32,000 nucleotides of DNA, taken from NCBI GenBank assembly GCA_019056805.1, contig DXJG01000002.1, positions 283,103 through 315,102 on the forward strand. The letters run 5' to 3'. How positions within the stretch are numbered: position 1 is the stretch's first letter; the number at the start of each line of letters is the position of its first letter. Below are positions 1 through 32,000 of the stretch, one piece after another. The notes under the pieces are model-generated. The model was not told where the DNA came from and searched no databases. It was given only the letters and a program-made list of their open reading frames with translations. The position numbers and the translations under genes were made by a program. The stretch comes from Candidatus Baldrarchaeota archaeon (GTDB lineage: Archaea > Asgardarchaeota > Baldrarchaeia > Baldrarchaeales > DXJG01).

Positions 1-426
1 TTTATCCCTGATCTTTTTTCCTGAAAGAAGAGTAGCTACTCCTCCAGAAGTTTTAATAGCTATTACTGGTTTTTCTTCAGCAAGAGCTAAGCCTATCTCT
101 GAAAGTGTTCCAGGGCCTCCTGAAATAGCTATAACAACATCACTAGAATTTACAACAATTAGATTTCTAGCACGGCCTATCCCTGTCGGAATAGCTATAT
201 CTATATAAGGGTTAGCTTCAGATCTAGATTTACCAGGCAATATTCCAATAGTTATACCTCCATTTTGCTTTGCACCTTTTGCAGCAGCCTCCATCACTCC
301 TCCCTTGCCTCCACATACCAAAATTCCTCCTCTTTTTGCTATTTCCCTTCCAACTTCTTCCGCTATCTTTCTAATGTCCTCGCTTATTTCTCCATCAGTT
401 CCAATAACGCCAATAAAATATGGCAT
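1..426 (-). CDS. TIGR00725/LOG-family Rossmann-fold nucleotide-binding protein (3' end runs off window)
   Basis: Not in the ORF track; translated by hand from ATG at 426 (GAGGTGA SD upstream): MPYFIGVIGTDG...LVCGGKGGVMEAAAKGAK...TIGILPG...NPYIDIAIPTGIGRARN...GGPGTLSEIGLA. The frame is open to position 1. Confidence 0.88.
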   Translation of the reverse strand, partial: MPYFIGVIGTDGEISEDIRKIAEEVGREIAKRGGILVCGGKGGVMEAAAKGAKQNGGITIGILPGKSRSEANPYIDIAIPTGIGRARNLIVVNSSDVVIAISGGPGTLSEIGLALAEEKPVIAIKTSGGVATLLSGKKIRDK

Positions 427-478
427 TTAATCACCTCAAATTTAAATTTTCAAATACTTCTTTTCCTTAGGTGCTAAT

Positions 479-949
479 ATGACTATCTTTAACGTCAAAA
501 TGAGATGGAAAGATCTACTAGATTTCTACGAAAAATTGAAAGACGAAATAGAAGATGTTAAAGGTTACGATTACAGTAAAAATATATGGATTAACAATTT
601 CCAAAATCTAATGAGAGAATCTACAATTTCACTAATCATATTTAAACTTAAAAGCGGAGATTACATTCATATCCAAATATCACCTGATGTAAAACCGCAA
701 ATAACTTTAACACGAGAAGATATTGATAAGATTTCTCTCTGGAAAGATTTTTTTAAAACAAATTTAAGTTGGGAAGAGTTAAACTTGCTTAGAAAAGCAA
801 AAGACCAATTACCTCACAAGTTTTCCCTCGAAGAATTAAAAGAAACCCTTAAAATATTAGATATAGAAGAGGAAGAAGAAAAAGCAGCTAAGAAAACACT
901 ATATAATAAAATAACCAGCATAATTCAAAAAATTAAAAGGGAAATTTAA
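479..949 (+). CDS. hypothetical protein (156 aa)
   Basis: ORF with AGGTG SD upstream and protein-like composition; no recognisable motif. Confidence 0.7.
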   Translation: MTIFNVKMRWKDLLDFYEKLKDEIEDVKGYDYSKNIWINNFQNLMRESTISLIIFKLKSGDYIHIQISPDVKPQITLTREDIDKISLWKDFFKTNLSWEELNLLRKAKDQLPHKFSLEELKETLKILDIEEEEEKAAKKTLYNKITSIIQKIKREI

Positions 950-971
950 TTTCAAGCGTCGGTGTATCAAC

Positions 972-2153
972 TTGGTTGAAAATTATGATCCAATTAAAGT
1001 TTTAGATGAAAAGAAAGAGTTACTAAAAGAGTTAGAAAAAATAATCGGGCAAACCAACATTAAAAAAGTTAAAGAGGATTCACATTCATATAGAATTCCC
1101 AGACCATGTGGAATAACCGTTCATCCAGGTATTGGATGTCCAAATAAATGTCTTTACTGTTATCTGGTTGATTTCGGGCCTAATTTTCAAACACCAAAAC
1201 CTTACAAATTAAATGGACTTGAAGTTTCTCTTTCTCTACTTTACAACAAATGGTTTGTACCAGGTAAAATGGGGACATTCATAGCTATAGGCAGTGTTTG
1301 CGAACCTTTTCACCCAATTTGCTATGCAAAAACTATCGATTACCTTAAGTCTTTTGCTAAGTACCTAAAAAACCCTATGCAATTTTCAACAAAAGCCTTT
1401 TTAAACGCCGAGCAAGTTAATGAAATTTCTGAAGCTGTTAATAATCAACCTCTTAGTCCTCTCGTTACTATAATAACAATAAAAAACGCCAAAAAACTAG
1501 AACCAAACGTTCCATCACCAGTCAAAAGATTTGAAACCATTTCAAATTTAAGAGATGCTGGTTTCAAACCTATTCTCTTTTTAAGACCAATCATTCCTGG
1601 AATTACTGACAAAGAGTTTGAACAAATTTTCGAAAAAGCATCAAATGCTGGAGCAATAGGCGTCGTTATCGGCACTTTTAGAATTTCCAGAAAAATATTG
1701 GAAAGACTTAAACAAGCTCACATAAATTTGCGTCCCATAAAAGAAAGAGCAATAAAAATTGAAGAGAAACAAATATATTTAAAAGGCAGAGATCTAAAAG
1801 AAACTGCTTTTAAATTAGCTAAAGAATTCAAACTTATACCCTTTAATTCAGCTTGTTGTGCCAATGCTTTCAACGCTTCAGTTCCATGTACAAATGTTTG
1901 CTGGGCGACTAAATTTTGTACAAGTTGTCCCAATAACTGTAAACATCAAGAAATACGCCTTTCAATTGAAAAAATCGATCATATAATTAAAAGAATTCTA
2001 AATGTACAATTAATTGACTTGAAAATAGATAAAAATTATATTAAACTTTTTATTCCGAAAAGCGAATTGAAAGAGATGAAAAGAGAACGAAAAGGCTTTT
2101 TAGAATTACTAAAGACTTTATTACGCAGAAAAATAGAATTTAAGACCATTTGA
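972..2153 (+). CDS. radical SAM protein (SPL-like archaeal family) with Cys-rich C-terminal segment
   Basis: CxxxCxxC motif (GCPNKCLYCY); GSVCEPF, FSTK and LRPIIPG segments; distal CC..C..C..CxxCxxxC cluster. Confidence 0.85.
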   Translation: MVENYDPIKVLDEKKELLKELEKIIGQTNIKKVKEDSHSYRIPRPCGITVHPGIGCPNKCLYCYLVDFGPNFQTPKPYKLNGLEVSLSLLYNKWFVPGKMGTFIAIGSVCEPFHPICYAKTIDYLKSFAKYLKNPMQFSTKAFLNAEQVNEISEAVNNQPLSPLVTIITIKNAKKLEPNVPSPVKRFETISNLRDAGFKPILFLRPIIPGITDKEFEQIFEKASNAGAIGVVIGTFRISRKILERLKQAHINLRPIKERAIKIEEKQIYLKGRDLKETAFKLAKEFKLIPFNSACCANAFNASVPCTNVCWATKFCTSCPNNCKHQEIRLSIEKIDHIIKRILNVQLIDLKIDKNYIKLFIPKSELKEMKRERKGFLELLKTLLRRKIEFKTI

Positions 2154-2196
2154 TAGCTAATAGACACTATTTCAAAGAAATAAAAGAAATTAGATT

Positions 2197-2607
2197 TTAG
2201 CAAGTTTTTTCTTGTAAATATTGAGCCAATAGTTTTCCTCCCGGTGTTAAACACGCTGGTAAGCCTTTGTTGTTTTCATTTCCACCCTGTAATAGACCTG
2301 CCTTTCGTAGTACATTGACGTTCCACTTGACAGTTGAAGGAGGCATCTTCAATTCTTTAGAAATCTTTTCTATCAGAGAATTCAGTGTCATTTTTTCATG
2401 TTGTAGAAGTTTATGTGCCAAAAGCAATAGTTGCTTTTGTTTCTTCGATAGCCTAGTTTCGGCAAGCTTTATGAATACTGTTAAAATTTCTGAAAAATCT
2501 TTGGCAGAAACAGATATGCCTATAGCAAAACTAGTTAAGAACGCAACGCCCTTCTCTAGGTGGAACACAAATTTCGGAAGCCCCTCGCTTCTTCCTGTAA
2601 ACCCCAC
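2197..2607 (-). CDS. winged helix-turn-helix protein, putative transcription regulator (start uncertain)
   Basis: LSKKQKQLL...TLNSLIEKISKELKMPPSTVKWNVNVLRKAGLL...LTPGG fits a wHTH pattern. Confidence 0.7.
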   Translation of the reverse strand: MGFTGRSEGLPKFVFHLEKGVAFLTSFAIGISVSAKDFSEILTVFIKLAETRLSKKQKQLLLLAHKLLQHEKMTLNSLIEKISKELKMPPSTVKWNVNVLRKAGLLQGGNENNKGLPACLTPGGKLLAQYLQEKTC

Positions 2608-2708
2608 TAGATTTAGCCATTGTCAGTCACCAATACCCACCTTATATTGCAACCCTTAAAAATTTTTAGGTAAAAATAATTGACAACATACTGTATTAAT
2701 GTAAAGTG

Positions 2709-2819
2709 CTATTCTTGTCTTGGTACCACTCTTTTTATCTCTTCAAGTAACTCTTGGAGATGTTTTTCCAATTTTGCCTTTTGATTTTCTCCTTTAGTTT
2801 CTTCTTTTTTCTCTTCCAT
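2709..2819 (-). CDS. small 36-aa charged helical protein
   Basis: ATG at 2819 with GGAGG SD upstream; MEEKKEETKGENQKAKLEKHLQELLEEIKRVVPRQE*. Below the ORF-track cutoff. Confidence 0.6.
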   Translation of the reverse strand: MEEKKEETKGENQKAKLEKHLQELLEEIKRVVPRQE

Positions 2820-2927
2820 TGTTGCAACCCTCCTAACTACAAGAGTTAAAAATATGTGAAGTTTTATTTAAAGTTATTTATACATTGCGAATACCACAAA
2901 AGAAAGAAAAGATATTCGTAAGATATT

Positions 2928-3425
2928 TCAAGGTCTTTGCACATATCTTACCACATATCTTAAAACTTGCTCAACAAACTGTTGTTCTTCTCTATTAATA
3001 AAATTAATATCCCAAAAAACCTTTTTTGCCTCATCTAAAAACTCTTGATTATTATAAGCAATAGCTTTTAAAAGTAGAAGAGTAAAGCGAAATACTGGTT
3101 GTCTTTTTGCTTCATCCCTACGATCTACTTTTTCCAAAAATTTTGCTAGCAAGTTTGCTGCTTTTATCGGCTTTGCTACCATTAATATGGCTAAAGCTGC
3201 ACAACAAGCATATAAAGTTGCTACCGGAATGAGATCCATTTCAAGATATTTTTTAGCAGCCATCTTATATTCTTCTACCTTCGATAGGTAAATTTCAAAC
3301 CGTTTTTCACTTATCACTGGGTCTTCAATAATTACAGGGCTCAGTATTCTTTTCCCTTTTTTTAATTGCTCTAACTTCTTTGAAAGTTCTTCTATGACCT
3401 CTTCGTCTAACCCTTTATATGTCAC
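2928..3425 (-). CDS. all-alpha helical hypothetical protein (possible SNAP/TPR-like)
   Basis: 165-aa ORF with amphipathic helical-hairpin pattern; the family assignment is by eye only. Confidence 0.6.
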   Translation of the reverse strand: MTYKGLDEEVIEELSKKLEQLKKGKRILSPVIIEDPVISEKRFEIYLSKVEEYKMAAKKYLEMDLIPVATLYACCAALAILMVAKPIKAANLLAKFLEKVDRRDEAKRQPVFRFTLLLLKAIAYNNQEFLDEAKKVFWDINFINREEQQFVEQVLRYVVRYVQRP

Positions 3426-3506
3426 AATCTAACACCGTTTGATTCTTAAGTGGAAAATGAGATTTAAGTTTAATTATTATCATGTAGAAAAGCAAGGTGC
3501 GGTAGC

Positions 3507-4163
3507 GTGTACGATCTTCATATACACAGTATTTATAGCGATGGAACAGCAGGAATAGAAGAAATATCAAAGTATGCTCAAAGAAAAGGCTTGAAAATTA
3601 TCGCAATTACAGATCATTGTTCTCATGAACCATGGGGCAGTAAACTACTTGACTTAGAAACTGTAATGGAAAGAAAAAGTATAATAGAAAGCGCAAATAG
3701 CGGAAATCTTATAGTGTTAAATGGTTTAGAGACAGATATTCTTTGGAATGGACGTATTGTTTTTCCAAAAGGGTTAAAGAAAGATTTCTTTGATGTAATC
3801 ATTGGAAGTTTCCATATGTGGGGGAACATAAGTAAATGGGAGAAAAGCCTACTAAGTGTAATTAGAAGCGGAATGGTGGATATCATAGGTCATCCACTAG
3901 CATACATTGGGAAAATTCCTTGGAACATAGCTGAAAAAATTGCAATAACAGCCGCCGACTGCGATGTAGCATTAGAACTTAACTCCCACTATTCACTTCC
4001 AGACATCGAATTTCTAGAAATATGCCGAGAATACGGAGTTAAATTTTCTATCGGAAGTGATGCCCATCACTTATATGCCATTGGAAATGTTGAGGAATGC
4101 TTAGAAATAGCCAAAAATCTCCAATTAAAACTGCTTGACCCTTACATATTCTGCAAAAAATAA
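3507..4163 (+). CDS. PHP-domain phosphoesterase (HisPPase/PolX-PHP-like)
   Basis: DLHIHSIYSDG, AITDH, GLETD, IIGSFH, DIIGHP, ELN and GSDAH motifs. Confidence 0.9.
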   Translation: MYDLHIHSIYSDGTAGIEEISKYAQRKGLKIIAITDHCSHEPWGSKLLDLETVMERKSIIESANSGNLIVLNGLETDILWNGRIVFPKGLKKDFFDVIIGSFHMWGNISKWEKSLLSVIRSGMVDIIGHPLAYIGKIPWNIAEKIAITAADCDVALELNSHYSLPDIEFLEICREYGVKFSIGSDAHHLYAIGNVEECLEIAKNLQLKLLDPYIFCKK

Positions 4164-4256
4164 CAATTAAAATATAACAAGCAAACCTGATATGCAATAC
4201 TAATTCTTAGCAAAAAATATATCCGAATTCTACAACCTAGTTTTGGAGGAGTAAAA

Positions 4257-5105
4257 ATGTCGGAAGAAATTGTAGGAGCCGAGGTAGTTAGTACAAAAGA
4301 AGGTAGACAATATCACATTAACCTAGCACCGGGAGAACTTGCAGAATATATAATTTTAGTAGGAGATCCGGCAAGAAGCCATAAAACTGCAAAGTTTTTC
4401 GATCAAATTCTGTTGAAAAGAGAAAATAGAGAGTTCATAACTTACACAGGTTTAATAGATAACATAAAAGTTTCCGTGATATCTACTGGTATAGGAACTG
4501 ACAACGTGGAAATAGTAGTTATAGAAGCTAGTCAAATAGTTAAAAATCCCACCTTCATTAGAGTAGGAAGCTGCGGAGGACTACAAAAACACATAAATTG
4601 CGGTGACCTAGTAATCTCGACCGGCGCCGTAAGATTCGAAAACACAAGTCTATACTTCGTACCAGAAGGTTATCCAGCGGTTGCAAGCTACGAAGTCGTA
4701 TTAGCCTTAATTGAAGCTGCTGAAAAACTTGGATATCCCTATCACGTAGGACTAACAGTTACCGCTTCTGGTTTTTATGGTGCCCAAGGTAGAAAAATTC
4801 CAGGGTTCCCGCTCAGATTTCCAAACTTAGTGGAAGAACTTGCAGAAAGAAATGTTTTAAACTTTGAAATGGAAAGTAGCACATTATTCACTTTAGCATG
4901 CGTAAAAGGATTTAGAGCTGGCACCGTCTGTGCAGTCTATGCAAATAGACCTAAAAACGAATTTATCAAACCTAAAGAAAAAGAAAAAGCCGAAGAAAAC
5001 TGCATAAAAACCGGCATAGAAGCTGTAAAAATACTTGCAAAAATGGACAAAGAGAAAAGAAAACAAGGTAAGAAATGGTGGCATATATCGATTTCCTCAA
5101 CCTAA
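4257..5105 (+). CDS. udp: uridine phosphorylase
   Basis: QYHINL, GDPAR, REF, STGIG, RVGSCGG, GFYGAQGR and NFEMESS motifs. Confidence 0.92.
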   Translation: MSEEIVGAEVVSTKEGRQYHINLAPGELAEYIILVGDPARSHKTAKFFDQILLKRENREFITYTGLIDNIKVSVISTGIGTDNVEIVVIEASQIVKNPTFIRVGSCGGLQKHINCGDLVISTGAVRFENTSLYFVPEGYPAVASYEVVLALIEAAEKLGYPYHVGLTVTASGFYGAQGRKIPGFPLRFPNLVEELAERNVLNFEMESSTLFTLACVKGFRAGTVCAVYANRPKNEFIKPKEKEKAEENCIKTGIEAVKILAKMDKEKRKQGKKWWHISISST

Positions 5106-6394
5106 ATTGACCATGGTCTTATTTTTCCTTCTTCCCTGGTCTCATCACTAATTTTAATACTTCCATACTGAATAATAGCTATTTTGTTTTCATCCACATT
5201 TGTTCTTATTATTAGTTCATTTGATTTGGGATTGTATTCTTTTATAATCCCCACACCAAGAAAATTCATCTTATCATCCATCAAACCAACTAAAATATCC
5301 TTAATCATACTGACCGAAACTATCCTTACATCTCTTACCTGTAAAACACGTTTTACAGCTTCAAGAGAAAGTGAATTAATCATTTCATGATTCTCAGTAA
5401 CTATCAGTAAATAATCTTCGCTCCTTTCACAGTGAACCACCTTTACCCCAAGCATAGCACTTACTCTTTCCACTAACTGTTGATCTGCAATTTTCCCAGA
5501 ACCCAATATACCATACGCCACCCCAACACGGCTTAAAGACACTTTTATTTCTCTTAAATTCTCCAAATACCTCCTAAACATAACTTCTCTCAAAAACTTC
5601 CTTTCTTCCCTATTTCTTTCTCTAATTCTAATCGGAGATTTAACCTTTATAACATTTAACTTCAACTTCCTGAGAGGAACAACTAAATGATCCAATTCTC
5701 CCTCATTTTTCTCCACTAAGATGACATGAGTAGGTTTTATAAGATAAAATAACATAGTTTTAAGCTCTCTTGCCTCCCTACCAAATACCCAGCCACACGT
5801 ATCTATCAGAATAACATCTGACCCAAGGTTAATAGCTTTTTCAACCATAAGCTTCGTACCAGCTATAGATCTTTGAATTAGCCCAGATGGACTGGTAGAA
5901 CCAACAAAAAATCCATCAATAAATTTTAAATCCGACAAAAAAGCTACAGGTTCTGTTAGAATTCCCAAACCAATTGTACATGGAGGTCCTACATCACTTT
6001 GTCCTACGTCCTCGTCCAATACTGCCACTTTAAATCCTTCTCTACATAAAATATTGCCGAGATACGTAACTAAGGTAGTTTTACCAGTATCAACATCACC
6101 AACAATAAAAACTATAGCCGGCTTCTCACTTTTCTTTAAATCCTCGGCAATCTTTACCCATTCTTCAGAAATTAACGAATAATCAACCTCTTCTACTTTA
6201 AAACCAAGCCCACCAGTTATCTCTAAACATAGTTCTGTATCTGCATGTATCCCAATGCTTTTCGCTTTTTTAACGACAATTATATCTCCCGTTCGTATAG
6301 GTTTTCCAAAAAGATCACCGGTCCCAGATTGCACTTCGATCTTTGCTGGACCATCAACAATTAATCCTTTTCCCTTGCTTACTTTCACCTGCAT
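5102..6394 (-). CDS. Clp1/Grc3/Nol9-family polynucleotide 5'-hydroxyl kinase
   Basis: Walker A GDVDTGKTT, DxDVGQSDVGPP, DTCGW, and Arg-rich lid REERKFLRE. Start placed at ATG 6394 (MQVKV) with GAAAGGGGA upstream. Confidence 0.9.
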   Translation of the reverse strand: MQVKVSKGKGLIVDGPAKIEVQSGTGDLFGKPIRTGDIIVVKKAKSIGIHADTELCLEITGGLGFKVEEVDYSLISEEWVKIAEDLKKSEKPAIVFIVGDVDTGKTTLVTYLGNILCREGFKVAVLDEDVGQSDVGPPCTIGLGILTEPVAFLSDLKFIDGFFVGSTSPSGLIQRSIAGTKLMVEKAINLGSDVILIDTCGWVFGREARELKTMLFYLIKPTHVILVEKNEGELDHLVVPLRKLKLNVIKVKSPIRIRERNREERKFLREVMFRRYLENLREIKVSLSRVGVAYGILGSGKIADQQLVERVSAMLGVKVVHCERSEDYLLIVTENHEMINSLSLEAVKRVLQVRDVRIVSVSMIKDILVGLMDDKMNFLGVGIIKEYNPKSNELIIRTNVDENKIAIIQYGSIKISDETREEGKIRPWSI

Positions 6395-6614
6395 CGCAAT
6401 CCCCTTTCTACTTATCAACTTCTGTTTGTATCTACCTTTTAGATAATTACCAACATCATCCTATATTTGTTAGTATTTTAACTTACAAACAAAAAACGTA
6501 TGTTAAAAGTCAAATTTTTAACAAAATGCTTCCAATGTAAATTAAGGACGAAAATGTTATTTACCATAAATAAGAATTACAGAGGCAAAACTGGAGTATT
6601 AAAAGGGGAGAAAA

Positions 6615-7919
6615 TTGCATAAAGATGCACGGAATAACGTAAATTTGACTAAACAACAAAAATCAGTTGAATTTGCAAATAGGATTCTCAAATATCTGAT
6701 CAGTCTTGGTAAAGATTTGGATTTTATTAATCACTTTTATGGATTAAATATTTCACAAAACGACATTAGAAGGTTTAAGGATTTTTTGAAAGTAATAAAA
6801 TTAAAGGCTAAAGGATATAGCCTCACCAAAACTTCCATGCTAGTTGGTGTTCCAAAAGATACGATTGCAAAATGGGTTTTTAACAAGAGTCTGCCATTCC
6901 TAGTTAGAATTTTTCAACATTATATCCAACTAGGAGATTCAAAAGATAAATTATGGTTGTCAGTTAATTCTACTAAAGGTGGATTGTTTACTGGGCCGTG
7001 GATACTGGTACCAGACAAAATTATTCACTATGACGACGTGTTATTTGTTATTAATCAACTTAAACCAATAAATGAATGTAAAATAAAACATCAATTTGAC
7101 TTAAAATCTGACAATCTGAAAAGAATGAAACCTAATTTTTTTGCATATCTACTTGGTATACTAGTTGGAGATGCCAGTAAAGTCGGTATAAAGAGGAAAC
7201 GAAGAACTACTAGAAGAATTTCACTATCTTTAACACGCACATATCCAACAAATGAACGATTGGGAGATTTTGTATCCCTATGTGCTAATTATTTAGGGTT
7301 ACGAATGACCAGAATAAAAGATGGACCAAAAGGTAGTAAAAATAAAAATAGCTTTTTTAGATGGAGTTCACAGTCTTCGCCATTAATTGAATGGATATTT
7401 AATGTCTGCTTAGGGCTTAACGATGATCAACTTACAACTTACGATGCAATTAAAGCCGATTGGATTTTAACTGCGCCTAAAACTTTTAGAATATGGTTTT
7501 TACAAGGACTAGCAGACTCTGACGGTTTCGTAGACTTACAAGCCCAGCAAATAGGAATCATAACGCAACCCAACACAGATTTGATTGAAAGAATTTTTAA
7601 GAGTTTAGGAGTTAATTCCAGAAAAAGAATTTTTAGCGGAAGACTAGAAGGTCTGATGATAAATATAAGAGATGCTTACAAACTTCCTATCTTTAACCCG
7701 TTGGTAAGAAGTTATAGATTTGAGTTACTAGAAAAACTTGTCAAAGCTAAAAGAATACGAGGACGTTGGCCAAAATGGTTAAGTGACAAAGTAGATACTT
7801 ACATAAGAAGCGGTTTGCAAGGAACTCAAATTGTAAAAAGAATCCTTAACGAGTTTAACATAGCTATCAGAACTAAACAAATTTATAAAAGACAAAAAGG
7901 GATAAGTCATGAAAAATAA
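6615..7919 (+). mobile_element. free-standing double-motif LAGLIDADG homing endonuclease gene
   Basis: Motif 1 FAYLLGILVGDAS and motif 2 FLQGLADSDGF, both retaining the acidic residue; N-terminal HTH-like segment (SLTKTSMLVGVPKDTIAKW). No intein C/S start or HN end. Overlaps the true kae1 start by 11 nt. Confidence 0.8.
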
Positions 7920-8954
7920 AAGTTTAATATGCATCGGCATCGAGAGTACCGCACTAGTTTAATCTGCGGAAATACTCTCGGTGTCGGAATCATCACCGAA
8001 GAAGGAAAAATACTAGCTAATGTTAAAGATTCTTATATACCGCCTTACGGGAAGGGGATTCATCCAGCGGAAGCTGCGAGGCATCATGCATTAAAAATGA
8101 GAGAAACTATTTTAAAAGCATTAAAACAAGCTAAAATAAAACTAGAAGATATAAATCTAATTGCTTTTGCTCAAGGACCTGGAATGGGACCATGTTTAAG
8201 AACAGGAGCTGTAGCAGCTAGAACACTAGCCTTAACACTAAATAGGCCTCTGGTAGGAGTTAATCATCTAGTAGCTCACATCGAACTTGGAAAACTAGTC
8301 ACTGGCACCACAGATCCAGTTATCCTAGTCGTAAGTGGCGGAACAACAGCCCTTGTAGCCTTAGCTGAAAACAGATATAGAATTCTAGGGGAAACCCTCG
8401 ATATAGCGATCGGAAACTGCTTTGACAGATTTGCACGAGAAGTAGGGCTACACGACCCAAAACACCCGTGGCCCGGACCCATGTTTGATAAAGTTGCTTC
8501 AAAAGGAACAAAATACATCGAACTACCCTACATAGTTAAGGGAATGGATCTAAGCTTCTCAGGACTACTCACCGCCGCTCTAAAGAAAGTTAAAGAAGGT
8601 TATAGAGTTGAAGACGTTGCATATAGTTTACAAGAAACTGCATTAGCTATGCTCACAGAAGTTACTGAAAGAGCCTTAGCACACACAGGTAAAAAGGAAC
8701 TTCTACTAACTGGTGGTTTTGCAAGGAATATTCGCTTACAAAATATGCTTAAAACAATGGTGGAAGGCAGAGATGCAACGTTCCATGTAACTCCACCCGA
8801 ATATGCCAGTGACAACGGAGCTATGATAGCTTGGCTCGGAATCCTTGCATACAAACATGGTATCACAACTAAAATAGAGGAGAGCTATGTTAGACAAAGA
8901 TGGAGAATAGAAGAGGTCGAAATAAAATGGATAAAAGAAAACCAACTAAAGTAG
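7909..8954 (+). CDS. kae1: Kae1/TsaD t6A threonylcarbamoyltransferase; spliced CDS join(7909..7954,7972..8954), 342 aa
   Basis: Exon 1 reads MKNKSLICIGIESTA in a different frame from the called ORF; splicing gives GIESTAHTLGVGI. The body has HPAEAARHH, GPGMGPCL, HLVAHIE, VSGG, GETLDIAIGNCFD, SFSG and DNGAMIA. Confidence 0.95.
7955..7971 (+). other. 17-nt bulge-helix-bulge pre-mRNA intron in kae1
   Basis: Exon stem 7934-7948/7973-7987; central helix CCGC(7949-52)/GCGG(7966-69); 3-nt bulges ACU(7953-55) and AAA(7970-72); intron stem AG/CU with a 6-nt loop. Canonical cuts restore the frame and the His codon. The intron contains an in-frame TAA. Confidence 0.92.
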
Positions 8955-9607
8955 TTAAAATAGATCCTAAAAATCCAGATTATAACATCATCAAGGAAGC
9001 CGCCTTAATTATTAAACAAGGAGGACTGGTAATCTATCCTACAGAAACATGCTACGGTTTAGCAGCCAATGCTTTAGATCCAAAAGCTGTAAAACGCGTC
9101 TATGAAGTAAAAGGAAGACCCTACAATAAACCTTTATCAATAGCAGTGTCTGACCTGGAAATGGCAAAAAGGTACGCTTATTTTACTCCAGAAGCAGAAA
9201 AACTAGTAAAGGAACTCTTACCAGGACCACTAACCATAGCTCTCCCTAAAAAACCAGAAATACCAGATATAGTTAACCCTGATAGAATTGCTATTCGAAT
9301 CCCAAATAATCTCATAGCTATTTTATTGATAAAAGAAGCAGGCATACCTATTACTGCTACAAGTGCAAATAAAACAGGAGATCCACCCCCATACAACATA
9401 AATGATGCAATTAACTCACTGGTCGGTAGTGTTGATTTCGTAATTGATGCCGGTCAACTTCCTAAAGTCCAACCCTCTACCATTGTGGATTTTACCGAGA
9501 AACCCTACCCATTAATTACTAGGGTAGGACCTATACCTCCTTCTAAAATCCTAAAAATACTTAATATTCCACGAGAAAAATGGAATAAGCACATAAGGCA
9601 AAATTAA
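8927..9607 (+). CDS. tsaC: L-threonylcarbamoyladenylate synthase (short TsaC/YrdC type)
   Basis: YPTETCYGL, VKGRPYNKPLS, LLPGPLT, RIP and TATSAN motifs; no Sua5 C-terminal domain. Start ATG 8927 with GAGGT SD; overlaps the kae1 end. Confidence 0.92.
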   Translation: MDKRKPTKVVKIDPKNPDYNIIKEAALIIKQGGLVIYPTETCYGLAANALDPKAVKRVYEVKGRPYNKPLSIAVSDLEMAKRYAYFTPEAEKLVKELLPGPLTIALPKKPEIPDIVNPDRIAIRIPNNLIAILLIKEAGIPITATSANKTGDPPPYNINDAINSLVGSVDFVIDAGQLPKVQPSTIVDFTEKPYPLITRVGPIPPSKILKILNIPREKWNKHIRQN

Positions 9608-9655
9608 CGTAAAGTTTAAATATGGAAAATTTATTGTAGCTCCTCTCTTTTAGCG

Positions 9656-9979
9656 GTGATAAAAATGCAGATTATCATGGAATCTAAAGGTATTGAGAAA
9701 GTATTGAAAATAGTGGAAGACGATAACGGTAAAATTATTGGCAGGGCGGTAGTATCTGAACACGAAAACTATGTAAGACTCCATTTGATACTAGTAGATA
9801 AAAATTATCGAAGCAAAGGTCTTGGCACAAAACTTTTGGAAAAAGTACTTTCACTTTACCAAAATAAAAACATAACATTATCAACCTTCCTAGGTAATGA
9901 AGAATGGTTCCAAAAATACGGGTTCAAAATAGTTAACAAACATGATGGTCTAATCTCAATGATAAGACCCGCAAACTAA
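9656..9979 (+). CDS. GNAT-family N-acetyltransferase
   Basis: LHLILVDKNYRSKGLGTKLL (motif A) and WFQKYGF. Confidence 0.85.
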   Translation: MIKMQIIMESKGIEKVLKIVEDDNGKIIGRAVVSEHENYVRLHLILVDKNYRSKGLGTKLLEKVLSLYQNKNITLSTFLGNEEWFQKYGFKIVNKHDGLISMIRPAN

Positions 9980-9992
9980 TTTCTGAAACTTC

Positions 9993-10724
9993 CTACAATA
10001 TTTCGTCTATAAGATTTAGCAGGTCTGTAAGTTTTGAAATTTTTCTACATCTTCTGTTTTTGTAAAGCCCTTTTCTGTCAAGAAGAACACCCATTATTCC
10101 AACTGACTCAGCTCCAAGATAATCATTTTCATAACTATCACCAATATGCATCATCCTTTCAAGAGGTGTATTCGACATTTTTGAAGCAAGTTTAAAAATT
10201 TCCGGGCTCGGCTTTTCATAGCCTACAGAACCAGAAGCCACCAATAAGTCAAAATAACTTTCTAACCCAATCCGAGAAAGATAAATTGATAAATTCCTGT
10301 GAGAAGAAACATTAGAAATTATAATAAGACGAAACCCCCGTTTTTTAAGTTCTTTGAGAGTAGGTTCCACATCTTCGTACGCCCTAAATACGACCCTATG
10401 AGGCCACAGCTCAGATACTTGCAAAGCAAGTTTACGTGGATTAGGTAGTCTTAAAGCTGATATCATGTGTTGAATAAGTTCAATAAATGCCTCTTCATTC
10501 CACAACTTACCAGTTTTAACTTTCTCCCACCTCCACCAATCACGTACACTTCTAAATACATCCTTAAGTTGTTCAACATCGACCTTATATCCTAATTCAC
10601 TTAAAATTTCATAAAAAACAATATGATCATCCTTTACTTCATAGGCAAGGGTCCCTCCAAAATCTAACGAAATAGTTTCTAACAAATTCCTCTCTCCTAC
10701 CAAATTTTTAAACGCACAGTTCAA
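9993..10724 (-). CDS. HAD-superfamily hydrolase (subfamily IA); start possibly later
   Basis: DFGGTL motif I, IISN, EKPSPEIF and HIGDSYENDYLGA. Confidence 0.88.
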   Translation of the reverse strand: MNCAFKNLVGERNLLETISLDFGGTLAYEVKDDHIVFYEILSELGYKVDVEQLKDVFRSVRDWWRWEKVKTGKLWNEEAFIELIQHMISALRLPNPRKLALQVSELWPHRVVFRAYEDVEPTLKELKKRGFRLIIISNVSSHRNLSIYLSRIGLESYFDLLVASGSVGYEKPSPEIFKLASKMSNTPLERMMHIGDSYENDYLGAESVGIMGVLLDRKGLYKNRRCRKISKLTDLLNLIDEIL

Positions 10725-10829
10725 TCAAGTCTCCATAAAGCATTTATTGATTCAAACATTATACTTTTGACAATATTAACTTACGTAATATTTTTACATA
10801 AAAATCAAGGCAATCCATAGTTTAAATTC

Positions 10830-10882
10830 AATCAGTAGAGGTGCATATCATCACTTTTCAGTTCAGGTCAGTATCATCATAC
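10830..10882 (-). ncRNA. C/D box guide sRNA (2'-O-methylation), double guide
   Basis: Minus strand: C box AUGAUGA (10880-74), 12-nt guide, D' CUGA (10861-58), C' GUGAUGA (10854-48), 12-nt guide, D CUGA (10835-32). All four boxes are perfect and the location is intergenic. Confidence 0.93.
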
Positions 10883-11151
10883 TGGATATAACTACCTACC
10901 GACAATACCATTCCACACATCCATATTTTCTTAGCAAACGAATATTAAATTATCGTTAATGCACTTACTTTTAATTTTTATGAATTTTTTCTTTCTTCCG
11001 TTAAGTCTTTCACGAGTTCACATTTTTGTTTTGCAATTAAAATGGTCTAGGTACGTATCTGGAACGTTTTTCCTCTATGTGCCAGTTAGGTCGATTTAAC
11101 CAAAATTTTTAATAAGTTTGGAGACATTAATACTAGAAGGAGAGGTGGAGT

Positions 11152-12732
11152 ATGAGAAAACTAAAGTTTTCTAAAAGAGCTCAAACAAAGCTGATTGCAA
11201 TAATCGTTGTGATCATAGTAATCGCAGCAGTTGTTGGCATTGCTTACTATTACTTGGCACCTAAACCAGCTCCCAAACCGCTTACCTTAGGTACAACAGA
11301 TAAAATAACAGTTCTCGATCCTGCAAAAGCCTATGACTTCTTCACATGGGAGATATTTAACAACATTGGTGAAGGATTATTAAAGTACAAGCCTGGAACA
11401 ACCGAATTAGAACCGGGTATCGCAGAATCGTATACCGTCAGCGCTGACGGGCTCGAATACACCTTTAAACTCAGAGAAGGCTTGAAATTTACCGATGGAA
11501 CCCCACTTAACGCTACCGCTGTTAAATGGTCTATAGACCGAGTCATGAGACTAGATCTAGATCCTTCATGGCTAGTTACAGCCTTCGTTGACAGAGTAGA
11601 AGTTGTAGACACCTACACCGTAAAGTTCGTACTGAAAAAACCAGTTTCATACTTCCCAGCACTAGTTGCCACCGTGCCCTACTTCCCAGTAAGCCCCAAC
11701 TCCTACCCCGCAAATGACACCGCTGAACCTCTAGTAGGTCACTACGGCCCCTATAAAATCAAAAGCTGGACAAGAGATGTAGAAATCGTCCTAGAAGCCA
11801 ACCCCGACTATTACGGTCCCAAACCAAAATCGGAGATCTTCGTTGTAAAATTCTTTAAAGACGCTTCTTCATTAAGATTAGCGGTGGAAACTGGTGAAAT
11901 CGACATTGCTTGGAGGACACTAAGACCAACAGACATAATTGATCTTAAAGAGGCAGGAGAACTAACCGTAATAGAAGCACCAGGACCATATATTCGATAC
12001 ATTGTCTGTCGCTGCAACCAAGCACCCTTTAACAATACGCTCTTAAGACGAGCTGTTGCCGCAGCCATAAACAGGAGTAGAATATGTGAAGAAGTCTACA
12101 AGGGTACCGTTGAGCCACTTTACAGCATGGTTCCTAAGGGAATGTGGAGCCACATTGATGCATTCAAAGAGGAATATGGTGAGCGCAATTTAACACTAGC
12201 AAGAGAACTCTTAATGGAGGCAGGGTACAGCGAGGAAAATCCATTTGAATTCGAACTATGGTATACTCCTACACATTATGGAGATTTAGAGGCAGATGTA
12301 GCGGCTGTAATAAAGGAAGACCTTGAAGAGACAGGTATCATGAAGGTTACACTGAGAAGTGCTGAATGGGCAACATATGCTGGTGAGTACATAGCCCAAG
12401 GAGTTATGCCTATCTTTCTACTCGGCTGGTATCCAGACTACATAGATCCAGATAACTACTTAACATGCTTCCTTCACTCAGAATATTCGCCAGACCTGGG
12501 CGTATTCTACAATAACAGTCAAATGGACGAGTGGCTTGAGGCAGCTCAAACCGAATTAGACATAGAAACACGAACAGAACTCTATATAAATGTACAAAGG
12601 CTAATGGCCGAAGAAGCCCCAGTTATTCCGCTTTTCCAAGGAAAACTGACTATCGTCACTTCACCAGACGTAAAGGGAGTTGTACTAGACCCTGTAATGC
12701 TGCTCAGATACTACTTGATCTACAAAGAGTAA
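11152..12732 (+). CDS. dppA: ABC transporter peptide/nickel-family substrate-binding protein
   Basis: LDPA, EGLL, PGIAESY, YTFKLREGLKFTDGTPLNATAV, GPY, and WYPDYIDPD; N-terminal membrane anchor. Confidence 0.92.
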   Translation: MRKLKFSKRAQTKLIAIIVVIIVIAAVVGIAYYYLAPKPAPKPLTLGTTDKITVLDPAKAYDFFTWEIFNNIGEGLLKYKPGTTELEPGIAESYTVSADGLEYTFKLREGLKFTDGTPLNATAVKWSIDRVMRLDLDPSWLVTAFVDRVEVVDTYTVKFVLKKPVSYFPALVATVPYFPVSPNSYPANDTAEPLVGHYGPYKIKSWTRDVEIVLEANPDYYGPKPKSEIFVVKFFKDASSLRLAVETGEIDIAWRTLRPTDIIDLKEAGELTVIEAPGPYIRYIVCRCNQAPFNNTLLRRAVAAAINRSRICEEVYKGTVEPLYSMVPKGMWSHIDAFKEEYGERNLTLARELLMEAGYSEENPFEFELWYTPTHYGDLEADVAAVIKEDLEETGIMKVTLRSAEWATYAGEYIAQGVMPIFLLGWYPDYIDPDNYLTCFLHSEYSPDLGVFYNNSQMDEWLEAAQTELDIETRTELYINVQRLMAEEAPVIPLFQGKLTIVTSPDVKGVVLDPVMLLRYYLIYKE

Positions 12733-12756
12733 AAAATAAAAACCACTCACTTAACC

Positions 12757-12764
12757 TTTTTTTT
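12757..12764 (+). terminator. possible oligo-T terminator/attenuator between dppA and dppB
   Basis: T8 run 25 nt after the dppA stop; archaeal terminators are typically oligo-T. Confidence 0.35.
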
Positions 12765-12777
12765 CGGAGGAAAATAT

Positions 12778-13788
12778 ATGACATCTCTAAGAATATACGT
12801 TGTAAGGCGAATCCTTTTGGCTATTCCCACGATTCTTATTCTCCTCACGATTGTTTTTGTTGTAATGAGAGTCGCTGGAGACCCTGTCAGTGCCATACTT
12901 GGTGGTCACGCCCCCGCAGAACAAATCGAACGTATAAAAGAGCAGCTTGGACTTAATAAACCGCTATACGTCCAGTACCTTGAATATCTTTGGCAACTTT
13001 TCCATGGAGATCTAGGACGGTCAATGATTTGGGGGCGAAGACCCGTATTAGTTGAGATTTTAGAACACTTCCCAGCTACACTAGAACTTTCCATATCAGC
13101 ATTTATTGTGAGCATATTTATTGGAATAATTACTGGTGTCCATTCAGCTCGCAATTACAATAAACCTACTGACCACATGCTTAGGCTGTACGGCATTGTT
13201 ACCTATGCCCTTTTTATTCCTTGGATTGGACTAATATTACAACTAATATTCGGAGTATACCTAGGTTGGTTGCCAACCAGTGGACGAATAGATACCCTCA
13301 TGGAGCCAAAACACATCACCGGACTCTACGTGTTAGATAGTATCCTAACACTTAACATTCCCAGTTTGATCAGTGCGATAAGGCATCTAATTCTTCCATC
13401 CATAACCTTAGGAATTTATCTTTCAGGAATTTACACACGTCTTACACGATCAAACATGTTGGAGATTCTTAGAAAAGACTTCATAACAGCCGCTAAAGCG
13501 AGAGGGTTACCAGAAGATACAATAATCTACAAACATGCTCTAAAAAACGCGTTTATACCAATACTTACGATGATGGGGTTACAGTTCGCGTTGCTACTTG
13601 CCGGAGCAGTATTAACAGAGACAACATTTTCATGGCCAGGAATGGGAACATTTCTTGCCGAAAGGATATTTTACCGAGATTACACAACAGTTCAGGGAAC
13701 CATTGTTTTCTTCGCACTTCTAGTAGTTAGTGTGAGCCTTATAATCGATATTCTCTACGCTTATATAGATCCAAGAATTCGATATTAG
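12778..13788 (+). CDS. dppB: ABC peptide transporter permease
   Basis: GLNKPLYVQY, GDLGRS, PATLEL, and EAA-type loop TAAKARGL...KHALKNA. Confidence 0.92.
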   Translation: MTSLRIYVVRRILLAIPTILILLTIVFVVMRVAGDPVSAILGGHAPAEQIERIKEQLGLNKPLYVQYLEYLWQLFHGDLGRSMIWGRRPVLVEILEHFPATLELSISAFIVSIFIGIITGVHSARNYNKPTDHMLRLYGIVTYALFIPWIGLILQLIFGVYLGWLPTSGRIDTLMEPKHITGLYVLDSILTLNIPSLISAIRHLILPSITLGIYLSGIYTRLTRSNMLEILRKDFITAAKARGLPEDTIIYKHALKNAFIPILTMMGLQFALLLAGAVLTETTFSWPGMGTFLAERIFYRDYTTVQGTIVFFALLVVSVSLIIDILYAYIDPRIRY

Positions 13789-13797
13789 GAGGTTAAA

Positions 13798-14676
13798 GTG
13801 ATGACACCAATTTTATCTTTTTCAAGATTGATTGCATCACTTAAGAGAATTTCCCCTAGAAGAGGGATTGAATATTGTTTTACCATTATAGGATTTGTGA
13901 TCACTCTTTCCATAATTTTAATGGCTATTTTTGCTCCATACATTGCTCCTTATGATCCAACAAAAAGAGTAGGCGGTCTTCTTGAGGGTCCAAATAGCCA
14001 TTTTATTATGGGTACAGATAGCCTTGGAAGAGATATTTTTAGCAGAATAATATATGGATCTAGGATCGTTCTACGTGTCACTCTTTTATCGATTGTTATT
14101 TCTTTTTTCTGCGGTGTACCACTTGGATTAATAGCGGGTTATGTTGGAGGTAAACTTGACAGCGTTTTATCCTTGGTCATGGATGCTATGTATGCTTTCC
14201 CAGGACTTATCTTGGCTATAGCCATAGCTGCCGCACTGGGTCCAAGTGAGATAACTGTATCTTTAGCAATAGCAGTGATTTACATCCCAACTTATTTCCG
14301 AATGATTAGAGGACACGTTTTATCTCTAAAAGAAAGCCTATTTATTGAAGCAGCAAGAGCGATTGGCGCTAGGGACAGAACTATAATATTCAAATACATT
14401 TTTCCAAACGTTATTCTATCTATTCCAATAATACTATCACTTAATGCAGCTGATGCCGTCCTAACAGAAGCAGCTTTAAGCTTTCTTGGACTTGGACCAG
14501 TCACTGCACCGACTCCAGATTGGGGAATGGATTTAAGGATGGGTCACGCTTATCTTGCTGCTAAAATTTGGTGGCCAAGTACATTTCCAGGGTTGATGAT
14601 AGTATTACTCACACTGGGCTTCAGCCTTCTTGGAGAAGGAATCAGCGAAATTTTGAATCCGAGATTAAGGAGATGA
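13798..14676 (+). CDS. dppC: ABC peptide transporter permease
   Basis: GTDSLGRDIFSRIIYG, EAARAIGA and EAALSFLGLG. Confidence 0.92.
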   Translation: MMTPILSFSRLIASLKRISPRRGIEYCFTIIGFVITLSIILMAIFAPYIAPYDPTKRVGGLLEGPNSHFIMGTDSLGRDIFSRIIYGSRIVLRVTLLSIVISFFCGVPLGLIAGYVGGKLDSVLSLVMDAMYAFPGLILAIAIAAALGPSEITVSLAIAVIYIPTYFRMIRGHVLSLKESLFIEAARAIGARDRTIIFKYIFPNVILSIPIILSLNAADAVLTEAALSFLGLGPVTAPTPDWGMDLRMGHAYLAAKIWWPSTFPGLMIVLLTLGFSLLGEGISEILNPRLRR

Positions 14677-15641
14677 AAGCTGTGGGGGAAAGTATCCTAG
14701 AAGTAAAGGGCCTAAAAGTTTACTATTATACAAGAGAAGGCGTCGTGAGAGCTGTGGATAACGTAGATTTTTTCATGGAAAAAGGAGAAACAGTGGGCTT
14801 AGTTGGGGAATCTGGTTCGGGAAAATCGACTTTAGGTTTTTCCATATTGAAGCTTATTCCTCCTCCAGGAAAAATAGTTGACGGAAAGATTATTTTTGAT
14901 GGAATTGATCTTACTGAGTTGGATGAAAAGGAGATGCGTGAAATAAGAGGAAAACGGATTTCAATGGTCTTTCAAGATCCAATGACTTCACTAAATCCGC
15001 TCATGAAGATAGGTGACCACTTAGTTGAGACTATAATGACGCATGAGGAAGTTACACGTGAGGAAGCCGAAGAAAGAGCACTTGCATTGTTAAGAGATGT
15101 TGGTATTATGCCGGATAGATTTCACGATTATCCTCATCAGTTTAGTGGGGGAATGCGGCAGAGAGTCATGATTGCTTTGGCATTAGCTTTAAATCCAGAT
15201 ATAGTTATAGCAGATGAACCTACCTCTGCTCTTGATGTGATTGTCCAATTTCAAATTTTGGATTTGATGGAGAGATTAAAAAAGCAATACAATGTAGGAA
15301 TGATCTTTATATCTCATGATATAAGTGTAGTCGCTGAAATTTCTGATAAAATAGCTTTGATGTATGCAGGCCAAATAGTTGAGTATGCTAATGCCATCCC
15401 CTTCTTCGAAGAGCATCTACATCCCTACGCCGAGCTACTGTTACAATCAGTGCCAAATATTGAGCTATCTGACCAAAAACTTAAATACATCCCTGGGTTG
15501 CCACCAGATTTACTTCACCCCCCTAGTGGTTGTAGGTTTCATCCACGGTGCCCATATGCTGAAAGCATATGCAAAGAGAAAGATCCCCCCTTACTTGAGA
15601 TAAATACAGGACACTTTGTAAAATGTTTTAGATATAAGTAG
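14673..15641 (+). CDS. dppD: ABC peptide transporter ATP-binding protein
   Basis: GESGSGKST, FQDPMTSLNP, FSGGMRQR, DEPT and C-terminal GCRFHPRC. Start at the ATGA overlap with the dppC stop. Confidence 0.92.
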   Translation: MKAVGESILEVKGLKVYYYTREGVVRAVDNVDFFMEKGETVGLVGESGSGKSTLGFSILKLIPPPGKIVDGKIIFDGIDLTELDEKEMREIRGKRISMVFQDPMTSLNPLMKIGDHLVETIMTHEEVTREEAEERALALLRDVGIMPDRFHDYPHQFSGGMRQRVMIALALALNPDIVIADEPTSALDVIVQFQILDLMERLKKQYNVGMIFISHDISVVAEISDKIALMYAGQIVEYANAIPFFEEHLHPYAELLLQSVPNIELSDQKLKYIPGLPPDLLHPPSGCRFHPRCPYAESICKEKDPPLLEINTGHFVKCFRYK

Positions 15642-15660
15642 CATAAGAGGATGTGTAAAT

Positions 15661-16638
15661 TTGATAATTAAGGTAGTGAATCTAAAAAAATACTTCCCAG
15701 TACAAAAGAGTTTCCTAGAAAGATTGTTTGCCAGAAAACTTGATTACGTTAAAGCAGTTGACGGAATTAGTTTTGAAATAGAAAAGGGTGAAGTTTTCAC
15801 CATAGCTGGAGAAAGCGGATGCGGAAAAACAACAACTGGAAGATTAGTTACACGACTCATTGATCCTACTGATGGAAAAATTCTCTTTAAAGAAAAAGAT
15901 ATAACATTTCTGAGGGGAGAGGAACTAAGAAGACTCAGAAAACATATACAGATAATTTTCCAAGACCCCTACGCTTCCCTTAATCCTCGCATGAAGATAG
16001 GAGAGATCGTAGGGCATCCCCTTGAGATTCATGAAATAGCAACGGGAGATGAAAAGAAGAAGTTAGTCCTTGAAATGCTGGAAAAAGTCGACTTAAAACC
16101 AGCTGAAAAGTTTTATGACATGTATCCTCACGAATTGAGCGGCGGACAGAGACAAAGAGTAGCAATAGCAAGGGCTATGATACTTAATCCGGATTTCATT
16201 GTAGCCGATGAACCAATTTCGATGATAGACGTTTCTTTAAGAGCAAAGATACTTGAATTGATGACTGAGTTAAAAGAGGAATTCGATTTAACATATCTCT
16301 TTATAACACATGACCTAGCAGTAGCTAAATACATTTCTGATAGAATAGCCATTATGTACCTAGGAAAAATTGTTGAGATGGGTCAAAAAGAATTAATATT
16401 CTCTAACCCCCTTCACCCCTACACTATTGCATTACTCTCAGCGATACCAATTCCAAATCCAAAAAGAAAACGCAAACGCATAGAACTAAAGGGAGAAGTT
16501 CCTAGCTCCATTAACATACCATCCGGCTGTAGATTCCATCCACGCTGTCCATATAAAGAGGACATATGTTCCAAGGAAGAACCACAACTAATAGAGGCAG
16601 AAAAAGACCATTACGTAGCATGCCACCGAGTCCAATAA
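15661..16638 (+). CDS. dppF: ABC peptide transporter ATP-binding protein
   Basis: GESGCGKTT, FQDPYASLNP, LSGGQRQR, DEP and GCRFHPRC. Confidence 0.92.
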   Translation: MIIKVVNLKKYFPVQKSFLERLFARKLDYVKAVDGISFEIEKGEVFTIAGESGCGKTTTGRLVTRLIDPTDGKILFKEKDITFLRGEELRRLRKHIQIIFQDPYASLNPRMKIGEIVGHPLEIHEIATGDEKKKLVLEMLEKVDLKPAEKFYDMYPHELSGGQRQRVAIARAMILNPDFIVADEPISMIDVSLRAKILELMTELKEEFDLTYLFITHDLAVAKYISDRIAIMYLGKIVEMGQKELIFSNPLHPYTIALLSAIPIPNPKRKRKRIELKGEVPSSINIPSGCRFHPRCPYKEDICSKEEPQLIEAEKDHYVACHRVQ

Positions 16639-16815
16639 CTACATTATCCATATAACTAACAATGAAAAAGTTAACTAGCATCACCAATTTAAGAGATAAC
16701 TAAACCTTCCATGAGACATAAATATCTCCTGAACAATATCTCGACCTGTTAATGTCCGTTTAAATGAAAACAAAAACGGCTGGTTATAGACATTTCTATT
16801 ATTTTATATCCGAGG

Positions 16816-17268
16816 TTAAGTTGGTTTCTTATATTTTCTTATTTTTATTCCTGCTTCTTTTAATATCTCTTTTGCCAGTTCATCCTCATATTCGTCATCA
16901 TAAATAACTTCTTTGATTTCCGCATTAATAATTAATTTAGCGCAAACAACACAAGGATATGTCGTTGTGTAGAGAGTTGCTCCCCTAGTGCTTACGCCAA
17001 AAACAGCAGCTTGCACAATAGCATTTTGTTCAGCATGTAATCCACGGCATAGTTCCTGTCTCTCTCCCGACGGAACTTTCATTTTCTCTCTAAGACAACC
17101 TACAACTTCGCAATGCGGTAAGCCTTTTGGCGTACCGTTATACCCTGTGGCTAAGATTCTTCTTTCTTTGACAAGTACTGCACCCACTTTTCTTCTTAAG
17201 CACGTTGATCTTTCTTTAACTAGATGTGCTATTTTCATGAAGTATTCGTCCCAGCTTGGCCGTTTCAC
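16816..17268 (-). CDS. dCMP deaminase (ComEB family)
   Basis: [29 protein letters not shown] and PCVVC. Likely GTG start at 17268 with GAAGGTGA SD. Confidence 0.9.
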
Positions 17269-17469
17269 ACGCTCACCTTCTCCTACCGAAGATAAGAAAT
17301 TTACAATCTTAACCATAGGAGGAGGGTCTGCAAAATATATAAACTTTAATATCCTTGTAGCGATGGTTAAAATTGATTCACACGAAATTTCCAATTTGAT
17401 TGAGAATTACAATTTTAGCTTCTATATTAAGTTAACATTTGTATCTGAAAATAAATGAGGTGGTATTTC

Positions 17470-18837
17470 ATGTTGAGAGGAAGGAAGATTCCATGCGCGT
17501 TGACAATAGCTGGCTCAGATTCAGGAGGGGGTGCAGGTATCCAAGCGGATTTAAAAACCTTTGCAGCTTTAGGAGTTCATGGAATGTCAGCTATAACTGC
17601 AATAACTGCTCAAAATACCGTTGAGGTAACGGCAGTCCACCCAGTCCCGCCTGAAATAGTGAAGCAGCAAATTGAAGCTGTTGCCACGGACATTGGTGTA
17701 GATGCTGCAAAAACAGGTATGCTCTATTCAACCGAAATTATCAAAGTAGTTGTTGAAGAGGTAAAAACGCATGGATTTCCTGTAGTTGTTGATCCTGTGA
17801 TGATTGCGAAAAGTGGGGCTTCTTTACTTAGAGAGGATGCGAAAAGAACATTAATAAATGAGTTAATTCCGTTGGCAACAGTTGTAACTCCAAATGCGAT
17901 GGAAGCCCAAGAAATAACTGGCATAAAAATTCAAGACATAAAAGATGCCGAGCTTGCGGCTAGGAAAATAGCTGAACTAGGTGCAAAATCGGTAGTAGTT
18001 AAAGGCGGACATATATTACAAGGCGGAAAGGCGGTAGATGTACTTTACTATGATGGGAAATATCATTATTTTGAAAGTGAACGATTAGAATCAAAAACAA
18101 CTCACGGTACAGGATGTAGTTTTGCAGCCGCTATAGCAGCCGAACTTGCAAAAGGAAAAAATATACCAGAAGCCGTTGAAGTAGCCAAAAAAGTTGTAAA
18201 TATGGGTATCAAATTTGGCTTAAACATTGGTAGAGGCTTCGGACCTGTAAACCCTATGGCTGAGCTTTACAAAGAAGCTTCCAAATATAAAGTTTTGAAA
18301 AATGTTAAAGAGGCAATAAAACTTCTTGAATACAACCCTGAAGTTTCTAATCTAGTTCCAGAGGTTAGAATGAACCTTGTCATGGCTCTACCGTACGCTG
18401 AGACTTTAGACGACATTGTAGGAGTTGATGGCCGTATCACCATAGTGAATGGAAGAGCTAAGGCGGCTGCCTGCCCGGAATTTGGAGTTTCGCGACATCT
18501 TGCTAAATACGTTTTAACTGCTATGAAGTACGATTCTTCAATTAGAGCAGCGATAAATATCAGATACTCCATGGATATCCTAAATATTTGTAAAAAACTT
18601 GGATTATCTGTGTCATTTTATGATCGAAGAAAGGAACCTGAAGAAATCAAAAAGATTGAGGGGATGTCGGTGCCTTGGGGAGTGGAGCAAGCAATAAAAA
18701 GTATTGGAAAGGTTCCTAACGTCATTTATCATGAAGGTGATTGGGGCAAAGAGCCAATGATAGTCTTACTCGGTGAAAACGCTATAAATGTTGCTAAACT
18801 CGCTATTAAAATTGCCAAGAACTTAGTAAAATCATGA
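17470..18837 (+). CDS. thiDN: bifunctional HMP/HMP-P kinase - thiamine-phosphate synthase (ThiD-ThiN)
   Basis: [26 protein letters not shown] and HGTGC, followed by a ThiN domain (VPEVRMN, FGVSRH, AAINIRY). GAGGTG SD before ATG 17470. Confidence 0.93.
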
Positions 18838-18970
18838 AAATATTTAGTATAACTTCATTTTATAACGCAATAAACATTGTTCAGTTTACCGAAGCAGATA
18901 GATTATAAATAAACTCGGAAGATTTAAATCACCTCTTTTATTCTTAAGGGCAGAAACTTCGCATAGAGAG

Positions 18971-19516
18971 GTGAAAGAAGTGTCCTATAAGAGCGTCAAT
19001 GTAAAACAAGTTTCGCTTGCAGCAATGCTAATTGCACTAGGTGTAATTCTCGCGCCTATGTTCTGGTTTCCTTTCCTTACAACAAAAGCTTACCCGGGTC
19101 AACATATGATAAATGTTTTAGCAGGCATATTGTTGGGACCTCTCTGGGCAGCATTCATAGCCTTTTGCATCGGAATAATTAGAATGAGCATAGGTATAGG
19201 AACCATATATTCCATGCCTGGAGGAATACCAGGGGGAATAATTGTAGGATTCTTTTACTGGTTATTCAAAAAGTTTAAGATAAAATACCCGGAAATTGCG
19301 GCATTTACAGAGCCAATAGGCACCGTAATCATAGGAGGAACACTAGCAGTACTACTTGTAGCACCATTAATTGGAGATGTAAGGTTAATAGGAGCTCCGC
19401 TTCTTCTACTTTGGACAGGATGGGCTGTTAGCTCTGTTCCAGGATGTATACTAGGATTTATCGTAGTGGAGGTCCTTAGACTTGCAGGAATTACCAGAGA
19501 AACTTTCCGTGAATGA
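18971..19516 (+). CDS. thiW: ECF transporter S component ThiW (thiazole)
   Basis: AYPGQHMINVLAGILLGP, PGGIPG and EPIGT motifs; hydrophobic. Confidence 0.88.
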   Translation: MKEVSYKSVNVKQVSLAAMLIALGVILAPMFWFPFLTTKAYPGQHMINVLAGILLGPLWAAFIAFCIGIIRMSIGIGTIYSMPGGIPGGIIVGFFYWLFKKFKIKYPEIAAFTEPIGTVIIGGTLAVLLVAPLIGDVRLIGAPLLLLWTGWAVSSVPGCILGFIVVEVLRLAGITRETFRE

Positions 19517-20069
19517 AATATTGGGAAGGAAAATACTGATAGTAGGAGATGTAGGAACTGGAAAAACAGCATTTACAGCTCAAATACTTAAAAAACTTAT
19601 TGATTCCGGATTAAAAAATGAAATTACAGTTATCGATATGGCTCCAAAAACTCTTTTTTTCTCTGGCAAACGAATTGGTGGAAGATTAGATGAATACACT
19701 AATCTTGTTAAAAAAGTAAAATATCTAGTTCCTACCGTTGTATATCCTCCTAGATTAGCCTCTAAAAACAGTAAAGAGCTTTTATATTTTGCAGAGGAAA
19801 ATTTAAGAAACATAGATCCCCTTATCAACAAATATCTAAAGAATCCAACTAAAATTCTCATAATTAATGACATCTCCATATATTTTCACGCAGGCGACCT
19901 ATCCAAGATACTTCAATGTATAAGTAAAGCTAAAACTTTCATAGCTAACAGTTATTATGGTGAAACTTTAAAGAACGATTTTGGAACGGGAATATCACGT
20001 AGAGAAAGAACCTTAATAGAGAAATTAATGAAATATATGGACAAAATAATTATGTTAAAGAAATATTAA
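19509..20069 (+). CDS. small uncharacterised P-loop NTPase
   Basis: Walker A ILIVGDVGTGKT, VIDMAP, and ILIINDISIY (Walker B-like). The GTG start overlaps the thiW stop. Confidence 0.75.
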   Translation: MNEILGRKILIVGDVGTGKTAFTAQILKKLIDSGLKNEITVIDMAPKTLFFSGKRIGGRLDEYTNLVKKVKYLVPTVVYPPRLASKNSKELLYFAEENLRNIDPLINKYLKNPTKILIINDISIYFHAGDLSKILQCISKAKTFIANSYYGETLKNDFGTGISRRERTLIEKLMKYMDKIIMLKKY

Positions 20070-20348
20070 ATTGTTTTTAAGATTATTTTTAGAATTTAAT
20101 TAAAGTCATTTCTCCATGGAACATTGCAATTTGATTGAAAGAACTATATAAACAAATTTTAGTTGGAAAATAACTGGTCGTTTAGAGAGCATAAAGAACA
20201 TCTTATCAAATTTGACGTAATATAAGCCTTCGTAAATTGAAAAATTGGCAAAGTCTTAATACCGAAAATCAATAAAATAATTTATGGGGATGAAGAAAAA
20301 TTACTATGTACTTTTAAGTTAAAATCCTTAACTGTTAATTATCGATCG

Positions 20349-20927
20349 GTGATGGATATGAAGGTTTTAAACAAATTTATTGAAGAACTACTGAAACAAA
20401 CGCTTGAAAACATCAAAAAAATTGACGAAGAACAGGTTGAGAATGTTTTAAAAACATTGCAGAGTGCCAAACGAGTAATAACTGTTGGCATGGGTAGGTC
20501 TGCAGTAGTAGCAAGAGATTTTGCCATCAGACTTCTACAAGCAGGGTTTAATGTCTTAACGATTAGGGAAGATTTAATAGGGCTTACTCCTGTGATAAAA
20601 GGTAGGGACGATGTAGTCGTTGCTATTTCTGGATCCGGAGAAACGGAAGAAGTAATAACAATCTGTAAAGTTGCTAAGGAGAAAGGGGCAAAAGTAATTG
20701 CGGTAACATCTTTTCCAGACTCTAGACTGGGAAAACTAGCAGATCATATACTTTACATTGGTGGTAGAACGAAAAGGTGGAAATACAGAGACTTCTTAGA
20801 AAGAGAAGTTGAGGGAGAAAGAGAACCTATTTCGCCCTCAGGGTCTCTCTTCGAAGTAAGTTCAATCATAGTATTAGAAGGGTTGGTAGCAGAGCTTGTT
20901 TATTTAAAACAAGGTAGTGGAGGCTAA
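20349..20927 (+). CDS. hxlB: SIS-domain 6-phospho-3-hexuloisomerase-like protein (paralog 1)
   Basis: GMGRS, ISGSGET, AVTSFPDSRLGKLAD and SPSGSLFE. Confidence 0.8.
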   Translation: MMDMKVLNKFIEELLKQTLENIKKIDEEQVENVLKTLQSAKRVITVGMGRSAVVARDFAIRLLQAGFNVLTIREDLIGLTPVIKGRDDVVVAISGSGETEEVITICKVAKEKGAKVIAVTSFPDSRLGKLADHILYIGGRTKRWKYRDFLEREVEGEREPISPSGSLFEVSSIIVLEGLVAELVYLKQGSGG

Positions 20928-21471
20928 AACATTGGGAAAAGTTAAGGAAACTATGAAAAAAATCCTACAGCTTTCAAATGAAGTAATAAGTGAATTAGAC
21001 AGTCTAACAGTTGAGAACTTTATTGAACAGTTAAATAAGGCTAAACGAGTATATACAGTCGGAGTGGGGTCACTTGGACTTATTGTTAAAGGATTTGTCA
21101 CAAAACTTATGTACCTAGGTTATGAAACTTACTTCATAGGCGAAACACTCATGCCGTCTCCCAGCAAGGATGATCTTCTCATAGCAGTATCAGAGAGTGG
21201 CGAAACAGACTACACGGTAAAGGCAACTCATATTGCAAAAAATCTCGGAGCAACCATCGTAGCTATAACATCCAATTCACAATCAACTCTGGGGAAACTA
21301 GCAGATCTAAACATAGAAATTAAATGGAAAGAACCGTCATCTAAAGAGAGGGGAGAATTAAAAGAAAGTACAGGTGAGATCTTAACACTTGACTCAAGCT
21401 TATTTGAAATTGCAACACTCGTGTTCTTAAACGCTATTGCCTCTGAACTAGCTAATAAACATCGAAAATAG
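20917..21471 (+). CDS. SIS-domain PHI-like protein (degenerate paralog 2)
   Basis: GVGSLG, IGETLMP, VSESGET, ITSNSQSTLGKLAD and SSLFE. Confidence 0.75.
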   Translation: MEAKTLGKVKETMKKILQLSNEVISELDSLTVENFIEQLNKAKRVYTVGVGSLGLIVKGFVTKLMYLGYETYFIGETLMPSPSKDDLLIAVSESGETDYTVKATHIAKNLGATIVAITSNSQSTLGKLADLNIEIKWKEPSSKERGELKESTGEILTLDSSLFEIATLVFLNAIASELANKHRK

Positions 21472-21490
21472 AGAAAAGAATAGAAACAAA

Positions 21491-22828
21491 TCAACTATAT
21501 GCATATACTTTTTCTTCTAGGATTTCTATGATCTTTGATATATTAACCCTTTCTTGAACACCAGTTTTCATATTTTTTAAAACTACGAAACCTTCCTTAA
21601 GATCTTTCGGACCTACAATAATTACAAAAGGAATGTTTCTCTTATCAGCATACTCAAGAGACTTATCCAGCTTACGTCCCATTAACTCTACATCGGTAGC
21701 GATGTTTGCCCGTCTCAATTTTTGCGCAATTTTCATAGCTTCCAATCTTGCTTCTTCCTTTACAGGAGTAACATAAACCTTAGTTAACGTTTCCTCAACC
21801 TTCAAAACCTTATCATCCAATACTTCCATAATTCTCTCCACACCTAACGAAACACCCGTAGCAGGAACATGAGAACCACCATAAAGCTCAATTAAATTAT
21901 CATATCTACCTCCTCCAGCAATTGCAAGTCTAAACGGTTCTCCACCAACTTCCCCTTTCAAAATATATTCAAAAATAGGACCAGTATAATAATCTAGACC
22001 TCTCACAATACTCAAATCAATCTTAACATACTTACGAACATCATAAGCTTCTAAAATATTCAGAATACTTACTAATTCTTCTATACCCTCTTCCCCTATC
22101 TTTGACCCTCTCAAAAGACTTCTAGCCTTCTCAAGCACATCCATATCTTCACCAGTTATTGAAATAAACTCCAGTAGCTTCTCAGAAATTTCTCTAGATA
22201 CACCTCTTAAAGAAAGCTCTTTCATAACTCCTTCTAATCCTATTTTATCCAACTTATCAATAGCTCTAAATACATCTAAAACTTTGTCAGCGGGAACACC
22301 TACCTTAAGAGCCATACCTTCCAAAATTTTCCTGTTATTAAGTCTAACTTCGATATTCTTTAACCCTAAAGCCATAAGAGCATCTACAGCAACAGCAATT
22401 ACTTCAGCATCTGCATCAGGTAAAGATGAACCTGCAATATCCGCATCGGCCTGCCAAAACTCACGATATCTACCAGTTTGCGGTCTTTCATACCTCCAAA
22501 CACGCGCAATACAATACCTCTTAAAAGGCTTGGGAAGATTAGGATTTTGTGCTACAACTCTAGCGAAAGGCACGGTTAAATCAAACCTTAAACCCACGTC
22601 ACGCCCGCCTTTATCTTTAAATTTAAATATTTGCCTTTCTACATCTTCTCCACATTTTCTAGACAAAACTTCCCAGTATTCAATTGCAGGGGTTTCTAAA
22701 GGTTCAAATCCGTAACTTTCAAAAGTTTCCCTTATAATACGAAGCACCTTCTCTCTCCTTATCATCTCTTGCGGCAAGAAGTCTCTCATACCCCTTAAAG
22801 TCCTAAATTCCTTCAAGACACTCACCAT
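21491..22828 (-). CDS. hisS: histidyl-tRNA synthetase
   Basis: RGMRDFLP, LRFDLTVP, RYERPQTGRYREFWQ, RGLDYYTG, GGGRYD and C-terminal anticodon-binding domain. Confidence 0.96.
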   Translation of the reverse strand: MVSVLKEFRTLRGMRDFLPQEMIRREKVLRIIRETFESYGFEPLETPAIEYWEVLSRKCGEDVERQIFKFKDKGGRDVGLRFDLTVPFARVVAQNPNLPKPFKRYCIARVWRYERPQTGRYREFWQADADIAGSSLPDADAEVIAVAVDALMALGLKNIEVRLNNRKILEGMALKVGVPADKVLDVFRAIDKLDKIGLEGVMKELSLRGVSREISEKLLEFISITGEDMDVLEKARSLLRGSKIGEEGIEELVSILNILEAYDVRKYVKIDLSIVRGLDYYTGPIFEYILKGEVGGEPFRLAIAGGGRYDNLIELYGGSHVPATGVSLGVERIMEVLDDKVLKVEETLTKVYVTPVKEEARLEAMKIAQKLRRANIATDVELMGRKLDKSLEYADKRNIPFVIIVGPKDLKEGFVVLKNMKTGVQERVNISKIIEILEEKVYAYS

Positions 22829-23030
22829 CTTGGCAAACTTAACAATTAAATATACAATCCATATTTAAACTTCAAGCTATTCAATACGATCAGCATCAAG
22901 AAGACAAATAAAGCGTATAAAATTACCTAGTCAAATTAAAAAGTGAGAAATAATATCACCAATCTATAAAATCGAAATAATATCCATAGATGGGAGAGAC
23001 GTTTTATTCTAAAAATGTTCATGGTAAATT

Positions 23031-23444
23031 CTATTCTCCGATCACTTGAACTATTAATCGTCTAGACCTAGGTCTTACATCTAATTCGACGAACACTATT
23101 TGTTGCCAAGTCCCTAAAGTTAATGTTCCACCCACAATAGGCACCGACAAACTAGGACCTAGAATAGAGGCTCTCAGATGACTATGACCGTTAATAGGAT
23201 GTCTATAATGTCCAGTTTTTGGTACAAGTTTCTCTAAAATATCTTTAAAATCTTGAATAAGATTAGGTTCAAACTCTATCGTTGTAATAGCACCAGTTGC
23301 ACCTGGAATAAATATCGTAGCTACACCGTTCTTTATCCCAGAATCTCTAACAATATCTTCAACCATCCTAGTAATATCTACAATATCAATCTCACCTTTA
23401 GTATTAATTCGAATCTCATTTTTTACAACTTTCACCTCTTGCAC
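23031..23444 (-). CDS. yjbQ: YjbQ/UPF0047 family protein
   Basis: TGAITTIEFE, NGHSHLRASILG and LGTWQQIVFVELD. Confidence 0.9.
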   Translation of the reverse strand: MQEVKVVKNEIRINTKGEIDIVDITRMVEDIVRDSGIKNGVATIFIPGATGAITTIEFEPNLIQDFKDILEKLVPKTGHYRHPINGHSHLRASILGPSLSVPIVGGTLTLGTWQQIVFVELDVRPRSRRLIVQVIGE

Positions 23445-24105
23445 CCCTTTTTAATTTATGATAAAATGCACAAAACTTTGAGATAGAACATTTATCACAT
23501 AAAGGTTTCCCGCTCTTACAAACATTTCTGCCATGCATGATCAAGAGCACATGGGCAACAGCATATTTCTCATGAGGAAGACCTTTTTCCCAAGCACGTC
23601 TAATATCTTCATACCCCGCCTTATCTCCAACTATTCCAATTCTCTTAGAAATTCTCACAATATGCGTGTCAACAGGGAAAACAGGTTTGCCGGCGGCGAA
23701 CAATAAAACAACATCAGCAGTCTTAAAACCGACTCCAGGAAGACCCAGAAACTCCTTTCTAGCCTCATTTAAAGACAAATTTAAAATTCTATTTAAATCG
23801 CCGCCAAATCTCTCTACTATAACCTTAGCAATTTCTTTAATCCTAACACTTTTCATATTGTACAAACCAGCAATTCTAATGCATTCTTTAATATCTTCAA
23901 TACTAGCCTTGGCGAGGGCATACGGGCTAATTCCAATTTTATTTTCCAATCTTTCGATTGCTTCTTTTACATTCATCCAATTAGTTCTTTGAGAAAGAAT
24001 TGTAGAAATCAATATTTTAAATGGATCGCGTGTTTCCCATCTCCAAGGAACATATATTTTCTCCAAAACTCTAACGATACTGCTCAAATTCTTTTTGTCT
24101 TCCAT
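23416..24105 (-). CDS. nth: endonuclease III (HhH-GPD, 4Fe-4S)
   Basis: LISTILSQRT, LPGVGFKTAD, VDTH and CxxxxxxCxxCxxxxxC. Start placed at ATG 24105. Confidence 0.9.
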   Translation of the reverse strand: MEDKKNLSSIVRVLEKIYVPWRWETRDPFKILISTILSQRTNWMNVKEAIERLENKIGISPYALAKASIEDIKECIRIAGLYNMKSVRIKEIAKVIVERFGGDLNRILNLSLNEARKEFLGLPGVGFKTADVVLLFAAGKPVFPVDTHIVRISKRIGIVGDKAGYEDIRRAWEKGLPHEKYAVAHVLLIMHGRNVCKSGKPLCDKCSISKFCAFYHKLKRGARGESCKK

Positions 24106-24255
24106 TGCAACACCACGCAAAGATAATAAATAACATTACACACACTTAAATTAATAACATAACAACATCATAATACATTCTATATCAAAATAGACTCGTA
24201 TTCGAACTGTACAGTTCCTTGCAATTAAAACTAAATTAAAGTGTGGAAGAGAATA

Positions 24256-25104
24256 ATGTACCAAATCATATCACTCTTAATTCTCACTGTACTCGGCATA
24301 TTTTCTCTTGTTCATGGTCTTGAATCTGAAACTAGGAAAGATAAAAGAGAAATATTTTCTTCTCTGCTTGCAGCCTTTATACTTTTCTATCTAGCACTTT
24401 ATATTTACCTAAATTTTACAAATCTAATTTTATTGACTATAACTCTAAGTATACCCATAACTATTATTTCTGTCCTATTTCTGAATATCCTTAAACCTCC
24501 AATTCAAAAATTAAAGTCACATGTAGAAAAATACGTAAAGGATAGCAAAACAAGAGAAGTACTTCGAAAATTCTTTCATCTTCTCTCCTTAATTCTCATT
24601 ATAACCTACACATACCTGGGCGAAGAAATAACTATCCAAATAACCTACCTTGCTCTTATTTTTTTCTATCTCACAGATATCCTAAGATTTTGGATGCCAA
24701 AATATTACCCCTTTTCGGTTATAGCTGACCTAGTTTTAAGAAAGGAAGAAACACAAAAAATAGGGCCTCACACCTACTATGTTATTAGTACAAGCTTAAC
24801 CCTCGTGTTATTTTCCACCTATACGGCTGTAATTGCACTGATGGCAGCAGCTATAGGGGATGCTTCAGCAGCGATAGTAGGGAAAACCGTAGGGAAACAT
24901 AAATTACCGTGGAAAAAGGAAAAAACCGTAGAAGGGTCAATAGCAGCTTTTGCAACAACTTTCATTGCTCTCACTCCATTTATAACTATAGAAAAAGCTT
25001 TACTAGGAGCATTACTACTCTTAACCATAGACATCATAGATCCGCCTATAAATGACAATCTTATCAATGGAATAGCGATAGCAACAGGTATAACATTATT
25101 ATAG
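24256..25104 (+). CDS. CTP-dependent polyprenol/diacylglycerol kinase family membrane protein (dolichol/phytol kinase-like)
   Basis: RKFFHL, GDASAAIVGK, KTVEGSIA and DNL motifs; multiple TM helices. Confidence 0.85.
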   Translation: MYQIISLLILTVLGIFSLVHGLESETRKDKREIFSSLLAAFILFYLALYIYLNFTNLILLTITLSIPITIISVLFLNILKPPIQKLKSHVEKYVKDSKTREVLRKFFHLLSLILIITYTYLGEEITIQITYLALIFFYLTDILRFWMPKYYPFSVIADLVLRKEETQKIGPHTYYVISTSLTLVLFSTYTAVIALMAAAIGDASAAIVGKTVGKHKLPWKKEKTVEGSIAAFATTFIALTPFITIEKALLGALLLLTIDIIDPPINDNLINGIAIATGITLL

Positions 25105-25200
25105 TCAACTTAACAACCCTATGATTCTCATGAACTTCTATAATGTAGCAATTTAATTTGTAAGTATCTTTCAGAGTTAACAAAAAAGTTAGTAGAGAGG

Positions 25201-25952
25201 ATGCTAGAAAGATTGTAAATTGTATTAGAAAAGAACTGGAAGAGGAAGACGAGCTGAGAGAGAAAATTTATTCCGCTGTAGTTTTTGGATCCTTTGCGAG
25301 AGGAGACTTTATCTCTGGGGTTAGTGATTTAGATTTCTATGTAGTTTTTAATAATATGAGCAATGTTGAGATTGAGAGAGCTGTAGAATTGATGCATAAT
25401 ATTATTAGAAAATGTGAAAAGGAACATAAGATGGAGGGATTCGTTGACTTTGCCTGGAGCCTCCTCAGCGAAATAGAAGACCCACTTAAGAAAGGATACC
25501 CCTTTAAGTTCCTTACAATATATGTTGACGATTTTATTGAGAATCACATAATCATATATGGTGAGGATTTCACATCAAGAATTAGAAGGTACGATTTTAA
25601 CAAGCTTGTCTGTTGGAGAATTAAAAGAATAAAAGAATTGTTAAAGGCTAGGAGTCAGGATTTAAAAATGATAAAGATTATTTGCGGTGAAGCACTAAGA
25701 CTGCTAGCTTTGGCCTATGGAGCCAAGAATTTATCTAAGAAAGAGATAGCTCATGTTTTGGATAACTTAGTTCCAGAATTTCCCACAAAAACATATACAC
25801 TGAGGATATGGAAGTATTATTTGAAAGGCAAAGAATTAGATGAAGAACTCATTAATTTCATTCCTAAAACTATGGGTGAAGCGTTAAAGCTTGTAAGTGT
25901 AAAGTTTAATTGTCAACATGAAGCTAAGAACCAAGCCACAAGAAAGATGTAA
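25201..25952 (+). pseudogene. DNA pol beta-family (MNT-like) nucleotidyltransferase with a 5' frameshift or missing start
   Basis: The frame of the called ORF (25356) is open back to 25164 and encodes VFGSFARGDFISGVSDLDF, but has no in-frame ATG/GTG/TTG there. ATG 25201 is out of frame by one base. Confidence 0.7.
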
Positions 25953-26190
25953 AAACACAAGAACGAGTAGGAAGATAAGACTACATTATCCTTTCCTTCC
26001 ACATAATAAGTTGACAACTCATCTTACGTAATCTTTAAATAATAATTAAAAAGTTCAATTCTAACCGTAAACCCTATTCCGCTCACGTCATTAAGAGATA
26101 ACAAGTCATTATATGACTTCGAATTTTATGAAATCACAAACCTTAAAATCATTACATTCAAAATAAAACTATAAGACGGGAGTGAAACAC

Positions 26191-28401
26191 ATGGTAAGAA
26201 TAAAACAACCAGAGGAAGTAGTTGAACTAGTAACAAGAGGACCCTTTGAAACAAAACGAATATTCAGCATAGTTGCTCACATAGACCATGGAAAAACCAC
26301 CACAACAGACTATCTATTAAGAAGAGCAGGACTTATGTCTTTTGATGCTGCAGGACAAGTACTAATGACAGACTACGATGAAGAGGAACAACAAAGAGGA
26401 ATAACTATATTCACCTCAGTAGTAAACTTAAGCTACGAATACAATGGCAGAAACTACATATTTCAAATTAATGACACACCAGGACACATATCCTTCACAG
26501 GAGAAGTATCAAGAGCACTAAGAGCTAGCGATGGAGCAATAATTCTAGTAGATGCATTAGAAGGGGTAATGACACAAACAGAAACAAACATACGCTTATC
26601 AGTAGGGGAAGAACTTTGCAAACCCGTACTATTCATTAACAAAGTTGACAGATTAATCAGCGAACTCAGGTTGCAACCCAAAGATGTTGGACAAAAACTA
26701 GATAAAATAGTTAAAAAAGTGAACAGCATTATTAGAAAGGTAGCACCGCCACAATTCCAAAAAGAATGGCAAGTATCATTCCAAAAGGGAACAGTAGCAA
26801 TAGGATCAGCAAAACATGGATGGGGCTTCACTATTGACATACTCAAAGAAAAAGGGATCGATGCTAACATCATATTTCAAAAATATAAAGATGGGGAGGT
26901 CGACTGGCTTAGAAAAAACCTACCATTAGATGATGCGCTACTAAGAATGGTTATTCATCACCTGCCAGACCCAAAAACTGCACAAAAATATAGAATACCA
27001 AAAATATGGACAGGAGATATAAACACACCAGAAGGACAAGCACTCATAAACTGCGATCCCAACGGACCTCTAATAGGTATGATTACCAAGATATTCATTC
27101 ATCCTAAAACAAAAAGACCTACGGTAATAGGACGTATATTCTCAGGAACCCTAAAAACAGGAGAAGAAATCTATTTTGTAAACCAAAAGAGTACCACAAG
27201 AGTACGAAGACTAGGAGTTATGGAAATAACAGACCTACTAGACGTAGAAGAAATACCCGCAGGAAACTTATTTGCAATCTACGGCCTTCTATGTCCCGCT
27301 GGGGAAACCTTCATCAGGCCTGGTAGTAGCATTCCAGTTTTTGAACAAATCAAATATGTAGCAGAACCAGTAGTATCAAGAAAAATAGAACCAGTGGATC
27401 CACAAGACCTTGCAAAACTAGGAGAAGTAGTAAAAATGTGGGTCTCAGCAGATCCAACAGCTTCCTTCTATCTAGATCAAGAAGCAAGACAATACATACT
27501 ATCCGGAATCGACCCGTTACAGATAGAAATTCTTACAAAACGAATAAACGAGCAAGTACCAATAAGAGTTTCTCCGCCGATCATTGTGTACCGTGAAGTG
27601 CCAACTAAAAGAGGAATGGAAGTCCATACAAAATCACCCAATACACACAATAAACTAAAACTCTACATAGAACCATTAAGCAAAGAAACCATAGAACTAA
27701 TAAGACAAAGAAAAATCTGGGCAGAACAAGACAAAAAAGAAAGAGCAAGAATACTAAGAGAAATAGGATGGGACGCCCACGAAGCAAGAGGCATATGGGA
27801 CATATGGGGAAACAATATACTTGTAGACATGACAAAAGGAGTACAAAGACTAGACAGAATAAAAGCTTACGTCATAGCGGCATGGAGAGACTGGTGTACA
27901 AATGCTACCCTTGCCCAAGAACCAGCAATGGGAGTAAAAGCCGTAATAACAGACGCTGTTGTACACGTAGATCCAGCACACACGGGGATGGGACAAATAG
28001 CACCAATGACACATGCAGCACTACACATAAGCTTCCTGACAGCCAATCCCAAACTATACGAACCAATACTAAAAATAGACATAAAAGCTCCAAGCGATAT
28101 GCAAGGAACCGTAATCAGAATACTAACCCAGCATCGAGGAGTCGTTACAAACGTAGTTATCGAAGAAGACTGGGTTACAATTCAAGGAAACATTCCAACC
28201 GCAGAAACACTAGGAATCGCGGACGAATTCAGATCAGCAACCGCTGGAAAAGCATTTTGGGGCTATGAGTTCCTAGAATTCAGACCAGTACCAGAAAACA
28301 TGCAGGAACAGCTCATCTTAGAAATCAGGAAAAGAAAAGGCTTACCAACACAACTACCGACACCAAAACTCTGGGAAAGACTGATATACGCGCGTTCATA
28401 A
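26191..28401 (+). CDS. fusA: translation elongation factor 2, divergent paralog (aEF-2p-like)
   Basis: AHIDHGKT, RGITI, DTPGH and NKVD; domain IV loop HVDPAHTG instead of HxDxxHRG; no rpsL/rpsG/tuf neighbours. GGGAGTGA SD before ATG 26191. Confidence 0.9.
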   Translation: MVRIKQPEEVVELVTRGPFETKRIFSIVAHIDHGKTTTTDYLLRRAGLMSFDAAGQVLMTDYDEEEQQRGITIFTSVVNLSYEYNGRNYIFQINDTPGHISFTGEVSRALRASDGAIILVDALEGVMTQTETNIRLSVGEELCKPVLFINKVDRLISELRLQPKDVGQKLDKIVKKVNSIIRKVAPPQFQKEWQVSFQKGTVAIGSAKHGWGFTIDILKEKGIDANIIFQKYKDGEVDWLRKNLPLDDALLRMVIHHLPDPKTAQKYRIPKIWTGDINTPEGQALINCDPNGPLIGMITKIFIHPKTKRPTVIGRIFSGTLKTGEEIYFVNQKSTTRVRRLGVMEITDLLDVEEIPAGNLFAIYGLLCPAGETFIRPGSSIPVFEQIKYVAEPVVSRKIEPVDPQDLAKLGEVVKMWVSADPTASFYLDQEARQYILSGIDPLQIEILTKRINEQVPIRVSPPIIVYREVPTKRGMEVHTKSPNTHNKLKLYIEPLSKETIELIRQRKIWAEQDKKERARILREIGWDAHEARGIWDIWGNNILVDMTKGVQRLDRIKAYVIAAWRDWCTNATLAQEPAMGVKAVITDAVVHVDPAHTGMGQIAPMTHAALHISFLTANPKLYEPILKIDIKAPSDMQGTVIRILTQHRGVVTNVVIEEDWVTIQGNIPTAETLGIADEFRSATAGKAFWGYEFLEFRPVPENMQEQLILEIRKRKGLPTQLPTPKLWERLIYARS

Positions 28402-28764
28402 ATCAACAACTTTTAACGTCTAAAACATCAAAATACACAAACAAGGAGGAATTTTTTCCTCTAATTTCATATTTTAAATTCCAATATTTAGAGAGTAGTT
28501 GATTTTAGATTTTCTAAACGAGAAATTCTTGTTATTTCTGTAACAAGAACCCATTTCTTGACTAAGATTAAGTTTTTAATTATTTTACCCTGGTAGTAGA
28601 GTTTTTGCCTAAAAGTACTTCATTATACCTTGATATGTTAAGATTTAGGTCAACGGTTATCCTGTAAATATAATAAGTTTTATGTAGACCTTTACTTCAA
28701 TTAGAACTCAAGAGACAGAAATAATACGATACTGATTAAAAATTCATGTTTATTGTTGCGAGGG

Positions 28765-29221
28765 ATGGTTATGGAAAAGAAAGAAGATCTCAAGCTGTTC
28801 TTTGGAATTACTTGTGATGATATAAAATCCGAACTTTTATGTTTTAGGTATTCCTTGGGACTCTTCTTCATATCGCAGAGGAGCAGCTGAAGCTCCTTAC
28901 TTTATAAGAAAAGCTACATCTGGCATAATCTATAATATTTTTTCCGAAAATTTGGTTAACCTTGGATATTTTTGGAGATTTTGTGACCTTGGTGACATAA
29001 AAGTCGAAAATAAAACGTTAAATCAAGTTTATGAAGATTTGCTAAAAATTATTAAGGAGCATTATAATAGTAACGATGTTTTTCTTCTCTTAGGCGTTGA
29101 TCACATTATAACTTATCTTTGCATAAAAGCTGTAAAAACTAGTGTAGGAGGTAAGTGGGGCCTAATATATTTTGATTTGCATCCTGATCTCTATAAGGAA
29201 TATGAAGGAGATCTTAAGTGA
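28765..29221 (+). pseudogene. speB: agmatinase/ureohydrolase-family pseudogene (frameshifted, truncated)
   Basis: The ATG 28765/28771 frame shifts near 28840 into LGIPWDSSSYRRGAAEAP...DLGD...GVDHIIT...YFDLHPDL. It ends at a TGA at 29219-21 and the C-terminal half is absent. Confidence 0.8.
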
Positions 29222-29374
29222 GGAGCATTATACACCTAAATGATTTTTTAATTATATTTTGCTTATCGACGAGGTGTATAAAAGCCTATCTTTAATTGCT
29301 TATCCAACAAATATAAATAAACAAGAGACATACCACAACTGACAAAACTATTAATAATTTAATGAGGGGTAAAA

Positions 29375-29941
29375 ATGACAGAAGAAGACAAAATAATGGA
29401 AATTCGCTTTCATAGTCGTGGAGGACAAGGTGGATGGACTGCCTCGCAGCTTCTAGCTCTTGCAGCCTTAAAAGAAGGAAAATACATGCAGAGTTTTCCA
29501 ACATTTGGCCCCGAAAGACAAGGAGCTCCAATTCAAGCCTTTACAAGAATCAGCGATAAACCAATCAACTTACATGCAAGCGTTTATTTCCCAGATGTTG
29601 TGGTAGTTCTAGACCCAACTCTGCTTGGTCCTTCAGTCGTAGAAGGTATAAAAGAAAACACAATAATTATTGTAAACACTGACGAATCACCTCAAGAAAT
29701 TAAGGAAAAACTTGGCTTAAAAGACCGTGAAGTATGGACAGTAAACGCCACGGATCTAGCTATCAAAATCTTAGGACGCGCCATCACAAACACAGCAATG
29801 TTAGGCGCCATAGTTAAAGCTACAGGCATCGTAAAACTTGAATCGGTACTTGAAGTAACTAAAGAAAGATTTCCCGGTGAAGTTGGAGAGAAAAACGTAG
29901 AATTGATTAAAAGAGCATATGAGGAGGCGATAAAAGGATGA
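29375..29941 (+). CDS. porG: 2-oxoacid (pyruvate/ketoisovalerate):ferredoxin oxidoreductase gamma subunit
   Basis: EIRFHSRGGQG, FGPERQGAP and NTAMLGA. Confidence 0.92.
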   Translation: MTEEDKIMEIRFHSRGGQGGWTASQLLALAALKEGKYMQSFPTFGPERQGAPIQAFTRISDKPINLHASVYFPDVVVVLDPTLLGPSVVEGIKENTIIIVNTDESPQEIKEKLGLKDREVWTVNATDLAIKILGRAITNTAMLGAIVKATGIVKLESVLEVTKERFPGEVGEKNVELIKRAYEEAIKG

Positions 29942-30219
29942 GTCTTGAAGAAAAACTTCCTGGATGGAAAGAAATACCCATCGGCGGCATACCATTCAAA
30001 CCCAGCACCGAATACAAGACCGGAGACTGGAAAGTATTCAAACCAGTGATAAACTATGAAAAATGTACTAAATGTTTGTTCTGCCACATATATTGCCCCG
30101 ATGGTGCCATAAAAATTAAAGAGGACGGATACCCTGAGCCAGACTACGACTTCTGCAAGGGATGCGGTATTTGTGCGGAGGAATGCCCTGTAAAAGCTAT
30201 TGAAATGGTTAAAGATTAG
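29938..30219 (+). CDS. porD: 2-oxoacid:ferredoxin oxidoreductase delta subunit (2x4Fe-4S)
   Basis: KTGDW, CTKCLFCHIYCP and DFCKGCGICAEECP. Confidence 0.93.
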   Translation: MSLEEKLPGWKEIPIGGIPFKPSTEYKTGDWKVFKPVINYEKCTKCLFCHIYCPDGAIKIKEDGYPEPDYDFCKGCGICAEECPVKAIEMVKD

Positions 30220-30233
30220 TGGAGGTATGAAAA

Positions 30234-31454
30234 ATGGAGATCAAACAAATTCTTATGGGTTTAAATGGTGACGAAGCTGTTGCATACGCTATCAAACAAG
30301 TAGATCCAGATGTAGTTGCTGCTTACCCAATAACTCCACAAACTATCATCGTAGAGAGATTTTCTGAGTATGTTGCTGATGGCGAAGTGCATACAGAATT
30401 TATTTCTGTCGAATCTGAACATAGCGCCCTAAGCGCCTGTGTTGGCGCTGCAGCTGCTGGCGCCAGAGCTTTCACAGCAACCGCTGCAAATGGTTTAGCG
30501 CTTATGTGGGAAATCTTATACATAGCAGCTTCATGCAGACTTCCAATAGTCATGGCAATTGTAAATAGAGCTTTAAGCGGACCAATTAACATTCATTGTG
30601 ACCATAGCGATGCTATGGGTGCCAGAGACAGTGGATGGATTCAAATTTTCTGTGAAAATAGTCAAGAAGCTTACGACTCTACAATTCAAGCCTGGAGAAT
30701 AGCAGAACACCCTGATGTACAATTACCTGTCATGGTTTGTCTCGATGGTTTCGTACTAAGTCACACATTGGAAAATGTCATGACATTGCCAGACGAAGTT
30801 GTTAAAAAATTCATTGGCGAAAGAAAATTCGTAACGATAAAAAATCACTTTGGAAAGGAAGTTCCATTTATACTAGATCCTGAAAATCCGATCACCATCG
30901 GTCCATTAGACCTCTACGACTTCTACTTTGAACATAAAATGCAACAAATCCACGCTATGGAAAACGCTCCAAGAGTCATCGAAGAAGTCGGTAAAGAATA
31001 CGGAAAAATCTCTGGTAGAACCTACGGGCTGGTTCACCCATATAAATTAGAAGACGCTGAAATAGCTATTATCGGACTTGGATCAACGATGGGAACCGCA
31101 AAAATCGTTGTAGATAGATTAAGAGAGAAAGGTGTAAAAGCTGGGCTTCTAAGAATAAGATCCTTTAGACCATTCCCAGCTCAACAAATAATTGAACACT
31201 TAAAAGATAAGAAGGTAATCGGAGTTCTCGACAGAGCAGCAAGTTTCGGTGCCTATGGCGGTCCACTATTTAATGAAGTAAGAAACGCGTTTTATGATCA
31301 GGATATTAAACCATTAATCTCCAATTACATCTATGGACTCGGCGGCAGAGACATGCCTCCTCAGAGACTAATGATAATTTTCGAAGACCTACAGAAAATC
31401 ATGGAAACCAAGAGAATTGAAAAGACTGTAAAATATATTGGAGTTCGAGAATAG
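30234..31454 (+). CDS. porA: 2-oxoacid:ferredoxin oxidoreductase alpha subunit
   Basis: YPITPQT, ESEHSA, NRALSGPINIH and GLGGRD. Confidence 0.94.
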   Translation: MEIKQILMGLNGDEAVAYAIKQVDPDVVAAYPITPQTIIVERFSEYVADGEVHTEFISVESEHSALSACVGAAAAGARAFTATAANGLALMWEILYIAASCRLPIVMAIVNRALSGPINIHCDHSDAMGARDSGWIQIFCENSQEAYDSTIQAWRIAEHPDVQLPVMVCLDGFVLSHTLENVMTLPDEVVKKFIGERKFVTIKNHFGKEVPFILDPENPITIGPLDLYDFYFEHKMQQIHAMENAPRVIEEVGKEYGKISGRTYGLVHPYKLEDAEIAIIGLGSTMGTAKIVVDRLREKGVKAGLLRIRSFRPFPAQQIIEHLKDKKVIGVLDRAASFGAYGGPLFNEVRNAFYDQDIKPLISNYIYGLGGRDMPPQRLMIIFEDLQKIMETKRIEKTVKYIGVRE

Positions 31455-31467
31455 GAGGGGAGAATAA

Positions 31468-32000
31468 ATGGCTGAAAAATTAACTCTAAAAGATATTGCT
31501 AAAAAACCCGATCTACTTATGTCTGGCCACAGACTTTGTGCTGGATGTGCAGCAGGTACAATTGTGAGACTCGCATTAAAAGCAACACGAGGCCCCGTAA
31601 TTCTTGCTAACGCTACTGGTTGTCTCGAAGTAGCAACTACGATCTTCCCATACTCATCTTGGAAAGTACCATGGATACACAACGCATTTGAAAATGTTGC
31701 AGCCACCGCAAGCGGGATCGAAGCAGCATTTAGAGCAATGAAAAAGGTAAATAAAGGCCCATTGGCAAAATATGAACATATAGACGTAATAGCATTTGCA
31801 GGAGACGGAGGAACCTACGACATAGGATTCCAAGCCTTAAGTGGAGCCCTTGAAAGAGGACACGACTTCCTATACATACTCTATGACAATGAAGCCTACA
31901 TGAACACAGGTATTCAAAGAAGTGGCGGGACTCCTCGCTTTGCTTGGACTACTACCTCTCCTGCTGGCAAGGTTATCCCAGGTAAGCGAAAATGGAAGAA
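31468..32000 (+). CDS. porB: 2-oxoacid:ferredoxin oxidoreductase beta subunit (runs off window)
   Basis: Translated by hand: MAEKLTLK...GHRLCAGC...ATGCLEV...AFENVAA...GDGGTYDIG...[23 protein letters not shown] upstream. Confidence 0.93.

Follow-up and report, generated by a model that had tools for sequence, protein, structure and literature searches.

The kae1 gene of a Baldrarchaeia genome is interrupted by 17 nucleotides (7955-7971) that, judging from sequence comparison, are very probably a bulge-helix-bulge (BHB) pre-mRNA intron, part of a putatively selfish LAGLIDADG cassette family that occurs mostly in DPANN archaea and is now present in Baldrarchaeia. The gene lies in a 32,000-nt stretch of contig DXJG01000002.1 (hereafter the window, to which all positions refer; all features described are on the + strand) from Candidatus Baldrarchaeota archaeon (GCA_019056805.1), a metagenome-assembled draft genome in 18 contigs whose source is subsurface / hydrothermal. 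A reading made beforehand from the sequence only had suggested an Asgard-type host, and near relatives of the genome are indeed named Baldrarchaeota or Baldrarchaeia by NCBI. Our literature search found no publication on a BHB intron in kae1.

The frame that carries the beta-1 motif of Kae1 starts at ATG 7909, opens with MKNKSLICIGIESTALV and ends at TAA 7960. Exon 1 (7909-7954) encodes MKNKSLICIGIESTA and supplies the first base of a histidine codon, and exon 2 (7972-8954) holds the TsaD/Kae1 domain (Pfam TsaD, 2.4e-82). The ORF given by gene callers starts at ATG 7929, with the nonsense N-terminus MHRHREY, and is 341 aa long. Taking out the 17 nt (UAGUUUAAUCUGCGGAA), which include in-frame stops, joins GCA C|AT ACT, and the resulting Kae1 has 342 aa and contains GIESTAHTLGVGI; the predicted spliced junction in the RNA is ACCGCAC|AUACUCUC. 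The sequence-only reading had placed the interruption, the starts, the stop and the junctions at these same positions, and all of them hold. As kae1 is present in a single copy and that copy is interrupted, the genome would have no functional Kae1 without splicing. Downstream, the 3′ end of kae1 overlaps sua5 (8900-9607; Pfam Sua5_yciO_yrdC, 1.4e-53), which encodes threonylcarbamoyl-AMP synthase, the native partner of Kae1 in the t6A pathway. This order is identical in the related locus L004, and the synteny is common to relatives. An Rfam search of 6400-9000 returned nothing meaningful, and no tRNA genes were found in the whole window.

A comparison of kae1 5′ ends across relatives, which the sequence-only reading had proposed, revealed intron-less and length-variant alleles as well as compensatory changes in the stems. 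The insert is missing from three genomes of the same genus (G001-G003, 88% amino acid identity) and from one of the same order (G004), in all of which the motif is read uninterrupted. Another 17 loci carry an insert of 13-28 nt at the codon interrupted in the window, and in 18/18 cassette loci exon 1 keeps a conserved open frame of its own. Two diverged relatives, L090 (a related Baldrarchaeia contig) and L137, carry the identical intron. The DPANN kae1 introns share both the codon and the upstream endonuclease family with the Baldrarchaeia window, whereas the kae1 introns of the other Asgard archaea examined lie at a different site (GPGL^GPCLR) and have no such endonuclease gene.

Upstream of kae1 lies an ORF of 434 aa (6615-7919) that the sequence-only reading had missed; the intron is part of a larger foreign cassette. 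The ORF is a free-standing homing-endonuclease-like gene (HEG) whose 3′ end shares 11 nt with the start of kae1. No Pfam family matched its product at the default threshold (LAGLIDADG_3 scored 17.2 bits, under the cut-off of 22.5), and a sequence profile search of the PDB gave PI-SceI as the best match, at an E-value of only 0.6; at E ≤ 0.01, LAGLIDADG_3 matched 18 of 36 HEG homologs. With sequence alone leaving the protein without an assignment, its identity was resolved by structure prediction. The AlphaFold model (pLDDT 91.6) comprises an N-terminal helix-turn-helix (HTH), a double-LAGLIDADG core and a C-terminal helical tail. Its best fold match in the PDB was I-DmoI (TM by target 0.61-0.71, E 4e-7), further matches being PI-SceI, I-SceI and PI-PfuI, with WhiA matching more weakly (ranks 37 and 45, 0.45-0.46). 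The two LAGLIDADG motifs read LLGILVGDASK (D186) and FLQGLADSDGF (D303). Residues G185, D186, S302, D303 and G304 are invariant among the 36 homologs, and both LAGLIDADG helices end in an acidic residue. According to the model, 6615-7919 encodes an HTH plus double-LAGLIDADG endonuclease of the I-DmoI fold, with a putative nuclease activity and a putative target.

Together, the HEG, exon 1, the intron and ~30 nt of exon 2 make up the foreign cassette, which spans approximately 6526-8003 according to blastn blocks and a sliding-window mosaic comparison. These ~1.5 kb stand in place of 157 nt of intergenic DNA in G001, to which DNA homology resumes at 8004 in local blastn. Homology to two other cassettes starts at 6584 (L044) and 6568 (L050). 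The borders were drawn from local blastn; a global pairwise alignment across the insertion was too fragmented. In the mosaic comparison, which was made with L053 left out, 30-nt windows of exon 1 reached up to 94% identity with cassette-bearing DPANN-type alleles versus 60-75% with same-genus alleles. Exon 1 and the first 30 nt of exon 2 thus resemble the cassette alleles and the remainder of the gene resembles those of the genus, exon 2 being Asgard-type from ~8004 on, with 88% amino acid identity to the same-genus genomes. The same-genus genomes lack the whole ~1.5-kb tract, and the HEG is absent from G001-G004. A single Kae1 cluster at 90% identity contains both cassette-bearing and cassette-free alleles. 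Neither tblastn nor blastn found remnants of a former kae1 start ahead of the HEG.

Wherever a contig extends downstream of a HEG homolog with 44% identity or more, that homolog lies directly upstream of a kae1 gene that has the insert. Such pairs amount to 18 distinct loci including the window, 17 besides it (L045 is the same contig as L048 and was counted with it). The named loci with both genes belong mostly to metagenome-assembled genomes of DPANN archaea (Iain-, Aenigm-, Pace-, Woese- and Nanoarchaeota); one bears the label Methanosarcinales. Among 399 other Asgard genomes, a search turned up no close HEG homolog, with identity reaching 37% at most. Distant relatives, with 26-37% identity, occur in Hadesarchaea, Nitrososphaeria and the Asgard families f7 and f12; those at L046 and L063-L068 do not adjoin kae1, and relatives in this range were left out of all comparisons. 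The nearest cassette outside the genus has only 73% DNA identity, so no particular donor can be named. In a scan of metagenomes, 16 of 42 informative kae1 contigs also have the endonuclease gene, and 26 carry the intron with the gene absent from the contig, which indicates that the intron persists independently of the endonuclease.

We propose that the second part of the cassette is a free-standing LAGLIDADG homing endonuclease gene that became fused onto the start of kae1. The mechanism would be analogous to collaborative homing: the endonuclease would cleave kae1 alleles that have no intron, at the conserved site that the intron interrupts, and a cassette-bearing copy would serve as the template for repair, so that the HEG, exon 1, the intron and the adjoining first part of exon 2 would all be transferred in one event. 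This family, mainly one of DPANN archaea, would in this way have entered the Baldrarchaeia lineage; the activity of the endonuclease, its target and the direction of transfer are inferred. Collaborative homing has been described for F-CphI and the psbA group I intron of cyanophage S-PM2 (Zeng, Bonocora & Shub 2009, as summarised in PMC6083498), and T4 mobE / I-TevIII provides a further case (PMC2790892). As in these systems, the endonuclease gene lies outside the intron and adjoins the intron-bearing gene, and endonuclease and intron are co-inherited with flanking exon sequence. The intron also sits at a highly conserved coding site, where it would protect its own allele. However, the known cases are self-splicing group I introns of phages with Endo VII-like or HNH nucleases, whereas the kae1 case combines a 17-nt BHB intron with predicted splicing by proteins, a cellular archaeal chromosome and a predicted LAGLIDADG enzyme.

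I-DmoI is encoded within a long archaeal rRNA intron, and other LAGLIDADG endonucleases likewise lie inside archaeal rRNA introns of the BHB type. The predicted HEG product resembles it as a monomeric double-LAGLIDADG fold tied to an archaeal BHB-type intron. It differs in being a 434-aa ORF with an additional HTH and C-terminal helices, which precedes a protein gene and is separate from the 17-nt intron, and the sequence identity between I-DmoI and the kae1-linked ORF is only 17-19%.

The same observations on the ORF could be read in another way. The intron would be real and spliced, but the LAGLIDADG-HTH protein would have ceased to be a homing nuclease or would never have been one. It would be a domesticated DNA-binding protein, a WhiA-like regulator or similar, that passes vertically together with kae1, and intron and ORF would be linked by shared ancestry rather than ongoing mobility. 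We regard this as unlikely. It agrees with the dS values of the HEG and kae1, which are equal between the window and L090 (0.75 vs 0.73) and fit vertical inheritance since the split rather than recent homing, and with the purifying selection on the HEG (dN/dS 0.107/0.75 against the L090 copy, ratio 0.14). WhiA, a LAGLIDADG plus HTH regulator that is not a nuclease, is among the fold matches, the overlap couples the ORF translationally to kae1, and the intron often occurs without the ORF. Nevertheless, none of the 36 homologs deviates at the acidic residue closing either LAGLIDADG helix, and the match to the active nuclease I-DmoI exceeds that to WhiA. The presence and absence of the cassette within one 90% Kae1 cluster, the mosaic exon tract and the spread across phyla are typical of mobile endonuclease genes. 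We hold the following model with about equal confidence and doubt: a protein-spliced BHB intron of 13-30 nt and a LAGLIDADG endonuclease encoded outside it would be the two components of one mobile element, which targets an essential gene at its most conserved codons by homing and has crossed phyla from DPANN to Asgard archaea. Apparently, protein-gene introns of the rare BHB kind can move between archaeal phyla.

The BHB motif in the kae1 transcript spans 7934-7987 and is supported by RNA folding and covariation. By direct reading, exon 1 and exon 2 form a helix of 15 bp (7934-7948/7973-7987) that includes 3 G-U pairs, followed by a central helix of 4 bp (CCGC 7949-52 / GCGG 7966-69) and an intron stem of only 2 bp (AG/CU, 7956-57/7964-65). 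The bulges, ACU (7953-55) and AAA (7970-72), have 3 nt each and lie on opposite strands at either side of the 4-bp helix, each of them 3′ of that helix on its own strand, which is the canonical arrangement of archaeal tRNA introns. If each bulge is cut behind its second base, precisely 7955-7971 is lost and the frame is restored; the rule also holds in the other loci. The minimum-energy structure given by RNAfold (-28.9 kcal/mol, z -5.43) was matched in stability by 0/200 shuffled sequences. It contains the 3′ bulge and the 4-bp helix, lacks the AG/CU stem and pairs A7953 with U7965 in competition with the 5′ bulge. This pairing places the 5′ site in a loop, as a bulge-helix-loop (BHL) alternative, so that the motif is canonical on its 3′ side and minimal or relaxed on its 5′ side. 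The earlier description as a strict BHB is therefore too strong; the exon stem, the 4-bp helix, the two bulges and the AG/CU pairs hold by direct reading, but these last pairs are absent from the minimum-energy fold. The kae1 motif is best described as a minimal BHB or BHL and not as a textbook substrate.

Across the loci and the metagenome contigs the insert ranges from 12 to 30 nt, with the geometry of a 4-bp helix and 3-nt bulges kept. In an alignment of 18 sequences, 92.1% of the cells were paired versus 37-44% in slid controls. All three helices were supported, with 35 double-sided changes, and 0/500 shuffles reached the observed pairing, a statistic that is inflated by the kinship of the sequences. 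The central pair 7950:7968 is UA in 10 of the 18 sequences, CG in 7 and AU in 1. The two pairs of the intron stem vary among loci as well (AU 9, CG 7, UA 1 and UA 7, GC 6, AU 2, CG 1), and the exon stem varies between CG and UA and between AU and GC, synonymous exon positions included. L090, with its identical intron, has a compensatory exon-stem change from C-G to U-A. The intron was further found in 71 metagenome contigs selected by pattern, in which the Y:R pair is U:A (52), C:G (13), U:G (3) or C:A (3); the 3 C:A contigs have no adjacent kae1 match, and at least 2 of them look like false matches. A chance origin of the motif is excluded, because relatives lack exactly these 17 nt and the helices covary over 18 sequences.

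The genome encodes the enzymes that such an intron would need. There are two EndA paralogs, one with the catalytic Tyr/His/Lys motifs and a second that lacks the catalytic His, and RtcB is also encoded. The two EndA genes lie in the regions C9:197884-198129 and C9:13779-14039 of the genome, and the EndA is of the two-subunit, alpha-beta type. Asgard EndA has been reported to be an (alpha-beta)2 enzyme with an L1 loop, an insert that is tied to broad substrate specificity (PMC5829648). In the proposed pathway, exon 1 of the kae1 transcript pairs with exon 2 over 15 bp, presenting the 4-bp helix between the two 3-nt bulges. The two-subunit EndA would cut each bulge behind its second base and RtcB would ligate the exons, restoring the frame and the ATP-binding GIESTAH motif. 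The comparative evidence supports a real spliced intron, with RNA cleavage and ligation as the predicted steps. The intron-less relatives, the 17 same-site loci with compensatory changes, the EndA and RtcB genes and an independent assembly all favour the original interpretation of the insert as a BHB pre-mRNA intron.

It is very improbable that kae1 is left unspliced, either as a decaying pseudogene or as the source of an N-terminally altered protein made from ATG 7929, with the hairpin being incidental or regulatory. Gene callers do give a 341-aa ORF here and its like in relatives, but a product starting at ATG 7929 would lack the first beta-strand and the phosphate-binding GIESTAH motif. The gene is moreover single-copy and under strong purifying selection (dN/dS of exon 2 0.065/0.73 against L090, ratio ~0.09), its exon 1 frame is open and conserved in every cassette locus, and the covariation of the helices extends to synonymous exon positions. 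Still less credible is a ribosome that skips the 17 nt by translational bypass or frameshifting and leaves the RNA intact. Phage T4 gene 60 is bypassed with a stop codon and a stable hairpin at the break, and kae1 shares both features, its stop codon following closely on the break. However, direct reading of the junction showed no matching take-off and landing codons, and an insert that varies from 12 to 30 nt while keeping helix and bulges matches an EndA substrate and not a bypass signal. An origin of the insert in faulty assembly or sequencing, a concern that the sequence-only reading had raised and that a metagenome-assembled draft invites, is of negligible probability, since the insert was seen in contigs from two runs of a study that may have supplied the present assembly and, in one run of an independent study, inside the 335-nt contig X3 (with only 12 nt beyond the insert), the diverged L090 and L137 carry it unchanged, and other public gene calls show the same kind of N-terminus.

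The closest precedent for a spliced BHB intron in a protein gene is cbf5 of Crenarchaeota (Aeropyrum, Sulfolobus), where the intron is 16-44 bp long and splicing was experimentally confirmed (Watanabe 2002; Yoshinari 2006; Yokobori 2009, PMC2738675). Among archaeal protein genes, cbf5 is the single one with confirmed splicing by the tRNA machinery, a route by which such introns spread has not been described, and the cbf5 intron is stated to be too short to encode an endonuclease, with no partner named (PMC2738675). Both are very short introns in RNA-modification genes, with a BHB or relaxed BHB formed from exon and intron, and both occur patchily among relatives in lineages with hetero-oligomeric EndA. 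The kae1 intron differs in its host gene, which encodes a t6A synthase, in its Asgard (Baldrarchaeia) host and in its neighbouring endonuclease gene, and its splicing is a prediction. The window stands apart from the other Asgard kae1 introns examined in that it holds a DPANN-type cassette that genomes of its own genus lack.

As a second host gene, kae1 is universal and essential, an intron-less form of it exists within the genus, and a candidate partner for mobility adjoins it, which makes splicing, targeting and joint movement directly testable. If true, the model would give a concrete mechanism by which spliceosome-independent introns are seeded into protein genes of the closest archaeal relatives of eukaryotes. 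Once the endonuclease gene was lost, the intron would remain as a "fossil", and this would account for the many kae1 introns that lack an endonuclease. The public gene calls of intron-bearing kae1 alleles also show a nonsense N-terminus, so these alleles are mis-annotated or may be scored as broken.

The kae1 gene, which encodes the Kae1/TsaD protein of the t6A pathway, is split between two reading frames in the window. Direct reading from ATG 7909 gives MKNKSLICIGIESTALV and is ended by TAA 7960, and the longest conventional ORF, which begins at ATG 7929, opens with MHRHREYRTSLICGN and enters Kae1 sequence at TLGVGI. Removal of the 17 nt at 7955–7971 joins GCA C to AT ACT and yields a 342-aa protein reading GIESTAHTLGVGI, in which exon 2 (7972–8954), downstream of exon 1 (7909–7954), matches Pfam TsaD/Kae1 at 2.4e-82. 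The frames, coordinates, 17-nt insert and 342-aa joined reading frame claimed in the sequence-only reading were all borne out by direct reading and translation. The genome (1.92 Mb, 91% complete) has a single kae1 copy. kae1 and sua5, a t6A-pathway enzyme pair, overlap by 55 nt (8900–8954) in different frames, and they also overlap in the same-genus genome G001.

The insert is genuine, and its presence varies among relatives. Three same-genus genomes (88% amino acid identity) and one same-order genome lack it and read through ...GIESTAHTLGVGI... uninterrupted. The whole region is covered with zero differences by contigs from two sequencing runs of a single study, which may be the source of this assembly, and an independent marine metagenome includes a 335-nt contig identical over 7649–7983, which contains the insert and only 12 nt beyond it. 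The intron is identical in two related contigs, L137 and the JGI contig L090, the latter with about 83% DNA identity over the upstream endonuclease gene, kae1 and sua5. Databases do not recognise the intron in Baldrarchaeia alleles, whose public annotations start with a nonsense N-terminus. The same-genus 90%-identity Kae1 protein cluster holds two kinds of public gene call, the intron-less MQNKIICLGIESTAHTLG and mis-called proteins starting M[YP]RYREYR.SLICGN-TLG, which is exon 1 and the intron in the wrong frame (P0067, P0072–P0075; window 7929–8954). Its members are labelled Baldrarchaeota or Baldrarchaeia by NCBI, with one older label Odinarchaeota, which places the organism in the Asgard class Baldrarchaeia, in agreement with the earlier guess of an Asgard-type host. 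The comparison of kae1 5′ ends that the sequence-only reading had proposed uncovered intron-less and length-variant alleles as well as compensatory stem changes.

Direct reading of the RNA gives the elements of a bulge-helix-bulge (BHB), the substrate motif of the tRNA-splicing endonuclease EndA: a 15-bp exon–exon helix with three G-U pairs (7934–48 with 7973–87), a central 4-bp helix (CCGC 7949–52 with GCGG 7966–69), the 3-nt bulges ACU (7953–55) and AAA (7970–72), and a 2-bp AG/CU intron stem with a 6-nt loop. In each strand the 4-bp helix is followed on its 3′ side by the bulge, as in canonical archaeal tRNA introns at position 37/38. RNAfold returned −28.9 kcal/mol (z = −5.43; 0 of 200 shuffles equally stable) and a minimum-energy structure that retains the exon helix, the 4-bp helix and the AAA bulge. 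This structure has an A7953-U7965 pair in place of the intron stem, which puts the 5′ site in a loop, so the motif is a minimal BHB with a bulge-helix-loop alternative; the BHB elements stand, and their description as strict does not. A search for Rfam families and tRNA genes at the insert region found none. An Aenigmatarchaeota allele (L049, 3735–3804) has a 28-nt intron in which the intron stem reaches 7 bp (CCCGAAA/UUUUGGG) and the 4-bp helix contains a C-U mismatch; here the element takes its complete hBHBh′ form, with both flanking helices.

Covariation among alleles indicates that this RNA structure is under selection. When 18 distinct loci were aligned to the structure as read from the window, standard pairs filled 92.1% of cells, as opposed to 37–44% with the 3′ partners slid by 1–3 columns. 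Double-sided changes numbered 35 (13 ± 2.6 in shuffles) and the covariation score was 0.305 versus 0.156, reached by 0 of 500 shuffles; the common ancestry of the aligned sequences inflates the significance suggested by the shuffle counts but does not affect the slid controls or the number of distinct pair types. The second central-helix pair, whose 5′ base is the third position of a Thr codon and whose partner is within the intron, is U-A in 10 sequences, C-G in seven and A-U in one. Both intron-stem pairs occur as three to four pair types each. In the exon stem, C-G alternates with U-A, and A-U with G-C; the A-U/G-C alternation ties the Glu codon GAG/GAA to CUC (Leu) or UUC (Phe). A metagenome scan with fixed flanks that left the Y and R of the second central pair free found 71 contigs, with U:A in 52, C:G in 13, U:G in three and C:A in three. 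In the three C:A contigs no kae1 match adjoins the pattern; two are apparently chance hits, and the third contig ends too near the pattern. Between the window and L090 one exon-stem pair changes from C-G to U-A, and the intron and core stem are identical amid surrounding synonymous changes.

The genome encodes the RNA ligase RtcB and two EndA paralogs, one of 184 aa with the catalytic Tyr, His and Lys motifs and one of 178 aa that lacks the His, a pattern expected of an alpha-beta heterotetramer. Asgard archaea have been reported to have (alpha-beta)2 EndA with an L1 loop, an insert tied to broad substrate specificity (PMC5829648). The intron-less relatives, the covariation and these splicing enzymes support the BHB-intron reading, and 7955–7971 is probably a spliced BHB intron. 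The native upstream region of kae1 appears to have been displaced, so kae1 would be transcribed with or through the endonuclease gene. The pre-mRNA would fold into the BHB, EndA would cut at 7954/7955 and 7971/7972, and RtcB would ligate the exons; Kae1 complete with the first beta-strand and the phosphate-binding motif could be translated only from the ligated mRNA.

Directly upstream, an ORF that was not noticed in the sequence-only reading (6615–7919, 434 aa) terminates 11 nt inside the kae1 start. Its product has two LAGLIDADG motifs, LLGILVGDASK and FLQGLADSDGF, and scores 17.2 bits against Pfam LAGLIDADG_3, below the 22.5-bit threshold. The acidic residue ending each motif is invariant in 36 of 64 homologs. 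An AlphaFold model built on the homolog alignment (pLDDT 91.6) has a nuclease core flanked by N-terminal HTH-like helices and a C-terminal helical tail. Its best PDB fold match is I-DmoI, an archaeal monomeric homing endonuclease (E 4e-7; TM 0.61–0.71 by target), followed by PI-SceI, I-SceI and PI-PfuI, with WhiA weaker. G001 has the same order of a Clp1-family kinase gene upstream and sua5 downstream, lacks the endonuclease gene and has about 157 nt of intergenic DNA (L004 1298–1454) in place of window 6526–7907. The Clp1-family polynucleotide 5′-kinase gene (5102–6418, minus strand; PF16575, 3.9e-38) is divergent from the cassette. Eukaryotic relatives of this kinase associate with the tRNA-splicing endonuclease; since the neighbourhood is common to relatives without the intron, its adjacency to the cassette is probably coincidental. 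Distant HTH-LAGLIDADG homologs (25–37% identity) are present in two Asgard families, f12 (G121–G134) and f7 (G319–G399), for example L070–L080, at up to four or more copies per genome and some within 900–1500-aa open frames; these may be inteins or other homing elements.

The endonuclease gene and the intron constitute a single cassette. Wherever a homolog with 44% identity or more lies on a contig that continues downstream, kae1 follows directly and has a 13–28 nt insert at exactly this codon, GIESTA-[insert]-H-TFG; apart from the window, this applies to 17 distinct loci. Most of the named records are MAGs of DPANN archaea (Iainarchaeum, Aenigmatarchaeota, Pacearchaeota, Woesearchaeota, Nanoarchaeota), and one MAG is labelled Methanosarcinales. 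Homologs at 26–37% identity (L046, L063–L068), from Hadesarchaea, Nitrososphaeria and other archaea, are not adjacent to kae1. Of 400 Asgard genomes, this is the only one with a close copy; the best match in the others is 37% identical. In 30-nt windows, exon 1 and about the first 30 nt of exon 2 are up to 94% identical to cassette alleles versus 53–80% to same-genus alleles, and the window shares an extra N-terminal kae1 codon with the cassette alleles. From about 8004 on, kae1 is 73–93% identical to same-genus alleles and mostly 30–70% to cassette alleles. This mosaic delimits a foreign tract of about 6526–8003 that resembles the co-conversion tracts produced by homing. Outside the genus, the closest cassette is that of L044, with 73% identity over 6584–8060.

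We judge the odds that the endonuclease mobilises the intron to be slightly better than even. It would recognise the conserved GIESTAHTFG-coding site of intron-less alleles; the intron would split this site and protect the carrier allele, and break repair would copy the endonuclease gene, exon 1, the intron and a short exon-2 tract together. Between the window and L090, dS is 0.75 for the endonuclease gene and 0.73 for kae1, and the endonuclease dN/dS is 0.14, which argues that the cassette has been vertically inherited and kept functional since the two lineages split. It is common for the intron to occur without the presumed mobility partner: in the metagenome scan the endonuclease gene was present in 16 kae1 contigs, and 26 others with at least 1.4 kb upstream had the same-site intron, of 12–30 nt (commonest 13 and 16), and no endonuclease-like sequence anywhere on the contig (L084, L086–L088, L093, L095–L097, L099, L101, L102, L106, L107, L109, L111, L114, L119, L121, L123, L126, L130, L133, L135, L141, L142, L152). 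These contigs fit a homing cycle in which the endonuclease gene disappears and leaves the intron behind, and fit equally well an older intron that an endonuclease exploited later.

The splicing mechanism proposed for kae1 is that of the crenarchaeal cbf5 pre-mRNA intron, which at 16–44 bp is too short to code for a nuclease (PMC2738675). The same paper states that splicing had been confirmed for no archaeal protein gene other than cbf5, matching the earlier statement that archaeal pre-mRNA BHB introns are documented essentially there. A full-text literature search turned up no publication describing BHB introns in kae1 or in Asgard mRNAs, and a recent Asgard preprint covers tRNA introns only. 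kae1 would add a new host gene to this known splicing mechanism; the new features would be the linked, predicted free-standing homing endonuclease and the cross-phylum distribution. The cassette would follow the logic of collaborative homing by the cyanophage psbA group I intron and F-CphI, as described in PMC6083498, to which T4 mobE (PMC2790892) is also related.

A second kae1 intron site, GPGL/GPCLR, holds BHB-like inserts of 14–32 nt in seven of 40 Asgard relatives from three families, all on the minus strand (L030:2244–2273, L033:1236–1265, L034:1197–1212, L035:1228–1243, L036:1183–1216, L037:1213–1243, L038:1237–1264). No linked endonuclease gene was seen at these seven loci. The inserts fold into an exon stem, a 4-bp helix and an A-rich 3′ bulge, as in L034 with GGGG/CUCC and the bulges UUA and AAA.

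Follow-up and report, generated by a model that had tools for sequence, protein, structure and literature searches.

A LAGLIDADG endonuclease gene and a 17-nt bulge-helix-bulge intron at kae1 of a Baldrarchaeota archaeon: a probable homing cassette

Positions 6523 to 8009 of the window, a 32,000-nt stretch of DNA from a Candidatus Baldrarchaeota archaeon, are probably a selfish homing cassette that consists of an endonuclease with its own ribosome-binding site, a replacement exon 1 for the kae1 gene and a micro-intron, and that spreads by collaborative homing (Table 1). The initial annotation had proposed that the endonuclease and the intron spread together in this manner, and the tests of linkage, co-conversion and phylogeny gave the results that it predicted. 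According to the model, the enzyme would cut intron-less kae1 at or near the stretch coding for GIESTAHT, and double-strand-break repair would copy the donor allele, so that the endonuclease gene would be co-converted along with the 46-nt exon 1 and the intron. In the carrier, the intron and synonymous changes in the flanking codons would split the recognition site and thereby confer immunity. The host tRNA-splicing endonuclease and RtcB ligase would excise the intron from the mRNA, so that Kae1 would still be made. After fixation, the endonuclease gene would decay by frameshifts and then by deletion, and a harmless ORF-less micro-intron would remain. From the geometry of the locus we infer that the cleavage target is the intron-less junction, and the carrier allele would presumably owe its immunity to the intron. 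Counting against homing is the joining of the left end in a new host that lacks upstream homology.

Table 1. Features of the kae1 locus (positions in the window; residues of the endonuclease)
Feature	Positions	Strand	Details
Putative mobile cassette with co-converted tract	6523..8009	+	1,487 nt; replaces about 246 nt of empty alleles
Free-standing single-chain LAGLIDADG homing-endonuclease gene	6615..7919	+	TTG start, 434 aa
Helical extension at the N terminus (about residues 1-165), containing helix-turn-helix-like elements	6615..7109	+	AF2 secondary structure
Double LAGLIDADG core	7110..7700	+	alignment, Foldseek, VIA-align
LAGLIDADG motif 1, LLGILVGDAS	7140-7181	+	D186 at 7170-7172
LAGLIDADG motif 2, LQGLADSDG	7497-7526	+	D303 at 7521-7523
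C-terminal three-helix tail (about residues 363-434)	7701..7916	+	AF2 model, alignment
kae1 exon 1, MKNKSLICIGIESTA plus first base of His codon	7909..7954	+	46 nt; cassette-supplied
Bulge-helix-bulge micro-intron	7955..7971	+	17 nt; in-frame TAA at 7960-7962
kae1 exon 2	7972..8954	+	first 38 nt (7972-8009) within replaced tract, rest native
Intron outer helix	7942-7948 with 7973-7979		at least 7 bp
Intron central helix	7949-7952 with 7966-7969		CCGC with GCGG
Intron bulges	7953-7955 and 7970-7972		AC|U and AA|A

The ORF ending at 7919 had been described as a double-LAGLIDADG protein of 434 aa with both catalytic acidic positions intact, and this description held: both motifs are present, and in an alignment of 34 homologues the two catalytic residues D186 and D303 were invariant, as were G185, K189, Q297, G298, S302 and G304. 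The TTG start and a Shine-Dalgarno-like GGGGAG were kept in two related cassettes. In a separate comparison, positions 6480-6700 showed a weak, low-complexity similarity to the congeners, and a 12-nt identity (6626-6637) lay within sequence aligned among three cassettes. The AF2 model of the protein (pLDDT 91.6, pTM 0.89) clearly predicts a pseudo-dimeric alpha-beta-beta-alpha-beta-beta-alpha fold. Its top Foldseek matches were I-DmoI, with a probability of 1.00, and VIA-align of residues 138-378 gave Z scores of 17.2 for PI-SceI, 15.0 for I-Tsp061I and 14.1 for I-DmoI. The nearest solved structures were I-DmoI, PI-SceI, I-Tsp061I and I-SceI, and WhiA (Z 14.6) and the bI3 maturase were also among the structural matches. 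The protein scored only 17.2 bits (E 0.006) against Pfam LAGLIDADG_3, for which the cut-off is 22.5; a few of its homologues do exceed that cut-off. We conclude that it belongs to a divergent LAGLIDADG subfamily.

The N-terminal extension is presumed from the model to be an extra DNA-binding domain. In the 34-sequence alignment it contained a conserved W87 and a conserved WLS(I/L)NSTRGG block, and some homologues of the endonuclease matched Pfam HTH_23 or HTH_38; scores for the extension in the Atlas feature search did not exceed 0.80 and are a lead at most. Among intact homologues dN/dS was approximately 0.09-0.21, and the gene is under purifying selection. The tests for an intein were negative: no Hint match was obtained, and the ORF, which begins at a start codon of its own, lies upstream of the kae1 start rather than in frame within a host protein; the earlier statement that the endonuclease lies outside the intron and lacks intein ends was thus borne out. 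Distant homologues (up to 31% identity, or 26-43% by tblastn) were found at six loci (L060-64 and L066), with members in Hadesarchaea and Nitrososphaeria. Their neighbors were unrelated genes (OTCase, EF-1alpha, radical SAM and DpnI), with no common target evident among them. Long proteins with a homologous region at the C terminus (P0149 and others) contained no informative host domains.

Because the kae1 ATG is at 7909 and the endonuclease stop codon is at 7917-7919, the two reading frames have 11 nt in common, and 35 nt separate that stop from the intron, as had been noted initially. The intron interrupts the universally conserved GIESTAHT-coding stretch at the Ala|His codon junction, and joining of the exons restores the frame (...ESTAHTLGVGI). 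The RNA around it had a folding z of -6.1 and the canonical helix-bulge-helix-bulge-helix motif of archaeal introns; with its length of 17 nt and this structure, it is not a self-splicing group I intron. The structure showed covariation: across 29 loci, 98.4% of the cells were paired, compared with 35-44% in slid controls, and one pair of the central helix was UA at 16 loci, CG at 8 and AU at 4, with none unpaired. The intron of the cassette at L089, in another host, had the same loop as that of the window with a CUGC/GCAG helix. The genome of the window (G000) has two EndA-family genes and RtcB, and from this gene content the intron would be removed from the mRNA by EndA and RtcB. Gene callers mis-start kae1 in intron-bearing genomes, so that this universal t6A enzyme looks truncated; in the window the called N terminus reads MHRHREY..., and the error recurs in database entries P0206, P0207 and P0211.

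Comparison of alleles within the genus revealed empty, intact and decayed forms of the locus. Empty alleles were found in three congeners (G001-3), whose loci (L020-22) align with the window to approximately 6525 and resume at approximately 8004; the DNA replaced there comprises intergenic sequence and the native 5' end of kae1. A metagenome contig (run X7) had approximately 97% identity to window positions 6165-6522 and 8010-8303, with 246 other nucleotides between them. A second pair consists of L088, which has the cassette, and G002, which is empty, with flanks that are 96-97% identical. Comparison of L088 with L022 gave the same cassette boundaries as those of the window; the boundaries are thus identical in both presence/absence pairs of the genus, where they mark the edge of non-homology rather than independent recombination end-points. 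DNA similarity to the L089 cassette covered positions 6584-8060. Ordinary homologous recombination of alleles would give an identical presence/absence picture.

The intact cassette allele of the genus is that of the window. At L088 the endonuclease is a pseudogene with at least three frameshifts plus stop codons, and the intron is identical to that of the window. The endonuclease gene is reduced to its final 237 nt at L091 and to 33 nt at L090; a candidate 5' remnant in the 191-nt filler of L090 was rejected, with a score of 23 against a shuffle mean of 24. The intron was retained in every cassette allele of the genus. The remnant at L091, and at L075 (E 1.7e-4), is the C-terminal tail of the endonuclease. 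The element displays three features of homing elements: close relatives differ in its presence at one locus, it has spread horizontally, and it decays once fixed.

The 5' end of kae1 in the window was examined for a co-converted tract on the spliced gene. Nucleotide identity to the congeners was 84% after column 96 but no more than 62-67% over the 96 nt before it. Against congener L021, the window matched at 64/96 positions in the first segment and 778/930 in the rest (Fisher p = 1e-4), whereas the control pair L021-L022 gave 78/93 and 817/930 (p = 0.25). Against the foreign cassette L045 the pattern was the reverse, with 73/96 (76%) in the first 96 nt and 504/930 in the rest (p = 3e-5). Within exon 1, 39 of the 46 positions agreed with L045, and a Ser codon is AGT in the window vs TCA in the congeners. 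The native part of exon 2 had 89% amino-acid identity to the congeners. On these identities the first 96 nt look foreign relative to the congeners, as the proposed co-conversion check required, and the replaced tract ends 38 nt 3' of the intron. Together with the strict linkage of enzyme and intron, this end lends indirect support to cleavage at the insertion site and to immunity of the intron-bearing allele.

Linkage of the enzyme to the intron extended far beyond the genus. Intact homologues (42-67% identity) were found at 22 loci, and in every case kae1 was directly downstream and carried a 12-28-nt intron at the identical Ala|His junction, although these counts overstate the statistics, because related sequences are not independent. 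The loci span Asgard, Aenigm-, Iain-, Pace-, Woese- and Nanoarchaeota. In each of them the endonuclease gene adjoins intron-bearing kae1 without lying in the intron, which has no ORF. The endonuclease stop varied from -28 to +44 nt relative to the GIE motif, and the length and sequence of the intron differed among loci while the junction remained constant. None of the 22 loci had an intact endonuclease beside intron-less kae1. The distribution of the endonuclease across phyla was patchy, and in 40 relatives searched within the window's own phylum kae1 was uninterrupted at the site and had no related endonuclease next to it.

The intron without the enzyme was common, and some such alleles had remnants of the endonuclease. 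In a sample of 401 genomes of the Nanoarchaeota phylum, 9 of the 14 intron-bearing genomes had no endonuclease ORF; this survey was a DNA pattern scan, and two of its 16 matches (intron-less L072 and L073) were false positives. No endonuclease remnant was found in 8 of the 9 intron-only DPANN alleles, and the introns of these alleles may be older than, or independent of, the endonuclease. Identities were also consistent with transfer of the cassette. The window and L002, one of its nearest cassette relatives, shared 66.9% identity in the endonuclease and 50.7% in Kae1, whereas in vertically related pairs the endonuclease diverges faster (74.5%) than Kae1 (89.2%). Together with the congeners that lack the gene, this is the outcome expected from the phylogeny check, and at the level of sequence comparison it shows that the cassette spreads horizontally.

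An alternative that shares the mobile element with our model would place the target elsewhere in the replaced 246 nt, either in the kae1 start region or in the upstream intergenic DNA, and make the intron a hitch-hiking passenger in the co-conversion tract. It would fit the replacement of the entire 5' end of kae1, which goes beyond the intron site alone, and the existence of intron-only alleles without remnants; in addition, the synonymous differences in exon 1 could alone confer immunity. A passenger should at times be absent, however, and the 22 intact cassettes, from several phyla, all keep the intron at the exact junction. Moreover, the upstream DNA differs between hosts and therefore cannot be a shared target. 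We consider this alternative unlikely.

Much less probable is that the protein is a domesticated LAGLIDADG factor needed by kae1, either a WhiA-like DNA-binding regulator or a maturase-like splicing helper, instead of a selfish nuclease. Its gene is always co-oriented with kae1, overlapping and probably co-transcribed, it is under purifying selection, and WhiA and the bI3 maturase resemble its product; however, close relatives with a frameshifted or deleted gene keep the intron and an intact kae1, some congeners are entirely without the gene, its spread over phyla is patchy, and, unlike in WhiA, both catalytic Asp residues are invariant. The least probable reading, by a small step, is the one offered initially as an alternative, that the micro-intron is a relic of a large bulge-helix-bulge intron that, like those of rRNA genes, once held the endonuclease ORF. 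In its favor, I-DmoI and I-Tsp061I, both encoded in introns, are among the closest solved structures, and endonuclease loss does leave ORF-less introns. At every locus, however, the ORF precedes exon 1 and is not contained in the intron, the decay series loses the gene from that upstream position with the 17-nt intron unchanged, and among 64 plus 358 homologues, whose genomic contexts were sampled, none was an intermediate with its ORF in the intron.

The kae1 locus provides a testable mechanism, with a defined enzyme, a defined candidate target and, within a single genus, natural alleles that are empty, occupied or decayed. We found no paper describing a kae1 endonuclease-intron cassette. To our knowledge, there is no established mechanism for the entry of short ORF-less bulge-helix-bulge introns into new sites, especially in protein-coding genes, and we know of archaeal intron homing only for large rRNA introns with their own endonuclease. 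The kae1 cassette suggests a possible route for the spread of very small introns without ORFs into protein genes of archaea. With somewhat less than even confidence, we further propose that free-standing LAGLIDADG cassettes may act generally as vehicles by which such micro-introns arise and spread in archaeal genes: the intron would have arisen and been retained as an immunity insertion splitting the enzyme's target in an essential gene, host tRNA splicing would render it harmless, the cassette would cross between DPANN and Asgard archaea with its own exon, and decayed cassettes would leave the orphan mini-introns found in many genomes. Collaborative homing, described for group I introns of phages, would under the model also take in a class of cellular introns that are spliced by proteins. 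Of practical concern, the kae1 mis-starts affect annotation of intron-bearing genomes, and new meganuclease specificities might be obtained from this family of enzymes.

In phage collaborative homing, the free-standing enzymes F-CphI (cyanophage psbA) and MobE (T-even nrdB) are encoded beside ORF-less group I introns; the enzyme targets the site at which the intron is inserted, and alleles with the intron are presumed to be immune (PMC3984707; PMC2790892). The kae1 cassette resembles these systems in having a free-standing endonuclease gene that adjoins a gene with an ORF-less intron in a highly conserved stretch, and in the joint inheritance of enzyme and intron. It differs in that the intron is a 12-28-nt bulge-helix-bulge with expected splicing by host proteins rather than a group I ribozyme, and the enzyme is LAGLIDADG rather than HNH or EndoVII-like; furthermore, the putative cassette resides in a cellular archaeon, in an essential chromosomal gene, and brings a replacement exon 1. 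Archaeal rRNA bulge-helix-bulge introns encode LAGLIDADG homing endonucleases such as I-DmoI, I-Tsp061I, I-PorI and I-ApeI. The kae1-linked enzyme shares with the I-DmoI type its fold (Z 14-15), the intron class, which is one removed by the tRNA-splicing endonuclease, and the nature of an archaeal homing element; in contrast, its ORF is outside the intron and exceeds theirs by approximately 240 aa, with additional helical domains at the N and C termini, its presumed target gene is protein-coding, and the kae1 intron is far too small for any ORF.

WhiA is a bacterial domesticated LAGLIDADG transcription factor with helix-turn-helix elements; it is not known to have the catalytic acidic residues, and its gene belongs to the vertically inherited core. 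Both proteins have a LAGLIDADG scaffold fused to helix-turn-helix elements (Z 14.6), whereas the kae1-linked enzyme keeps both Asp residues and its gene is sporadic and decaying. For the cbf5 pre-mRNA of Crenarchaeota, a short bulge-helix-bulge intron with patchy gain and loss is described in the abstract of Yokobori et al. 2009 (PMC2738675), and by that description it is, like the kae1 intron, a short intron of this class in an archaeal protein gene of the RNA-modification machinery. The two differ in that the abstract of the cbf5 paper reports no associated endonuclease gene (PMC2738675) and in their hosts, the cbf5 intron occurring in Crenarchaeota and the kae1 intron in Asgard and DPANN archaea.

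The AlphaFold model of the window endonuclease (pLDDT 91.6, pTM 0.89) had I-DmoI as its best Foldseek match (probability 1.00), and superposition of residues 138-378 on known endonuclease domains gave Z scores of 17.2 (PI-SceI), 15.1 (PI-PfuI), 15.0 (I-Tsp061I), 14.5 (I-SceI) and 14.1 (I-DmoI). The case for a LAGLIDADG fold is therefore strong despite a Pfam LAGLIDADG_3 match below threshold (E 0.006). In an alignment of 34 family sequences, the terminal Asp residues of the two LAGLIDADG motifs (D186 and D303) were invariant, as were G181, G185, K189, Q297, G298, S302 and G304. The N-terminal ~165 and C-terminal ~70 residues formed additional helical, HTH-like modules, which were conserved family-wide and matched no assigned known domain. 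There were 64 close homologues with 31–66% identity, and an exhaustive search gave 358 representatives at E <= 1e-3; nearly all were without annotation. The protein was present once in its own genome (1.92 Mb, 91% complete), and the related cassettes L088 and L089 share the TTG start.

Features of the endonuclease gene and kae1 in the window
Feature	Position	Strand	Remarks
Endonuclease ORF	6615..7919	+	TTG start, 434 aa
Shine-Dalgarno-like GGGGAG	4 nt 5' of the TTG of ORF 6615..7919	+	sequence
kae1 start	ATG 7909	+	overlaps endonuclease ORF end by 11 nt
kae1 exon 1	7909-7954	+	codes MKNKSLICIGIESTA + first base of His codon
kae1 micro-intron	7955-7971	+	17-nt insert after exon 1
kae1 exon 2	7972-8954	+	resumes ...HTLGVGI; TsaD/Kae1 domain, E 2e-82

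RNA around the intron folded (z = −6.1) into the canonical archaeal bulge-helix-bulge (BHB) motif, with an outer helix of 7942-7948 and 7973-7979 (extendable to ~14 bp), a 4-bp central helix (CCGC/GCGG), and 3-nt bulges (AC|U and AA|A); a cut after the second nucleotide of each bulge gives an exactly frame-restoring exon junction. The initial annotation had described a 434-aa ORF overlapping kae1 exon 1 and a 17-nt intron, and all of its details agreed with the ORF, the exon coordinates and this fold. Across 29 aligned intron regions, 98.4% of helix cells were paired, vs 35–44% with the partner slid, and one central-helix pair was fully compensatory (UA 16, CG 8, AU 4, unpaired 0). The intron of L089, a cassette in another host whose endonuclease is 66% identical to that of the window, has the same 17-nt loop with a central helix of CUGC/GCAG. 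The window genome encodes RtcB and two EndA-family genes, and the intron is probably spliced.

An in-frame stop in the exon-1 frame was found in 28 of 30 micro-introns (the window, TAA at 7960-7962, plus 29 related loci); thus unspliced mRNA would end after ~17–20 codons. The corresponding counts were 11 and 4 in the other two frames and averaged 9.7 in composition-preserving shuffles, which reached 28 in 0 of 2000 trials, a statistic overstated by the relatedness of the 30 sequences. Gene callers mis-started intron-bearing kae1 at a wrong-frame ATG within exon 1 (window 7929-8954; database proteins P0206, P0207 and P0211), so that the predicted protein begins with nonsense sequence (MHRHREY... 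or MHRYREY...) and lacks the GIESTA phosphate-binding motif. A TATA-like TTTATAAAAG lies at 7881-7890 inside the last endonuclease codons (conserved ...IYKR...), 19 nt 5' of the kae1 start codon. This element, which is absent from the deletion allele L090, may act as an internal promoter for a near-leaderless kae1 transcript. Our literature search found no publication joining LAGLIDADG with Kae1 or describing a BHB intron in kae1; the sole archaeal protein-gene intron found in the literature searched was that of cbf5 (PMC2738675).

The genomic context was examined for every intact endonuclease homologue of >= 42% identity with DNA to hand, which amounted to 22 loci in unclassified MAGs and in Aenigm-, Iain-, Pace-, Woese- and Nanoarchaeota, plus the window. 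At all 22, the ORF ended −28 to +44 nt from the kae1 GIE motif, and kae1 carried an insert of 12–28 nt at the identical Ala|His junction. The initial annotation had proposed that endonuclease and intron spread together by collaborative homing; in keeping with this, no intact homologue was found beside an intron-less kae1 (22/22 with intron). The enzyme might instead have its target elsewhere, with the intron a passenger; the invariable presence of the intron with the endonuclease makes this unlikely. The ORF was in frame with exon 1, and ended by the intron's stop codon, at 7 of the 20 loci with the full ORF extracted, which is the one-third expected by chance. More distant HTH-LAGLIDADG members (26–43% identity; L060-L064 and L066, from Hadesarchaea, Nitrosopumilales, Nitrososphaerales and Gagatemarchaeum) were free-standing in unrelated neighbourhoods, none adjoining kae1; the Hadesarchaea genome had an uninterrupted kae1 on a separate contig.

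The intron also occurred alone. When 401 Nanoarchaeota-phylum genomes were scanned by sequence pattern, 14 true intron-bearing kae1 genes emerged, five with the endonuclease ORF upstream and nine intron-only. One of these nine DPANN alleles (L075) retained a 40-residue remnant of the endonuclease C-terminus directly 5' of kae1 (profile E 1.7e-4); the other eight had no endonuclease remnant. Within the phylum of the window itself, 40 relatives were searched; their kae1 was uninterrupted at the Ala|His site and had no related endonuclease ORF beside it. The closest named relative of the window Kae1 was a "Candidatus Baldrarchaeia" protein (88% identity), which places the host among the Asgard archaea. 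In seven genomes of this phylum (G005, G010, G020, G026, G030, G036 and G039) kae1 matched the arch_KAE1 profile in two pieces (1-80 and 80-323), separated mostly by 11–29 nt on the same strand (G005 differs), and the G016 match was 21 nt longer, with two TAA within. They probably represent additional micro-introns, located elsewhere in the kae1 genes of Asgard archaea.

Four allele states, empty, intact, frameshifted and deleted, were found at one kae1 locus in the host genus, in the conserved neighbourhood PHP / PNP / clp1-like (opposite strand) / kae1 / sua5. The empty alleles of three congeners (G001-G003) aligned with the window to ~6525 and again from ~8004, with ~233–248 nt between. An empty contig from the hydrothermal-vent metagenome run X7 was ~97% identical to window 6165-6522 and 8010-8303, and had 246 other letters in place of 1,487 nt. 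The window allele is intact. L088 has an intron identical to that of the window and an endonuclease gene broken by at least three frameshifts plus stops, in flanks 96–97% identical to G002, itself empty. The two presence/absence pairs of the genus have identical boundaries, which show where homology ceases and do not represent independent end-points of recombination. The deletion alleles L091 and L090 keep the last 237 and 33 nt of the endonuclease gene, respectively, and both retain the intron and an uninterrupted kae1 reading frame; the L090 Kae1 is 95% identical to that of the window. These alleles look like stages of a homing cycle, in which invasion is followed by endonuclease decay and the intron persists without an ORF.

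The series shows that neither the intron nor kae1 function requires the endonuclease protein, and this decay contradicts a role for it as a domesticated factor or maturase, which we consider very improbable. About as improbable is that the micro-intron is a relic of a larger ORF-containing intron, the alternative in the initial annotation, since the ORF lay inside the intron at none of the loci examined and is seen being lost from its position upstream of kae1. Compared with L021, an empty locus, L091 had a left flank (clp1 side) 94% identical to G001 and a right flank (kae1-sua5) 85% identical, a mosaic suggestive of a recombination breakpoint at the cassette. L091, from a congener, also has, 3' of an acetyltransferase gene, an 862-aa dCMP-deaminase-like ORF (L091:5640-7026) with intein-splicing and LAGLIDADG_2/3 matches; this is a separate, intein-borne endonuclease.

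The 5' end of the window kae1 looks foreign, as co-conversion in collaborative homing would predict. Beyond column 96 of the spliced CDS the gene was 84% identical to congeners (778/930 nucleotides), vs 62–67% over columns 1-96 (Fisher p = 1e-4 and 1e-6); the control pair L021-L022 had no such drop (78/93 vs 817/930, p = 0.25). Against the foreign cassette L045 the pattern was reversed, with 76% identity up to column 96 and 54% beyond (p = 3e-5), and 55% amino-acid identity in the Kae1 body. The GIESTA Ser codon is AGT in the window and TCA in congeners; it is AGT or AGC, which pairs with exon-2 ACU in the intron outer helix, in most intron-bearing alleles, the remainder having GGT or GGC (glycine). 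DNA similarity to L089, in a different gene neighbourhood, covers 6584-8060, and thus the mobile unit runs from the endonuclease gene through exon 1 and the intron into the first few dozen nt of exon 2. Replacement extends 38 nt past the intron on its 3' side, to the position expected of a co-conversion tract initiated by a cut where the intron lies.

In vertically related hosts the endonuclease diverged faster than Kae1 (e.g., 74.5% vs 89.2% identity). The window endonuclease was, in contrast, closer than Kae1 to its counterparts in L002, L042 and L046, in other hosts (67, 60 and 56% identical, vs 51, 52 and 50% for Kae1), the discordance anticipated for a mobile gene. Intact copies had dN/dS of ~0.09–0.21, with dS near saturation. 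Together these patterns indicate that the endonuclease is selected while intact, moves between lineages and later decays.

With enzyme class, linkage, boundaries, decay and transfer established, the best-supported reading of the window locus is a homing cassette working like phage collaborative homing. The endonuclease would cut intron-less kae1 at the GIESTAHT-coding stretch, and the intron would confer immunity on the allele carrying it. In phage collaborative homing, a free-standing enzyme and an intron lacking an ORF likewise converge on one conserved site (PMC3984707); the window intron differs in being of the bulge-helix-bulge type, presumably spliced by proteins.

Follow-up and report, generated by a model that had tools for sequence, protein, structure and literature searches.

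The window analyzed here, a stretch of 32,000 nucleotides, contains on its minus strand a gene for a box C/D sRNA (10829..10884). The gene is intergenic and lies between the genes for a HAD hydrolase (9993..10724, minus strand), which is located downstream of the sRNA on the same strand, and for an ABC peptide substrate-binding protein (11152..12732, plus strand), which is divergent. Both neighbors serve as context only: the HAD hydrolase gene is missing at the equivalent site of the congeners, and the ABC gene is the first of an operon that was not found at this place in congener G001. The ends of the sRNA gene were placed from the sequence and from alignments to Rfam C/D models, which span 10829/10830 to 10883/10884; they are approximate, with a weak terminal stem of 3 bp. 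Read on the minus strand, the gene contains box C (AUGAUGA, the consensus; 10874..10880), the 12-nt D' guide UACUGACCUGAA (10862..10873), box D' (CUGA; 10858..10861), box C' (GUGAUGA; 10848..10854), the 12-nt D guide UAUGCACCUCUA (10836..10847), and box D (CUGA; 10832..10835). Box C' follows box D' after 3 nt (AAA), which is K-loop geometry. Hence, all four boxes are consensus and stand in the order C, D', C', D, with 49 nt from C to D and a 3-nt D'-C' loop, as is typical of archaeal C/D sRNAs, which measure 50-70 nt and have K-turn and K-loop geometry. The initial annotation had postulated a double-guide C/D sRNA with perfect boxes and two 12-nt guides, and this is what we found at 10832-10880, on the minus strand, which the annotation had not specified.

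The strict four-box pattern has a single match in the 1.92-Mb genome, which is the sRNA, and none in eight null genomes of 1.92 Mb each that were generated with an order-4 Markov model. Furthermore, the partner proteins fibrillarin, Nop5, and L7Ae are all encoded in the genome, all over the cut-off. At gathering score, no family matched the sRNA in the Rfam scan of the window; below this threshold, several generic archaeal C/D models align with it end to end, the best being sR17 (E = 7.6e-05). Folding of the sRNA alone gave no stable structure beyond that of shuffled sequences (z = −0.74), as is expected for a protein-bound C/D RNA. About 60 nt upstream of the sRNA, the sequence TTTAATA was found, which is a candidate TATA box only; a sigma-70 promoter scan yielded counts at chance level, and the sigma-70 model is unsuited to an archaeon. 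A loose scan (0 to 2 matches per null genome) gave three more C/D sRNA candidates at G000:C6:61239-61288 (+), C9:487383-487434 (+), and C9:407539-407591 (−).

All four genomes of the genus (4/4) encode the sRNA, each time next to GNAT, Sua5, and Kae1 genes; the guide cores are invariant, and the flanks have diverged. Near-identical copies include those of the congeners Baldrarchaeota Yap30.bin4.67 and Odinarchaeota AUK032. Baldrarchaeia are Asgard archaea and are reported to be hyperthermophiles (10.1101/2023.03.07.531504). Retention of the gene in all congeners while the flanks diverge, the intact state of every box, the fit of both guides to one rRNA helix (see below), and the empty null genomes argue against a chance arrangement of boxes or a dead, unexpressed remnant. 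Genes have repeatedly been gained and lost at the locus within the genus, which would suit such an origin; we nevertheless consider it highly improbable.

The genes that flank the sRNA vary among the congeners and comprise the HAD hydrolase, the ABC operon, a dCMP deaminase, and an 885-aa ORF (window 9993-16638). Congener G002 has two copies of the sRNA (L076/L026 and L077/L027), one of which is directly followed by frameshifted ORFs that look tyrosine integrase-like by eye and gave no Pfam match. Possibly, the sRNA gene serves as a hot spot for insertions or as an attachment site. Elsewhere in the window, a 434-aa ORF (6615-7919, plus strand) lies between the gene for a CLP1-like kinase and Kae1; it has LAGLIDADG-like motifs by eye and no Pfam match, and it is missing at the equivalent site in G001 and G002.

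Predicted target sites in helix 34 of 16S rRNA

The 16S and 23S rRNA genes are not assembled in the source genome (91% complete), and the 16S gene is also absent from three congener assemblies. Pairing was read on the 16S rRNA of G004, a relative of the same order, with the numbering of E. coli rrsB. The D' guide forms 10 Watson-Crick pairs with positions 1195-1204, and the D guide forms 9 Watson-Crick pairs and two G-U pairs with the 11 contiguous positions 1047-1057. By the +5 rule, the base at window position 10866 selects G1197 and the base at 10840 selects G1050. Thus, each guide of ~12 nt makes at least 9 pairs with the G004 16S rRNA and has a Watson-Crick pair, C-G, at +5. Two bases beside box D' are unpaired with the target. 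Unpaired bases at this place are common in archaeal box C/D sRNAs. In the 3' half of the 16S gene and the 23S gene of G004, the helix-34 sites are the best for both guides, the next best having 6 (D') and 8 (D) pairs, and shuffled guides reached an equal length anywhere in 4.5 kb in only 8 of 3000 trials for D' (0.3%) and 112 of 3000 for D (3.7%). With the tRNA loci found in the source genome, the guides form at most 7 pairs. The initial annotation had assigned the guides to the regions ~1195-1205 (D') and ~1047-1056 (D) and had derived Gm at G1197 and G1050 from the +5 rule; on the G004 16S rRNA, both regions and the same two nucleotides were recovered, the modifications themselves being predictions. 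In the 16S rRNA of Baldrarchaeia, the target segments would be expected to be AGGUCAGUA and GAGGUGCAU, with GAGGUGCAU at 1048-1056 and CAGGUCAGUA at 1195-1204.

Three members of the wider family described below were checked against the 16S rRNA of their own genome, and all of them fit. The 16S rRNA of several Asgard families has U1049, with which the D guide would lose one pair. In G033, the D guide matches the genome's own U1049 and C1056, and in G118, the D' guide matches the genome's own U1195; both are compensatory changes relative to the window. The guides of G304 match both sites in its own 16S rRNA.

It might be imagined that only one guide acts on helix 34 and that the D guide acts elsewhere, at a 23S site or at G673 in helix 23, or is inactive. 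An 8-pair alternative exists in the 23S gene of G004, the 16S rRNA of the source genome itself is missing from the assembly, and in some Thermoproteota relatives (L180, L183, L184, and L201), the core of the G1050-register D guide has drifted and pairs better with G673 than with G1050. However, G1050 is the best site in the panel for the D guide of the window, with pairing along 11 contiguous positions, and the guide core is fixed in the genus and matches the sRNAs sR6 and sR120, which a published 16S alignment places in the 1050 region. An action elsewhere is therefore improbable. For the four Thermoproteota loci, a target switch or a dual target is possible.

According to the Rfam structure, read by hand, helix 34 consists of 15 pairs between 1047-1064 and 1192-1210. 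The two targets do lie on opposite strands of the helix, 1047-1057 on the 5' strand and 1195-1204 on the 3' strand, as the initial annotation had claimed, but they are staggered, and direct facing is limited to 2-3 pairs: 1056:1204 and 1057:1203, and in addition 1053:1205 if the last A of box C pairs. Together, the two guide duplexes occupy at least one strand in 12 of the 15 pairs, and therefore, as judged from the structure, both reactions would need a helix 34 that is unformed or opened. Within helix 34, G1050 and G1197 are separated by 147 nt of sequence and thus exceed the distance of 100 nt that marks long-range double guides.

As far as the sequence tells, the locus very likely encodes a real, expressed sRNA that guides the formation of Gm1197 and Gm1050 on opposite strands of helix 34 and acts before the helix closes. 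In the C/D class, the boxes are the assembly platform for L7Ae, Nop5, and fibrillarin, and methylation occurs at the target base that pairs with guide nucleotide 5 (PMC7994747; PMC6009581). In our model, a stand-alone archaeal box C/D sRNA of ~55 nt would be bound by L7Ae at the C/D K-turn and the C'/D' K-loop, followed by recruitment of Nop5 and fibrillarin, as is established for the class. The D' guide would pair with pre-16S rRNA at 1195-1204 for 2'-O-methylation of G1197, and the D guide would pair with 1047-1057 for methylation of G1050, with the RNP acting before helix 34 closes or while it is open. The core job would be methylation beside the decoding-site bases C1054 and A1196; help in folding by the sRNA is possible and is not required to explain it.

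Distribution of the guide pair in Asgard archaea and Thermoproteota

Outside Asgard, exact D'/D patterns were found in records of Thermoproteales, Thermofilaceae, Brockarchaeota, and Thaumarchaeota/Nitrososphaera; the exact patterns matched 27 metagenome stretches, some of which are redundant and one of which is a chance match. Most other Asgard families gave no match to the exact guide patterns, which does not imply absence of the guides. The G1051-register and long-spacer forms escaped the double-guide patterns and were recovered by the single-guide searches only. With a loose double-guide pattern, 8 matches were obtained in Thermoproteota versus 7 in controls, and the count as such is uninformative; 7 of the 8 were accepted because the boxes that had not been searched for are in place. 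Matches G109, G672, L059, and L095 are without boxes and were rejected as chance, and bacterial pattern matches were set aside. Throughout the homologues, there is free variation in the one or two bases beside the D boxes, and boxes C and C' are in place even though the search pattern did not include them.

In a second approach, the G1197 guide was searched alone, with no condition on the partner guide. A G1197 guide at D' was accompanied by a D guide of the G1050 or G1051 register in 20/22 matches within the order to which a Thermofilaceae genome belongs, in 28/40 loci sampled from Thermoproteota (17 G1051 and 11 G1050), and in 14/24 Asgard matches, compared to a background of 1.4% of random windows. 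These counts have to be read with a loose classifier in mind, as ~8 of the partner guides fit G673 (helix 23) better or pair weakly, and they include many close kin, 16 of the 17 Thermoproteota G1051 loci looking like one lineage. In ten Thermoproteota loci, the G1197 guide stands at box D; all of these have other partners, and 7 of the 10 have the partner of Pyrobaculum sR32.

In sum, the window RNA represents the G1050 register of a wider family that combines a G1197 guide (D') with a G1050 or G1051 guide (D) and occurs in several Asgard and Thermoproteota lineages. The two guides stay linked although register, spacer length, and gene context vary. Beyond boxes and guides, the homologues can hardly be aligned, and since gene contexts differ between the lineages that carry the guide pair, synteny cannot prove common descent; we infer that the family members share descent. 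The contribution of the window is the compact G1050 form of Baldrarchaeia and the tie to Thermoproteota.

The G1051 register was found in families f16 and f21 and in one Thermoproteota lineage. Asgard family f21 (L156-L176, e.g., L157:1488-1580:+) has an 85-nt double guide for G1197 and G1051 in 21/22 genomes and, therewith, selects both of the corresponding yeast sites (Gm1428 and Gm1271). Between D' and C', the f21 RNA has a covarying hairpin with the invariant loop GGACAC, which is complementary to 16S positions 1081-1087 in the rRNA of G118 itself and is reminiscent of the additional base-pairing elements in yeast snoRNAs (PMC3116282). L28e has been reported from Hodarchaeales and Njordarchaeia only (10.1101/2023.03.07.531504), and by their L28e content, f21 are probably Hodarchaeales and f16 probably Njordarchaeia.

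Several related arrangements were observed alongside. In L202 and L203 (Thermoproteota), the G1197 guide stands at D', and the short D guide, which ends in GGACACU, has its best match at U1085; this D guide uses the same GGACAC segment as the f21 hairpin loop. L204-L219, 16 genomes of one Thermoproteota lineage, carry a G1197 and G1051 double guide with a short hairpin spacer and, ~25 nt upstream, the element TTTAAATA. In Asgard families f19 and f11 (L146-L149 and L133-L136), the guides for G1050 and G1197 are on separate RNAs, and their G1050 guides have an A-for-U core that fits U1049. The partner guide of L147 fits A1191, and the partners of L148 and L149 appear to fit ~1180-1187, which, if so, would be other long-range pairings.

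A more demanding idea is that the two guides must share one RNA. The RNP would then hold both helix-34 strands, 147 nt apart, next to each other in antiparallel orientation and afterwards release them so that the helix closes, which would make it a folding chaperone in addition to a methylation guide. The unconditioned partner counts point in this direction, within the limits of the loose pattern and of kin that are not independent, and so does the linkage that outlasts changes of register, spacer, and context, even though most guides reportedly lack long-term conservation (PMC6009581). A similar link between the 1050 strand and the 1180-1195 region seems to occur in further Asgard sRNAs (L147-L149). 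Such a role has already been proposed for the class of long-range double guides (Dennis 2015, PMC4644070), on the basis of prediction and simulation in the cited papers. However, the overlap of the targets amounts to 2-3 pairs only, the G1197 guide has a different partner in the ten Thermoproteota loci where it stands at D, and purifying selection alone would keep a gene with two needed guides intact. Furthermore, the guides are not combined on one RNA in Sac sR6, Mka sR120, Pca sR32, and Asgard family f19, and yeast, human, Arabidopsis, and Dictyostelium use separate snoRNAs; the linkage is thus dispensable, judging from the separate RNAs of Pyrobaculum, Sulfolobus, Methanopyrus, and eukaryotes. 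The repeated linkage is compatible with a chaperone role, and we regard a strict need for both guides on one RNA as tentative and on balance rather unlikely.

Taken alone, the window RNA is an ordinary archaeal methylation guide, and the interest lies in its family. Guide pairs of archaea reportedly turn over fast between orders; several lineages from two phyla nevertheless have the 1050/1197 pair on one RNA and in the same order. The pair brackets the decoding-site bases C1054 and A1196, and its sites are at, or one base from, two methylations common to yeast, plants, amoebae, and humans. It thus offers a test case for a chaperone function of long-range double guides in rRNA folding and for the descent of individual eukaryotic snoRNAs from individual archaeal sRNAs. 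For comparison, nature provides register variants one base apart (1050 or 1051) as well as split versions, and the Thermofilaceae-type homologues suggest that cultured material may be obtainable.

Relation to eukaryotic snoRNAs and to described archaeal sRNAs

Yeast C1274 corresponds to E. coli C1054 and yeast A1427 to E. coli A1196 (PMC13231172), and therefore, G1197 is equivalent to yeast position 1428. The predicted G1197 site is thus exactly yeast Gm1428 (snR56) and human Gm1490 (U25), and the D' guide is, by prediction, a functional counterpart of snR56/U25. Yeast Gm1271 (snR40; human Gm1328) is E. coli 1051, whereas the D guide of the window selects 1050 and hence is no counterpart of snR40/U32; G1050 is yeast G1270, one base off, between yeast Um1269 and Gm1271 (methylation sites and guides in yeast and human: PMC2794176; PMC8817022). 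The expectation of eukaryotic snoRNA-guided Gm sites in both regions therefore holds exactly for D', with Gm1428, and misses Gm1271 by one base for D.

Accordingly, snR56, U25 (SNORD25), Arabidopsis snoR19, and Dictyostelium CD1 address the same site as the D' guide of the window, and in the Rfam DdR1 consensus, the matching guide for the G1197 site also precedes an internal CUGA box, like the D' guide of the window. The D guide differs from snR40, U32, and snoR21, which select the equivalent of 1051. In yeast, human, Arabidopsis, and Dictyostelium, there are two separate, longer snoRNAs, whereas the window has both guides on one RNA. The Rfam model of snR56 scored 16.5 bits with the window (gathering 54), a sub-threshold similarity that falls short of homology at family level. 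A far-reaching scenario would be that one ancient sRNA, combining the G1197 guide (D') and a G1050 or G1051 guide (D), already existed in the ancestor shared by Thermoproteota and Asgard archaea, that its linkage was kept as the RNP clamps both helix-34 strands in 30S assembly, and that the G1051 form (probable Hodarchaeales and Njordarchaeia) split in eukaryotes into snR56/U25 and snR40/U32. We consider this scenario, taken as a whole, doubtful.

Among archaea, the literature searched did not reveal the 1050/1197 combination or its spread over two phyla; the search lay largely outside subscription papers and supplements, and the combination may be catalogued there. In Asgard and Thermofilum literature, no description of the sRNA was found in titles or abstracts, and the main text of an S. 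solfataricus ribosome paper gave no experimental record of Gm1050 or Gm1197. Long-range double guides have been described in Nanoarchaeum equitans, namely, sR17 (16S helix 28) and sR15 (helix 30), and in Pyrobaculum, namely, sR2, sR53, and sR56 (PMC4644070 Table 3; PMC6009581). Like the window RNA, these are compact four-box RNAs with two guides whose targets are >100 nt apart and lie on opposite strands of, or near, one helix, and a chaperone role has been proposed for them. Unlike the window RNA, none of the long-range double guides in PMC4644070 Table 3 targets the 1050/1197 pair of helix 34, and most of the published ones are limited to a species or genus, whereas the guide pair of the window occurs in two phyla.

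Each of the two guides has its own described relatives, detected by RNA-seq, in Sac sR6, Mka sR120, and Pca sR32 (PMC4644070 supplements). Sulfolobus acidocaldarius sR6 (RF01829) and Methanopyrus kandleri sR120 have the core AUGCACCUC and address the same 5' strand of helix 34 as the D guide of the window. In sR6, the AUGCACCUC guide stands at box D with the spacing seen in the window, whereas in sR120 it stands at D'; the second guides of both are unrelated to G1197, unlike that of the window. RF01829 scored 26.4 bits with the window (gathering 60), with only the D guide in common, and thus the window RNA does not belong to the sR6 family. Pyrobaculum calidifontis sR32 has the guide core UACUGACCUG for the G1197 site, as has the D' guide of the window, but carries it at box D, and its partner targets nearby 16S rRNA and not the 1050 strand. 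Hence, each single guide is already catalogued, and what is unusual is that the two guides recur together on one RNA across lineages.
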